Virus record (IMG/VR): IMGVR_UViG_3300037762_000162
Location: 1 to 51,258 of that record
DNA length: 51,258 bases
Source of the DNA: a virus
Taxonomy: Duplodnaviria; Caudoviricetes
Direction: 5' to 3' (one strand)
This document shows positions 1-51,258 of the stretch, piece after piece; position 1 is the first letter of the stretch; each line of letters starts with the position of its first letter. The notes below the pieces were generated by a model that saw only the letters and a program-made list of their open reading frames with translations, did no database searches and had not been told where the DNA came from. The translations under genes were made by a program, and so were the position numbers.

Positions 1-65
1 GTCTCCGAGCCCTTTGTCGGTAAAAAATCATGCCTCTGACCTGCGACGATGCGGCTCTTCACCGC

Positions 66-365
66 TCACCATCGGTTGTAGATGATGGCTCGTCGTATGG
101 CCAGTGACCGCTGCTGTGCCACGTATCCACGTCGTGCGCCCTCGGTGCGGTTGCACTTGCGGTGCGCTGGTCCTCGGTAGCCGAGGCTGCGGTCGGTGTG
201 GTGGGCCAGATCCCATGCTGTGCCGGGTGCTATCCACCTGTCGGGCATGAGGCAGATCTCCTCGCAGCACCAGGCCAGGCCGGCTTCGACGATGGGTGCC
301 CAGTGTCGGCGTGCTGCCCGGTGTCCGTAGCCGTAGCCCCGTGCGCTGGTGCCACCAGGTTTCAT
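66..365 (-). CDS. HNH endonuclease, terminase-associated (HK97 gp74-like)
   Basis: RGYG...C..C...WDLAH...GPAHRKCNR pattern; last gene before the genome end, preceding terminase in the circular map. Confidence 0.8.
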   Translation of the reverse strand: MKPGGTSARGYGYGHRAARRHWAPIVEAGLAWCCEEICLMPDRWIAPGTAWDLAHHTDRSLGYRGPAHRKCNRTEGARRGYVAQQRSLAIRRAIIYNRW

Positions 366-2137
366 GCTGCTTGCCCGGTTGCGCTCGTGCTGGCTTCGAC
401 TGTGCCACCGAGTGAGTCTGCTCCGATGCTGCCTGCGGTGGTGGTGGCGTGTATCTCGACGAGGGCTGGCAGGTATGCCCCGATGACGGTTGCTGCTGGG
501 ACGGTGGCGGTGGCGGCGACGGTGGTTGTTGGGATGACCAGGCTGGTCGACACAGTGGGTGCTGGTATTGCGGCGACCGCTGTCACGGTGGGCGAGGTGA
601 TCTGAGCACCGCCACCAGCTGTCACAGTGACCGCTGGGACGCCCGCAATGGCCGCTACGACGGCCGGTACGACCAAGACGGATAGCTCCACCGTGGGCGC
701 CGGTATATCCGCCACAGCGGCCACCGTGGCCGCTGAGATGGTCGCCCCTGCCGACACTGTGGGGGCCGGTACGTCCGCCACCGCTACGACCACGGCCGCG
801 TTGATGCTGGCCGACCCGCCGGCAGTGACCGCTGGCGCTGGGACGTCGGCGACGGCAGCGACTGTGGCCGGGGCGACCAGTGCGCTGCCACTGACCGTCG
901 GCGCCGGAATGTCCGCGGTTGCGGCAACCCCTGCAGGGGTGATCCCGACGCCGGCGGCAACTGTGACCGTCTCGACGGTAGCAACCGCTGCCACGGTCGA
1001 TGGGGCGACCAGTGCGGAGCCGGTGACGGTGACCGCTGGCACGGCAGCCGTTGCGACCACCACTGCGGCGTCGATGGCCGCCGAGCCGCCCGCCGTGACG
1101 GTCGGTGCCGGTACGTCTGCGACCGCGGCCACCGTCACCGGGGTGACCAGCGCCTCGCCGGTGACGGTCGGGTCCGGGACGGCAGCGACCGCGACGACCG
1201 GGCCGACCTCGATGGTGATGTCGCCACCGAGGGAGGTGGCAAGGACGACCTCGGACCAGTCGGAGACGGTGCGAATCAGGATGGTCACAGCGGGTACGTC
1301 GGCTACTGCGGCGACGGCGACGGCGGTGACCGTTGCCCCAGCTGCGACGGTGACCGCTTCGACGGTGGCTACGGCAGCAACGACTGCCGCCGAGACGCTG
1401 GCGTCGCCGCCGGTGAGCACTGTCGGCGCGGGCACATCCGCGACCGCAGCGACCGTGGCCGGCGTTACAGTGGCGTCACCACCGGCAGCCGCCCCGGTCC
1501 AGGTGTAGTCGGCGTCGCCCCAGGTGGTGACGCTCGAGGCCCACGCCCCAGCCGGGGACGGGATGATCACCGTGACCGCCGGGACATCGGCGACCGCTGC
1601 CACCACGGTCGGGGTCACCGTGGCGTGCGGTTCCAGCGCCGTCACCGACGCACCCGCCGAAGCGGCGTAACTATCCAGGCCGGCAACCCGGATGATGATC
1701 GTGTTACCGGCAGTCACGTCGGCACTGACGATCTGAACGGCGTACTCGATCTCAGTGTGCTGGCTGGTCAGCGCGACATCGGTCGGATTGCCGGTCTCCG
1801 ACCCGGTACCGGCGATGAATCCACCTGCCCCGCCGACACCCAGGTCCGAGGTGGCGGCACCATCGGCGAACTGCGCCGAGTCCACCGCCTTGACGATGGT
1901 CGACGTCGTGGTGACGCTCTGGAATGTGCCGCCGTTGAGATTGGCCTCCAGTTGGCCCGCCACGGTGGCGGCGCCTCCGGCATTCTCCTCAACCGCCAGC
2001 CGCACCCGGAACGTCTCGTCGACATTCTGCGACCACGGCGTGTTCAGGGCGAAGGTGAACGTCGCCGAGTTGAGCGTCTGGCTGTCGTCACGGCCCCGGT
2101 AACCGACCTGCGCCGTGTTCGCAGTGATATGCGTCAT
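362..2137 (-). CDS. Ala/Val/Thr/Pro-rich repeat virion-like protein
   Basis: N-terminal ~170 aa beta-rich domain then about 15 copies of a repeat like ATVTPATVAAVADVPAPTV; ATGA overlaps with both neighbours. Confidence 0.8.
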   Translation of the reverse strand: MTHITANTAQVGYRGRDDSQTLNSATFTFALNTPWSQNVDETFRVRLAVEENAGGAATVAGQLEANLNGGTFQSVTTTSTIVKAVDSAQFADGAATSDLGVGGAGGFIAGTGSETGNPTDVALTSQHTEIEYAVQIVSADVTAGNTIIIRVAGLDSYAASAGASVTALEPHATVTPTVVAAVADVPAVTVIIPSPAGAWASSVTTWGDADYTWTGAAAGGDATVTPATVAAVADVPAPTVLTGGDASVSAAVVAAVATVEAVTVAAGATVTAVAVAAVADVPAVTILIRTVSDWSEVVLATSLGGDITIEVGPVVAVAAVPDPTVTGEALVTPVTVAAVADVPAPTVTAGGSAAIDAAVVVATAAVPAVTVTGSALVAPSTVAAVATVETVTVAAGVGITPAGVAATADIPAPTVSGSALVAPATVAAVADVPAPAVTAGGSASINAAVVVAVADVPAPTVSAGATISAATVAAVADIPAPTVELSVLVVPAVVAAIAGVPAVTVTAGGGAQITSPTVTAVAAIPAPTVSTSLVIPTTTVAATATVPAATVIGAYLPALVEIHATTTAGSIGADSLGGTVEASTSATGQAA

Positions 2138-2466
2138 CGGCGCGGCCTCCTGACCAACTCAGGATCAGCCAGAGCCCGGTCCACAATCGCCTGATGCTCG
2201 GCGTTGCCGATGGTCCGCCCGAACAGGACCCGCTTGTCCCCGGGCCGACTCAGGTAGTCAAACAGGCCGAACAGATCTCCGCCGAACCAGTCCGGGTCGT
2301 CCCACCAGTAGTAGTCGAATCGGTGGACCGCGTAGCGTCCGAGTTGGCTGTGCGGGTCGTCGTCCCGGCAGATGATGATCTGCACGTTCAACGCCGGGGC
2401 CTGTGATGGCAGGCCGTCCTCGTCGGAGAATGTGAATAGATCTCCGTAGTAGATCCGCCACCGCAT
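2134..2466 (-). CDS. Hypothetical protein (MRWRIYYGD...)
   Basis: Protein-like composition from ATG at 2466; stop overlaps next start; the longer ORF in the track is antisense to the HNH gene. Confidence 0.75.
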   Translation of the reverse strand: MRWRIYYGDLFTFSDEDGLPSQAPALNVQIIICRDDDPHSQLGRYAVHRFDYYWWDDPDWFGGDLFGLFDYLSRPGDKRVLFGRTIGNAEHQAIVDRALADPELVRRPRR

Positions 2467-2497
2467 CAGGCGGCGTCCACGGCCCGTACCCGTATGA

Positions 2498-2503
2498 CAT
2501 AAT
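2498..2503 (+). promoter_or_regulatory. -10 element (CATAAT) for probable leaderless HNH transcript
   Basis: CATAAT-5 nt-ATG at 2509, no Shine-Dalgarno; same geometry as at 7061. Confidence 0.5.
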
Positions 2504-2508
2504 GGGCT

Positions 2509-2973
2509 ATGCCCCAGGGACAATGGCTTCGGAACGCCACCGCGCCGGAACGGTTCCGCGCCATTATCGGCACCCCTCCCGCAGGCGAGTGCTGGATCTG
2601 GCCCAACGCCAAGAGCAGCATCGGCTACGGCATCTTCATGTGGAACGGGCGTCAAGGCCCCGTTCACCGCTTCGCATACGAGACGTTCCGCGGCCCGATC
2701 CCTGACGGGTTGCTTGTCTGCCATACCTGCGATGTGCGCGCCTGCGTGAACCCCGAACACCTCTTCCTCGGAACGCAGGCCGACAACATGCGCGATGCTG
2801 CGCGCAAGGGCCGCAACCCCATGACGCAGAAGACTCATTGCCCTCGCGGGCATCCGTACATACCAAAGAACACTCGTCTAAGCCGCGACGGCAAGCGCAA
2901 TTGCCGCACCTGCGGCCGTATCCGTGATCGGAAGCGCCGAGCCAATCAAGCAGCGACGGCACGAATTCTATAG
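2509..2973 (+). CDS. Free-standing HNH homing endonuclease
   Basis: CWIW...GYG...HRFAY...[22 protein letters not shown] motif plus C-terminal THCPRGH...RNCRTC zinc module; antisense to flanking operon. Confidence 0.92.
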
Positions 2974-4088
2974 GCGTACTCGACGCCCGGCTGGATGTCG
3001 ATGTCGTCGTAGGTAGCGCTGGGATGGTCGAACACGATGACCTGTCCGTCGCGTTCAATGTCATACCCGGAAGCACCGAGCACCGGGTTCCACGCGAGCT
3101 CGATCCGGCCGACCACCGCTGGGACGGCGACCAGACCGGTCGGCGGCCCCCACAGCGCCGGCGCCGGAACCGCAGCGACCGCGGCCACCGGGTTCGGCAG
3201 CAGAGTCGCGGACACATCGGTGGTGGCACCGAAGCCGAGCACGTCCACTGAGCCGACGAACGACTCGCCCACCACGAACGCCGCTGGCTGCCCGCCGGTG
3301 GTGACGACCACCAGGCCGACCGTGGCGAGCGCGGTGACCGTCGCCGGGATGACCGTGGCGTCCGTGCCAGCGGCCGGTTCAACAACCCGCAGGAACACAA
3401 CCGAGCCCTGCGCCGACCCGGTCGCCCCGGAGGTGCCGGTGGCGGTATACGACGGCGCCCCGGACGACGTGCCGGTGGTGATGTCGGCGGTGTAGATATA
3501 GCAGCGGCCGTCCAGACCCTGCGTCGTGGACTGGTTGACCCGGGCGGTCAGGTTCGCCACCGTGCAGCCGGGGATCGACAGCACCGGCGAGGTGTGAGCT
3601 CCGGCGTCGGTCGGGACCATCACCACGGCCACGGCCCAGTCACCGACCGCGAAGTTCAGGTTCGCCGGGGCGGCGGCCAGGAACGACGTGGTGCCGGTGG
3701 CACTGTCGAACCCGGTGGTGGCCGACACGGTCCACGCGCCGGTGTTCTCCTTGCCCAGCCCGATCATGGCGCCGATCTGCGGGGTGTAGTACGCGCTCCA
3801 CGTGAACGTCGGCGCACCGTCACCGGCGACCATCGTCCGGGTGAACGCCCCCGCCCGCACCGACCCACCGTCGCCGGTGTTCGCCACCGTGCCATTGGTC
3901 ACCGTGGCCTGGGCGTCGAACTCCGCGGGCGGCGACGGCTCGGCGGAGAACGGCTTGTTACCCGCGCCGACGATCAGCAGGTCGTCCTCGACCACCCCGG
4001 CCGGCAACCCGTAGGAGGTGTTGCCGATCGGGCCGCTGGTGTCGGCGGTGGCGCTGGCCGCACCGGCTGCCACGAAGCTGATCGCCAC
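2946..4088 (-). CDS. Virion-like protein with C-terminal fibronectin type III domain
   Basis: PPTGL...[19 protein letters not shown]...YAYRIRAV is FN3-like; carries two copies of the repeat of 362-2137. Confidence 0.8.
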
Positions 4089-4100
4089 CGCGGCCCCCGA

Positions 4101-5687
4101 TCAGGTCGTGTTCTGCCAGACCCGCGGATACCGGCTGGCGGTCACACCCCCGCCGGAGAACCGGTGAGTCAGGGTCTGGTACTCGTCGCCGGTGCCTTCC
4201 GATCCGCCCTGGGCTATCCCACAGTTCCCGTATGGGATCTTGTGCCCGGTGGTCGCCGACCCGTCGCCGTTGAACCCGAACAGGTTGCGGCCGTTGAAGT
4301 TCAGCCGCGCCTTCCGCTGGTCGTTCGTGGTGCCACCGTCCATCTGGATCAGCGACTGCGACGGCGACGACCCGGTGGTGCCGAGGATCTGGCAGCTGGT
4401 CATCGCGATCTTGTGCTGGACGATGACCTCGTTGGTGTCGATGGTGCAGCGGATGATGCCCCGCTTGCCGGCTTCTTCGGTGGCCCCGGCGATGGTCTCC
4501 AGCAGCGCACCCGACTCCCAGTGGATGGTGTCCATGTGGCACATCACCTGGTGAGTGTTCGCGGTGCCCGCCAGGGCGTGGACCCCGGCGTCGAAGTGGG
4601 CGAATCCGTTGCCGCCGGGGCCGACGTCGTAGGTGACGTCGCGGATGGACAGGAATGACTGTCCGGCGATCTTCATGTAGAGGGCGTAACCGGAGATGTA
4701 GTCCCACCGGCCGCCGCGGATCCAGAAGTTGGTCGCGCCGATGCCTTCGCAGGAGATGGCGTTACCGGCGAACCCACCCATGTGGACTTCGTCGAGGCCG
4801 GTGCCGGAGTCGATCTTCGCCCCATTGACGCCGGACGGGCCGAACCGGATGGCAGTGTTCGCCGGTGTCGGCCCGGCGGCGAACCGCACGTTGCGGAACA
4901 GCGCCGCCTGGAGATTGTTACCGGACGCCTCGCTGTTGAACATCAACCCGCCGCCGGCGCCGCCCCACACGATGTTGGGCAGGTTCACCACCTGGTTGCC
5001 GCCGATTGCGCCGACACCCCACGTCCACACCGAGTTTTTCGTCAGGTCCGGCTGGCATTCGATGGTGTCGGTGATCTGGTAGGTGCGGCCGCCGGGGAAC
5101 ACCACCACACCGAACCCGCCGGCCTGTTGCGCCGCCGTATACGCGGCCTGAATGGCCACGGTGTCGTCGGTGCCGCCGCCGGAGTTGTGGTGCGAGTCGC
5201 CGACCGCGCCGTACTCGAGCACGTTGTGCGCCTGGAAATCGGACGACGGGATGGTCAGCCGCTTGTCGGTGATCTGGTTGGCGGCGATGGTCGACCCGGA
5301 GGTGTGCCCGTTGGGCACGTACACGTCGGCGATGACGGTCCGCGAGCTCGGGATGGCCGGCATCAGCGGCACCGCGCCGGGGGTGCCGACGACACTGGAC
5401 TTCGCCCCGGTGGCGTCGACGGTGACTAGGTCCCGGCGGGGGTTCCCGGAGGAGTTGGAGGTGATGGCCACGTTCCCAGCGGCGACGTTGACGTATACCC
5501 CGTCGACGACTCCCAAGCCGGCAGCCACGGCCACCGACCCGTTCGCTGCGCCGGTTGGGGTGACCCCACAGCCGGAGGCCACTCCGGAGCGGGAGTTCCC
5601 GGCTGCGAGGATCGCCACGTCGGTGGAGTTGACCATCGCCTGCGCGGTGAACCCGGCGTCGCCGACATTCGGGATGGTGAACGGCAC
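4101..5687 (-). CDS. Tailspike/depolymerase-like beta-helix protein (pectate_lyase_3-like)
   Basis: NVLEYGAVGD...DDTVAIQAA...VVVFPGGRTYQITDTI start-of-beta-helix signature. Confidence 0.8.
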   Translation of the reverse strand: MPFTIPNVGDAGFTAQAMVNSTDVAILAAGNSRSGVASGCGVTPTGAANGSVAVAAGLGVVDGVYVNVAAGNVAITSNSSGNPRRDLVTVDATGAKSSVVGTPGAVPLMPAIPSSRTVIADVYVPNGHTSGSTIAANQITDKRLTIPSSDFQAHNVLEYGAVGDSHHNSGGGTDDTVAIQAAYTAAQQAGGFGVVVFPGGRTYQITDTIECQPDLTKNSVWTWGVGAIGGNQVVNLPNIVWGGAGGGLMFNSEASGNNLQAALFRNVRFAAGPTPANTAIRFGPSGVNGAKIDSGTGLDEVHMGGFAGNAISCEGIGATNFWIRGGRWDYISGYALYMKIAGQSFLSIRDVTYDVGPGGNGFAHFDAGVHALAGTANTHQVMCHMDTIHWESGALLETIAGATEEAGKRGIIRCTIDTNEVIVQHKIAMTSCQILGTTGSSPSQSLIQMDGGTTNDQRKARLNFNGRNLFGFNGDGSATTGHKIPYGNCGIAQGGSEGTGDEYQTLTHRFSGGGVTASRYPRVWQNTT

Positions 5688-5696
5688 GACGCCTCC

Positions 5697-6359
5697 TCAG
5701 CCGATCTGGAAGAACACCCGGTCGAGCCCGTTGATGGGCGTCCGGGTCGACGTGAACGTGCCCGGTGCCGAGGTCTGACCGGTCTGGATGTAACCGGACC
5801 ACACGACATTGGACGACACGATCGTCGTCGTGCCGACGCCGTACAGGCCACCGTTGCAGCCGGCCACAACAGACGTGTTGGTCAGTGTCAGTGTGCCGAT
5901 CCAGCGGACCCCGCCGACCGCCTCTGCCGAGAACGTCTCCGACTTCACCCCGGTTGTCGTGGTGTCCAACGCCGAGGTCGCCTTCTGCAACGTCGTCGGA
6001 AACGAGCTCGTCCCGTCGTCGTTGTAAATCAGCAGCGTCTTCGTCGCACCAGCCGCCCCGCCGGTGAAGACGTTGATTCCCAACCCGGTGCAGGTAGTCC
6101 CGGGCGGAAAGTCCATCCGGAACAGCCGCACATCGCCGACCTGGTTGGTCTGGGATGAGACTCCCGACACGAACGGCTCCGAGTACCACAACCCGGAGCC
6201 GAACTGGTGGCGCAGCCCGCCGCTCAGGGTGGCCAGGGCGACGATCTCGTCGGCCTGCTTCTGCTCCAACGTCACATGAGACGGTCCGTCCATCGGATCG
6301 GTGGCGGTGCCGACCATGCTGGCGAAATCCGGGACAGCACCCGGATACTGAGCAGCCAC
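5697..6359 (-). CDS. Putative fibre/minor virion protein
   Basis: Short N-terminal helical segment followed by Gly/Thr-rich beta domain; within the virion-like block. Confidence 0.65.
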   Translation of the reverse strand: MAAQYPGAVPDFASMVGTATDPMDGPSHVTLEQKQADEIVALATLSGGLRHQFGSGLWYSEPFVSGVSSQTNQVGDVRLFRMDFPPGTTCTGLGINVFTGGAAGATKTLLIYNDDGTSSFPTTLQKATSALDTTTTGVKSETFSAEAVGGVRWIGTLTLTNTSVVAGCNGGLYGVGTTTIVSSNVVWSGYIQTGQTSAPGTFTSTRTPINGLDRVFFQIG

Positions 6360-6362
6360 CGG

Positions 6363-6566
6363 TCACCCTCCCGTCAACGTGCCGCCGACCATGTCCAGGC
6401 CGCCGACGAAGGACTGGCCGACGAAGAATGCCTGCCCGGTCGGCGGCTGGGTTGGCGTCGGGCTGGGGCTTGGGCTTGGGCTGGGGCCGTGGTTGTGGCC
6501 GGGCCGGTGGTGCGTGATGACGATCCCGGCAGCGGCGATCAGGAACGACCGCCGGGTGACGGTCAA
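6363..6566 (-). CDS. Small protein with twin-arginine-like motif and Pro/Ser linker
   Basis: TTG start overlapping upstream TGA; [14 protein letters not shown]...PSPSPSPSPTPT...FFVGQSFVGGLDMVG. Confidence 0.6.
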   Translation of the reverse strand: MTVTRRSFLIAAAGIVITHHRPGHNHGPSPSPSPSPTPTQPPTGQAFFVGQSFVGGLDMVGGTLTGG

Positions 6567-7039
6567 GGCGTCCAATCCACCGTGCCGACGCCAGCGGCGG
6601 CGAACTGCACCCCGAACGTGCCGTTTGTCGTGGCGAAGTCGGACACGAAGTTGATGAGCAGGATCAGCGCATCCGCCGTCGGCGTCGTCAACGCCTCGGC
6701 GTAGGCGCGCATCGCCCGGACCCCGGACAGCGTCGTCGACGCCTTCGACAGGTCCGTCATGTCCCACTTCATCGTCCCGGTCGGGGAGACGGTCAGAGTC
6801 GGCGCCATGGATGTGTCACCCGCCGCGCCAGCGGAGAACAGCACCCCGCCGGTCGCCCAGCCGGTGCCGGTGACCTCGTTGGTGTTGTCCCAGGTCACGT
6901 CGGTGTCGAAGTTCGGCGTAGCCGCATTCGACAGCAACGCCCACTTGTGCGTGACCAGGATCAGGTCCAGACCGACGTTCGTCGTGTCCAGCTCATCGAT
7001 GAAGTTCTGAACGTAGAAGCCCGAGGCCGTAATCGACAC
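6563..7039 (-). CDS. Putative minor virion structural protein (158 aa)
   Basis: GTG start after GAAAGGA; K.AL...[11 protein letters not shown]...WD..D...INF..D..TTNGTF.VQF pattern recalls a widespread small phage structural family. Confidence 0.7.
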
Positions 7040-7060
7040 GGTGCCACTGGTCCTTTCGTA

Positions 7061-7066
7061 TAGAAT
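7061..7066 (+). promoter_or_regulatory. -10 element (TAGAAT) for probable leaderless HNH transcript
   Basis: TAGAAT-5 nt-ATG at 7072 in an AT-rich patch. Confidence 0.55.
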
Positions 7067-7071
7067 TAAGC

Positions 7072-7758
7072 ATGACCGATGACACATGCGCCATCGAAAG
7101 CTGCGGCAAGACCCGCGTGGCATTAGGGCTCTGTCGCACTGACTACGCCCGTTATCGGCGAGGGAAGTTCCCCGATTTCGAACCCATCCGAAGCAACACG
7201 GGATACACCTACACACACCGGCGACCAGCGACCGGGCCATGCGTTTTCGACGGATGCGATCGGCCTGCCCGCGCCCGTGGATTATGCGATGGACATGTCC
7301 AGCAAGACCGCTTCGGGATCCCGCTGCGGCCGATCCGCAACTCCTCAGAAGCGCGAGGTTGCCAAGTATCGGACTGTGACAGGCCACATGAAGCTCACGG
7401 CTACTGCTCAACGCATTACACGTACGCCGTAGGGCGGGCGGAAATTGCCACAGCCTCAGGCAACAACCGCAAGCGAGTGATCAACAGCAGCGGCTACGCG
7501 ATGTTTTTCATGCCTGGACATCCGCATGCCTGGAAGACCGGGTATGTACCCGAGCATCAGGCCGTGATGGCCGCGATCCTTGGCCGGAGTTTGCTTCCTG
7601 GCGAGAACGTCCACCACAAGAACGGCGTCCGCGACGACAACCGCCCCGAGAATCTTGAATTGTGGATCACGAAACAACCGAAGGGGCAACGCATGGTCGA
7701 TGCTGTTGCATGGGCGAAGGAGATCCTCGCCCGGTACGAACCCGAGGCCCTTGCCTAG
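7072..7758 (+). CDS. Free-standing HNH endonuclease with three N-terminal Cys/His zinc modules
   Basis: Three C-x4-C...G.C..(H/D) repeats; EH..VM...[26 protein letters not shown]. Confidence 0.92.
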
Positions 7759-7765
7759 CTCCTGT

Positions 7766-8101
7766 TCAGCGGTTGATGCGGTGGTCGAGACGGGCCGCAA
7801 CCAGCTCGTCGCGGGCGGCGTGGTAGGCATCCCGGTTGGCTAGCGACCGGTCCTCCAGGTACGCCTGCTGTGCGGCCACGTACGCCGCCGAGGCGTCGAT
7901 GATGTCCCCGGAGATGTAGTCCGACACGTGACGCGACGTGTCGTCCGGGCCGTTCGGACCGGCCGGCGGGTCCTCATCGAGCAGCGCCCGCGCGTCGTCC
8001 TGCTTGTACGGGAAGTGCTCGTCCGGGTCGTTGAGCCGCGCCTGGGCGAGCAGCGCCTGCGCTTCGGCCACCGCATCGGCGTAGCTGGGGATCTTGGCCA
8101 T
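7766..8101 (-). CDS. Hypothetical protein
   Basis: Helical acidic protein, TGATG-coupled to the upstream gene. Confidence 0.7.
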   Translation of the reverse strand: MAKIPSYADAVAEAQALLAQARLNDPDEHFPYKQDDARALLDEDPPAGPNGPDDTSRHVSDYISGDIIDASAAYVAAQQAYLEDRSLANRDAYHAARDELVAARLDHRINR

Positions 8102-8328
8102 CACACGTTCTCCACTCGTCCGGTCTTGCGGTCCCCGCGCAGCCGCACGGGCTCCTTCATCCGCACCATCACGTCCTGCCGTTCGTGCCAGTGCTCGGTC
8201 GTGTCGATCGCCTGCGACTTGTCGTCGGCGGTCGTCGTCTTCGTCAACGCACGCCGGTCCGGGTCCAGCACCCGCAGCGACCGGTAATGCTCGGCCTGGG
8301 TGTCACAACAGCCGCGGGCGCAGGCCAT
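8101..8328 (-). CDS. Hypothetical protein
   Basis: Coupled ORF, N-terminal CxxxCC..H cluster. Confidence 0.7.
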   Translation of the reverse strand: MACARGCCDTQAEHYRSLRVLDPDRRALTKTTTADDKSQAIDTTEHWHERQDVMVRMKEPVRLRGDRKTGRVENV

Positions 8329-8474
8329 CAGAACGCGGGTAGCACACCGAAGGTGAACACGGCGAGGGCGAGCCCTGCCCAGCCGAGGGCTACCCGGGTG
8401 CCGACGCCGAGGGCGGCGAGCACGAGCAGCACGACGGCGATGACGTACAGCACGACCTCGAGAGTGATGGTCAC
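8328..8474 (-). CDS. Small two-TM membrane protein (48 aa)
   Basis: Hand translation MTITLEVVLYVIAVVLLVLAALGVGTRVALGWAGLALAVFTFGVLPAF; GAGGAG RBS; overlaps both neighbours. Confidence 0.75.
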   Translation of the reverse strand: MTITLEVVLYVIAVVLLVLAALGVGTRVALGWAGLALAVFTFGVLPAF

Positions 8475-8650
8475 AGCTGCTCCTCGTGTGTGGGATGCAC
8501 TTCCGTCACGATGGGCGCACCGGCTTGGTTCTCGGTAAACGGCCAGCCACGCTCAATGGTCACGTGGCTTTCAAGACAGCGCAGGTATGGGCCGATGGTG
8601 TCGTAGACCTGGCCGCATCCTTCGCAGACGTGGACGCCGATGGCGCGCAT
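8471..8650 (-). CDS. Small CxxC protein (59 aa)
   Basis: Hand translation MRAIGVHVCEGCGQVYDTIGPYLRCLESH...; stop overlaps next GTG. Confidence 0.55.
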   Translation of the reverse strand: MRAIGVHVCEGCGQVYDTIGPYLRCLESHVTIERGWPFTENQAGAPIVTEVHPTHEEQL

Positions 8651-8683
8651 GTCAGTGCTGGAAGTCGCCCTTGTCGGCGTTGG

Positions 8684-8875
8684 TCAGCTGCCCGAGCCTT
8701 GCCCGTTGTGGCAGGCGGCAGGGCGGTCGGCGTTGGCACCGGTGCATTGGCCGGACGAGCCGCCACCGTTGGCGCTGCCGCCGTTGGTGGGTGCTTCGGG
8801 GTTGGCGAGCGCGGTGCCGACGCTGCCGAGGACGAAGGCTGCGGTGAGGGTGAGGGTGGCGAGGGTGCGGCGCAT
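8684..8875 (-). CDS. Small secreted Gly/Asn-rich peptide
   Basis: AGGAG RBS; Sec signal peptide ending A-L-A; mature 39 aa with two Cys. Confidence 0.75.
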   Translation of the reverse strand: MRRTLATLTLTAAFVLGSVGTALANPEAPTNGGSANGGGSSGQCTGANADRPAACHNGQGSGS

Positions 8876-8894
8876 GGCTGTCTCCTGACGTGCG

Positions 8895-8922
8895 AAAGCC
8901 CCGACCGAATCATGGCCGGGAC
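8895..8922 (-). terminator. Intrinsic terminator just downstream of the late promoter
   Basis: GTCCCGGCC-ATGATTC-GGTCGGGGC-TTT on - strand. Confidence 0.55.
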
Positions 8923-8938
8923 ATACCTCTGCTGCCGG

Positions 8939-9175
8939 TTAGTGTGACGAGATGGGGGGCGGTTGGTCAACTCCGGCGCGCCGGTCGTGTCGCCCGGTCA
9001 CTGCGAGGATCCTTAGCGGGTTGTACGTCTTCGCCCGTCCACGCTTCCCGGCGGCGGGGATGTGGTGTCTGGCGATGACATGCCGGACGGCTGACGGGGT
9101 GACGCCGAGGTAGGCGGCGAGTTCGGCGACGGTGACGGCGTGCCGGTTCCACGCGGCCGGCAGGGGGTTCGGCAC
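8939..9175 (-). CDS. Helix-turn-helix DNA-binding protein
   Basis: VTVAELAAYLGVTPSAVRHVI...G.RGRAKTY winged-HTH pattern. Confidence 0.7.
   Translation of the reverse strand: MPNPLPAAWNRHAVTVAELAAYLGVTPSAVRHVIARHHIPAAGKRGRAKTYNPLRILAVTGRHDRRAGVDQPPPISSH
8941..8970 (-). promoter_or_regulatory. Putative late promoter
   Basis: TTGACC-18 nt-CACACT on - strand at the early/late boundary. Confidence 0.55.
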
Positions 9176-9193
9176 AGGCGCCGAGCATAACGC

Positions 9194-9376
9194 TCACGAC
9201 AGTTCGCTGGGGTCCTCCCGGTCCGCGCCGATCTCGGCGATGTGATCGACGCAACAGGCCAGGCCTTCATTGTGCGCTGCACAGAACCATCGCCGCATTG
9301 TGACCCGCTCGCGTTCCTGTTCGTGGTCGGCGATAAGCAGTTTCAATCGGCGCAGCAGTTCAGCGTCGTCGACCAT
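9194..9376 (-). CDS. Hypothetical protein
   Basis: MVDDAELLRRLK...; fills the gap between two genes. Confidence 0.5.
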   Translation of the reverse strand: MVDDAELLRRLKLLIADHEQERERVTMRRWFCAAHNEGLACCVDHIAEIGADREDPSELS

Positions 9377-9378
9377 TC

Positions 9379-10017
9379 TCACACCGCCTGTCCGTGTTGC
9401 CGCATAGCCATCCAATAGTCGGCGTCGGTGTAGTTGCGGTGACACCGCCCACACTGCCACTCGAAAGCTCGGCCGTCGTCACGTGGCGGGGGCCGTTCCA
9501 GGCGGCGGTGGCCGCAGGTGATGCACGGCACGGGGGACCGTTGCGGGCTGACCCGGAGGGCGAGCTCGAGCCGGTCGTGCATCCGTGCGATGTCGTCGGC
9601 GAACTCGTCGAAGCAGCAGGCTGGTTCTTGGGCGGCTTTGGCGAGGCGGCGGAGCAGATACAGGGAGCATGCGGTGACGGTGGCGGGGTCGGTGGCGGCG
9701 TCGTCGTGGAAGGTGATCCGCCAGCCGGTGTCCCACCGTTGGAGTAGGCCGAGGACGGAGTCGACGTCGGGGGTGTCGTGCCAGGAGGCGGAGCCGGGGC
9801 CGAGCATGACGAGGATGTCGCCGCCGGGCATGTGCCCGTTGTCGCCGCGGACACCGGAGGGGTCGGGTGGGGTGGAGGCGCCGGCGCGGCCGGCCAGTTC
9901 GTAGGGGAGTAGGGCGTAGAGCTGTTCGACGCGGATGAGGGTGCGGCGTACCCAGCCGACGCACTTGTCGCAGGTTTGGGCGGTGGTGTCGACGTGGGTG
10001 CAGACGATGCACTTCAC
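9379..10017 (-). CDS. Zinc-finger protein, putative late-gene regulator
   Basis: Four CxxC motifs; position at end of early arm just before the late promoter. Confidence 0.65.
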   Translation of the reverse strand: MKCIVCTHVDTTAQTCDKCVGWVRRTLIRVEQLYALLPYELAGRAGASTPPDPSGVRGDNGHMPGGDILVMLGPGSASWHDTPDVDSVLGLLQRWDTGWRITFHDDAATDPATVTACSLYLLRRLAKAAQEPACCFDEFADDIARMHDRLELALRVSPQRSPVPCITCGHRRLERPPPRDDGRAFEWQCGRCHRNYTDADYWMAMRQHGQAV

Positions 10018-10190
10018 GGGATGTCCTCGTCGACCTTGTGGGCGTAGACGTTGATGTCCCAGTCACCCCGGTCGGGATAGTTCTCTTCCCAGTCGTATGC
10101 CGCGTCAGCCACAGCGGTGAAGAGCAGGTCGTGGTGGCCTTCGTCCGTGTCGCCGGGCACCTCGACGCAGATACGCCAAACCTTGCTCAC
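10014..10190 (-). CDS. Small acidic hypothetical protein (58 aa)
   Basis: Hand translation MSKVWRICVEVPGDTDEGHHDLLF...; AGGAGG RBS; GTGA overlaps. Confidence 0.65.
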   Translation of the reverse strand: MSKVWRICVEVPGDTDEGHHDLLFTAVADAAYDWEENYPDRGDWDINVYAHKVDEDIP

Positions 10191-10254
10191 GGCACCTCCT
10201 GGGTGAGCCCGCAGCCGTCGACGGCGCAGGGATACTCGGCGTTGCAGCGGGTGG

Positions 10255-10503
10255 TCACTCGTCCATCCAGGCCATGTGAGTCGGGCAGCGCCACACGTAG
10301 AGCGTGATCCGTCGGGTGATGCGACGCTGAGTGCAACCGCACGGCAATGTCCGGGTGAAGATGGTCATCAGCCAGTGGGGCTTGCTGATCGCCCATTGTT
10401 CGCTGCGGTCGGGTTGCCACGTCTCGTGGATGCTGCCGTCGTCGTTGAGCGTGGACATTGGCGGGTTGCGGATCAGGTGCCACAGGGCGGGGGCAAGCCT
10501 CAC
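10255..10503 (-). CDS. Hypothetical protein
   Basis: Coupled ORF with AGGAGG RBS; CGC...CPTH. Confidence 0.65.
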   Translation of the reverse strand: MRLAPALWHLIRNPPMSTLNDDGSIHETWQPDRSEQWAISKPHWLMTIFTRTLPCGCTQRRITRRITLYVWRCPTHMAWMDE

Positions 10504-10763
10504 GGCGTCGCCTCCTTGCCCTCCAAGGCCACGTAGAGAGCTGGCCGGCCGGTGACCTCCGCCGCCTTCGCTGCTGCTTCCGCACCCGCATCCCGCAGTG
10601 GAACGGTCCCGGCCAGCATCGGGCAGTCGTCCTCGTGGGCGATGTTCAGATGCCAGATGCCGTCGTCTCCGAGGTATGGCTCTGCGACATCAGCGGGGCA
10701 GTCGTGGCATCGGTATGCGCGAGCGTATTCGAGGATGCCAGGCGGCGGCGTGGGTTGGGTCAC
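10500..10763 (-). CDS. Hypothetical zinc-binding protein
   Basis: CHDC...HEDDCP; coupled to neighbours. Confidence 0.7.
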   Translation of the reverse strand: MTQPTPPPGILEYARAYRCHDCPADVAEPYLGDDGIWHLNIAHEDDCPMLAGTVPLRDAGAEAAAKAAEVTGRPALYVALEGKEATP

Positions 10764-10897
10764 GTCGTCTCCTCGGGCTTATCGGCCTCGGACAGTTCGT
10801 CGACGAAGTTGCCGAAGCCCTCGTCCATGTCCTGAGGGGTGAAGACGCGTGCTTCGCCGGTGATGGTCTTCATTCGGGGATCGTCTCCTTTGGTCAT
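10760..10897 (-). CDS. Small hypothetical protein
   Basis: ATGA overlap with primase-helicase stop. Confidence 0.5.
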   Translation of the reverse strand: MTKGDDPRMKTITGEARVFTPQDMDEGFGNFVDELSEADKPEETT

Positions 10898-12948
10898 GTG
10901 CTGCTCCACAAGTCGGGCGGCCTGTGGATGACGGGTACCGAGCACTGGAGTCCGGCTTGTTGGTCGAGTGGTAGGCCACAGTCGGAGCAGCCTCGCGCGG
11001 GGGGGTGCTCTGACTGCTCCCACTGCACCGACTGGACAGACTCGGCAGAAGGGGTACTTGGGATATTAGGGGACATAGAACCCTGTTTTCCTGTCCTAGT
11101 TTGTCCAGTGGGTGCAGTCAGTGCAGTGGGAGCGTCTCCCCTAGACGTTTGCTCCGACTGTGACGCGCGTGCAGATGCACGTGCATCCAGAACGCGGGGG
11201 GAGCCGAACGGCGACACCACCCAATAGGTGACCCGCGGGAATCCTTCGTTCTGGACCGGGATCTTCAACTTCCGGCGGGCACGCTTCACCGCGTCATAGC
11301 TGTGACCCACCTTCGCCGCCGCCGCCCGGATGTCCGCGCTGGACACCCTGGGCCCGTGGACCTCCATGTAGTCGGACAGCCACTCGGCGGCCTCCGTGGT
11401 GGCGGTGCGGTTCTCCGGGTCGTCGCCGGCTCGTCGTAGCGCCTCGGCGATGGTGCCGTCGACGTTGTCGCCCCACACCAGCTGCCCGGTGCTGCCCGGC
11501 CCTTCGTCGGTGTCGTAGTCCCAGCCGGTGATGGTGAACGACATCACCGGCAGGTCGGTGCGGCCGAGGTTGTTCTTCGGGGTGCCGAACAGGCGCCGCG
11601 CCTCGGTCTCGTCGTCGGGGTCCTTGATGACGGTGTGCACCGACCGGGCGACCGCGGTGAACGCCTTGGACGCCATCACCAGTTGTAGCGGATCGCTTGA
11701 GCCGGATTTGTTGTGGTGGATGAGCCCGACGATGGCCATGCCGGTGTGGTCGGCGATGGCGACCATCGGCTCGAGGGCGCGGCGAACGTCGCCGTCGCGG
11801 TGGGTGTCGAGGGCTTCGGAGATCCGCGACATGAGTGGGTCGAGGATGAGCAGCGCGGCCCCGGTGCGTTGCGCGGCCTGGTCGAGGTCGTGGATGTCCC
11901 GCGGCAGTGACAGCCCGAGGGTGATGTCGTCGGCGGCTTTGACTTCGACCCGGTAGACGCGGCTGAGGTCGGCGTCGGCGGCCATCAGCCGGGGGACGAT
12001 GGTGTGTTCCCAGGAGTCTTCAGTGGCGCACACGAGCACAGCCCGGGGTTGGCCGTGGTATTCGCCGGGCAACTGGCCGCGGGTGATCCGGGCGGCGGCC
12101 CAGTAGGCGAGGGTGGATTTGCCGAGCCCTTCGGGGCCGGCGAGCAGGCCGAGGGTGCCCAGGGCGAGCCGTCCGTCCCAGCACCAGCGCACCGGCCGCA
12201 CGGTGATGTCCGCCGCTGCGGTGAGGATGATCCGCCGGGGCGGGTTGGTCTGCTGCACGGGTGGTGTGTCGACCCGTTGGAAGTCGGCGAGCCCGTGCCC
12301 GGCGGCGATGTGGTCGGCGGCGTCCTTGCCGGCTGCGGGCCTGCCGACGGTGACGTCTTGGACGTGTCCGACGAGCTCACCGAGGACGTCGGACAGCCAC
12401 TGCCGACCGCTCTCGTCTTGGTCGGGGATGATGACCAGGTTGGCGCCGTGCAGGGGGCTGAGGTCGCATTTGGTGACGTTGCGGGCGCCCATCGGGGCGG
12501 TGGTGGCGACGGCGCCGAGCCCTTCGAGGGCGTGTACGTCTTTCTCGCCTTCGACCAGCCATACGGTGGTGCCGGCTTTGACGGCCTGCTGTACTTGGGT
12601 GAGGCGGTACAGGTGGGCGGTGCCTTTGGTGTTGCCGGTCTGGTGAAAGTGTTTGGCCGGTGAGCGGTGCACGATGCGGCCGTCGTCGTAGCGGTAGGTG
12701 GCGCCGCGGGGGTCGTCGTAGAGGTCGGCGAGGGTCATGCCGAGGCCGGCCATGATCTGGTCGGCGGGGCAGCCTTGGGACCGGCAGCAGATGAGTACCT
12801 GGCCTTGGATGCCGCGCACGCCGAGGGACGGGTGGGTGTCGTCGTGGCCGGGGCACAGGGCGATCCATTCGCCGCCGACGCGGCGCGGCGGGATGCCGTT
12901 GCGCCGGGCGAGGGCGTCGATGATGCGCTCGAGCGCGGTGCTGCTCAT
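10894..12948 (-). CDS. DNA primase-helicase (Zn finger + TOPRIM + RecA-like AAA domain)
   Basis: CPGHDD.HPSL..C zinc finger; VEGEKD and PDQD TOPRIM motifs; Walker A GPEGLGKS; Walker B LLILDP. Confidence 0.92.
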   Translation of the reverse strand: MSSTALERIIDALARRNGIPPRRVGGEWIALCPGHDDTHPSLGVRGIQGQVLICCRSQGCPADQIMAGLGMTLADLYDDPRGATYRYDDGRIVHRSPAKHFHQTGNTKGTAHLYRLTQVQQAVKAGTTVWLVEGEKDVHALEGLGAVATTAPMGARNVTKCDLSPLHGANLVIIPDQDESGRQWLSDVLGELVGHVQDVTVGRPAAGKDAADHIAAGHGLADFQRVDTPPVQQTNPPRRIILTAAADITVRPVRWCWDGRLALGTLGLLAGPEGLGKSTLAYWAAARITRGQLPGEYHGQPRAVLVCATEDSWEHTIVPRLMAADADLSRVYRVEVKAADDITLGLSLPRDIHDLDQAAQRTGAALLILDPLMSRISEALDTHRDGDVRRALEPMVAIADHTGMAIVGLIHHNKSGSSDPLQLVMASKAFTAVARSVHTVIKDPDDETEARRLFGTPKNNLGRTDLPVMSFTITGWDYDTDEGPGSTGQLVWGDNVDGTIAEALRRAGDDPENRTATTEAAEWLSDYMEVHGPRVSSADIRAAAAKVGHSYDAVKRARRKLKIPVQNEGFPRVTYWVVSPFGSPRVLDARASARASQSEQTSRGDAPTALTAPTGQTRTGKQGSMSPNIPSTPSAESVQSVQWEQSEHPPARGCSDCGLPLDQQAGLQCSVPVIHRPPDLWSST
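11012..11133. repeat. Two inverted arrays of 9-bp repeats around an AT-richer core; candidate replication origin
   Basis: GACTGCTCC/CACTGCACC/GACTGGACA at 11012-11038 and inverted copies at 11102-11128. Confidence 0.6.
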
Positions 12949-13004
12949 GTGCCCCGGCCCGGCTCGAAGTCGGGCGGCCAGCCTGTCTGGGCGGGGCTGA
13001 TTTG

Positions 13005-13223
13005 CTAGTCGGGTTGAGAGGGTCGCCAGTTCAGTTCGCCGTTTCTGTAGGACACGTCGATTTGGCGGGCTTCCCAGAGGTGGACGAGAGCGGCGTGTAC
13101 GTAGAGCTCTTCAAACAGGTCAGCGGCCTGGTCTAGTTCTTCCTTGTTGAGACCTTCCGGTCCGGCTCCTCCGACCACCTGCAAGATGAAGCGCCGCCAC
13201 GTCTCTTCAGGAATGTCAGTCAT
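13005..13223 (-). CDS. Hypothetical protein
   Basis: TGATG-coupled; lower GC than neighbours. Confidence 0.65.
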   Translation of the reverse strand: MTDIPEETWRRFILQVVGGAGPEGLNKEELDQAADLFEELYVHAALVHLWEARQIDVSYRNGELNWRPSQPD

Positions 13224-13696
13224 CAGAACGGGGGCTCGTCGGCCTGCTTAGCGGGGGCGGCGAACGGGTCGGCCGTAGTTCCCGGCTGGCCGGGTTCGAT
13301 CTTCGCCTGGTACAGCTTGCGGCCGTTGCTGCCCGGTTCAATGCCGGTGAACTTGACCTTGAGCACGTCACCGATCTGCAGGACCCGGCCGAGCTCCCGC
13401 TGCGCCTGCGCGATGGCCACGAACTTGGCGTCCTTGGCGTACTTGGTCACCCACAGGGCGTGGGGGCCTTCGTCGGTGTCGAGGCCGATGACGATGGACA
13501 GCTTCGGGTCGCCGGAGTTCTCCCACGTGGCGGGCAGCCCGGTCTTGTAGTCGCGGCCTTGGACGTCGGTGTCGATGTGGGTGACGGTGCCGGACTTGAC
13601 GGTGCCGACGGCGGCCTCCTCGAACGACAGCGACGGCACCTTGGGGCGGATGGCGAACGGGTCGTTGTCCCACGTGGTGGGGGTTGCGGTGGTCAT
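13223..13696 (-). CDS. Putative ssDNA-binding protein
   Basis: Beta-rich OB-like body, acidic DEPPF tail, next to exonuclease. Confidence 0.65.
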   Translation of the reverse strand: MTTATPTTWDNDPFAIRPKVPSLSFEEAAVGTVKSGTVTHIDTDVQGRDYKTGLPATWENSGDPKLSIVIGLDTDEGPHALWVTKYAKDAKFVAIAQAQRELGRVLQIGDVLKVKFTGIEPGSNGRKLYQAKIEPGQPGTTADPFAAPAKQADEPPF

Positions 13697-13729
13697 GCCG
13701 GTTGTCCCTTCTTCTGGGGGCTGTGGCGA

Positions 13730-14704
13730 TCACCTGACGGGTGTCAGGTGGGTCTGTGCGCCCTGTAGGCGGGCTTTCGCAGCCTGGGTGGCTGCCGGGG
13801 TCCAGTGCTCCTGGTGGGCGTGCCAGAGGGCGGAGAACGCTTCACTGGTGGGTTCGGTGTTGGCGATGGCTTCGAACAGGTCGAACGCGCCCGGTGGGGT
13901 TGCCATGAGGGCGCCGGCGGATTGGCCGCGTTCGGTCCAGATCAGGTCACACAGCCCGATGCCGTACTGGCCGCGTTCGAGGTCGGCCCAGTGGATGGAC
14001 GCCTCACCTTTCCCGGCGGGGATGTGGACGATCAGGCCACGTTTCTGGTCGACGTCGAGGTCGGTGCGTTCCCCGGTGGCGGGGTCGTACCGTTTGCCGG
14101 TGGCGTAGGCGGCGAGTTGGCGTTCCATCTTCGCCCCGCCGTACAGGGACCCGGTTTTGATGTCCCCGACGTACCGGTGCCCGTCGTATTCGTAGATGCG
14201 GTCGAAGGTGCCGGCCACTTTCAGGTCGTCGAGGACGACGAACACCTCGATCTCCCGGACGGTGAGCCGCTCTGTGATGAGGAGTTGGCGGTAGGCGTCG
14301 ATGTCGGGTTTGGCTGATGGTGGGATGAGGGGGTCTTGGCCGTTGTCGATTTGTTCGGTGAGGGCGTGGACGGCGGTGCCGATGCGGGACGCTTGGGTGT
14401 CGCCGGCGTGTTCGCGGGCCGTGTCGGCGACCTTGTTGAGCTTCTGCTTGTTGCCTTCGGGGTCGTTGGCGAGGCTGGCGGCCTCCATGACGAGGTCGTG
14501 CCGTCTGGCCATCCCGATGGTGACCATCCGCTGTTTCCACTGTTCGATCAGGAACCGGTCCTCGAGGACGTCGATGAAGGTGGTGACCCGCCGGTAGGTG
14601 ATCTCCCGGCCGGTTTCGGGGTGTTTGACGTAGGGGCGGCCGTTGTCGTCGCGGCGGATCTCCGGTTTGCCCGATGTGAGCGAGAAGTAATCGACGGTGG
14701 TCAC
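13730..14704 (-). CDS. PD-(D/E)xK exonuclease (RecE/Cas4-like)
   Basis: RVTT...GTAVH..TE...E...AGTFDRI...GDIKTG...QLAAY; GTG start at 14704. Confidence 0.88.
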   Translation of the reverse strand: MTTVDYFSLTSGKPEIRRDDNGRPYVKHPETGREITYRRVTTFIDVLEDRFLIEQWKQRMVTIGMARRHDLVMEAASLANDPEGNKQKLNKVADTAREHAGDTQASRIGTAVHALTEQIDNGQDPLIPPSAKPDIDAYRQLLITERLTVREIEVFVVLDDLKVAGTFDRIYEYDGHRYVGDIKTGSLYGGAKMERQLAAYATGKRYDPATGERTDLDVDQKRGLIVHIPAGKGEASIHWADLERGQYGIGLCDLIWTERGQSAGALMATPPGAFDLFEAIANTEPTSEAFSALWHAHQEHWTPAATQAAKARLQGAQTHLTPVR

Positions 14705-14904
14705 AACGGTTCCCCCTGCTTCTGTCGCCGCTCGAGGTCTTCGTGGTATGCGGCCTCGGCTTCGTATTCGGCTTGCCAGTCCTCGGCGGTGTATCCGGCG
14801 TAGACCTCGTCCCAATAGCGGCATTCGCCGCACATCAAGTAGTTCTGCCGCCCGGTGCGTTTGCGATTCCGGGTCGGCTCGTGGCAGAGCTCGCAATAGT
14901 TCAC
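14701..14904 (-). CDS. Small zinc-finger protein
   Basis: CELC...CGEC; coupled. Confidence 0.65.
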   Translation of the reverse strand: MNYCELCHEPTRNRKRTGRQNYLMCGECRYWDEVYAGYTAEDWQAEYEAEAAYHEDLERRQKQGEPL

Positions 14905-15098
14905 GGCTGCTCCATGGGTGGGACGAGGTCACGGACGGTGGCGATGTGGGGGCAGCGGCTGTGCCCGCAGGTGGCGCAGAACCAGCCCTCCCCGGTCAGG
15001 TAGCCGATGCGGTGCGGGCCGCCTTTGTGGGGGATGAGTTCGGCGTCGATGACGCCGCGACGCGGGTCGACCAGGCGGATGAGCAGACGGTCAGCCAT
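14901..15098 (-). CDS. Small SWIM-like zinc-binding protein
   Basis: WFCATC....CPHI. Confidence 0.6.
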   Translation of the reverse strand: MADRLLIRLVDPRRGVIDAELIPHKGGPHRIGYLTGEGWFCATCGHSRCPHIATVRDLVPPMEQP

Positions 15099-15469
15099 CA
15101 CGACCACCCCGTAACCGCGTCGTCGAGGGCGCGTTGCCGCCAGTTCTGGGCTTCCTCGGCCTCGAGTCGCCGTTCTTGCCGCTCCTTCTCCACCTCGGCG
15201 CGTCGCTGCCGCTGCGCCCAGATCGGGTCGCGTTGCTCCGGGTCGAGGCCGCCCCAGATGCCGTGGTGGTCGTCGAGGTGGACGGCCCAGGCCACGCATT
15301 GGATGGCGTGTTCGCAGCGCCGGCAGATGTCCTTAGCGGTCTGGCCGTCCGGATTCCTGAGCAGCGGACTGGAGGAGCTGAACGGGTACCACATTTCAGG
15401 ATCTTCACCGCGACACGCGGCGTGCTGCCAAGTGGGCGGGCCGGTCAACGGGACGTAGGCGTCGGTCAT
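15098..15469 (-). CDS. whiB: WhiB family transcription factor
   Basis: WQHAAC...AKDICRRC.....C...GIWGG. Confidence 0.95.
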   Translation of the reverse strand: MTDAYVPLTGPPTWQHAACRGEDPEMWYPFSSSSPLLRNPDGQTAKDICRRCEHAIQCVAWAVHLDDHHGIWGGLDPEQRDPIWAQRQRRAEVEKERQERRLEAEEAQNWRQRALDDAVTGWS

Positions 15470-15711
15470 GGCCCACCGCCACGACCGCGGGCGATCTCGG
15501 CGGCTCGCCACCAGATCCCGTCAGCGAACGACTCAATACGGCCGGGGTGATCGCCTAGCTGGTCGAGTTCGGCGGCGATACGTTCCCGCACCTGCCGCTC
15601 AATCAACGGAGCGACAGCTTTGGTTGAGTCGCTGCACCACATGCAGACCGCTGAGCAACTATGAACGTAGCGGGCCATCTTGATGGCTTCGGTCAGGTCG
15701 AGGTCGGTCAT
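15466..15711 (-). CDS. Hypothetical protein
   Basis: ATGA-coupled ORF. Confidence 0.65.
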   Translation of the reverse strand: MTDLDLTEAIKMARYVHSCSAVCMWCSDSTKAVAPLIERQVRERIAAELDQLGDHPGRIESFADGIWWRAAEIARGRGGGP

Positions 15712-15908
15712 GGCGTCACGTCTTCCAGTGGCAGCGGCTTCTGTTTGATGTTGGGGTGCCGGTCATGGACGGCTTGAATCTCGGGGTCGCGTTCGACCAG
15801 CGGCGCGGCCTTCCGCTTGCGCTCGGCCTGTTTGGCGTGGGTGTCGCACAAGCCGCGGGGGATGGTCACGTCGCGCTTGCGGCCGTCGTGGGCGCAGGGG
15901 AAGCTCAT
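15708..15908 (-). CDS. Hypothetical protein
   Basis: MSFPCAHDG...GLCDTH; ATGA-coupled. Confidence 0.65.
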   Translation of the reverse strand: MSFPCAHDGRKRDVTIPRGLCDTHAKQAERKRKAAPLVERDPEIQAVHDRHPNIKQKPLPLEDVTP

Positions 15909-16294
15909 GGCGCAACCTCGTCGGGCGTCCATGGCTGCCAGTCCTTCGGCCCTGGCCCGGTGAGCCGCCGGTAGGCGATGGGCTGGCGGGGTTTCGGCTG
16001 GTAGGCGACCAGGGGGACGGCGCGGGCGATGTGGGCGTAGCGGATGAGCTCGGTCCGTTCGGCGGGTGGGATGGTGCCGTTGGTGCGCTTGGCCTGCACG
16101 AACAGCATGTGAGTGGTGCTGGTGGACGCGTCCCAGGCGAAGCGGTAGGTGTTGGGTCCGTCGGGGATCTCCTTGAATGCGACGAGGTCGACGGCGCCCT
16201 TCGACCCGGCGGAGCGGATGACGGTGTACCCGTCGGCGCGTAGCGCGTCGCGGACTTTCCACTCGAACCGGCGGCCGGCCGTGCCCTGGGTCAT
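15905..16294 (-). CDS. Holliday junction resolvase (Hjc-type PD-(D/E)xK)
   Basis: G.RFE..V...L...GY.V.RSAGSKGAVDLVA...FVQAK. Confidence 0.85.
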   Translation of the reverse strand: MTQGTAGRRFEWKVRDALRADGYTVIRSAGSKGAVDLVAFKEIPDGPNTYRFAWDASTSTTHMLFVQAKRTNGTIPPAERTELIRYAHIARAVPLVAYQPKPRQPIAYRRLTGPGPKDWQPWTPDEVAP

Positions 16295-16572
16295 GGCCGC
16301 CGCCTCTTGCGTGCCATGGCGCCGAGTCCGTCGCCGGGTTGCTTCTCCCGGGTCGGCTGGTAGCCGGGCCACACGTCGACGGCTGCGGTGGTGCGGATGC
16401 GGCGTTCGCGGCGGCGGAGGGGTCGCTGTTCGGCGGGCAGGTCGTACGGCGCCGGTGTGCGGCCGGTGTGGTCGCAGGTGTAGTGCCCGGCGGGGGTGGG
16501 CGCCATCGGGTCGCCGCAGCCGGGGCAGGCGGGTGCCGGGGTGGACGTCGCCTGGTGTGCGCCGTGGGTCAT
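16291..16572 (-). CDS. Hypothetical protein with CxxC
   Basis: ATGA-coupled; CPGC...CDH. Confidence 0.55.
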   Translation of the reverse strand: MTHGAHQATSTPAPACPGCGDPMAPTPAGHYTCDHTGRTPAPYDLPAEQRPLRRRERRIRTTAAVDVWPGYQPTREKQPGDGLGAMARKRRRP

Positions 16573-17033
16573 GGCCGCTCACCTGCCGGCTCGGGCTCGG
16601 CTTCCACGATCTCGGCGGCTGTCTCAAAGGCGGCTGCGCGGGCACTGTTGCCGGCGGCTTCGGCCAGTAGGCTGCATGTCCGCAAGGCGGCGGCCATGCG
16701 TTCCCGTTCAGTCCGGCGTGCCGCAGCGACCACCTGATCGGCCTGCCGCCAATCCCGACAGATTCGTTCAGCTCGGCGGATAGCGGCCCGTTTGGTCCAG
16801 CCTCGGCCCGCGCTGTGCTGGTGGCCGCCGTGTTCGGCTAGGTAGCCGTTGAAGGCACTGCGGACGGCGCGCCAGTTGTGTTTGGCGGCTTGGCCACGGA
16901 TGTATCCCCATTCGTGGCGCAGCGAGCCGCCGGTCGGCGCTGGAAGGTGGAGGCGTTTCGCTCGGATTGTCAGGAGGAGGGCCTCGAGCACTCCCACCGG
17001 GTAGACGTTGAGCGGCTGGTCGGTGAAGTTCAT
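16569..17033 (-). CDS. Hypothetical protein
   Basis: ATGA-coupled ORF. Confidence 0.65.
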   Translation of the reverse strand: MNFTDQPLNVYPVGVLEALLLTIRAKRLHLPAPTGGSLRHEWGYIRGQAAKHNWRAVRSAFNGYLAEHGGHQHSAGRGWTKRAAIRRAERICRDWRQADQVVAAARRTERERMAAALRTCSLLAEAAGNSARAAAFETAAEIVEAEPEPAGERP

Positions 17034-17070
17034 GTCGGCCTCACGGGGTGCAGGTTGTGCGCCGGGGCGG

Positions 17071-17661
17071 TCATGCCGCGGCCTCCAGGTGGGCCAGCAG
17101 CTGGGCGCCGATATACTCGGTGAACACCGGGGGGACCGCTTCGCGGGCTTCGCGGTTGGTCATCCACCCGCAGCCCATGGCGTCGGCGTAGGCCCGTTCG
17201 CCCTTGTGCATGAACGGCAGCAGCCCGCGGTGGTCGCAGGGGGTGGTGAGTTGGATGCCCGACCATGACGTCTCGAACCAGCGGTGTCGGCGCACCGCGA
17301 GCCCGAACGCGGAGCCGCAGAGCATGAAGTGTGGGCGCAGCGGCGCGGAGGGGACGTTCTCCATCACCCACGGGACGCCGGCCGCCTGCAGTCGTTCCCG
17401 GATGGTGGGGATGAGGTCGGCGTGGTCGTCGGCGCTGCCGCGCCACCGCGTGACGGGGGCGTAGTGCTGGCAGGGTGGGCTGGCGTGGATGACGTCGAAC
17501 CCGTCCAGCGGGTAGGTGAGCGCGTCGGCCTGGTGGAACTCGTACGGGTACCGGGGCTGGGGCCGGTTGTCGACGCCGACCACCGTGAACCCGGCGCGGT
17601 GGTAGCCGACGGAACAGCCGCCCGCCCCGCAGAACAGGTCGAGGAGCCGGGGGCGGGTCAT
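17071..17661 (-). CDS. Short C5-cytosine DNA methyltransferase
   Basis: LDLFCGAGG (motif I), SPPCQ (IV), ENV (VI), R.R (VIII), EAVPP (X). Confidence 0.88.
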   Translation of the reverse strand: MTRPRLLDLFCGAGGCSVGYHRAGFTVVGVDNRPQPRYPYEFHQADALTYPLDGFDVIHASPPCQHYAPVTRWRGSADDHADLIPTIRERLQAAGVPWVMENVPSAPLRPHFMLCGSAFGLAVRRHRWFETSWSGIQLTTPCDHRGLLPFMHKGERAYADAMGCGWMTNREAREAVPPVFTEYIGAQLLAHLEAAA

Positions 17662-17765
17662 GGCCACCGCCGGTTGCGTAGCCACTGCCGGCATCCCCAC
17701 CAGCCGATGAGGCCGCCGGCGAACAGGACGCCGACCCAGATGAGCAGACACTGCGCGGCGGTCAC
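17658..17765 (-). CDS. Small single-TM protein (35 aa)
   Basis: MTAAQCLLIWVGVLFAGGLIGWWGCRQWLRNRRWP; overlaps both neighbours. Confidence 0.6.
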   Translation of the reverse strand: MTAAQCLLIWVGVLFAGGLIGWWGCRQWLRNRRWP

Positions 17766-18025
17766 GGGTCTGTCTCCAGGTAGACGACCTCAACGTCGGC
17801 GGGGTTATAGGTCACCCAGTCGGGGGTCGCTTCGGTGCCGATGTTGACCTCGTACGCATAGATGCGTTCCCGTGCGGCGGCGACCTGGGCGTCGGCGTAC
17901 CGCAGCACCACCGGCAGCACAGCGTCGGCCAGAATGCTTGGCAGCACTTCAGGCGCCTCGAGCATCGGCATTACCAGCGCTGCAGCCAGTTCGTCGCGGA
18001 GTGTGTCGTGCGCCCCCCCGGTCAC
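17762..18025 (-). CDS. Hypothetical protein
   Basis: GTGA-coupled ORF. Confidence 0.65.
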   Translation of the reverse strand: MTGGAHDTLRDELAAALVMPMLEAPEVLPSILADAVLPVVLRYADAQVAAARERIYAYEVNIGTEATPDWVTYNPADVEVVYLETDP

Positions 18026-18354
18026 GGCTGCTCACCGCCGGTGTAGGTGCCGTGCTGCGCCCGCCACGCCGTCACCCGCTTGGCCCGCTTCCGCTTCGCG
18101 GCGGCGATGTCCTTCTTCTCTCCGCGGGCCCAGGCGGCGATGCTGCGCCAGTCCGCGGCCTCCTCGATGAGGACGTGTTCCGCGATCATGTCCTCGACGA
18201 CCGGTGGCAGCGGCTTCGGCGCGGCCGGCTCGGGCCGGTCGGGTGTCCAGCCGACGACGGGCGGGAAGTGCTCGTCGAGAATGTTGCCGATCTCGTCGAC
18301 GGTGTCGGTGAGGATGTTGAACGGGTTGTCGGAGGTGGTCGGTTCGACGGTCAT
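18022..18354 (-). CDS. Hypothetical protein
   Basis: AAGGAG RBS, ATGA-coupled. Confidence 0.7.
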   Translation of the reverse strand: MTVEPTTSDNPFNILTDTVDEIGNILDEHFPPVVGWTPDRPEPAAPKPLPPVVEDMIAEHVLIEEAADWRSIAAWARGEKKDIAAAKRKRAKRVTAWRAQHGTYTGGEQP

Positions 18355-18635
18355 CGGTCGGACTCCTTGTGGAAGGTGTGCCACGCGGTCCACGCCTCAT
18401 CGGCGGTGGTGATGGTGGCGATCGGGTCGAACCCCGGATTGCGCCGGGTGCTGCCAGGCTTTGGTACTGATCGGCGGCACGTGCAGGACACGACCACGTG
18501 CTGCGTTATGCCCCTGTCGGCATGGACGAATGACAGCCGAATCTGATGTGCTGCCGTGTCATCGCGCAGGGTGCATCGTTGCGCCCACCCGGCTGGCGTG
18601 TGGTACGTCGCAGGCGACAGCACGACGGCGGTCAT
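18351..18635 (-). CDS. Hypothetical protein
   Basis: GAGGAG RBS, ATGA-coupled. Confidence 0.65.
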   Translation of the reverse strand: MTAVVLSPATYHTPAGWAQRCTLRDDTAAHQIRLSFVHADRGITQHVVVSCTCRRSVPKPGSTRRNPGFDPIATITTADEAWTAWHTFHKESDR

Positions 18636-18772
18636 CGGTCGGTCTCCTCGGGCCAGTGGTGGAGGATGGTGCGGCCGGGGCAGTCGCGGCACGGCTCGTT
18701 GCGGGTGTGCGGCAGGTTGGGGTCGGGGACCCAGCCGGAGCCGCCGCAGGTGGCGCACGGTTCGGCGGTCAC
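18632..18772 (-). CDS. Small DnaJ-like zinc-finger peptide (46 aa)
   Basis: Hand translation MTAEPCATCGGSGWV...PCRDCPG. Confidence 0.65.
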   Translation of the reverse strand: MTAEPCATCGGSGWVPDPNLPHTRNEPCRDCPGRTILHHWPEETDR

Positions 18773-19041
18773 GGCTGCTCACCGCCCGCAGTGCGGAGTC
18801 GCTCGATCTCGTCCACTAGGGTGGCCATGACGGGGCGGTAGTCCTCGTCCGGGTGCGTGCAGTTCATTGGCAGTCCGGCGTCGCAAGAGCCGCACAGTTG
18901 CAGCCATTTCTCCCGGATGGCGTCGGTGTCCACCACGGTCACGGCCGGCGGCGCCTCCAAGCCGGCGACGATGCGGCGCGCCTGCTCGGCTGTGTAGCCC
19001 TGCTCGACGAGGCGGGCCAGGGCCTCCGCGTGCGCGGTCAC
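18769..19041 (-). CDS. Hypothetical protein
   Basis: GTGA-coupled; CGSC...C; LVDEIERLR coil. Confidence 0.7.
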   Translation of the reverse strand: MTAHAEALARLVEQGYTAEQARRIVAGLEAPPAVTVVDTDAIREKWLQLCGSCDAGLPMNCTHPDEDYRPVMATLVDEIERLRTAGGEQP

Positions 19042-19379
19042 CGCTGCTCACCGGCCAGGTACGCGCGGGCCACGGCCAAGACGGCGACCTCGTCGATGTA
19101 GGCGTTCTCACACCGGTCAGCGGCAGCGGACTCGATCCCAACGGCGAGGGTGTCCAGCAGGTCGGCGACGGCGAGCGCCACCGCCGGATGCCACGACGCG
19201 ATGTGGGTGATGTCTCGACGGTGCGCGTCCTCGTCGTAGAACACGGTCCAGCCGTCGTCGCCATAGTTCGGAGCCACAACAGCGGTGTTCTCTTCGGCTT
19301 CCCAGGGACTCGGCGTGGCCTTGGTTGCCCGTTCCCGCATCAGGGCAGCGGCCCGGCGGATCTCCTCCACCGCGGTCAC
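19038..19379 (-). CDS. Ead/Ea22-like protein
   Basis: ATKATPSPW...HIASWHPAVALAVADLL pattern. Confidence 0.7.
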   Translation of the reverse strand: MTAVEEIRRAAALMRERATKATPSPWEAEENTAVVAPNYGDDGWTVFYDEDAHRRDITHIASWHPAVALAVADLLDTLAVGIESAAADRCENAYIDEVAVLAVARAYLAGEQR

Positions 19380-19449
19380 GGTTCGGCCCACCCGTCCCGG
19401 GCCAACGCCCGCGTCTCCGAGTCGTACATGGCGGTACGCTCCTTCTGTT

Positions 19450-19605
19450 GGTGCGGTCTCCGGCCTGTGGGGAAGCGGGTCCGGGGGCCGCGTCTTTGTC
19501 CGGTCACCCCACCGCCGGGTTCGGGGCGTTCACCGGCGGTGGGGGTGGTACGGACCCGCCGGCCGCGGAGCTGAGTGGGGGAACTCAAGACGCGGCCGGC
19601 GGGCG
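19450..19605 (-). other. Structured intergenic RNA element (tandem hairpins)
   Basis: 13-bp inverted repeat 19555-19567/19591-19603; second hairpin ~19505-19547; alternative pairings. Confidence 0.5.
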
Positions 19606-19607
19606 TC

Positions 19608-19835
19608 TCAGGGGTCCGGTGGCGGGCCGTCGTTGTCGAGGATGGCGAGCAGACGCCGGGCGAGGCCGCCGCAGTAGCCGTCGAGCCAGACCAGGTCCAG
19701 GCGCGCCCGGATCGCTTGCAGTTTCTCCGTGTCGGTCATAGCGGCCCCCTTCGGTCTGGGCATGGGTCGGGGTTGCCCGGGCCAGGGGCCGGGGCCGGCC
19801 GGTAGGGGACGCGGGCCGTTGGGGTCGCCGATCAC
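19608..19835 (-). CDS. Hypothetical protein (alternative start 19739)
   Basis: GTGA-coupled ORF. Confidence 0.5.
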   Translation of the reverse strand: MIGDPNGPRPLPAGPGPWPGQPRPMPRPKGAAMTDTEKLQAIRARLDLVWLDGYCGGLARRLLAILDNDGPPPDP

Positions 19836-19957
19836 GGCTGCCTCCGGTACTTCCCGCCGCGGGGGTGGTGTTCGAGGTGGGACTCCCACTTGACGAACAC
19901 GCCGAACACGACCAGGCAGATGGCGACGACGGCGGCGAGCTGCCACAACGCGGTCAC
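19832..19957 (-). CDS. Small single-TM protein
   Basis: MTALWQLAAVVAICLVVFGVFVKW... Confidence 0.65.
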   Translation of the reverse strand: MTALWQLAAVVAICLVVFGVFVKWESHLEHHPRGGKYRRQP

Positions 19958-20052
19958 GACACCACCCACCAGACGGTGGCCACGACCAACGCGGCGGAGG
20001 CGGCCATGAGCAGCAGGCCGACCAGCCGGTACCAGTCGATGCGGTGGATCAT
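19954..20052 (-). CDS. Small single-TM protein (32 aa)
   Basis: MIHRIDWYRLVGLLLMAASALVVATVWWVVS; overlaps both neighbours. Confidence 0.6.
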   Translation of the reverse strand: MIHRIDWYRLVGLLLMAASAALVVATVWWVVS

Positions 20053-20243
20053 CGGGCACCTCGCAGCCACTGCAGGAGGTCGGCGTGCAGGATGAGGTGT
20101 TTGCGGATGCGGCGGCCGTTGACTTCGGGTTGCACGGTGCGTAGGTCGCCGGAGCGGATGGCGGCGCCGATGGTGTACTCGGACACGCCGGTCTTCTCCG
20201 CCGCCTGCCGCGGGGTGTAACTGATCTGAGACAGGTCGGTCAT
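20049..20243 (-). CDS. xis: Excisionase-like HTH protein
   Basis: YTPRQAAEKTGVSEYTI.AAIRSGDL...LI...DL.QWL. Confidence 0.8.
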   Translation of the reverse strand: MTDLSQISYTPRQAAEKTGVSEYTIGAAIRSGDLRTVQPEVNGRRIRKHLILHADLLQWLRGAR

Positions 20244-20280
20244 CGGGAGGCCACCGCCTTCCGCTTCGGCGGCCGGGCGT

Positions 20281-20556
20281 TCACTGCGACACCTCGGTCC
20301 AGTCGCTGTACGTGAACTCTCGGTGCTCTGTGACTCGACCCACCAGCACTTGGTCGCGATTTGCGCGGAGGCAGTCGTCGCAGATGTTCAATTCCAGGAA
20401 GGAGCCGTCCATCGCGTCGAACGCGGTGGAGCCGTAGTGGCCGTGGGAGACGAAGGTGGTCCCGGCGTATGGCTGGTTGTCGTCGGTGTGCTCAGGCGGG
20501 AAGGCGCTCTCCAGTTCCTTGCCGCACTTGAAGCAGCCGAGGATGCGGGCGCTCAT
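20281..20556 (-). CDS. Hypothetical zinc-binding protein
   Basis: CFKC...GHYGST.FD...ICDDC; ATGA-coupled to Cro. Confidence 0.7.
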   Translation of the reverse strand: MSARILGCFKCGKELESAFPPEHTDDNQPYAGTTFVSHGHYGSTAFDAMDGSFLELNICDDCLRANRDQVLVGRVTEHREFTYSDWTEVSQ

Positions 20557-20816
20557 GCGACACCGGCCGTGGTGCCGTTGGCGTCGCGGGTGAACAGGTC
20601 GTCGAAGCCGGCGTCGGTGACGGCGAGCAGCCCGGAGATGGTGGCCGGGCCGCACGGGTCGCCGGCGATGATGCGGGTGACGGTGGACACGTTGACGCCG
20701 ATGGCGTCGGCGATGGCGGTGGCGTTGAGCCGGTCGCGGCCGCCGGGTTTGGTCCAGCCGTTGCGTTCGGCGAGCGCCCGCAGGGCGTCGAGTCTGAGGT
20801 ACACGCGGGTGGCCAT
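20553..20816 (-). CDS. Cro-like HTH regulator
   Basis: NATAIADAIGVNVSTVTRII.G; first gene of early operon, GGAGG RBS, divergent from repressor. Confidence 0.85.
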   Translation of the reverse strand: MATRVYLRLDALRALAERNGWTKPGGRDRLNATAIADAIGVNVSTVTRIIAGDPCGPATISGLLAVTDAGFDDLFTRDANGTTAGVA

Positions 20817-20842
20817 GCGCCACGCCCCTCCATCCGTTATTG

Positions 20843-20959
20843 CTTGCCTGCACGCAAGTTAGCAAGGTGCGTGCGGACATGCAATACTCTGGGCGGGAAA
20901 GTTTCACATCTCACAGCAGGGGTGAGGCGTGGACAGTAGACAGTTTGCGTGCAGGCAAG
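20843..20959. promoter_or_regulatory. Genetic switch with operators
   Basis: CTTGCCTGCACGCAA (20843-20857) and its exact inverse TTGCGTGCAGGCAAG (20945-20959); degenerate copy 20867-20880; TACGGT -10 at 20960-20965. Confidence 0.75.
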
Positions 20960-20972
20960 TACGGTGCTGGTC

Positions 20973-21242
20973 GTGACGGTGGGTCGAGGGTGGGGGTCGT
21001 GGATCCGAGCCGTCCTCGACGAAACCGGCACCACCCCAGCCGAGCTGGCGAAACGGATCGGCGTGCGGCAGTCGACGGTTTCGCGGTGGCTGTCCGGTGA
21101 GACCGACCGGCCCAGTTTCGAGCTCGCCGTCGACGTCGGCGTGGTATTCGGGCGGGTTCCTGACGCTTTGCGCGCGGCCCGCTACCGGCCGGATCTACCT
21201 GACGGCGAAAACGAGGCGGCGGATCCTTCACAAGCGGTGTGA
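20973..21242 (+). CDS. Immunity repressor (XRE HTH), probably leaderless
   Basis: TPAELAKRIGVRQSTVSRWLSG; GTG 7 nt after TACGGT. Confidence 0.85.
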   Translation: MTVGRGWGSWIRAVLDETGTTPAELAKRIGVRQSTVSRWLSGETDRPSFELAVDVGVVFGRVPDALRAARYRPDLPDGENEAADPSQAV

Positions 21243-21261
21243 CGGGGCGTAAGTTGCGCCC

Positions 21262-21909
21262 ATGCAACCAGCGGGGGATGGCCGCGAACTGCGGCTGCAA
21301 CTGAAGGAACTGCTCCAGCGGGCCGACCGTCTCGCCTTACTGATTCAGCAGGCCGAAGCACCCAGACACGCCGCCGACCGCCCGAGACTGACGCTGATCC
21401 ACGGCGGGAAGGCGTTGGTGTTGGCGCCGGTGATGTGGGTGTGGGCGACCTTCCGTGAGAACGCGAAGGCTTCCACTTTCGCCGCTGCCGGGCTACTGGC
21501 GGTGCCGACGACGCTGGGTGTGGGTGTGGCTACTCCGGAGATCCACCCGGGGGCACCACCAGTATCGACCGCGCCACGTCAGGTAGACGAACAGCCGGAG
21601 CTGCGGCCGACGTCGTTCGCGTCGCTGCCGCGCCCGCCAACGCCAACCCCCACGCCGACGCCCACCGAGACGGCCGAGGCGGTGAAGTCGGAGGCGCTAC
21701 CCCCCGTGTCTCCGGCTCCCGTCTCGGTCCCGGCCCCTGTCTCGACACCGACACCGACACCGACATCGACACCGACCGCCCCCGTTGTCGAGGAGGTGGT
21801 GTGGACGAGGACGACGGCGCTGGTCCACTGCCGCGACGTGCTCGAGGTGCCGGCGGCGGACCTGCAGGACTGCGTGCAGGAACTACTAGCGGGCTCTAGC
21901 GGAGGGTGA
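21262..21909 (+). CDS. Membrane-anchored Pro/Thr-rich protein
   Basis: N-terminal coil, hydrophobic segments, PTPTPT linkers, C-terminal Cys pair. Confidence 0.75.
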   Translation: MQPAGDGRELRLQLKELLQRADRLALLIQQAEAPRHAADRPRLTLIHGGKALVLAPVMWVWATFRENAKASTFAAAGLLAVPTTLGVGVATPEIHPGAPPVSTAPRQVDEQPELRPTSFASLPRPPTPTPTPTPTETAEAVKSEALPPVSPAPVSVPAPVSTPTPTPTSTPTAPVVEEVVWTRTTALVHCRDVLEVPAADLQDCVQELLAGSSGG

Positions 21910-21982
21910 AGGAATCGAACCCTCAGGCGTTACCCTGGCCAGGTTTTCGGGACCTGTTGCCGACCATTCAGCGCCACCCTCC
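21900..21982 (-). tRNA. tRNA-Ser(CGA), atypical C33
   Basis: GGAGGGT/ACCCTCC acceptor, CAGGT-CCCGAAA-ACCTG anticodon arm, long variable arm, GGTTCGATTCC T arm, G discriminator. Confidence 0.85.
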
Positions 21983-21985
21983 CAG

Positions 21986-22069
21986 CGGAGAGGGCGGGAC
22001 TCGAACCCGCGACGCCACGAGGACGCTACGCCTTAGCAGGGCGCTGCCTTACCGCTCGGCCACCTCTCC
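21986..22069 (-). tRNA. tRNA-Ser(GCT)
   Basis: GGAGAGG/CCTCTCC acceptor, GCGCC-CTGCTAA-GGCGT anticodon arm, long variable arm, GGTTCGAGTCC T arm. Confidence 0.92.
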
Positions 22070-22130
22070 CGGGTCAGGATGAGGCCGAACTAGAGCGGTA
22101 GTGGTAGTCGCGCCAGCGCATGGGCACAGA

Positions 22131-23363
22131 CTACTCCGGCTCGAGCTCCAGTAGCCGTCCCAGCCGGGCTGCCGCGTCGTGCGCCGCCTCAGCAGATAGG
22201 TGTTGGTAGCGCCGCGCAGCAACCACGGTGGAATGGCCGACCATCTGCATGATCTCGTTCTCCGGCACTCTCAACGCCATCAGCGCCGACACGCACGTAT
22301 GCCGGGCGGAGTGGACGGTCACCGCCGGCAGGCCGAGGCGGGCGAGCAGCTGCCGCCACTCCTCGTAGTCTTCGCGTAGGTCCACCGGCCGGCCCCCGTT
22401 CCGCGACCACACCAGGCCATGCCGCCCGGGCGGGTGCTGTTCGCGGTGCCGGCCCAGCCACGCCACCAAAGCGCCGGTCAGCGGGACCATCTTCCGCCGG
22501 CCGCCCTTGGGTCGGGTCAGGCAGAGCGCCCCGTCGAGGACGACGTGCTCCCGGGACGGCCGCACCGCCAAGCGGCGGTAGGGGCAGTCCCCGCCGTGCC
22601 GGCGCCCACAGGGCGGGTCGCAGCCGTGCTCGTAGGGGACCCGGGTCAACGACCAGGCAATGTCCGCCAGCCCGTTGTCGAGGTCGACGTGCGACCACCG
22701 CAAACCGAGGCACTCGCCCTGCCGTTGCCCGGTCAGCAGCCCGAACGCCCACCTGGATCCGTACGGGTCGTCGACCACGGCGCGGAGCAGGGTGGCCGCC
22801 TGGACGACATCAAGGAACTCCGGCTGATAATGGCCGGCTGAGGGGCGGTCCACCATCTGCGCCGGGTTGCGGGTGATGAACCCCATCCGCATGGCGTCGC
22901 GCAGGGCCCGGGACAGTACGGCGTGCGCGCGGAGGACAGTGGATTCCTCGAGCATGCCCTGGCCGCGGGCCTTCGGCTGGTTCCGCAGCGTCTGGTGCAG
23001 GGCGACGATGTGGGCGGGGGTGAGTTTGTCGAGGCGGTGTCGGCCGATGTGCGGGATGAGGTGCCGGTCGACGTAGGAGCGGTGTGAGGCCAGGGTGCGG
23101 GGGGCGACCCGCTGGGCGGCGATGTCGTCGAGCCAGCGGCGCAGCCACTCCCCGGTCGTGGGGATGTCGGCGCCGAAGGAGGCGCCGGCGTCGAGGTCGC
23201 GTTGCGCCTTCCGCAGTTTCGCCACCACGTCGGCCTTCGTTTTGCCGGAGAAGGTGCGCCGGCGGCGTCTGCCTTTGTCCCAGCCGAGCTCCAACGCGGC
23301 GATCCAGTAGCCGTCGGTGCGCCGGTACACCGCGCCGGAGCCGTAGTCGCGGCGACGAGTCAT
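22131..23363 (-). CDS. int: Tyrosine integrase
   Basis: G.G.VY.R.DG.W arm-binding domain; catalytic R (GQRQGE), K, HSAR, GHS, Y (RYQH); Cys-rich insertion. Confidence 0.95.
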   Translation of the reverse strand: MTRRRDYGSGAVYRRTDGYWIAALELGWDKGRRRRRTFSGKTKADVVAKLRKAQRDLDAGASFGADIPTTGEWLRRWLDDIAAQRVAPRTLASHRSYVDRHLIPHIGRHRLDKLTPAHIVALHQTLRNQPKARGQGMLEESTVLRAHAVLSRALRDAMRMGFITRNPAQMVDRPSAGHYQPEFLDVVQAATLLRAVVDDPYGSRWAFGLLTGQRQGECLGLRWSHVDLDNGLADIAWSLTRVPYEHGCDPPCGRRHGGDCPYRRLAVRPSREHVVLDGALCLTRPKGGRRKMVPLTGALVAWLGRHREQHPPGRHGLVWSRNGGRPVDLREDYEEWRQLLARLGLPAVTVHSARHTCVSALMALRVPENEIMQMVGHSTVVAARRYQHLSAEAAHDAAARLGRLLELEPE

Positions 23364-23497
23364 GGCCGGCGTCGCCTTCCGATGCGCCACACATGGTCGC
23401 GGCGAACGAAGTGGCCGACAGTAATCCCGGCACCCACGATCGCGACGGCAAGAGCAATCGCAACAGCCAAGGCCGTCAGGAACTCGACCAGGGTCAC
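23360..23497 (-). CDS. Small single-TM protein (45 aa)
   Basis: MTLVEFLTALAVAIALAVAIVGAGITVG...RRRRP; couples upstream gene to integrase. Confidence 0.65.
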   Translation of the reverse strand: MTLVEFLTALAVAIALAVAIVGAGITVGHFVRRDHVWRIGRRRRP

Positions 23498-23766
23498 GGC
23501 TCGGTCACCTCACGTTCTTTGCGCAATGCGGCGAGAGCCTCCTGCGCTTCGGCAATGAACCGCTCCAGCTCGGCGACGGCCTCGGTGTGAGAGACCCCGT
23601 CCGCATAGGCCCTGCCCGCGGAGATCACCCACTCGTCGCACTGATGGGGCAGTGAGACTCGCCAGAGTCCTTCGGGATGCGGGTACTTGGTCAGCGTGCC
23701 GTCGACGACCGGTTCGCCATAGAGGTGGTCCGTCCGTTGGACGGTGAAACCGAACGGCTGTGTCAT
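23494..23766 (-). CDS. Hypothetical protein
   Basis: GAGGAG RBS before ATG 23766. Confidence 0.7.
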   Translation of the reverse strand: MTQPFGFTVQRTDHLYGEPVVDGTLTKYPHPEGLWRVSLPHQCDEWVISAGRAYADGVSHTEAVAELERFIAEAQEALAALRKEREVTEP

Positions 23767-23799
23767 TCCCCGCTCCTCACCCTCTAGTAGAGGTTGATT

Positions 23800-23885
23800 G
23801 TAGCCATTTGAATGGCTACCAATCTGAGGACAGCCTACCAGAGTTTGTGCCATGTTTGTGCCACGGGTAGACATGTGTAGCCATG
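23800..23885. repeat. Candidate integrase arm-type/accessory binding sites
   Basis: GTAGCCATT-TG-AATGGCTAC inverted repeat (23800-23819), GTTTGTGCCA x2 (23843-23863), GTAGCCAT (~23877). Confidence 0.6.
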
Positions 23886-23924
23886 TGTGAAAGACTGTGC
23901 CCATGAGCGTGACCTGCGGAAACG

Positions 23925-23973
23925 GGAGCCGCCTGCGGGATTCGAACCCGCGACCTACGCATTACGAGTGCGT
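23925..23973 (-). other. attP common core = 3' half of tRNA-Thr(CGT)
   Basis: ACGCA-CTCGTAA-TGCGT anticodon arm, T arm and 3' acceptor strand but no D arm or 5' strand; near integrase; flanked by ACCTGCGGAAAC direct repeats. Confidence 0.88.
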
Positions 23974-24063
23974 CGGTCCACACGGCGCACGTGCCGCCTC
24001 ACCTGCGGAAACACAACCCTGTGATGCACTTTCGACAGCCATCCCGGCAGCCAAGGAGACCTC

Positions 24064-24219
24064 ATGACCTTCCTCAGCGAGCTCGCCCGCATCCTCGGCA
24101 AAGCGTCCGTGTACAGCCGGGACGCCAACGCGGTCGCCCGCGGCCGGCTGCTCGAGCGGCTGGCGAACCGGGTCATGGGGCGGGCGGTGTCGCGGGGGAT
24201 GCGGAGGCTGTGGCAGTGA
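24064..24219 (+). CDS. Small basic amphipathic protein (51 aa)
   Basis: AAGGAG RBS; MTFLSELARILGKASVYSRDANAVARGRLLERLANRVMGRAVSRGMRRLWQ. Confidence 0.7.
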   Translation: MTFLSELARILGKASVYSRDANAVARGRLLERLANRVMGRAVSRGMRRLWQ

Positions 24220-24422
24220 ACCAACTGGTGCGTTGTCTGCATTGTGGAGGGACCTACGACCTCGGCAAGGTGACCGTCGTGGCCCGCTATACCGATTGTT
24301 CCGTCTGGCGCACGCCCTGCTGCGATCTCACCGTTGATGACCGTGGGGAGACTGGCTGGAAATCAAAACGCGACTATGAACGCATCGACGAGTCCTCGCC
24401 TTGGGGCTCGGGAACCGGCTGA
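24216..24422 (+). CDS. Small zinc-ribbon protein
   Basis: GTGA overlap; CLHC...PCC. Confidence 0.7.
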   Translation: MNQLVRCLHCGGTYDLGKVTVVARYTDCSVWRTPCCDLTVDDRGETGWKSKRDYERIDESSPWGSGTG

Positions 24423-24493
24423 TCGGGCGGGCGTGGACCACGTTCATGCGAGGGAAATGGCTGTGATGGCTGACGGCCGACCGAAGGAGACCC

Positions 24494-24688
24494 ATGAGTG
24501 ACGCGCAGCGGCTGTCCCGCCTCCTATTCGAGGCCCGCGAACTCATCGACATGATGGGCGACATAGTCGAGGCCCGCTCCGGTCGACCCGATACGTGGAG
24601 CCGCCGGGTGCGCGACGAGATCGACACCTACCGCGCCGAGCAAGGCTGGTCGCCGCACGGATTCGGCGATGAGACAGCGCGGCCATGA
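24494..24688 (+). CDS. Hypothetical protein
   Basis: AAGGAG RBS. Confidence 0.7.
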   Translation: MSDAQRLSRLLFEARELIDMMGDIVEARSGRPDTWSRRVRDEIDTYRAEQGWSPHGFGDETARP

Positions 24689-24861
24689 TTCCCATGATCC
24701 CGACCCGGCGAGACATAGACGTGCTGGTGGCTGTTGGGCAGATGTACCTGCAAGCCCTCGACGACGATCCCGAGAACGAATACCTCATATTGCCCGAGGC
24801 CATGCTGGTAACCGAGGTCTGCGAGGCAGTCGAACGACTGGGCGGGAAGGTTGACCAGTGA
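24685..24861 (+). CDS. Small hypothetical protein (58 aa)
   Basis: ATGA overlap; MIPMIPTRRDIDVLVAVGQMYLQALDDD... Confidence 0.6.
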   Translation: MIPMIPTRRDIDVLVAVGQMYLQALDDDPENEYLILPEAMLVTEVCEAVERLGGKVDQ

Positions 24862-24879
24862 CCCTTGTGACGTCGTAAG

Positions 24880-25323
24880 TTAGCCCTCGCCCCGGTCCGT
24901 CTCGTCGGCTTGGTGGATCATTCGCCGCACCCACGCCGACCGGTTCGGCTTCCCGTCCAGGTGGATGATGCCGTCGCGTCGGGCCAGCCGGTCCACGATC
25001 GCCTTCTCGGCGTCGGTGAGCTTCACACACACGGTTACGGCATCCGGTGTCTCGAGGTCATCGACGGTGATCGGCGGGCAGTCGATGCAGCGGGCGGCAT
25101 GCGCCACAAGCGCATCCCATGTGGTCCAGGCGGATAGTGCTCCATTACCTGGGCGGCTGCGCCAGTCGACGTGACGCATGGCGAAGTTGCAGCTTCGGCA
25201 CAGCACGCCGCGGACCCAGCCATGAGCGTGGCAGTGATCCATGACTGGGTTCTGGCTGGAGCCGCAGACGATGCAGACGGCATCTGCGATGAGTGGCTCA
25301 TGCTCGCCGTAGAGGACCGGCAC
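24880..25323 (-). CDS. Endonuclease VII-like domain fused to RHH-like domain
   Basis: CIVC...MDHCH.HGWVRGVLCRSCN; C-terminal VTVCVKLTDAEKAIVDRLA...NRSAWVRRMI; GTG overlaps upstream TAG. Confidence 0.75.
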   Translation of the reverse strand: MPVLYGEHEPLIADAVCIVCGSSQNPVMDHCHAHGWVRGVLCRSCNFAMRHVDWRSRPGNGALSAWTTWDALVAHAARCIDCPPITVDDLETPDAVTVCVKLTDAEKAIVDRLARRDGIIHLDGKPNRSAWVRRMIHQADETDRGEG

Positions 25324-25496
25324 TAGTACCCCTTCTTCTTGAGCCACTCGGCGACGGCGGCCTTGATCTGATCGGTCAGCGTGACGCCGGTGTCGGCCCG
25401 GTAGCGGCCCATTCTCTTGTGTAGGTCGGCTGGGATCTCTGCATGTAGCGGGCGGGTCTCCGGCTGGGGGCCGGCCTGATCGGGGTCGGTGCCCAC
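25323..25496 (-). CDS. Ribbon-helix-helix DNA-binding protein (57 aa)
   Basis: Hand translation MGTDPDQAGPQPETRPLHAEIPADLHKRMGRYRADTGVTLTDQIKAAVAEWLKKKGY; AAGGGAG RBS. Confidence 0.8.
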   Translation of the reverse strand: MGTDPDQAGPQPETRPLHAEIPADLHKRMGRYRADTGVTLTDQIKAAVAEWLKKKGY

Positions 25497-25529
25497 GGCG
25501 GGTCTCCCTTGCTGCCATGCTCGTCAGAG

Positions 25530-25557
25530 TGTACATCTGTACAGGTGAACAAGTACC
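25530..25557. promoter_or_regulatory. Operator-like repeats in a divergent promoter region
   Basis: TGTACA-tc-TGTACA-gg-TGAACA-AGTACC, 8-bp period. Confidence 0.6.
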
Positions 25558-25578
25558 GTCATGCGCGGAGGTACTGAC

Positions 25579-26379
25579 GTGGCGCAGAATACCGATACCG
25601 GCCGCGACTGGTGGCGGATACTGCAGTGGCCGCTGCTCGTCGCATCCGCCGGCGTCGCCGCCTGGGTGTCCTACACCCAACAGCGGCAGCTCGGTATCTA
25701 CGTCGGCTGGGACTCCCCGTGGGGGCTGCCGGTCATCCTCGACGGCCTCGCCGCCGCCACCCTGCTGTCCTACATCCGGAAACCGGCGCCGTTCAACCGG
25801 GTGGTATCCACCCTCGTCATCGCCACCGCAGTCGTCGGGAACGCGCAGGCCGCCATCTACGACCCGGCCACCGCCGACCTGCCCGCCCCGCTGTGGGCGG
25901 TCATCGCGTGGAAGGTGCTGCCGCCGGTGGCGGTGTTCACGATCGCCCACTACATCGCCCACGAACGGCAGGAGACCGGGATATGGGTACCGAAGTCCTC
26001 CTCCGCCCCCGCAGAAACCGCCGCCCCCCGCGCCCTCTCACCCGATGGGGACGGTTCGCGTACTGCGTCGCCTTCGGCCACTCGACGAAACGGCGCGCGT
26101 ACTGCACCCGCTGCCTCCGCCTCCGCCTCGAAGGCCGCCTCGCGGTCGAAGCAGCGAACCGACTCCGAGCTGGCCGCGTTGACAGTGGCCGAGCAGTGGT
26201 CGACATTGAGTGGGGACCAGCTGGCGGAGAGGCTGCACGTGGCGAAGGGCCGCGCGTTGCGGGTCCGGAACTTGGCCCGGGCGCAGCCGGCAGGGCAGCC
26301 CTCGAGGCCGCACCCGGCGGCGGCGACTAACGGCGGAGTCGGCCCGGGCGGCACGGGGACGCTGACCGAGACCGGGTAG
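25579..26379 (+). CDS. DUF2637/Spd-like multi-TM protein with C-terminal HTH
   Basis: GGAGG RBS; about four TM segments with SY...LP..LDG...GN...PP pattern; low-complexity linker; LSGDQLAERLHVAKGRALR HTH. Confidence 0.75.
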   Translation: MAQNTDTGRDWWRILQWPLLVASAGVAAWVSYTQQRQLGIYVGWDSPWGLPVILDGLAAATLLSYIRKPAPFNRVVSTLVIATAVVGNAQAAIYDPATADLPAPLWAVIAWKVLPPVAVFTIAHYIAHERQETGIWVPKSSSAPAETAAPRALSPDGDGSRTASPSATRRNGARTAPAASASASKAASRSKQRTDSELAALTVAEQWSTLSGDQLAERLHVAKGRALRVRNLARAQPAGQPSRPHPAAATNGGVGPGGTGTLTETG

Positions 26380-26385
26380 ATCGCG

Positions 26386-28161
26386 GTGCCCGACTTCGTG
26401 CAGACCGCGCCGTACGACGGGTCCGCTCGCGGCATCGTCCGCGGCATGGGCCGCAAGTGGGCGGCGACACACGACTTCCTGTACCTCACCTGGCGGACCG
26501 TCCGGTGGTTGTTCAAGCGGCCGATCACGTGGCCGGGGATGGTCGCCGGGGGCTGGTTGTGGTCCCGGGGTGTTCCGTTCTGGCTGGTTCTGCCGCTGCC
26601 GTTGGCGCCGCTTATTTGGCGGGCGGATAAGTCCCAAGTGTGGTTGTTCGGCTCCGCGCTGCGGAGCCGCAGCCTAACACGGGGGGCGAATACGCTGTCA
26701 AATTGGTGGCGCATTCGGCGTGGCTGGTCCACCGGAACTCGAGCGGTCGGGTTCGCACAATCAGGCAAAGGCGGACAGGTCCCGTGGCTGCGTCATTGGG
26801 AGTTGACAAACTCCGGGATGGCCGCGTGGGTGACGTGCGGAACGTTCGGGTGGTCGGCGGACGACTTGGCGACCAGGGCGCAGACGATAGCGGCGGGCAT
26901 CAACCGTTGTAGAGGAGTGACTGTCACACAAGGCGACTACCCGGGGGTCGCCCGGTTGGACTTCGCGTTCTCCGACCCGCTGGCTGACGTGTTGTCGGTG
27001 GCTGAGTTGGCGGCCGCGCCGAGGGCACGGCTGACCTGCGGGTTGACCGAACGGGGCGACCCGGCCTACCTGCACAACTACCTGTCGACGCTGGTCGTGG
27101 GCCTGCCCGGGTCCGGCAAGTCGAACATGCTGTGGACGCTGATCCTGTCCGCGTTGGCGGCCGGGGAGCCGTTCGAGTTGTGGGTGCTGGACCCGGCCGG
27201 CGGGGTCGAATTGTGGGAACTGTCGAACGGTTCACCGCTGGTCCGGGACTATGCGGCGTCACCGGCTGAGATGAAACGGCTGGTGAAGGATCTGCACACG
27301 AAGATGATTGAGCGGATGAATACCATGGCCGGGAAGGAGCGGTTGCATACTCCGACGAAGGAGGCGCCCCGCTGGTATCTGGTTGTCGACGAGGCCATGC
27401 GTGCGTGGAACCAGTTGAAGAAAACCGGTGGCAACGGGCCGAACCATCAGCAGATGCTGGTGGAGATACTGTCCCTCGGCCGTAAGGCTGCTATCACCAC
27501 GATCGCGTTGACGCAGATACCGTTCGGGCATGCGATCGGTGAACAGGTGCGGCTGCTGTTCCCGCAGAAGGTGGTATTCCGGTCCAACGACTGGTTGGTG
27601 ACGAATACCGCATTCGGTTCCGGGTCGGAGGCGTTGGGTGCGGCGGCGTCGAAGATCTCCGTCCGCACCCCGGGGGTGGGGTACATGATCGGCGATACCG
27701 ACACCCGGCCGGTGCGGTTCCGCACCCCGTTCATCTCCGACTTCATGACCACTTTGATCGCTAAGGGGATGCTGCCGGACGGTATCCCCACAACTGCCGG
27801 GGCCGGCCAGTCGTGGCACAACAACGAGCATGTGCTGTACCGGTGGGACACCCCGCCGGAGGGTGTCGAGCTCGACGGGAAGACCTACATCGGTGTGCTG
27901 TACGTCGGTATCAGCGTCGACGGGTTGCAGCGGGCCGACCAGCACCTGTCGAACGAGGCGAAGGCGGTGCTGCGTTCGCCTGGGGTGACGATGACGATTG
28001 TGGAACGGTTCAACGTCGAGTCGCATTCGGCGGAGGTTGAGGCGGGGAAGACGGTCCGGCAGGTGGCGCTGGAGGTGGAGGCCCCGATGATCGGGCAGCT
28101 GGGGCCGCCGCTGAACATCGCCCACAACGGCCGGCGTAGGCGGAAGGCGGTCGAAGCATGA
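26386..28161 (+). CDS. FtsK/SpoIIIE (TraB-like) DNA translocase with C-terminal GIY-YIG nuclease domain
   Basis: N-terminal hydrophobic anchor; Walker A GLPGSGKS, Walker B LVVDE, LGRKAAI...TQ; C-terminal VLYRW...LYVGIS...R..QH...E..MI...P.LN. Confidence 0.85.
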   Translation: MPDFVQTAPYDGSARGIVRGMGRKWAATHDFLYLTWRTVRWLFKRPITWPGMVAGGWLWSRGVPFWLVLPLPLAPLIWRADKSQVWLFGSALRSRSLTRGANTLSNWWRIRRGWSTGTRAVGFAQSGKGGQVPWLRHWELTNSGMAAWVTCGTFGWSADDLATRAQTIAAGINRCRGVTVTQGDYPGVARLDFAFSDPLADVLSVAELAAAPRARLTCGLTERGDPAYLHNYLSTLVVGLPGSGKSNMLWTLILSALAAGEPFELWVLDPAGGVELWELSNGSPLVRDYAASPAEMKRLVKDLHTKMIERMNTMAGKERLHTPTKEAPRWYLVVDEAMRAWNQLKKTGGNGPNHQQMLVEILSLGRKAAITTIALTQIPFGHAIGEQVRLLFPQKVVFRSNDWLVTNTAFGSGSEALGAAASKISVRTPGVGYMIGDTDTRPVRFRTPFISDFMTTLIAKGMLPDGIPTTAGAGQSWHNNEHVLYRWDTPPEGVELDGKTYIGVLYVGISVDGLQRADQHLSNEAKAVLRSPGVTMTIVERFNVESHSAEVEAGKTVRQVALEVEAPMIGQLGPPLNIAHNGRRRRKAVEA

Positions 28162-28271
28162 TCTGTCTGTGTGACGGTTATGTCTTTATTGGTTTTGGGG
28201 ATCCTTATTGTGATGCTTGCGGGCATATTGACGAGGCACATGACGGCGAAACTTGCAGTATCGAGACGTAG
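28158..28271 (+). CDS. Cys/His-rich micro-protein (37 aa)
   Basis: ATGA overlap with translocase stop; MICLCDGYVFIGFGDPYCDACGHIDEAHDGETCSIET. Confidence 0.6.
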   Translation: MICLCDGYVFIGFGDPYCDACGHIDEAHDGETCSIET

Positions 28272-28282
28272 AACGCACGAAG

Positions 28283-28355
28283 GCCGCCCCCCGGCCTGCA
28301 GGGAGGCCAGGGGGCGGCGGGGTAGCCGGGACAGGGTCGAGGTGTGCCCGGCTAC
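28283..28355 (-). terminator. Double hairpin between convergent late operon and translocase operon
   Basis: 15-bp stem 28283-28297/28304-28318 (G-U on - strand) and 9-bp stem 28322-28330/28347-28355. Confidence 0.7.
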
Positions 28356-28624
28356 GTCACAGGGATCGACGACGCCGGCGGCGACAGGGTTTCAGCGGTG
28401 CCGACACCTGGGCCGCGTTGGGTGGCGCTGTGCGTGGCCACCGACGTGAGCACCGAGACGAGGGTGGCGATCGCGGACACCGACGCGATCCCCGCCCAAT
28501 CCAACGACTCGATGTATTCGATGCCCAATCCGTTGCCGACGATGAGCGCGGCGGCGGTCTGGCAGAACGTCTTAATGGCCCGCTCGAGCGTGGCCGCCCA
28601 GAACGTCTTGGTGAAGATGCTCAT
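28352..28624 (-). CDS. Holin (r1t-like)
   Basis: [23 protein letters not shown]...DW...A.L.SVLTS. Confidence 0.88.
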
Positions 28625-29262
28625 GGGGTGCTCCCTTCTTGTCCTGGCGGGAACCGGCACGGCCCGGCCACGGTTTGGGTGGTGTCGTCGGTGAATGTGA
28701 TCAGCCAGTTGCTGTCGTCGCCGCAGGCGACGGTCACGATGCCGCGACCCGGCGCGCCGTCTGCGCCTGCTGGTCCTGCAGGTCCGGCGGGCCCTTCGGG
28801 GCCGACGATCGACTCACCGGAAGCGCCGTCCGCGCCGGCTGCCCCGTCGGCGCCTGCTGGGCCGGCTGGGCCGACACCGCCGGGTAGCCCTTGTGCGCCG
28901 GCCGGTCCGACCGGTCCGGGTGGGCCGACGTCCCCGGTGAATCCGCGCGGCCCTGTCGGGCCTTCCGGGCCGCGGGGTCCGACCGGTCCGGGCACCGGCT
29001 CGGTCGGCTGTTCGGCGATGTCCTCGGCCTGCCGGCAGATGTCGAAGTCGACCGCGACAGCCGGGTTCTCGCATTCGGCTTGCACCTGCTCGGCCAGCGA
29101 CACCGCGTTCGCTGCGGAGGTTTCACCTGCGGTCTGGATTTGCGCCCGGTTGACGAACAGCCAGATGACGGCGATGACGACCAGCGCCAACACGGCCAGA
29201 ATGCCGACCACCAGGCGGTGGACGCTGCGTTCGGTGTGCTGGTCGGCCTCATGTGTTCCCAT
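28621..29262 (-). CDS. Membrane-anchored collagen-like protein
   Basis: N-terminal TM; about 27 Gly-X-Y triplets. Confidence 0.85.
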
Positions 29263-29533
29263 TGCGCTCCGCCTGCCTTCTCCACTTTGCGGCGGCGTCT
29301 TCGGCTTTCCATGCCCGTTCCCGCTGCTGTTCGAGTTCGGCGATGAACTTGCGGATCGTTGCGTCTTTCTCGTCGAGCGCGCGGCTGTGCTGTTCCCGGA
29401 GGTCGGTGATCTGCCGCAGCTGGCTGGCCCGGTCGTTGGACAGGTGGGAGGCGAGGCGGAGGACGAGGGTGGTCAGCACGGCGAACAGGACGCCGAGGGG
29501 GCCGCCGACAGTGAGGATAGGCCAGTCATCCAC
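29249..29533 (-). CDS. Membrane protein with coiled coil (lysis cassette; alternative start 29572)
   Basis: One TM then heptad-rich region. Confidence 0.75.
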
Positions 29534-29568
29534 ACCTTGCTCTCCTGCCGTGCGGGGGGCTATCAGGG

Positions 29569-30453
29569 TCAAGCGGGCGGTTCCGCCACCGGAGCGTGAG
29601 CTTCCTTCAATTCGATGACCTCAGCACGCAGCATGTCCAAGTCCTGCTCGAGCGCCTCGATCTCAGCGTCAAGTTCCAGGGTCTTCTGCCATCCCTTGTA
29701 GGCGTCGATGCGGGCGAACCGGAGCAGGTCCCCGGCCGACCTCGCAACGCCGTCGTGGGGGTCGGACAGCTTGTGGTTCCACAGTTCAGCAGGGGTAGGC
29801 ATGTCGTCCTCCGGTGGTGGGTTGAGGCCGTTGCGCAGGTAGTCGTTGACCAGGATTTCGAGGGCGGACATCCGCGCCCACATCGGGCCGGCCGGGCAGC
29901 TCTTCGACGACACGCAGCGGTGGCCGTGGATCTCCGCGGTGCGGACGACGAACCCGGCCAGCTTGTCCGCAGCGATCGCCTTCGCCAGCGAGTTCAGCTG
30001 CTTGTCGGTGACGACGTCGGCGACGTTTTGGCAGATGACGTAGGCGCGGGCGTTGTAGTTGAGGTTCCAGTTCGGCGCGGTCAGCGGTGCGCCCCGGCCG
30101 GGGCAGCCACCAGTAAAGCACCAGCCGCGTTTGAAGTCGTTGACGGTGTGCGCCCCGCGCCGGCCGATCGGTTGGCCTTCATAGGCGGTGCCGGACTGCA
30201 TGAACAGCCGGTTGTAGGAGATGCCGGTGGAGGGGAACCGGGAGATGCCGATGGATTCCACGGCGCGGGCGTGGGCGTCGTCGGAGCCGTAGTTGCGGGG
30301 GTTGGTGATGGTGATGTGGACGAAGACGCGGGTGGCGGGTTCGACGACGGCGCGGGCGTCGGTGTAGGAGCGTTGGAAGCGGGCCTGCTCCCGGCTCCGC
30401 AGCCACCACCCCACGGCGTCCAGGGCGGCGCGCTCCTGGCTGATGGAGGTCAT
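29569..30453 (-). CDS. Endolysin, N-acetylmuramoyl-L-alanine amidase (Amidase_2-like)
   Basis: VFVHIT...SYN...EG...GAHT...IHGHR...SKSCP. Confidence 0.85.
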   Translation of the reverse strand: MTSISQERAALDAVGWWLRSREQARFQRSYTDARAVVEPATRVFVHITITNPRNYGSDDAHARAVESIGISRFPSTGISYNRLFMQSGTAYEGQPIGRRGAHTVNDFKRGWCFTGGCPGRGAPLTAPNWNLNYNARAYVICQNVADVVTDKQLNSLAKAIAADKLAGFVVRTAEIHGHRCVSSKSCPAGPMWARMSALEILVNDYLRNGLNPPPEDDMPTPAELWNHKLSDPHDGVARSAGDLLRFARIDAYKGWQKTLELDAEIEALEQDLDMLRAEVIELKEAHAPVAEPPA

Positions 30454-30574
30454 GCCACACCTGCGTAGCACAGGGGGTGCCATCTTCCCTTAGCCCCGGC
30501 CGCGAGCTGAGGGATCACCCCTATTCCGCTTATCGCCAGAGTCTTCGGCACCTGGCGCGCCACGTCTGGAGTCA

Positions 30575-30796
30575 TCATACCGTGGACCAGATGCCAGGGG
30601 AGTCCTCCACCCAGCCGTCCAGATGCTGCAGGTGCCCGGTGGCGGTCAGCCGGGCCGCGTACACGCACACCGGCTCGAGCAGGTCCACATCCTCGGGCAG
30701 GCGCAGCACAGCCATCGGCTCTTCGTCGGCGGTGACGTCCACGACGACGCGGGCTTGGTCGTTCCAGACGACGATGTCACCTGGCAGAACGGTCAC
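30575..30796 (-). CDS. Hypothetical protein
   Basis: Compact ORF in late operon. Confidence 0.6.
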   Translation of the reverse strand: MTVLPGDIVVWNDQARVVVDVTADEEPMAVLRLPEDVDLLEPVCVYAARLTATGHLQHLDGWVEDSPGIWSTV

Positions 30797-30808
30797 GGGT
30801 TCCCCCTA

Positions 30809-31621
30809 TCAGGTGTGGATGAGGCATTTGGGTGCGGCCGCGATCCGGGCGAACAGCGCCGGGCTGGAGTGCTGGCCGATGGCGTAGGAGTGCGGCGGCG
30901 CCCACGCCCCGTACACGCGGCAGGCGTTGACCACCCGGTCTCGGATGCCGGCGTTGGTGGGGTAGTCCCACGACTCGGCCACGGTAGACAGCCGGGTGTC
31001 GGCCCAGTAGGCGGACAGGATGTAGTAGCGGGGGGTGTTGAACCGGGCCGGGTCGCCGGTGCCCGCCAGCCACGCCACTGCGCCGCCGGCGGCGAGATGA
31101 TCCTTGTGGTTGTCCACCTTCGGAGAGTGGGTTTTCAGCCACACCGGCCCCCCCGGGTTGATCGCGTCGGCGACCTTGCGGATGGCGTCGACCGCGGCCC
31201 ACGGACCCACGGCGTCGGCTGGCAGCCCGGCGTGGTGGATCGTTACCGGGCCCAGGCCGGTGGCGAGGCAGGCGACGGCACGGTCGGCCTCGTTCAGACG
31301 GTGCTGCCCGAAGGTGGCCGGGTCCAGCGGTGTGTACCCTTCGGCGGCCGGGTCGTGGCGGACCCGCCACCACGAGCTCACATACTCGCCGTTCACAGCT
31401 GCGCGCGCCCCGGAGGTGCGCCCGTCGGTGAGGATGAGGACGTGGGTGTCGATGCCGGCGGCGACGTGTTCGGCGATGGCGACACCCATGGCCAACGTTT
31501 CGTCGTCGGGGTGGGCGGCGATGAACAGTGCCGGTGTCGCCACAGCCGCCGCCTCCCTAGGTAGCAGCGTGGATGCGGCGACCGCGGCGGCGCCGGTGAG
31601 CAGGGTGCGCCGGCCGATCAT
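30809..31621 (-). CDS. PIG-L/LmbE family deacetylase with Tat signal peptide
   Basis: MIGRRTLL...EAAA signal; AHPDDE, LTDG, HKDH motifs. Confidence 0.88.
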   Translation of the reverse strand: MIGRRTLLTGAAAVAASTLLPREAAAVATPALFIAAHPDDETLAMGVAIAEHVAAGIDTHVLILTDGRTSGARAAVNGEYVSSWWRVRHDPAAEGYTPLDPATFGQHRLNEADRAVACLATGLGPVTIHHAGLPADAVGPWAAVDAIRKVADAINPGGPVWLKTHSPKVDNHKDHLAAGGAVAWLAGTGDPARFNTPRYYILSAYWADTRLSTVAESWDYPTNAGIRDRVVNACRVYGAWAPPHSYAIGQHSSPALFARIAAAPKCLIHT

Positions 31622-31631
31622 CCGCGGATGT

Positions 31632-31922
31632 TCATGTGACACGCCCCACCTGGGGCATCGGGTGGCTCGTCTTCGGCTCGCCCCAGTCAGGTTCGGGGTG
31701 ACACGTGTATCCCGACGCAACGGCGATGCAGTTAGCAATGAACGGCACCACCTGCTGCACGACCTGAACGTCCAATTCGACGCACATCCGCCGGTCAAGC
31801 ATCAAGAGCACTCGGCCGCCGGGCTGCATGGTCGCCTGCAGGAGTGGAACCTGCCGACCATGGACGACGACGTCATAGGCCTCGAAGGGACCCACGAACT
31901 CAACCGGATCAGTCACTGTCAT
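31632..31922 (-). CDS. Hypothetical protein
   Basis: ATGA-coupled ORF. Confidence 0.65.
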   Translation of the reverse strand: MTVTDPVEFVGPFEAYDVVVHGRQVPLLQATMQPGGRVLLMLDRRMCVELDVQVVQQVVPFIANCIAVASGYTCHPEPDWGEPKTSHPMPQVGRVT

Positions 31923-32365
31923 CCGCGGATGTAATCGACGTAGAAGTACGCGGGCTGATCCGCCAGCGCGACCAGGTTGAACAGCCCCGCACCACTGGAC
32001 AGGTCCGCGGTGACCACGAACGTCTTGTTGCCGGTGGACACCGCGGTGAACTCCACCTCGATGTGGTACGGCATGCTGCTCGAGTTGGTGCTGGAGTGGC
32101 AGCGGCGGGCCTGGATCTGGGTGCCGGTCAGGTTGTCCTCACGGATCTTGATAGACCAGTGGTCGGAGGAGGTGTTCGTGGACACCTGGTAGCCGAAGTC
32201 GGAGGTGACCCGGTAGATGCGGCCGGACACCAACGCGGCGGTGACCGTCTGGATGACGGTTTCGGTGGTGCCGATGCCACCGGAGTTGCTGGTGACGATG
32301 TCGGTGGCGATCCGCTCGCCGGGGGCCTTCCCGGCGATGACGGTCTCACCGGCGAGTACGGCCAC
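31919..32365 (-). CDS. Minor tail protein
   Basis: Beta-rich 148 aa protein after the major tail-tip gene; GAGGAG RBS. Confidence 0.75.
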   Translation of the reverse strand: MAVLAGETVIAGKAPGERIATDIVTSNSGGIGTTETVIQTVTAALVSGRIYRVTSDFGYQVSTNTSSDHWSIKIREDNLTGTQIQARRCHSSTNSSSMPYHIEVEFTAVSTGNKTFVVTADLSSGAGLFNLVALADQPAYFYVDYIRG

Positions 32366-32374
32366 GGTGGCTCC

Positions 32375-34549
32375 TCACAGCGCGTAGACGGGTCGCGGCC
32401 ACAGCCGCACTGCGGCACCGGTCGAGTGGGCCTTCACAACCCCGTTCACGGAGCGGGTCACGGTGAACGTCTGAAGGTTCGCGATTGCCGCGCCGATGTT
32501 GGTCACGGTCATCACCTCGCCACCGATGATGATCTGGAAGCCGTCTTCGACATCGTCCGCAGTCCACGCGGGTCCGGTCGTGGTCAGGACGTCGACCCCG
32601 GTTTCGGTGGTGGTCAGGTCCTCGTTCAGCTGCGACCCGGCCGTGTCGTACTTGTTGACGCTCGAGCCGGCCGCCGACTCGTACTCGGCGACCCGGTACG
32701 GCGACTCGGGGACACAGTTGATGGTGATGTGCCGGGAGTAGCCGCCGTCGTCGAAGGTCTCGGTGAACCCTTGCACCAGCTGCGACACGTCGTCCGGCGG
32801 CAGCCATGACGGCAGGTTCACGATGTCGATCCGGTCGCCGACATCCAGGGCGATCAGCCCAGCGGCGAGGAACGGCAGAACGCCGGGACTGTTCAGGTTG
32901 ATGTGGACCGTCGGGTACCGCGCCTCGTCGACGGTGCCCAGATGCACCCGCCACCCGGCCTGGTTCTCCAGCATGTTCCCGTCGCCGGCGACGTTGACGG
33001 TGACGGTTTCGTCGTAGCGTCCGACCCCGTTCGGCGGGGCCTGCGTCGATAGCGCCCCCGTGGCGAGGGTGGCGTTGTAGGAGGCGCCGCCGGTGCGGGA
33101 CACGGTGACGTCGTTGCGTAGGGCTTGGTCGTCGTCGACCGGGGTGAGATCCGCGAACACTCTGCTGGCGTAGTCGAAGGTGAGTGCCGCGGACTGGTTG
33201 TACAACGCCGACCGGGTCAGGTAGTGCAACCCGAGCGCGGTGCGCGGCTCGAACAGGAACCCCAGGTCGGCCGCTTCGCATTCGTGGACCAGGTCCAGGA
33301 ACCCGGCCACCGGCTGCGGACCCATCCCCGCGGACTCGTCGAGGTCGCCGGTGGACGAGAACGCCACCCCCTCCTCGACGCACAGCCGCTCGATGCGGCG
33401 GCCCGCGGTTTCGCCCACACGGCCGAGGGCCACGCCGGCGGCGGTGGTCACCGACGGCAGGCTTCCGCCGCCGACCGGGATCGTGTGCAGGACCACATGC
33501 CCGTACGCGGTCTCCGACCCGCCCGCACCCCAGGTGGTGATCTGAATCTGGCGCACGCCGTGGTTGGTGGTCGAGGTGCGGGTGCCGGACAGCACCGACA
33601 CCCCGTCCAGGTAGATGTTCCAGTTGACGCTGGTGCCGGACTGCACCACCGCGAGCCGCATGTGGTGGGTGAACTCGTCGCCGAGCTCGGGCAGCATCGC
33701 GGACGTGCCCAGCAGGGTGTCTGCCGGGGTGCCATCGTCCTCGGTGATGTGCAGGGTCAGGTCCTGGTCCGGGTCGCCGCGGGTGGTGACCTTCCAGTTG
33801 TACGCCGGGTCGCCGGATGCGCCGGGGCCGTTGTCGAACACCTCGAGGATGGTGCCGCACAGCGCGTCCCGCACCCGGAACGTCAGGTCCACGGCCCAGT
33901 CGTCGGCGGTCCTGGCCATCCGCACCGCTGCGGCCATGCGGGAGTTGCTGGCCGCCGACACACCCCTCGCGCCCGGCAGTAGCCACTCCCCCAGGTCTCC
34001 CACCCCGAACTTGACGGGGACCGCCGGGCCGCCGGTGACCGCGCCGCCGGTCTGCCGGAACGGCAGCCCACCGATGGCGGCCGCACCCTCGACAGCTTCC
34101 GGCCCGTCCTCCAACGGCCAGTACGCGGTCGGGTTGGTGGTCGGGATGAACCGGCGCGGCGCGGACTTCGGGGTGGAGCCACCCTGGCCGAGCCGGCGCA
34201 TGATCCCGGCCGCCTCGATCGGCACCCATACGTCGGTCTCGGAGGCGTTCCACTGCTGCGGCCATTCGATCACTTCGCCGACGAACCGGGCGTCGGTCTC
34301 GCCGGTCAGCCGCAGCCGGATCGGGGTGTTCCGGCCGATCTTGCCGTAGTAGATGCCGGTGGGGTTGCGCGGGGAGTAACGGCCATCGCGGTTGTTCACT
34401 TGCAGCGACAGCCTGGACGGGCCGGCCTGGTTGGCTTCGTTGGCCCGGCCGCGGGTGATCGTTATCGGGTCGCGGGCGTACACCCGGTCGGTGATGTCCG
34501 TCCACGCGGCGTCGATGAACAGTTCGACGACGATCGGTAGCAGCGGCAT
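32375..34549 (-). CDS. Minor tail protein with LamG/ConA-like insertion
   Basis: WTDIT..V...I.RGR...NNRDGRYSP.NP; PTAYWPLEDG; directly after tape measure. Confidence 0.85.
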   Translation of the reverse strand: MPLLPIVVELFIDAAWTDITDRVYARDPITITRGRANEANQAGPSRLSLQVNNRDGRYSPRNPTGIYYGKIGRNTPIRLRLTGETDARFVGEVIEWPQQWNASETDVWVPIEAAGIMRRLGQGGSTPKSAPRRFIPTTNPTAYWPLEDGPEAVEGAAAIGGLPFRQTGGAVTGGPAVPVKFGVGDLGEWLLPGARGVSAASNSRMAAAVRMARTADDWAVDLTFRVRDALCGTILEVFDNGPGASGDPAYNWKVTTRGDPDQDLTLHITEDDGTPADTLLGTSAMLPELGDEFTHHMRLAVVQSGTSVNWNIYLDGVSVLSGTRTSTTNHGVRQIQITTWGAGGSETAYGHVVLHTIPVGGGSLPSVTTAAGVALGRVGETAGRRIERLCVEEGVAFSSTGDLDESAGMGPQPVAGFLDLVHECEAADLGFLFEPRTALGLHYLTRSALYNQSAALTFDYASRVFADLTPVDDDQALRNDVTVSRTGGASYNATLATGALSTQAPPNGVGRYDETVTVNVAGDGNMLENQAGWRVHLGTVDEARYPTVHINLNSPGVLPFLAAGLIALDVGDRIDIVNLPSWLPPDDVSQLVQGFTETFDDGGYSRHITINCVPESPYRVAEYESAAGSSVNKYDTAGSQLNEDLTTTETGVDVLTTTGPAWTADDVEDGFQIIIGGEVMTVTNIGAAIANLQTFTVTRSVNGVVKAHSTGAAVRLWPRPVYAL

Positions 34550-37066
34550 CTACGAACCCAACGCGGTCTGCACGTTGCCGCCGTTGACCCGGATCACCTT
34601 CCGGAACAGCTGCAACAGCAGATCGTCTGTGTGTGAGCCGCCGGACCGGAACTCCAGCACTACACCGCCGCCGCTTCGGCCGGTGTTGATGGCCTCGAGC
34701 AGGCCACGGTTCGCGGCGGTCGCGGCGGCGTTGACGACGTACTCGCCGCCGTGCGCGTTGATCGGCACCGACCCACCGACTGGGGCGTGACTGATCATGC
34801 CGCCCTTGGCGAAGTTCCGCAGCAGGTGAACGTGTGGGCCGGTGGAGTTGCCGGTGTTCCCGGACCAGCCGATCAGCGAACCGGTGGAGACGAACCCGTC
34901 GCCGCGAGCGAACCGGGACAGGTGCGCGCCCAGCTCGTACTTTCCGCCGCCGCGCAGGGTGTAGTACATGCCGTAGGAGCGATTGCCCAGGTTGGTGTTG
35001 TCGAGGTAACCGGGGAATGTGGCCCGCAACGGGGTACCGACTGGCATCCCGTAGTCGATGGCGCCGCCGTCGTGTGGCCCCTGGGTTCTCGGATAGCTGC
35101 CGAGCCACGGCATCCCGCCCGGCCTGGTGGATCCGGAAGTGAAGAACCCGCCGAGCCCGCCGAGGCCGCCACTAGCGCGGATGGTAATGGGGATGGTCTG
35201 GCTGAGATCCTTGATCAGCTTCTGCCAGGAAGCGACCTTGACTCGTGCGGCCGTGTCCTCAAACCGGGGAGTAGTGACCGGCGCCTTCGGGATCAGCAGG
35301 ATCTGCTCGGCATAGTCCTCGGCGTCCTGCTCCGACATGCCCATCCGGATGCCGGTCTGGACTAGGGCTTCGCGCATCTGCGCCTGCGCGACGTCGGTGT
35401 TCTCACCCGCCGCGACCATGTCCTCGAGGACTCGCAGCGCCGCGTCGGCCATCCGGTCGAGGGCTTCCTCGTTGTCGCGGCCCTTCTGGCTGGAGATGTC
35501 CAGGGTGGCGCCGTTCTCCTCCAATGCCACCGCGGCGTCGTCGATGGCCTGCTCCCAGTCGCGGGCGGCGTCCCGACCGGACAGGAACTGGTCGGCCATG
35601 TCGAACGCTTCCTGCCGCAGCTCGTCGGTCTCCTCAGCCAGCGCGGCGGTCGCAGCGGCGGTGGTCTCCAACGTCGACGTGTACCTGTCGGCGGCTGCAT
35701 GGTCACGTAGGACCTCGGTGCGAAGCAGGGCCGCCTGCTGCTCCTGGCGCTCCATCTCGTCGGTGGTCTCGGAGACGACGTCAGGCAGTTCCAGCCAACT
35801 CGGCAGCAGGTCGTTGATGGCGTCCTCGACGTCACCGATGGCGGGCAGGTATCTGGTCTCCCAGATCTCGATTTCTTCGTTGAGGGTGGCGATCCAGTCC
35901 TCAGAGCCCTGGATCAGTCCACGCAGCGGCCCCTCGCCGGCGCCGCCGCCGGTGATCAGCAACTTCTCCAATTCCCCGCCGAGCCGCTCCAGGTCACCGG
36001 CGAGGTTGTCGGTCCGCCTCGCGGCCTGTTCGGCGGCGTAGCCGGAGTCGTCGACCGCCCCGGTCCAAGCCTCAATTCCCCCGGCGCCCTGCTCGTACAG
36101 CACGTTGGCGGCGCGGATGGCGTCGTTGCCGAAGATGGTCGCCAGCGCGGCGTTGCGCTGCTCCTGCGTTAGCCCACCCAGTTGCGTCTGCAACTGCCCA
36201 GCCAGAGCCTCCATCCCGACGAACGCGCCCTGCGCGTCGTACGCGGACAGGCCCAACTCCTCCATCAGGTCACGGGCCTTGCCGGTCGGGTTCGCCAGCC
36301 GGATCAGCATCGTCCGGAACGAGGTGCCCGCGTCGGAACCGATCAGGCCGGTCGACGCGAACGCCGCCAGGGTGCCAGTAGTCTCCTCGATCGACAGGCC
36401 CATCATGCTGGCGACCTGGGCGGTCTGGTTGAACGCCATCGCCATCTCATCGACCGAGCCCTGCGCCTTGCCGGCGGCGGCGGCGAACAGGTCCGCCACA
36501 TGCGGCAGGTCCCGCCCGGACAGGCCGAAGGTGGTCATGGCGGAGGCGGCGATCTCGCCGGCCTCGGCGACCTCGATTTCACCGGCGGCGGCCAGGTCCA
36601 ACGCGCCCTTGAGCCCGCCGCCGACGATGTCCGCAGTTTCCAGGCCGGCCTTGGCGAGGGATTCGATGCCGCGGGCCGCGTCGATGGCGCCGAACTTCGT
36701 CTCCGCCGCAGCCTTCATCGCCGTGTCGCCGAGCTGCTCGAGCTCGGAACCGGTGGCGCCGGTGGAGGCGGCCACCGCGTCCATTGCCACGTCGAACTCG
36801 GCGAACCGCTTCACCGACGCAGCCACGGCCAGGCCGACCCCGGCGAACGCCGTCCCGCCGACCGTGGCAAGGGCGCCGAACTTCCCCGGCAGCATCCCCA
36901 CCGTCTGGCCCAGCTTGGTGGTCTTGGCGGTGACGCCAGACAGTTGCGCGTCGGTGTTGCGGGCGAACGCGGTGGTGACACCGGACGCCTTGCCGAAGGC
37001 GGCGATGTAGGGGGTGACGAGTGCGTCGAGACGGACAAGGACGCTCCGAACTGTGGGCGCCATCAC
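34550..37066 (-). CDS. Tape measure protein with C-terminal M23 peptidase domain
   Basis: TP901-like Ala/Gly helical core; H...IDY.MPVGTP...AHLS...IGWSGNTGNSTGPHVH. Confidence 0.92.
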   Translation of the reverse strand: MMAPTVRSVLVRLDALVTPYIAAFGKASGVTTAFARNTDAQLSGVTAKTTKLGQTVGMLPGKFGALATVGGTAFAGVGLAVAASVKRFAEFDVAMDAVAASTGATGSELEQLGDTAMKAAAETKFGAIDAARGIESLAKAGLETADIVGGGLKGALDLAAAGEIEVAEAGEIAASAMTTFGLSGRDLPHVADLFAAAAGKAQGSVDEMAMAFNQTAQVASMMGLSIEETTGTLAAFASTGLIGSDAGTSFRTMLIRLANPTGKARDLMEELGLSAYDAQGAFVGMEALAGQLQTQLGGLTQEQRNAALATIFGNDAIRAANVLYEQGAGGIEAWTGAVDDSGYAAEQAARRTDNLAGDLERLGGELEKLLITGGGAGEGPLRGLIQGSEDWIATLNEEIEIWETRYLPAIGDVEDAINDLLPSWLELPDVVSETTDEMERQEQQAALLRTEVLRDHAAADRYTSTLETTAAATAALAEETDELRQEAFDMADQFLSGRDAARDWEQAIDDAAVALEENGATLDISSQKGRDNEEALDRMADAALRVLEDMVAAGENTDVAQAQMREALVQTGIRMGMSEQDAEDYAEQILLIPKAPVTTPRFEDTAARVKVASWQKLIKDLSQTIPITIRASGGLGGLGGFFTSGSTRPGGMPWLGSYPRTQGPHDGGAIDYGMPVGTPLRATFPGYLDNTNLGNRSYGMYYTLRGGGKYELGAHLSRFARGDGFVSTGSLIGWSGNTGNSTGPHVHLLRNFAKGGMISHAPVGGSVPINAHGGEYVVNAAATAANRGLLEAINTGRSGGGVVLEFRSGGSHTDDLLLQLFRKVIRVNGGNVQTALGS

Positions 37067-37419
37067 ACCTCCTGACGCAGTTCGGCCCGGTACATCAGGG
37101 CCTCCGAATGCTCGGCCTTCCTGTTCGCCTCAATAGCGATCGCGGTCCGCGCGTGGCAGCGGGCCATATGCACGTCGAACCGGCCTTCGTTCTCCGGCGC
37201 TTGGCTGACCTCGACCAGATGCCCGCAGCCGCACGGGCACAGCATCCGCCGGTATTCGCCGAGGGCGACCATCCACGCCCGCTCCTGGTCGTTCCACTCC
37301 GACTCCCGGCCGGCGGGGGTCCAGCCGTAGAACCGTCTCAGGCTGATGCCGAGTCGCTCGGCGGTTTCGACGTCTCGTCGGAGCTCGGGGAGGTCGGCGA
37401 GCCGTCGGGCGATTTTGGG
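37063..37419 (-). CDS. Tail assembly chaperone, -1 frame extension (gpGT-like)
   Basis: Open -1 frame PKIARRLAD...CPCGCGH... from slippery site to tape measure start. Confidence 0.8.
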   Translation of the reverse strand, partial: PKIARRLADLPELRRDVETAERLGISLRRFYGWTPAGRESEWNDQERAWMVALGEYRRMLCPCGCGHLVEVSQAPENEGRFDVHMARCHARTAIAIEANRKAEHSEALMYRAELRQEV

Positions 37420-37847
37420 ATCTGCACCGTCCCCGTGTTCACCGCCTCGACTAGGGCGCACACCTTCGCCCAGTCGCCTTCGGAGATGACCGCGTCCAGC
37501 TTCTCGAACTGGTCCCGGGTCAGGTCCGGCAGGCACAGCGGCACGACCACCGCCCAGAAGGTGGACACGTTCACCCCGCGGCGGCGGTCCTCGGCGACCC
37601 CGTCGCGCGGGGGGTGGGCGATGACGTACTCGGCCCACTCGCGGTGCGGCAGGGCACGGACCCGGGTGGTCAGTGTGGCTGCACGGATCTGCCGGTCGAA
37701 GTCGTCCAGGTCCGCCTGCTTGTCGGGGTAGGCAGTGCCGTCCTCGAGCCGCTTCCGGGCGTGCGGCAGATCCGGCGGACCCAGGTAGACCTCGACTGGC
37801 AGTTCGGCGCGTTGCGCGTTGGCGAGCAGGGCGTTGACGTCGGTCAC
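37338..37847 (-). CDS. Tail assembly chaperone (gpG-like)
   Basis: RALP..EW......HPPR; position before tape measure; slippery site. Confidence 0.85.
   Translation of the reverse strand: MTDVNALLANAQRAELPVEVYLGPPDLPHARKRLEDGTAYPDKQADLDDFDRQIRAATLTTRVRALPHREWAEYVIAHPPRDGVAEDRRRGVNVSTFWAVVVPLCLPDLTRDQFEKLDAVISEGDWAKVCALVEAVNTGTVQIPKSPDGSPTSPSSDETSKPPSDSASA
37413..37419 (-). other. Programmed -1 frameshift slippery heptamer C CCA AAA
   Basis: X XXY YYZ in the correct phase (ATC CCA AAA). Confidence 0.85.
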
Positions 37848-38206
37848 ACCGATACCTGCCGGTAGTCGGCAACAGTGCGGCGGATAGCGGATAGCCGCTC
37901 CGCGGGCGTCGCATTGCCAGCGTCTAAGTACTCCTGGTCGGCAAGTTTGCCGATGACGCCGAGAGCGTGCTGTAGCTGCGATTCATCCAGCGGCGCAGTT
38001 GGCGTCGTTCTGATCTCGATGCCGGCCAGCGTCGGCATCACGTCGAGCAGCCGCGTATCGCCGACACGCTCCACATGGATCACCACGACATCGTTCATCT
38101 TCGCGTCAATGACGATGCGGCGGATCTTGTCGTCCTCGCGGGTGACGCCAGCGTCGACCAACGCCTGGTGCCACTTCTTGGCGGTGATGGGCAGAGCCTG
38201 TTCCAT
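37844..38206 (-). CDS. Hypothetical protein between major tail and chaperone genes
   Basis: GGAGG RBS; ATGA-coupled to chaperone. Confidence 0.65.
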   Translation of the reverse strand: MEQALPITAKKWHQALVDAGVTREDDKIRRIVIDAKMNDVVVIHVERVGDTRLLDVMPTLAGIEIRTTPTAPLDESQLQHALGVIGKLADQEYLDAGNATPAERLSAIRRTVADYRQVSV

Positions 38207-38212
38207 GATTCC

Positions 38213-38277
38213 TCCCCAGCATCCCAGCAGACAGAAAGAGGGCGGGCGCGGTCCTGCTGGGGAAACCGCGCCCGCCC
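38213..38277 (-). promoter_or_regulatory. Hairpin/terminator with loop complementary to downstream RBS region
   Basis: 13-bp stem 38240-38252/38265-38277; loop pairs with 38213-38221 or 38223-38230. Confidence 0.65.
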
Positions 38278-38292
38278 AGCAAAAGGAGGAGA

Positions 38293-38772
38293 TCAGGTGG
38301 TCGTGGCGCGCAGGTTCGGCTCCGGGGAGATGAACACCGGCACCAGGTACTTCTGCACCGAGTTCGGCTCCGGGTCCTGGTTCTGCACCTCGCCGCACAC
38401 CACCGGGTACACCTCCACCACCTGCGACGCAGCCCACGCCGTCGACGCCGTGATGCCTCGGCGGACCACGATGTTCGTGGAGAACTCGCGGATCAGCGTG
38501 TTGTAATTGGTGTCCGTGCCGGACTGCTTCTTGAGCATCAGCCCGGTGTTGGTGTAGTCGGTGCGGCCCGGCGCCTTCGTGTTGAACGTCGACGACAGCG
38601 CCGAGGTGTCCACCGCCGCGGTCTCCGGGGCGAACCCGCGAAGCCCGTCCGCGGTGAGCACGTCGTGGAGCAGGGTGCCGGCGTTGAGCTCGGCGGTGGT
38701 GGGGGCGTTGCGGTTGGAGATCGACGTGACGAACGCAACCCTCGTCTTACCGTCGATGATGATGTCGGCCAT
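38293..38772 (-). CDS. Major tail protein
   Basis: DGKTRVAFV..I....APT.AELNAG...VVRRG...VEVYPV.CG actinophage tail-tube pattern. Confidence 0.85.
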   Translation of the reverse strand: MADIIIDGKTRVAFVTSISNRNAPTTAELNAGTLLHDVLTADGLRGFAPETAAVDTSALSSTFNTKAPGRTDYTNTGLMLKKQSGTDTNYNTLIREFSTNIVVRRGITASTAWAASQVVEVYPVVCGEVQNQDPEPNSVQKYLVPVFISPEPNLRATTT

Positions 38773-38775
38773 CTG

Positions 38776-39204
38776 CTACTCCTCGTTGTCGGGCTCGACG
38801 GTGGCGATGTCGTCTTCGCTGAGACGATCGATCAGTTCGGGCTTCGTGCCCGACGTAGGCAGGCCACGCTCCTTCAGTTCGGCCTTGAGGTCGGCGACCT
38901 TCTTGTCCTCCAGCGCCGCCACAGCGGAGGTCTGCACCCAGCCGTTGCCGGCCCAGTCGCCGTACACCTCGACCGGCACCCGAGCGTTGCCGCCAGTCTC
39001 GGAGTGCTGCACGTACACCCACCCCTGGCCGCGGTCGTCGACCTCGTCGGCGTCGACTTCACCCTGTTCGGGTGATGCGCCCGGCTCGTCCACCTGCTCC
39101 CAGCCGCGGGCCTTCTGCACGGCGATCACCGACGGATCGTTGGGGAACCGCTGCGGCGGCGCCTCGGTGTCCGGGTGGTCCAGCCACACCCATGGGTCAG
39201 CCAT
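38776..39204 (-). CDS. SAP-domain protein
   Basis: LEDKKVADLKAELKERGLPTSGTKPELIDRL. Confidence 0.85.
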   Translation of the reverse strand: MADPWVWLDHPDTEAPPQRFPNDPSVIAVQKARGWEQVDEPGASPEQGEVDADEVDDRGQGWVYVQHSETGGNARVPVEVYGDWAGNGWVQTSAVAALEDKKVADLKAELKERGLPTSGTKPELIDRLSEDDIATVEPDNEE

Positions 39205-39207
39205 CGG

Positions 39208-39531
39208 TCACGTCCTCACCAATGCGGCGGTCACGTTGGTCACCTGCGAGAAGGTCACGGTGATCAGCCCGGTCGACGGGTCGGCCAAGTCAGGGACGAG
39301 GCCGCCGATGTACCGGGTCTGGTTCGTCGCCGCGGATAGCACCACCACGTCGGCGCGGGCCTGCCCGTACTGGGTGCCGGGGACGACGACGGTGACAGTT
39401 GTGGAGGTGGCGCCGACGACCACCACGTAGATGCAGTCGACGTCGGGGACGATGGTCTCCGACGTGGTGGGCGCGGCGAAGGTCACGGTGGTTCCCGTGA
39501 TGGCCGCGGTTTGGGGGACAACGAGCGCCAT
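39208..39531 (-). CDS. Small beta-rich virion protein
   Basis: Thr/Val-rich, GAGGAGG RBS, in structural operon. Confidence 0.7.
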   Translation of the reverse strand: MALVVPQTAAITGTTVTFAAPTTSETIVPDVDCIYVVVVGATSTTVTVVVPGTQYGQARADVVVLSAATNQTRYIGGLVPDLADPSTGLITVTFSQVTNVTAALVRT

Positions 39532-39567
39532 GCGACGCCTCCTCGGCGTGTGGTGTTGGACGGGATG

Positions 39568-39939
39568 TCAGACGAGGCGTTGCGGTCCGAAGGTGGCTTT
39601 GGCCACCCGGTCGGCGACCTTGTCCGGTAGATCCGTCTCAGCGGCGATCGCCGGCTCCATGAACGGGTACGCGGGCATCTTCTTCGTGCCGCGCTCGAGG
39701 AACCGGCCCACGAACCAGGTCGGGCCGACTTCGTAGGTCATGCCCTTGTTCTTCACGCCGTAGGTGATCGAGTGCGCGGTCTTCCCGGTGCGTTTGCGGA
39801 CCTTGTCCCGGCCGCGGCCGCGGACCCGTTTCGCTGCCTCCCGCAGTTCCGGGGTCACCGTCTGCCGTACGTTCGTCCCGGCCCTGGCCAGCTCGGCGGC
39901 CAGCAGCTGCACCTGCCGGGTGTCCGCTTTGACCTGCAT
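39568..39939 (-). CDS. HK97 gp10-like tail completion protein
   Basis: RTG....SI...FLERGTKKMPAYPFMEPA. Confidence 0.85.
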   Translation of the reverse strand: MQVKADTRQVQLLAAELARAGTNVRQTVTPELREAAKRVRGRGRDKVRKRTGKTAHSITYGVKNKGMTYEVGPTWFVGRFLERGTKKMPAYPFMEPAIAAETDLPDKVADRVAKATFGPQRLV

Positions 39940-40385
39940 CAGAGGAAGGCGATGCAGGACACGTCGAACGAGATGTCCACCACTCCGCCGGACTCCTGGA
40001 CGAAGTACTGCGCGATCGATGCGGACGACACCTGCGCCTGGGCCACCGCCCCCAATAGGGTCGGGTCTTGCCGGATCGCCGCCGTGACTTCCTCGTAGAA
40101 TCCGACCGCCCGCTCACGCAGCGGCCGAAGGGCCATGTCGCCGCCGACCACGGACACCATGCACGCGACGGCGAACCGCTCCTCGTCGGTGGTGACGAAT
40201 CCCTCGGCGTGCTCCACTCGCACCCCGGCATTGACCTCAGTGGACGCCCCAGCGTCCCGCTGCCAGCCGACGATGATGCAGTCCTCGTCCTGCCACACCC
40301 CGACCGGTGGGCCGTCGACAACCTTCGGCCCGACCAGGCCCATCATCAGGACCAGTTTGTCGATCGCCGCCGGGATCGCGCTCAT
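39939..40385 (-). CDS. Neck/tail terminator-like protein
   Basis: Size, position, IRQDPTL.GAV pattern. Confidence 0.65.
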   Translation of the reverse strand: MSAIPAAIDKLVLMMGLVGPKVVDGPPVGVWQDEDCIIVGWQRDAGASTEVNAGVRVEHAEGFVTTDEERFAVACMVSVVGGDMALRPLRERAVGFYEEVTAAIRQDPTLLGAVAQAQVSSASIAQYFVQESGGVVDISFDVSCIAFL

Positions 40386-41260
40386 GCGAATACTGCCCGC
40401 TGCTGGCGGGTGTGCCGCTCGTACACGGCGTCCACATCCGGGACACCGGTCAGTTGCTTGCCGGGCATGGACAGCCGGAACGTGCCGCCCTCGGTGACCG
40501 TGAACGACACGGCCCGGTCCGGAACCCCGGACATCGGCATGGCAATCCGGGACCGCAGCCGCAGGATCGCCGCCTCGGACAGTTCGGACGGCGGGTAGTC
40601 GAGGCCGTGCTCGTATTCGACGACGATGTTGCCGGTCCCGGCGGGCCACAGCGCCCCACCGGGTCGTTTGATGATCCCGAAGTCGGTGAAGCCGAGGGCG
40701 GCCACGTCGGGCGCCGACCATGCGGTGCCGTCGATGGACACGGCCCGAACGGCGCGGATCTCGCTGCCGCGGCCGTCGGTGTTGGGGATCGGTAGCCGGT
40801 CGGTGTCGTTGCCGGACAGGGTGGCCCGGTTGAAGCGGGGCACGAACGCGCGGCGGCAGATCCGCTCGCACTCCTGCTCCACCTCAAGCCGCTTCGCCGC
40901 CAGCCGCGTCGACGGGTAGTCGGTGGTGTTGGCGAGGCCAGGGTGCGCGGCGCGGGCCTCGGCGAGCCCGAACAGGAACCCGCCGGCGACCTCCACGTAG
41001 TCGCGGACGGACACGATCGCGCCGGCCAGGCTGCCGGACCAGTCCACCGTCAGCGTGTCGACCGTCGCCTGCTCCGGCACAACGAACGCGTAGACGCCGG
41101 CCGGGCCGGGCTGGGTCGCGCTGCCGGAGACGACCGTGGTCCCGTCGAGCCGCTTGATGGTGACAGTGACGGCGCCGGATGCGTCGGTGGGGGTCTCGTC
41201 GACGTAGAACGTGTGGGTCAGGGTGACCTCGGTGGTGACCAGGATCCGGATCAGCGACAT
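40382..41260 (-). CDS. Head-to-tail adaptor with extra N-terminal Ig-like domain
   Basis: E.ERIC.R.F.PR...V.YEHG...P..L.EA...TG.PDVDAV..R; ~90 aa beta-rich N-terminal extension. Confidence 0.75.
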   Translation of the reverse strand: MSLIRILVTTEVTLTHTFYVDETPTDASGAVTVTIKRLDGTTVVSGSATQPGPAGVYAFVVPEQATVDTLTVDWSGSLAGAIVSVRDYVEVAGGFLFGLAEARAAHPGLANTTDYPSTRLAAKRLEVEQECERICRRAFVPRFNRATLSGNDTDRLPIPNTDGRGSEIRAVRAVSIDGTAWSAPDVAALGFTDFGIIKRPGGALWPAGTGNIVVEYEHGLDYPPSELSEAAILRLRSRIAMPMSGVPDRAVSFTVTEGGTFRLSMPGKQLTGVPDVDAVYERHTRQQRAVFA

Positions 41261-41862
41261 CAGCTCACCGCCTGTCCACTGGTCGCCGCCTCGAAAATCT
41301 TCCGGTCGTGTTCCATGCGCTCCCGCTGGGTCATGCCCGCACCGCGACCCGGTGCCGCCCAATGGTGGGTGAACTGGAATGCGCGGCGGACGACGGTGAG
41401 ATAGCCGGCCTGAGCGCCGCGCCAGGAGATCCAGTTGTCCGTGTAGTAGTGGCAGTCCAAACTGGGGCCGATCTTGTCCCATTGCTCCCGGGACATGAAC
41501 GGGATCACCGACATGTCGACGATGGCCTTGTCAGGCAACTCGCGCCCGTGAACTCCGCAGTAGTCGCAGTAATCACGCTCACCATCCGTCCGGATGATTC
41601 TCGGAGCGGGAAGGTAGCCCCGATGGACCGCCTCCAATGCGGGGTCGAGCCAACCGTCGTGCGGTTCGAGGTCATCGGCGGTGAAGTGGATGTAGTCGCC
41701 CTTGGCCTGTTCCGCACCTTCATTCCAAGCCAGACCACACGTGGGGCGATCACGGATGGTGATGAACTCGATCCGGTCACCGGCGGTCCGCTCGTAGGCG
41801 GCCACACAACGGGCGTAGTGCTCCTCCCGACCAGCGATGGTCGGGCAGACCACACTGATCAC
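41260..41862 (-). CDS. Glycosyltransferase (GT-A, family 2-like)
   Basis: ISVVCPT...WNEGAEQAKGDYIHFTADD...YYTD. Confidence 0.88.
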   Translation of the reverse strand: MISVVCPTIAGREEHYARCVAAYERTAGDRIEFITIRDRPTCGLAWNEGAEQAKGDYIHFTADDLEPHDGWLDPALEAVHRGYLPAPRIIRTDGERDYCDYCGVHGRELPDKAIVDMSVIPFMSREQWDKIGPSLDCHYYTDNWISWRGAQAGYLTVVRRAFQFTHHWAAPGRGAGMTQRERMEHDRKIFEAATSGQAVS

Positions 41863-42761
41863 GGCCGGTGACCGTTCTCGTCGTAGCCGGAGATCCACTC
41901 GTACACCTGGGCCATGCCCTCGTCGATGTCGACGGTGGGTTCCCAGTCGAGGCCGCGGATGCGGTCGGTGGCCAGCCGCTTCACCACCGTCTGTGCTGTC
42001 GGCGGGTCGACCTCGTGAATCAGGGTGTCCGATGCGCCAGCCAGTTTGCAGGCCCGTTGTGCGATCTCCAGCATGGTCCGCGGGTCGTCATCGCGGCCCA
42101 CGTTGTACGTCCCGCCGTGCGGATGCTCGAGGGTGAGCCGGATGCCGCGGACGGTGTCACCGACCCAGCACCAGGACCGCTCGGCGCCGCGGTGGACGGT
42201 GATCGGCATCCGGTGGTGCGCCTGCCACAGCATCGTATCCATGGCCCGGCGGCCCTCCCCGGGCGGCGTTCCCGGGCCGTACGGCATTGACAGGCGCACG
42301 ATCACCAGATCGTCCGGGGCGTAGAAGCGGCACACCTCTTCGCCCCACCGCTTCGACAACCCGTACAAATTGTGCGGCAGCACCCACAGTGCGTCCTCGT
42401 CGAGCAGGGCGTCACCCTGGTCGCCGTACGCCTCGGAGGTGGAGGCGTAGACCAGTCGCACCCCGGCCGAAGCGGCGGCGTGCGCGACTAGGCCGGTGGC
42501 CTCGGCGTTCCAGCGGATGGTCCTCGACACGTCCCGCTCGCCGAAGATCCGCCCTACCTGCGCGGCCAGATGCACGACCGCGTCGGGTTGGCACTTTTCC
42601 AGCCACTGGTGGACGCTCTGACGGCCTAACAGGTCGATCTGTGTGTCCACGTACTCACCGAGCCGCAGGTCGACGCCTAGCGTCTCGTGGCCCGCCGCCC
42701 GCAGGTCCCGGCACAGCCACGTGCCGACAAACCCGGCCGCTCCGGTGATCGCGACTCTCAC
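41859..42761 (-). CDS. NAD-dependent nucleotide-sugar epimerase/dehydratase
   Basis: ITGAAGFVG, HLAA, AST...YG, YGLSK. Confidence 0.92.
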   Translation of the reverse strand: MRVAITGAAGFVGTWLCRDLRAAGHETLGVDLRLGEYVDTQIDLLGRQSVHQWLEKCQPDAVVHLAAQVGRIFGERDVSRTIRWNAEATGLVAHAAASAGVRLVYASTSEAYGDQGDALLDEDALWVLPHNLYGLSKRWGEEVCRFYAPDDLVIVRLSMPYGPGTPPGEGRRAMDTMLWQAHHRMPITVHRGAERSWCWVGDTVRGIRLTLEHPHGGTYNVGRDDDPRTMLEIAQRACKLAGASDTLIHEVDPPTAQTVVKRLATDRIRGLDWEPTVDIDEGMAQVYEWISGYDENGHRP

Positions 42762-43504
42762 GTGGTCTCCGCGGGCCAGTCGGCGATAGTGACCGTGTTC
42801 AGCTTCTGCGCGGCGTAGTCCTCTTCGGACAGCCAGATCTCCTTGTGGTGGGTGGTCTTCACCCCGGTGTGGACGACGGGGATCACCCCGGCCTTGAGCA
42901 CCCTGCCGCAGAACGCGATGTCCTCACCGACGATGTCGCCGCTGCGGTCGTAGAACTGGTCGAACCAGTGGTCGCCGTGCTCGGCGCGCAACTTCTCTAG
43001 CACGCCACGGTGGATCAGCAGGAACGCCCCACCGGTCGCCGCCACCTGGGTGACCGTGTCGTCGACGTAGTCGCCGTAGTAGCAGAACGCCGGCTCACCC
43101 TTGTCCGACTCGCCGATCCGGTACATGGTCGGCACGACCGTGAACCGGTGCCCACCCATCCCGTCGTAGCCGTCGATCATGTACGCGAAGCACAGCCCGC
43201 CGATCACCGGCCGCTCCACCGGGTCGGCAGCCTCGAGCAGCCGATGCACCGCATCCGGTGCGAAGCCCATGTCGGTGTCGACGAAGAACAGCCACTCGTG
43301 GTCGGTGTTGTCCAGGAACAGCCGGGCCGCGTAGTTGCGGGAGTGCGCGATGTGGTGCATGCAGCGCAGGTTCAGCGGCCGGCGGGCGATGCGACCCTTG
43401 TCCAGGTCGTACTCCCACATGCCGCGCATGGACTCCACCCAGGAGTGGCTGACGTTCTCGCTGTGTAGGTATGCGACCTGCACCATGCCGTCGAGGTCGG
43501 TCAT
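42758..43504 (-). CDS. Glycosyltransferase (GT-A)
   Basis: SRN...WLFFVDTD...GGAFLLIHR.V...GEDIAFC. Confidence 0.88.
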   Translation of the reverse strand: MTDLDGMVQVAYLHSENVSHSWVESMRGMWEYDLDKGRIARRPLNLRCMHHIAHSRNYAARLFLDNTDHEWLFFVDTDMGFAPDAVHRLLEAADPVERPVIGGLCFAYMIDGYDGMGGHRFTVVPTMYRIGESDKGEPAFCYYGDYVDDTVTQVAATGGAFLLIHRGVLEKLRAEHGDHWFDQFYDRSGDIVGEDIAFCGRVLKAGVIPVVHTGVKTTHHKEIWLSEEDYAAQKLNTVTIADWPAETT

Positions 43505-43508
43505 GCGC

Positions 43509-43997
43509 TCACCGCAGGTCCCGTCGCGGCGTGAACCCGAACGTCGGCGGCGCCTCGTCCATGCGCGCAGCCTGCACAGCACCGACCTGTACGACGGGCC
43601 TAGCCGTGGTGTCCTGCTCCTCCCTCGCCGCGCACTTCTCGCATCGGGGCGACGAAACGCCCGACCCGCCCTTCGGCGGCTCCGGCGGCTTCTCGATGTG
43701 CGTGGTCGGCTGCATGCCCGGCCCGAGCGGCCCGACACGCCAGGTGTTGGCTTCCGCGATCTCGCGCCGGTTGTATCGGTTGATCAGCTGCCGGGCTTTG
43801 TTATCAGCGTGAGTCCGGGAGCCGAACACGAACCACGACTGCTGCTCCTGCATCTTCGGCTCGGTGACGGTGATGAGGGTGATCTCGTACCGCCAGCGTC
43901 CGAGGCGAACGATCTCGGCGGACCACGGACCGTCGATGATCTGCACTAGGTTCTCGGGTCGACCAGGGTCGGGGAAGCGGGGCTCAGGTACGGGCAT
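43509..43997 (-). CDS. Hypothetical protein
   Basis: GAAAGG RBS, fills gap after capsid gene. Confidence 0.55.
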   Translation of the reverse strand: MPVPEPRFPDPGRPENLVQIIDGPWSAEIVRLGRWRYEITLITVTEPKMQEQQSWFVFGSRTHADNKARQLINRYNRREIAEANTWRVGPLGPGMQPTTHIEKPPEPPKGGSGVSSPRCEKCAAREEQDTTARPVVQVGAVQAARMDEAPPTFGFTPRRDLR

Positions 43998-44020
43998 CGC
44001 GGATCGAACCCTTTCTGATT

Positions 44021-44069
44021 GGGATAGCTGGGTCTCGGCCCGCCGGCTATCCCTGCGGCGGGCCGAGAC
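44021..44069 (-). promoter_or_regulatory. Hairpin after capsid gene with loop complementary to downstream 8-mer
   Basis: 14-bp stem 44032-44045/44056-44069; loop GGGATAGC pairs with GCTATCCC (44021-44028). Confidence 0.65.
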
Positions 44070-44079
44070 TTTTGTCCGG

Positions 44080-45441
44080 TCAGCTGCCGGAGTAGGTGAT
44101 CTTCGTGACCGCCTTGGGCCGGCGGCCGAACGTGACCGCCTCGTAGCCCCACACGCCAACCCGGATCAGCGCCGGCCCGGCTGGCTGCTCGAACTGGAAC
44201 TGCATCGGCGGTGACACGGAGAACAGGTGCTCCTGGCTGTTCAGGATGAACCCGGTCGACGCCGCCACCGTCGGCGACGTGAGCGCCTCCAGCGACTCGA
44301 GACTGCCCTGAACCGCTCTGCGGAAGCCGTTAACGGCACCGCCCTCGCCGATCGCGTTCTGCGGGTTGTACGACTGGGCCAGAATCAGCGGCCGGCCCGT
44401 GGTGTCGGCGAACTTGAGGTAGCTCACCCACCGGGACGTCCGGCCGACCCACAGGTCCGGGTCGCCAGCCGGTGCATCCGAGATGGCGGCGATGCCGTCG
44501 AGGAGCCCGGCGCGCTGCGCGGCGATGTCCGTGGTAGTGAGCACACCCGCGGACACGGTCGCCGTGTTCACACCCGACTGACCGTTCAGGGCCGCGATGA
44601 CTTCAAGTTCGACGTTGTCGTAGAAGTCACCGATCAGGTCACCCCAGATGATGGTGTCGACGGCTGGGCTGGAGCCTTCCAGCAACTGCCGGGACACCTC
44701 CGAGTACCCCATGATCGCCTTCGGGGTGACGGTGATCGTGGTGTACTGCGGGTCCGTCTCGGTGGTGTTGACACCCTCAGCGACCGATGACGTCTTGGCG
44801 ACCGTGCCGGCGACCGGGATGGTCCACGGGTACGGTCCCGCCCACGGCACCTGCCTGAGTTGCGTCGCCAGCCGTAGTTGACGATGCATGACCGGCGCGA
44901 AGTACTCGGCCAGCCACACCGGCGGCACGAGACCGGCGCCGAAGGTGGTGGCACCGGCACCGAGCACGTCACGCAGGTGCTCGTTGTCCCGCATCGAGTT
45001 GGAATGCTGAGTGAGCCGGGTGGCGGCTTCCTTGTCGCCCATCATCATGGATCGGAAGTGGTCGCCGAGGAACGAGTTCGGGCCGCCGCGGGTGTAGATG
45101 CCCGGGTCCCGGTCCTGGGTGGTGATGCCCAGCGCCCGGAACTTGGTGCTGTCGCCGTCGCCCTGCGGCGCAGGCTGGTCGCCGTTGGCGGCGGGTGCAA
45201 CCATTGCGGCGTCGACCGTGGCGGCCATCTGCCGGTTCTGCGCGTTGCGAAGCTCGATCTCGGACAGGCTGGAGATCTCGGTGTGAAGCACCTTGGCCTT
45301 CTCGCCCATCTCGACGATCGACCGCTTCTCCTCATCGGTCAGATCGACCTGGCGTTCGACCGCGCGGGCCTGCATCCCGGCGATCGTGTCTTCGAGGCCC
45401 TTGTACTTGGTACGCAGGCCGTCCAGATACACGTTGGACAT
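44080..45441 (-). CDS. Major capsid protein (HK97 fold, N-terminal scaffold domain)
   Basis: N-terminal coiled coil; GLVPP, V.EG, S.QLL..S; follows protease. Confidence 0.9.
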   Translation of the reverse strand: MSNVYLDGLRTKYKGLEDTIAGMQARAVERQVDLTDEEKRSIVEMGEKAKVLHTEISSLSEIELRNAQNRQMAATVDAAMVAPAANGDQPAPQGDGDSTKFRALGITTQDRDPGIYTRGGPNSFLGDHFRSMMMGDKEAATRLTQHSNSMRDNEHLRDVLGAGATTFGAGLVPPVWLAEYFAPVMHRQLRLATQLRQVPWAGPYPWTIPVAGTVAKTSSVAEGVNTTETDPQYTTITVTPKAIMGYSEVSRQLLEGSSPAVDTIIWGDLIGDFYDNVELEVIAALNGQSGVNTATVSAGVLTTTDIAAQRAGLLDGIAAISDAPAGDPDLWVGRTSRWVSYLKFADTTGRPLILAQSYNPQNAIGEGGAVNGFRRAVQGSLESLEALTSPTVAASTGFILNSQEHLFSVSPPMQFQFEQPAGPALIRVGVWGYEAVTFGRRPKAVTKITYSGS

Positions 45442-45551
45442 GCGAACCCCTTCCTAGGGTTACTGCGGATAAGTGGGGCTCCGAGTAACCGGCGGGCTCG
45501 CTTCAACGTGAGCGGCGAGGGGACCGGTGTCCAGCCTTGAACTCTGGCGGG

Positions 45552-46406
45552 TTACCGCCAGTTCATTCCGAGGTCCGCGGCGCGGATCTCGACGTCATAG
45601 TCAGGCAGCTTCGGCAGACCGTTCCGGTACTGCTCCACCGCCTCGTTCAACGCTTCCTCTTCCGGGTTCAGCGTCGATTCGGCATACCGCTGCGGCTGCC
45701 GGGACCGAACCCCGGCCGCCATCGCCAAGTCGCCGTAGGCGCCCTCAAGAACGACGGCGACCTCGCGCAGGTTCGCTTTGACCCGCTCAACGACCCCGCC
45801 GGCGAGGCGGCGGTTGTGCCGCTCCCGGAACGCGATCGACAGGTTGTCCAGGGCGCCCTCTTTGACCAGCTCGAGGGTTTCGTTGCCGGCCCTAGTGTCC
45901 GCAGCACGCAGTTCCACATACAGGCCAGCCGGGTCGTCCCGGAGCAGGGTCGCCGCGCCGATCAGTTCCCCACCGAGGGCGACGTGCTCGCGGGCGAACT
46001 TGACCCGCGACGGGTCCGCGAACTGATGATCGAACGCGCCCCGCACGAATATTTCGGTCAGCCGGTCGTCGATCCGGGTCGGCGCGTTGTATGGCACCGC
46101 GATCCCGAACACAGTCCTGCCGCCGCCGCCGGAACGGACCTCCAGATCCGGCGCGAACGACCGATACTGCACCTCATCGGACGGGCCGGGACGGTCGAAC
46201 TTGTCGATCACGTCGATCCCGGTCCGAGGTGCCTCAGTCGAGCGATTGCCCGTCATGGTGCCTTCCTTCGCGTACAGCGCGGCCATCTGTGCCTGCGCGT
46301 CGTTTTCCGTCGCGTGGCATGCCACCACCGACCCGTCCGAATCCTTGACCACGGCCCACGGCTTCGATGGCCCGCACTGGTCGGACTTGCTCACATGCCA
46401 GGGCAT
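45552..46406 (-). CDS. HK97-family prohead protease with N-terminal extension
   Basis: G.AVPYN...E.F.RGAF...EH...IG...GLY...LSIAF...LREV.VV..GAY. Confidence 0.9.
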   Translation of the reverse strand: MPWHVSKSDQCGPSKPWAVVKDSDGSVVACHATENDAQAQMAALYAKEGTMTGNRSTEAPRTGIDVIDKFDRPGPSDEVQYRSFAPDLEVRSGGGGRTVFGIAVPYNAPTRIDDRLTEIFVRGAFDHQFADPSRVKFAREHVALGGELIGAATLLRDDPAGLYVELRAADTRAGNETLELVKEGALDNLSIAFRERHNRRLAGGVVERVKANLREVAVVLEGAYGDLAMAAGVRSRQPQRYAESTLNPEEEALNEAVEQYRNGLPKLPDYDVEIRAADLGMNWR

Positions 46407-46407
46407 G

Positions 46408-46605
46408 TCAACGCGCCCGCGGCGTCCCGTCGGCCAGGTAGTGCATCGCGTGCGCCGAGCAGACCACGCCGTTCACGGCGCGACCCATATGCGCGGTGCC
46501 ATCATCGACGACGCACTGACCGCGGGCGATCCGCTTCTCCCGCTCGGACACCTTCGGCTTCTCCTCCACCGCCGGCGCGGCGAACTTCTTCGGGCTGTCG
46601 CTCAT
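46408..46605 (-). CDS. Small Cys/His protein
   Basis: GAGGAG RBS, ATGA-coupled to portal. Confidence 0.65.
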   Translation of the reverse strand: MSDSPKKFAAPAVEEKPKVSEREKRIARGQCVVDDGTAHMGRAVNGVVCSAHAMHYLADGTPRAR

Positions 46606-47792
46606 GGGAGCTCCTCGTTTCCGGTGCTGGTGAACTCGTCCGATTGGATCGGCTTCTCAGGCAGCGGCGGCAGGTCCTCGTAGCCGCGCGCCTCGTCGAC
46701 GGTTTCGAATCCGCTGGTGATCCCGATCTGGTGCGCCTGGTAGCGGGTCAGGGTGTCCGCCCGCAGCACCGAATCCAGGTTCGCCTTCACCGTGGTACCC
46801 CGCGGGAACGCCAACGACAGGGTCTGCTCGAACCGGGCCAGATGCCCCGACATCGTGTACTTCAACAGGTGCAGGTCATCCTGGCTCATGTTCGAGTACT
46901 TGCGGGACGAATCGGTCCCACCGAGCCAACCCACTGGCAGCCCGAAGATCAGTTCCCACTCGTTCAAGGTGAACCGGCGGGCCTCCACCAGCTGCATCTG
47001 CTCCGGGTTCCACGACAACGGGGTGAACTTCGTCGAGGCGTTGAGCACCTGCACGCTGCGCTCGCGCTGGTTCGCCAGCCACTGGGCCTTCATGTCCAGC
47101 GCCTCAGCATCGGTCAGATCCGGATTCGATGATTCGATGACCCCCGTGGGGACGCCGTGATTCGCCAGAGAACGCGACTGGCGAGACTGATCCTGCGCCA
47201 AGTTGATCGTATTCATGTGAGCTTCGAGGACACCCAGCCCACGCACTGCGCCCGGCTCACACGGCCCCTTGATGTGGATCACATCCTCGGAACCGAGCCC
47301 CTTCATCGCGCCGACCTTGTACTCCAGCGCGCCCACCGGCAGCGGCGAATCCTGGTACGGGGACACCCGCCGCACATCGACGCTGACCGCCGGCACCGGC
47401 AACACCGCGGTCGGCCAGCCCTGCGCGTTGCGGGCCGAGATCACCCCGACCGCGTTGCCGTGCCACAGCAGGTCCAGGCCCGCAGAGGAGAACGTCGACA
47501 TCCGCGTATCCGGCGGATTCGGCTGCTCCAACAGCGGCGGCGTCGGCTCCAACTTCTCCATCGGCCCGTCGCCGTACTCGCGGTACGCATGCCACGGCAC
47601 CTGGCCCAGGAAGTCGGAGATCAGCAGCGCCGCCCGCCACGCACCCGGCACCGTCATCGCACCCCGATAGGCGCTCGAGGTGGCCCAGTCCGGGGACAGC
47701 CCGTCCAGGACGGTGTACACCGCGGTCGCACCGGACACCGTGTCGGAGACGGTGTACTTCGTCGACCGGGTGAGTAGCCGCCCCAGACCCAT
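46602..47792 (-). CDS. Portal protein (HK97 family)
   Basis: LL.QPNP...LLWHGNA...VIHIK...G.G...QL.EARRF...IFG.P...T.DEAR..EDLPP. Confidence 0.93.
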   Translation of the reverse strand: MGLGRLLTRSTKYTVSDTVSGATAVYTVLDGLSPDWATSSAYRGAMTVPGAWRAALLISDFLGQVPWHAYREYGDGPMEKLEPTPPLLEQPNPPDTRMSTFSSAGLDLLWHGNAVGVISARNAQGWPTAVLPVPAVSVDVRRVSPYQDSPLPVGALEYKVGAMKGLGSEDVIHIKGPCEPGAVRGLGVLEAHMNTINLAQDQSRQSRSLANHGVPTGVIESSNPDLTDAEALDMKAQWLANQRERSVQVLNASTKFTPLSWNPEQMQLVEARRFTLNEWELIFGLPVGWLGGTDSSRKYSNMSQDDLHLLKYTMSGHLARFEQTLSLAFPRGTTVKANLDSVLRADTLTRYQAHQIGITSGFETVDEARGYEDLPPLPEKPIQSDEFTSTGNEELP

Positions 47793-47794
47793 GA

Positions 47795-48040
47795 TCAGAT
47801 CTTCTCAGCCTCGCGGAGCGTGCCCAGCACCACCGCAGCCAGCCCGGCCGCGATCAGCGTGATCGGCGTGCCGAACTGCATGAAGGAGCCGACCAGCGCG
47901 GCGATGCCGCCGCCGATCTGCGCCAGCCACCCCCCAGTGGGGATCACCGGGAACCGCAACCCGCGCAGCTTCCGCGGCTCCGACTGGAGCGTCGCGGTCG
48001 GAGCATCCTGCTGCCACGTCATGTTATCGAGAACGGTCAC
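47795..48040 (-). CDS. Small two-TM membrane protein
   Basis: Two hydrophobic helices; common position before portal. Confidence 0.75.
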   Translation of the reverse strand: MTVLDNMTWQQDAPTATLQSEPRKLRGLRFPVIPTGGWLAQIGGGIAALVGSFMQFGTPITLIAAGLAAVVLGTLREAEKI

Positions 48041-48168
48041 AGGTACATCCCGACTGGCTTGTCTGCCGGTTGCTGCGGCACGGTGGTTTCGACCGTGGTC
48101 TTGGTCTCCGAGACCACGGTCCCCTTGTCATCGAGCTTCTGCACGATGGTGACAACCGTCTCGGCCAT
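48037..48168 (-). CDS. Small hypothetical protein (43 aa)
   Basis: TGATG and GTGA overlaps. Confidence 0.6.
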   Translation of the reverse strand: MAETVVTIVQKLDDKGTVVSETKTTVETTVPQQPADKPVGMYL

Positions 48169-49619
48169 CAGTACACCTTCGATCGTGGGATCACGGATTG
48201 TGTCTCCAACAGCCACGCCGCCCCGGTCACCGCCACCAGCGGCGAGATGTCCCCGGACTTCCGTCGTGACCACGTCCACAGGTCGTCGCCGATGTCCCGC
48301 TTGATCGCCACCGACAGCGCCTGCGCGAACAGTGGCTCACCGGAATGGGTGACTGCCTTGTCGGCGACCAGCTTCTGCAGATGCCCGCAGGCGCGGCCCA
48401 TGTCCGGGATCGTGAAGACTTCGGGCTCGATGCCCTGCTCCTTCAACGCCGGCAGCAGCGCCGTCACCGCACCCGTGCCCAACACCGCGAACTGAGCGCC
48501 GGGGTAGTCCTTCCGCAGCTTCGCCGCCCGGACGGGCAGCCAGTCGGCGCCCCCGCCGTACTCCGCGAGGTCCAGATGCGGCTTCCCGTTGTGGACAGCA
48601 GCCACGCCGATACTGGCCGAGCCCAACCCCGGTGAGGCATCCAGGAAGTACACCGGGGACGGCGGATTCGGATCCGGCGGGTCGATCGCGCGGCCAGCCC
48701 ACTCGCCCATGTCGATCGGGCGGACCTCGATTTCAGGCAGATCGAACCAGCCCAGCCGTTCCCGCCCGAACTCCTCAGCCGGCAGTGCGCGCCGCTCCTG
48801 CCGGACGTACTCGTAGGTGATTCGCCGACCGATCGCCGGGTTCGCTAACGGCCACAGCGACTCGTCATCCAAGGCGCAGCCCGCGGTGCCGACCACATGC
48901 CCACACTTGCGGCCCTGCTCGCACGGCGGGTCGTCCCAACCGCCCGGCGCGCAGTACTCCACCCAGATCAGCGACGGGTCGCCACCCTTGCGGCCACGAT
49001 CCCGCAACGCCCGCAGATGGTCGCTCGAGCCCAGGCCCGCCGACGCGCCGTAGTTCAGTTGCGGATCCTCACGCGCCGACAGTGTCGGGATCAGCGCGCC
49101 CATCGACTCCGCCGACAGGAACCCCGCCTCGTCCATGACCAGGCGCCGGCCACCCAGCCCACGGCCGCCGCCCTTCGACCGGGCCAGGAACTCCAACCGA
49201 GCCCCCGAATGGAGCTCGATCGACTCCTCGCCGTTCGCGTAGGTGACCTTCTTCACCCGCCGCGACAACTCCGGCGTGCTGGAGATCAGTCGGTCGAAGT
49301 CGGCGAACGCATCCCGCGCCGTCTTAAACAGGTGCGCCGTCCACACGATCCGGTCCGCGCCCAACAGGAACAGGTCGAACAGCACCACTGGCAGTAGGAC
49401 CGCCGCCGTCTTCCCGTTCTGGCGGGCCTCCACAATCGCCGACTCCAACGCCAACCACCGGCCACCGCGCCCGAACGACAGCATCGCGTCGACCGCCAAC
49501 GCCTGCTCCGGGTCGAGCTCACGGCCAGCCAGTCGCGACAGGTCCGTCGCCTCGTCGCCATACGAGCCGACCCGCTCCGGCACCCACAGATGAGTCGGCC
49601 GGAGCAGTGTCTCAGGCAC
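48168..49619 (-). CDS. terL: Terminase large subunit
   Basis: ARQNGKT Walker A, GRG, VMDEA Walker B, ANPA.G, F.RERLG, DISPLVA. Confidence 0.93.
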   Translation of the reverse strand: MPETLLRPTHLWVPERVGSYGDEATDLSRLAGRELDPEQALAVDAMLSFGRGGRWLALESAIVEARQNGKTAAVLLPVVLFDLFLLGADRIVWTAHLFKTARDAFADFDRLISSTPELSRRVKKVTYANGEESIELHSGARLEFLARSKGGGRGLGGRRLVMDEAGFLSAESMGALIPTLSAREDPQLNYGASAGLGSSDHLRALRDRGRKGGDPSLIWVEYCAPGGWDDPPCEQGRKCGHVVGTAGCALDDESLWPLANPAIGRRITYEYVRQERRALPAEEFGRERLGWFDLPEIEVRPIDMGEWAGRAIDPPDPNPPSPVYFLDASPGLGSASIGVAAVHNGKPHLDLAEYGGGADWLPVRAAKLRKDYPGAQFAVLGTGAVTALLPALKEQGIEPEVFTIPDMGRACGHLQKLVADKAVTHSGEPLFAQALSVAIKRDIGDDLWTWSRRKSGDISPLVAVTGAAWLLETQSVIPRSKVY

Positions 49620-50001
49620 CCGCCGCCTTCCGATCCCGGCGTGCCGCCAGTTCGTCCAACGAGTCCGTCGCCGGCGCGGCCACGTCCGCCACCGCGAGGC
49701 GACGGCGAGCCAGCGGGGTCATCCCGAAGTCGGCTTCGGTGCGGACGATCTGCGCGTCGAGCTGCGCCAGGTAGGAGAACAGCGGGTTCAGCACCGGCTG
49801 CCCCATCGACCCCTTCACCAATCGGGTCTTCCTGCACACCTTGGCGACCCGGTCGTATTCGTCGGTCTGCTCGATCCACCGCGTCAGCCGGGGCAGGTCC
49901 GATTCGACGTTGACCTTCTGCGCGGCGGGGCTTGCCCAGAACGCGTCCCATCGGCCTCGGGCCGCCTGTAGCAACCCTTCCGGGGCGTCCGGTGTGGTCA
50001 T
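49612..50001 (-). CDS. terS: Terminase small subunit (P27 family)
   Basis: GSMGQPVLNP...FGMTPLARRRL. Confidence 0.9.
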   Translation of the reverse strand: MTTPDAPEGLLQAARGRWDAFWASPAAQKVNVESDLPRLTRWIEQTDEYDRVAKVCRKTRLVKGSMGQPVLNPLFSYLAQLDAQIVRTEADFGMTPLARRRLAVADVAAPATDSLDELAARRDRKAAGA

Positions 50002-51206
50002 GTCGTGAAGTCGTGCGGCTCGCCCGACGACTCCAACACCGGCACCGTCCCGGTGTGCTCTTGGTAGCGGCGGCAGATCACGTCCACGTACGGCGGGTCA
50101 AGTTCGACCAACCGAGCGATGCGGCGGGTCTCGTGGCAGGCGATCAACGTCGACCCCGAGCCGGCGAACGGGTCCAACACCAGCGCCCCTACCCGGGTGC
50201 TGTTTCGCAGCGCCCGAGCCACGAGCTCGACCGGCTTCATGGTCGGGTGCTCATCCGACCGCTTCGGACGCGGAATCTCCCACACGGTGTCCTGGGTCCG
50301 GTCCTCCACCGCGTGGTGGGCCGCACCAGGAGTCCATCCGTAGAACACCACTTCGTGACGCGAGTGATAGTCCCCACGTCCCAGAACGAGCTGATCCTTC
50401 ACCCACACAATCACGTTCCGGTAAATACCCAACTCATCGAGCACAGTTGCCGCAGCGAGGAGCGTCTTGTCTGCGAAGGACACGTACCAGGCCGCTCCAC
50501 CCTTGGTAAACGCGAGTGTGGCGGCGAGCGAAGCCCGCAGGAAGTCAGTTAGAGCAACATGATTCAGATCGTCATTCTGGATGTCACCGACTGCGGACTC
50601 GTAGGCCACCCCATACGGCGGGTCCGTCCACACACAATCCGCCCGACCATCGCCCATCACCCGCTCGACCACTGCACCGCCTGTCGAGTCCCCGCACAGC
50701 AGCCGATGCGGCCCCAACAGCCACAGATCACCCAATGCCGACACCGTCTGGACTGGAACATCCGGCACCTCGTCCGGATCGGTCAGAGCAGTCGGTGGTT
50801 CCCGGCCGGCCAACAGCTCATTCAGATACGCCTCGTCGAACGACGCCGCCTCCAACAACTCCGGATCAGCCGCGAACACCTCCCCCACCATCGCCGCCAG
50901 ATCCGCCTCGTCGAACGACCCCAACACCGACGTCCGGTTATCCGCCAACGCGTACGCCTTCGCCGTCGCCTCGTCGTCATCCACACGCACCACGGCGATC
51001 TCCGACCAACCCAACTCGCGGGCCGCCGCCAGAGTGTGATTCCCCGCCACCACCGTCCCATCCCGACGGGCCACAATCGGCTTCCGCTGACCAAACCGCC
51101 GCAACGACCGAGCCACCGCAGCCACATCACCCCGGCGCGGATTCCCCTCCAACGGGGTCAAGTCATCCAACGGCACGGCCAGATCCCGGAGCGGCTCAGC
51201 CAACAT
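49998..51206 (-). CDS. ParB-like domain fused to N6/N4 DNA methyltransferase
   Basis: NPR.G...SLRRFGQ..PI...AGNH; DPPY; HPTMKPVEL; DPFAGSGST. Confidence 0.92.
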   Translation of the reverse strand: MLAEPLRDLAVPLDDLTPLEGNPRRGDVAAVARSLRRFGQRKPIVARRDGTVVAGNHTLAAARELGWSEIAVVRVDDDEATAKAYALADNRTSVLGSFDEADLAAMVGEVFAADPELLEAASFDEAYLNELLAGREPPTALTDPDEVPDVPVQTVSALGDLWLLGPHRLLCGDSTGGAVVERVMGDGRADCVWTDPPYGVAYESAVGDIQNDDLNHVALTDFLRASLAATLAFTKGGAAWYVSFADKTLLAAATVLDELGIYRNVIVWVKDQLVLGRGDYHSRHEVVFYGWTPGAAHHAVEDRTQDTVWEIPRPKRSDEHPTMKPVELVARALRNSTRVGALVLDPFAGSGSTLIACHETRRIARLVELDPPYVDVICRRYQEHTGTVPVLESSGEPHDFTT

Positions 51207-51258
51207 CGCCCCTCCTGAAAAACAGCCCAGCGACTACCGGGGAGAGAAGTGTGACGAC

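Follow-up and report, generated by a model that had tools for sequence, protein, structure and literature searches.

Genomic context of the operon

The window, which is the whole 51-kb stretch of DNA analysed, is a temperate phage of siphovirus type (IMG/VR). A tRNA-like attP fragment lies at ~23924–23986, and exact genome matches to the attP core were confined to Kitasatospora (10/10, no other genus), which is the probable host genus. The phage encodes Int (PF00589, 3.8e-15), a 684-aa replication-type protein identified as AAA_25, and a C-5 cytosine methylase domain; the complete phage G412, discussed below, also encodes one.

The operon lies between the lysis cassette and attP/int, on the strand opposite to the lytic genes. 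It consists of a gene for a 272-aa integral membrane protein (25561–26379, plus strand), followed after 6 nt by a gene for a 591-aa FtsK/SpoIIIE ATPase with a C-terminal GIY-YIG domain (26386–28161, plus strand). Both genes have coding-type GC3 (0.86 and 0.84, respectively), and the ATPase matched Pfam FtsK_SpoIIIE (PF01580) above cut-off (E = 2.7e-9, 37.2 bits against a cut-off of 24), so that the gene pair given in a preliminary description of this DNA can be taken as real. The operon end converges on a gene for an r1t-type holin (28352–28660, minus strand, profile match 1.8e-17), and the GC-rich hairpin between them (28283–28318, inverted repeat I10, 15-nt arms, 93% complementary, 6-nt loop) is likely a bidirectional terminator. 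With attP fragment, hairpin and holin gene all found, the position previously given for the operon, between attP and a lysis terminator, was confirmed.

Between the pair and the hairpin lies an AT-rich island (28158–28271, plus strand). It contains an ORF of 37 codons, rich in Cys and His, with a start codon that overlaps the preceding stop (ATGA). GC by codon position was 0.53/0.42/0.45, giving a GC3 of 0.45 compared with 0.84–0.86 in the neighbouring genes; searches of Pfam, PHROGs, NCBIfam and PADLOC produced no family match, and in one related-phage contig (run X3, depth 3.5) positions 28132–28262 are replaced by 24 other letters. On these grounds the zinc micro-peptide proposed earlier was not retained: the ORF is doubtful as a gene, and the island, which may or may not be translated, does not appear to be a conserved part of the module.

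Divergently from the operon, a minus-strand gene (25323–25496, GC3 0.86) encodes a 57-aa putative ribbon-helix-helix (RHH) regulator, so named from an RHH-like sequence pattern. This protein had no Pfam match at E ≤ 0.1, searches of PHROGs, NCBIfam and PADLOC were also empty, and its best match to PDB profiles had an E-value of 0.29. The divergent intergenic region of ~64 nt contains TGTACA-type hexamer repeats (TGTACATCTGTACAGGTGAACA, 25530–25551, no strand, overlapping palindrome I12), which may serve as an operator. A search of 23300–28800 for a sigma-70-type promoter gave no match. On the far side of this regulator region, a further minus-strand gene (24880–25338) encodes a protein (152 aa if counted from the earliest plausible start) with an endonuclease VII domain (Pfam Endonuclease_7, 5.9e-9; PHROGs endonuclease VII families, down to 1.1e-9) that was absent from the preliminary description, and a weak RHH_1 match at its C-terminus (Pfam E = 0.05, below cut-off). 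Related phages from runs X3 and X2 have other sequence in place of 25032–25585 (79 letters in the X3 contig), and of the endonuclease VII gene the RHH-like C-terminal part alone adjoins the membrane-protein gene in these phages. Thus, of the divergent RHH regulators described previously, both minus-strand genes exist, but as RHH proteins they are putative, and the distal one encodes mainly an endonuclease VII domain.

Membrane protein and putative translocase-nuclease

The 272-aa protein has four hydrophobic segments (residues 20–38, 54–72, 81–100 and 107–133), followed by a low-complexity linker and a conserved, helix-rich C-terminal tail. It was assigned to the DUF2637 type: a direct Pfam match to PF10935 was absent at E ≤ 0.1, while precomputed PF10935 annotation was present in 2/7 homologues, the equivalent neighbour gene in phage contig L017 matched PF10935 at 3.7e-9, and the best structure match in a protein atlas was a DUF2637 cluster (TM 0.43, sufficient for naming in that atlas). 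In pMR2, an AICE, NCBI likewise annotates a DUF2637 protein within the spd region. The protein had been called Spd-like, and this holds for its four-helix integral membrane form and its position beside a tra-like gene, but not for its sequence, which had no detectable similarity to pIJ101 SpdB by hhalign (probability 0.3%). The likeness to SpdB and SpdB2, the latter a four-helix membrane partner according to Thoma 2015, is therefore one of form only.

The 591-aa protein was divided into three parts. The N-terminal region (residues 1–106, 26386–26703) has a hydrophobic segment at 62–80, and the AlphaFold2 (AF2) model places helices at 14–121; at least one N-terminal hydrophobic segment was present in 94/95 GIY-YIG-bearing relatives with a complete N-terminus, and in 20/20 AICE Tra proteins, so that membrane association of this region is predicted. 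The FtsK/SpoIIIE-type motor (residues ~107–470, 26704–27795) contains Walker A G244-K245-S246 (27115–27123) and Walker B D335-E336, of which G244, K245, D335 and E336 show no variation across 149 sequences. The AF2 model (pLDDT 92.7, pTM 0.80) is confident, and in it the protein has the FtsK alpha/beta motor fold; Foldseek matched it to the FtsK motor (6t8b/6t8o) and to TcpA (6o1w) at E ~1e-14 to 1e-15 and TM by target of 0.61–0.67, with a match to 6t8b_A at E = 5.6e-14 and TM by target of 0.67 over 402 columns. No HTH family (Pfam) matched the protein.

The C-terminal GIY-YIG nuclease domain (residues 478–588, 27817–28149) is weak in the whole 591-aa protein (E = 0.04–0.09) and below cut-off as an isolated domain (5.5e-4 and 4.6e-3). 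When the domain sequences of the window protein and two relatives were searched, 3/3 matched PF01541 (best 6.5e-11), so that the ATPase-GIY-YIG fusion reported earlier was confirmed. The closest PDB profiles were UvrC N-terminal and UPF0213 GIY-YIG domains (E = 0.02–0.05). Across 49 aligned sequences, with 23–82% identity to the window protein, Y485, Y506, G508, R516, H520, E565 and N577 are invariant, and conservation over this range argues for selection on the predicted nuclease activity. Y485, Y506, R516, H520, E565 and N577 keep the canonical order and spacing of the catalytic residues of this superfamily, and their roles were assigned after work on I-TevI and UvrC.

Relatives, distribution and known systems

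Motor-core trees were computed using FastTree on 185 rows and IQ-TREE on 80 rows. All 111 GIY-YIG-bearing rows among the 185 fell in one clade (local support 97, FastTree; SH-aLRT 91, IQ-TREE), so the fusion of motor and GIY-YIG appears old and monophyletic, and marks a large family. In both trees the clade of the window ATPase is sister to, and not inside, a clade with 20/20 AICE Tra proteins of pMR2/pSAM2 type, the two being split with FastTree local support of 81–97 and SH-aLRT of 90–91, and chromosomal FtsK, pIJ101 Tra and other Kitasatospora Tra-like proteins fall outside both. The kinship to actinomycete conjugative Tra/TraB given in the preliminary description was thus borne out.

The fused protein was seen in metagenomic contigs only, and no description of it was found in print. 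It was not detected in 401 sampled Actinomycetes genomes, 69 of which carry unfused Tra. The genomic context was recovered three times, compared with 111 fused rows; in all three it is a phage, the gene neighbourhoods differ in every case, and DUF2637 is adjacent in 2/3. In L017 the terminase gene follows shortly after the pair, in the same orientation, and the pair may be expressed late. G412 (82.9 kb, direct terminal repeats) has a virulent-type gene set, with DNA polymerase A, ThyX, Prim-Pol, thymidylate synthase, dCMP deaminase and the C-5 cytosine methylase; neither a tyrosine nor a serine integrase was found in it, nor was DUF2637. Since the fusion is present in this complete phage with no integrase found, its function cannot depend on lysogeny.

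The window protein shares with AICE Tra of pMR2/pSAM2 type (TraSA) the N-terminal hydrophobic region and the FtsK-type motor (phmmer, pMR2 Tra against window protein, 7e-24), and the N-terminal regions align from model position ~30. It differs from them in carrying GIY-YIG, found in 0/20 AICE Tra, where these have tails of 4–113 residues, and in being carried by a tailed phage with no RepSA gene; 19 genomic homologues adjoin genes for RepSA (13 neighbour ORFs), integrase (15), GntR (7) and NUDIX (6), whereas of the pMR2 genes none except Tra and Int matched the window, and a six-frame search with pMR2 Rep was empty. According to Thoma 2015, TraB forms a membrane channel and recognises clt by its C-terminal end. 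Compared with TraB of Streptomyces plasmids (pSVH1, pIJ101), the window protein is without this end, which its sequence indicates has been replaced by the nuclease domain. A search of 23380–28700 for a clt-like repeat array gave two-copy families of chance size only, for a clade whose motif may differ. pIJ101 Tra belongs to the same superfamily (hhalign probability 98.5%, E = 3.8e-15 over 298 columns) at only 20% identity, and in both cases a divergent repressor or repressor-like gene stands beside the tra or tra-like operon, GntR in pIJ101 and RHH-like here.

Another likeness is to SNIPE, which is anchored in the membrane, ends in a GIY-YIG domain and is reported to cleave phage DNA during injection (bioRxiv 10.1101/2025.11.03.685801). 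The two proteins have in common the order of N-terminal membrane anchor, DNA-engaging middle module and C-terminal GIY-YIG; SNIPE is bacterial and has one transmembrane helix and DUF4041 but no ATPase, whereas the window protein is phage-borne, its middle module is an FtsK motor, and DUF4041 had no match in it (Pfam). In HerA-NurA, SIR2-HerA, DndH and mad8 of MADS, a ring ATPase of the same superfamily is likewise coupled to a nuclease or effector (Foldseek matches 8woc, 9x1m, 4d2i and 7es4; PADLOC mad8 on the ATPase at 7.2e-11, with no mad model matching the other seven module proteins). These systems are cytoplasmic and use separate subunits or other nuclease folds, in contrast to the single chain with GIY-YIG and a predicted membrane anchor found here. 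All motor-nuclease relatives that surfaced in the searches either process DNA or act in defence.

Cultured phages, namely Bacillus Bastille-like phages and Streptomyces phages, also encode uncharacterised ATPases of the FtsK/SpoIIIE family, and PHROG 1358 matched the window ATPase at 9e-23. By tblastn, 24 phage records matched over at most 46% of the query at <30% identity, none reaching the nuclease domain, and with two queries no cultured actinophage matched the motor. FtsK-like proteins in Streptomyces phages are noted in two reports (PMC13587820, PMC10117723).

Proposed function and rival readings

On balance, we consider it somewhat more probable than not that the operon encodes a membrane-anchored translocase-nuclease that destroys DNA rather than delivering it. 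The protein would be a ring-forming, presumably hexameric, double-stranded DNA translocase of AICE Tra ancestry, in which the C-terminal DNA-recognition end was exchanged for a catalytically intact GIY-YIG domain. Its N-terminal helices would insert into the cytoplasmic membrane and keep the motor there; this region may do more than anchor, since it is conserved with AICE Tra (whose relative TraB is a channel former; Thoma 2015), and a mere anchor would not need that. A ring of FtsK type would load on double-stranded DNA and thread it with ATP, and the nuclease heads on the same ring would cut the passing DNA; with cutting coupled to threading in this way, the enzyme would degrade rather than deliver. 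The likeliest substrate would be DNA with a free end at the membrane, either a superinfecting phage genome or double-stranded DNA arriving by Tra-type conjugation, so that the module would act in exclusion or defence, controlled by a small divergent repressor of its own and possibly assisted by the DUF2637 protein. This full statement, in which the enzyme threads and cuts DNA and the target is incoming DNA, is offered tentatively. Noted on the side of defence are the orientation of the operon opposite to the lytic genes, its own divergent regulator-like gene and the operator-like repeat. A membrane-bound ATPase-nuclease had been named in the preliminary description as the alternative to spread of the phage as DNA, and it fits the anatomy better, although PADLOC recognised no complete known defence system in the module.

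Destruction could also be aimed at host or resident-element DNA in lytic growth, the motor reeling in the nucleoid and the nuclease nicking or cutting it, which would shut the host off and feed nucleotide recycling while phage DNA was spared by modification or timing. The presence of the fusion in a complete virulent-type phage with ThyX, thymidylate synthase, dCMP deaminase and C-5 cytosine methylase, and of a C-5 methylase domain in the window phage too, would suit such a role, for which a motor with a low-specificity nuclease needs no recognition domain; among GIY-YIG enzymes, T4 endonuclease II initiates the breakdown of host DNA. However, the role requires neither a DUF2637 partner nor the predicted membrane anchor, which is kept in nearly all relatives with a complete N-terminus, and the layout of the window operon, divergent from the lytic genes and with its own repressor-like gene, suits expression outside the lytic programme. 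We regard this reading as unlikely. Far less probable is that GIY-YIG is a selfish homing-endonuclease insertion, fused by chance to a phage Tra-like gene and functionally independent of the motor. Actinophages often encode GIY-YIG endonucleases as free-standing proteins (the domain of one relative is 47% identical over ~70 residues to endonucleases in 100 mycobacteriophage and Gordonia phage records, annotated as GIY-YIG in the mycobacteriophages), and a nuclease-type insertion is present next door in the endonuclease VII segment, absent from related contigs. Against an insertion, all 111 fused rows, which form one clade, retain the domain at identities as low as ~23%, and its catalytic residues do not vary; AF2 yields a single confident model spanning the several domains; and the domain, at ~100 residues, is just the catalytic core and lacks the DNA-binding extension on which homing enzymes depend.

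The principal proposal of the preliminary description, that the phage spreads as DNA, fared poorly. In the form considered here, tailed phages would have captured the single-protein double-stranded DNA pump of AICEs and, with a DUF2637 partner, would use it to bring their genomes across hyphal cross-walls or into spores or a mating partner without virions, as AICE Tra and Spd proteins do with plasmids, the nuclease opening or linearising DNA to make an end on which the ring can load. If true, a virus would have a second, virion-free route of spread. Kitasatospora grows as a mycelium, AICE Tra of pMR2 type form the sister group of the motor clade and align with the N-terminal region as well, an unfused AICE-type Tra adjoins terminase in another phage contig (L016), and the DUF2637 tail could conceivably supply DNA binding. 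On the other hand, the clt-reading end is gone and no clt-kind repeat array was seen in 23380–28700; RepSA was not found in the window; the membrane partner lacks similarity to pIJ101 SpdB, and DUF2637 is absent from G412, where the same fusion occurs with no integrase found. With a nuclease attached, the pump would cut the very DNA it carries, and the motor-nuclease relatives that surfaced all degrade or process DNA. We therefore hold this reading to be improbable. For the translocase-nuclease that destroys DNA, the C-5 methylases of the window phage and G412 are a lead to a possible means of self-protection.

Domains and kinship of the putative translocase-nuclease

The plus-strand operon that the preliminary description had placed between attP and the lysis terminator is real: both genes were found, one for a membrane protein of 272 aa with four hydrophobic segments (25561–26379, plus strand), and, starting six bases after it, one for the putative translocase-nuclease of 591 aa (26386–28161, plus strand), which matched Pfam FtsK_SpoIIIE above cut-off (2.7e-9). 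GIY-YIG matches at the C-terminus were weak when the whole protein was searched against Pfam. Residues Y485, Y506, G508, R516, H520, E565, and N577 were invariant in the window protein and 48 relatives (23–82% identity), in an order and spacing that we take to be those of I-TevI and UvrC; PF01541 was matched by all three of the domains searched, from the window and from the counterparts in two other phages (best 6.5e-11), and a profile of these three domains, run against the PDB, gave UvrC N-terminal and UPF0213 GIY-YIG structures as top matches. On these grounds the predicted C-terminal GIY-YIG nuclease domain is regarded as secure, and the FtsK-type motor as equally so. The Walker A (G244, K245) and Walker B (D335, E336) residues were invariant in 149 sequences, and Foldseek matched an AlphaFold2 model computed on the 149-sequence alignment (pLDDT 92.7, pTM 0.80) to the DNA-bound FtsK motor (6t8b, 6t8o) and to TcpA (6o1w), a coupling protein of conjugation, with E ~1e-14 to 1e-15, TM by target of 0.61–0.67, and ~380–400 columns. 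NCBIfam gave only EccC-domain matches, weak and far below cut-off. Of the 95 fused relatives whose N-terminus is complete, 94 have at least one hydrophobic segment there. Two BFVD matches, A0A4D6E4V2 and A0A8S5RUZ7, align over 510–582 columns and might be similar fusions.

The window translocase has few close relatives: when 5.8 billion clusters were searched by word index, eight proteins turned up at 40–99% identity, all metagenomic. A profile run exhaustively against 1.84 billion representatives gave 192 proteins at E ≤ 1e-30, and the 150 listed were classified together with other gathered proteins, Tra proteins of actinomycete integrative conjugative elements (AICEs), and Kitasatospora proteins (n = 189). 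Among the profile matches listed and the added proteins, a C-terminal GIY-YIG domain was found in 115 of the 189 classified sequences, and in none of the 20 AICE Tra or 8 Kitasatospora proteins. Strong matches (E ≤ 1e-30) were present in 69 of 401 Actinomycetes genomes, sampled evenly across the class, frequently several in one genome, and all matches in these 401 genomes ended at model position ~450–473, before the nuclease domain. Twenty of the loci were retrieved and the ATPase gene was recovered in 19 (L067 was left out); all 19 ATPases matched pMR2 Tra (1e-74 to 1e-96), and their neighbours, tallied over 149 of the 155 ORFs within 4.5 kb, included Phage_integrase (15), RepSA (13), GntR (7), and NUDIX (6), with no phage structural family among the 25 most frequent. 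The 19 genomic loci are classical AICEs of the pSAM2/pMR2 type, whose Tra subfamily is named in Ghinet et al. 2011 (PMC3218068). Five Kitasatospora genomes gave weaker matches only (best 7.4e-27), which were AICE-like Tra proteins, with chromosomal FtsK at ~1e-11.

Trees were computed on 361 motor-core columns, using FastTree for 185 rows and an IQ-TREE quick search (LG+G4) for 80 rows. With FastTree, the 111 GIY-YIG-bearing rows all fell in a single clade (local support 97) together with 21 rows that lack the domain. The sister clade (support 81) was made up of the full set of 20 AICE Tra rows plus 24 further unfused ones; FastTree supports are optimistic. The split was identical in IQ-TREE, at SH-aLRT 91 and 90 for the two clades and 98 for their union, values that are likewise optimistic for a quick search, and pIJ101 Tra, chromosomal FtsK, and other Kitasatospora Tra-like proteins fell outside both clades. 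The kinship of the ATPase with conjugative Tra, for which phylogeny had been proposed as the check, was thus borne out by a clade sister to AICE Tra in both trees. Of the 21 unfused rows within the fused clade, 17 end ≤46 residues past the motor, and these may be truncated or may genuinely be without the domain. Subject to the optimism of the supports, the fusion looks like one old event in a lineage adjoining AICE Tra.

Phage contexts and the putative membrane partner

Three contexts of the fused gene were readable, and all three were phages (the window, L017, and L078), from different subclades. In L017 (35,886 bp, from IMG/VR, rated 83% complete) a DUF2637 gene (3.7e-9) comes first, then the fused gene (protein P0020), a trypsin-like protease, and the large terminase. 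L078 belongs to a record of 82,914 bp that has direct terminal repeats and is rated 100% complete; in it, NUDIX and DUF932 genes are followed by the fused gene (P0028), a phage zinc-binding protein, a methyltransferase, and tail-type genes. The ~1.9 kb directly upstream of this fused gene (L078 8100–9970) holds no coding-type ORF; its frames are short and Asp/Glu/Arg-rich or repetitive only. This complete 82.9-kb phage gave no match to the integrase families PF00589 or PF00239, and carries genes for DNA polymerase A, ThyX, thymidylate synthase, dCMP deaminase, Prim-Pol/D5, C-5 methylase, and WhiB, a set that is apparently that of a virulent-type actinophage. A C-5 cytosine methylase domain occurs in the window phage (17071–17793, minus strand, 1.2e-7) and in the complete 82.9-kb phage (2.1e-17), and is a possible self-protection partner for the nuclease. 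For ten further fused proteins, the longest contig copies were 2–83 kb, seven of them >33 kb.

An unfused FtsK-like gene lies just upstream of the terminase in another phage contig, with Mu-type portal and protease (L016 819–2246), and falls with the AICE clade in the tree; phages therefore have both fused and unfused forms. A packaging role, suggested by the position of the gene near the terminase in L016 and L017, was rejected, since L016, L017, and the window all encode a terminase of their own. In cultured phages, the window protein query gave no motor match beyond Bacillus and Xanthomonas phage FtsK-like genes (<30% identity), and the relative P0025 gave free-standing GIY-YIG genes only. 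Related-locus searches of viral, genome, and metagenome collections using the single window protein or the narrow ATPase alignment gave no loci, likewise with the relative P0030, and a search using P0036 gave the distant L016 only. The ATPase was found in none of five viral records related by portal, which carries little weight as four of the five were <90% complete.

The window membrane protein had no Pfam match of its own. PF10935 was matched by two of its seven homologues and by the L017 counterpart, and its best feature and structure matches in the protein atlas were DUF2637 clusters. The label "Spd-like membrane protein" given in the preliminary description holds for the four hydrophobic segments, and not for homology to pIJ101 SpdB, for which no alignment with the window membrane family was found. 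Between tra and rep, pMR2 has a gene whose product is annotated by NCBI as DUF2637; hhalign of the membrane-protein alignment against this product gave no match, which is weak evidence since a 7-row alignment was compared with a single sequence. DUF2637 is a common family, present in 29 of 151 Actinomycetes genomes; it is missing from the top 25 families by frequency in the surroundings of the 19 AICE Tra genes. As a general Tra neighbour it was ruled out, an ATPase of the wider alignment type being within 1.5 kb in only 1 of 30 DUF2637 loci. Since the ATPase is rarely near DUF2637 in Actinomycetes, the adjacency of DUF2637 and the fused gene in two of the three phages is not simply inherited from AICEs; nor is it universal, because the complete 82.9-kb phage is without DUF2637. 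Complex prediction for the translocase and the DUF2637 protein gave no verdict either way (score 0.00).

Proposed function and alternatives

In Thoma et al. 2015 (PMC4447253), TraB is described as forming hexamers with a central channel in the membrane, with C-termini that recognise clt and a translocase domain that pumps the plasmid, and Spd proteins, chiefly the four-helix SpdB2, as working with TraB in intramycelial spread. Membrane region and motor are both retained in the phage protein, but a bare GIY-YIG catalytic core stands in place of the clt-recognition end. A putative ring motor bearing nuclease heads without a recognition domain is a DNA-shredder design, and the motor-plus-nuclease relatives that surfaced (HerA-NurA, SIR2-HerA, DndH, and mad8) are of the DNA-shredder kind. 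SNIPE, which cleaves lambda DNA during injection according to a recent preprint (bioRxiv 10.1101/2025.11.03.685801), closely resembles the phage protein in form, running from a membrane anchor at the N-terminus through a middle domain to GIY-YIG at the C-terminus. Because of this design, the kindred machines, and the SNIPE analogy, the reading that we favour, tentatively, is a membrane-anchored translocase-nuclease that would capture DNA arriving at the membrane and cut it with its GIY-YIG domain. Somewhat probable, taken by itself, is that the protein destroys rather than delivers DNA. The window setting fits expression apart from the lytic programme: the operon runs on the strand opposite the lytic genes, is divergent from a regulator of its own, and is flanked by the lysis genes and attP/int. 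Against capture and cutting at the membrane stand the presence of the fusion in an apparently virulent phage as well, and the position of the fused gene near the terminase in L017.

The nucleotide-metabolism and methylase genes of the complete 82.9-kb phage would suit breakdown of host DNA during lytic growth, which leaves the membrane anchor unexplained and is judged unlikely. Virion-free spread of the phage genome, the original proposal for this module, accords with the AICE Tra ancestry of the motor, with a mycelial host, and with a 2015 suggestion for the phiC31 and VWB Spd homologues (PMC4447253); however, the clt reader is lost, a nuclease tethered to the pump would cut the cargo, and RepSA is absent, and we consider such spread slightly more doubtful still. 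That the GIY-YIG domain is merely a selfish endonuclease insertion is very improbable, the domain being conserved across the whole clade.

FtsK-like genes of actinophages have been reported, without an explained role (PMC13587820, PMC10117723), and Spd-like phage genes were noted in 2015 (PMC4447253). In open-access papers and bioRxiv, nothing was found in print on an FtsK/Tra–GIY-YIG fusion, and almost nothing on DUF2637. The fusion is rated as a phage-borne conjugative translocase turned translocase-nuclease, new to print as far as found; its family is large, with 111 fused rows in the set compared, and has so far come from uncultured phages only. Should the protein pump and cut DNA at the membrane, phages would have in it a novel means of excluding rivals, foreign DNA being told by where and how it appears rather than by sequence, and a conjugation motor would have been converted into a weapon. 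Should it carry phage DNA from one hyphal compartment to another instead, the finding would touch on the 2015 idea about Spd-like phage genes and on how phages cope with multicellular hosts. On either reading, module exchange between AICEs and phages goes beyond integrases.

Regulator region, integration site and likely host

The gene at 24880–25338, described as an RHH regulator, is mainly an endonuclease VII domain (5.9e-9), and only its tail is weakly RHH_1 (E 0.05); the 57-aa divergent gene is RHH-like only by the pattern of its sequence. In a related-phage contig of metagenome run X3, 25032–25585, which contains the endonuclease VII part, the 57-aa gene, and operator-like TGTACA repeats (25530–25551), is swapped for 79 letters, with a matching joint in run X2, and in these relatives nothing but a short RHH-like tail gene lies opposite the gene for the membrane protein. 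The regulator region thus varies, with an insertion present in the window, and 25032–25585 looks like a nuclease-plus-regulator cassette that was inserted and fused in frame to a small RHH-like gene of older date. A 114-bp AT-rich island (28158–28271) with a Cys/His-rich 37-codon ORF lies at the operon's 3′ end. This "zinc micro-peptide" is not established as part of the module: it lies in the AT-rich island, has GC3 0.45, and found no relatives in the libraries searched. The island is absent from one X3 contig (closely related phage, depth 3.5), where 24 other letters replace 28132–28262, and the ORF is not a conserved module member. Between attP and the module are four small plus-strand ORFs with start/stop overlaps (24064–24219, 24216–24422, 24494–24688, and 24685–24861), none with a family match; 24216–24422 is Cys-rich (CxxC...CC).

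The window is a linear record of 51,258 bp (CheckV completeness 92%), with coding-type third-position GC of 0.82–0.96 in genes throughout. The minus strand carries the portal (PF04860, 1.3e-52), capsid, and tape-measure genes, an r1t-type holin (28352–28660, 1.8e-17), a PIG-L-type de-N-acetylase by an amidase_2 lysin (1.3e-16), a tyrosine integrase (22131–23390; PF00589, 3.8e-15), and, left of the integrase, replication-type genes (AAA_25) and a PD-(D/E)XK domain protein. The portal has at best ~28% identity to any deposited phage, and megablast of 24400–28400 against cultured phages gave no match. Module DNA was found in sediment metagenome runs; all sampled words were present in one run, its probable source, and 37–63% in three others, and no RNA run was listed among those containing it.

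An attP-type tRNA-like fragment on the minus strand adjoins the integrase (~23924–23986, listed also as 23924–24018). ARAGORN called a 95-nt tRNA-Ala here, Rfam scored 23927–23986 as tRNA (33.6 bits; gathering score 29), and the anticodon loop, read by eye, is presumably CGT (Thr). The 48-nt core of the fragment had exact matches in 10 genome records, all Kitasatospora, which makes a mycelial bacterium of the Streptomycetaceae the likely host. The integrase is close to those of two AICEs (phmmer 3.5e-68 for L069, 5.6e-68 for L076), so the integration module is likewise common to AICEs. Two adjoining tRNA-Ser genes (cga, gct) lie just downstream of the integrase (21899–22069); in Rfam the second is a tRNA (63.4 bits), and the first is tRNA-Sec-like only, below gathering. 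Besides the de-N-acetylase, the lysis region (28621–29262 and 30809–31798) encodes a membrane-anchored protein with collagen-like Gly-X-Y repeats, through which tail-fibre PHROGs match. At the left window end, a 591-aa ORF (362–2137, minus strand) has no Pfam family, its length being the same as that of the translocase by coincidence, and the 528-aa ORF beside it (4101–5687) has a pectate-lyase-like domain (3.2e-6) and may encode a tail or depolymerase protein.
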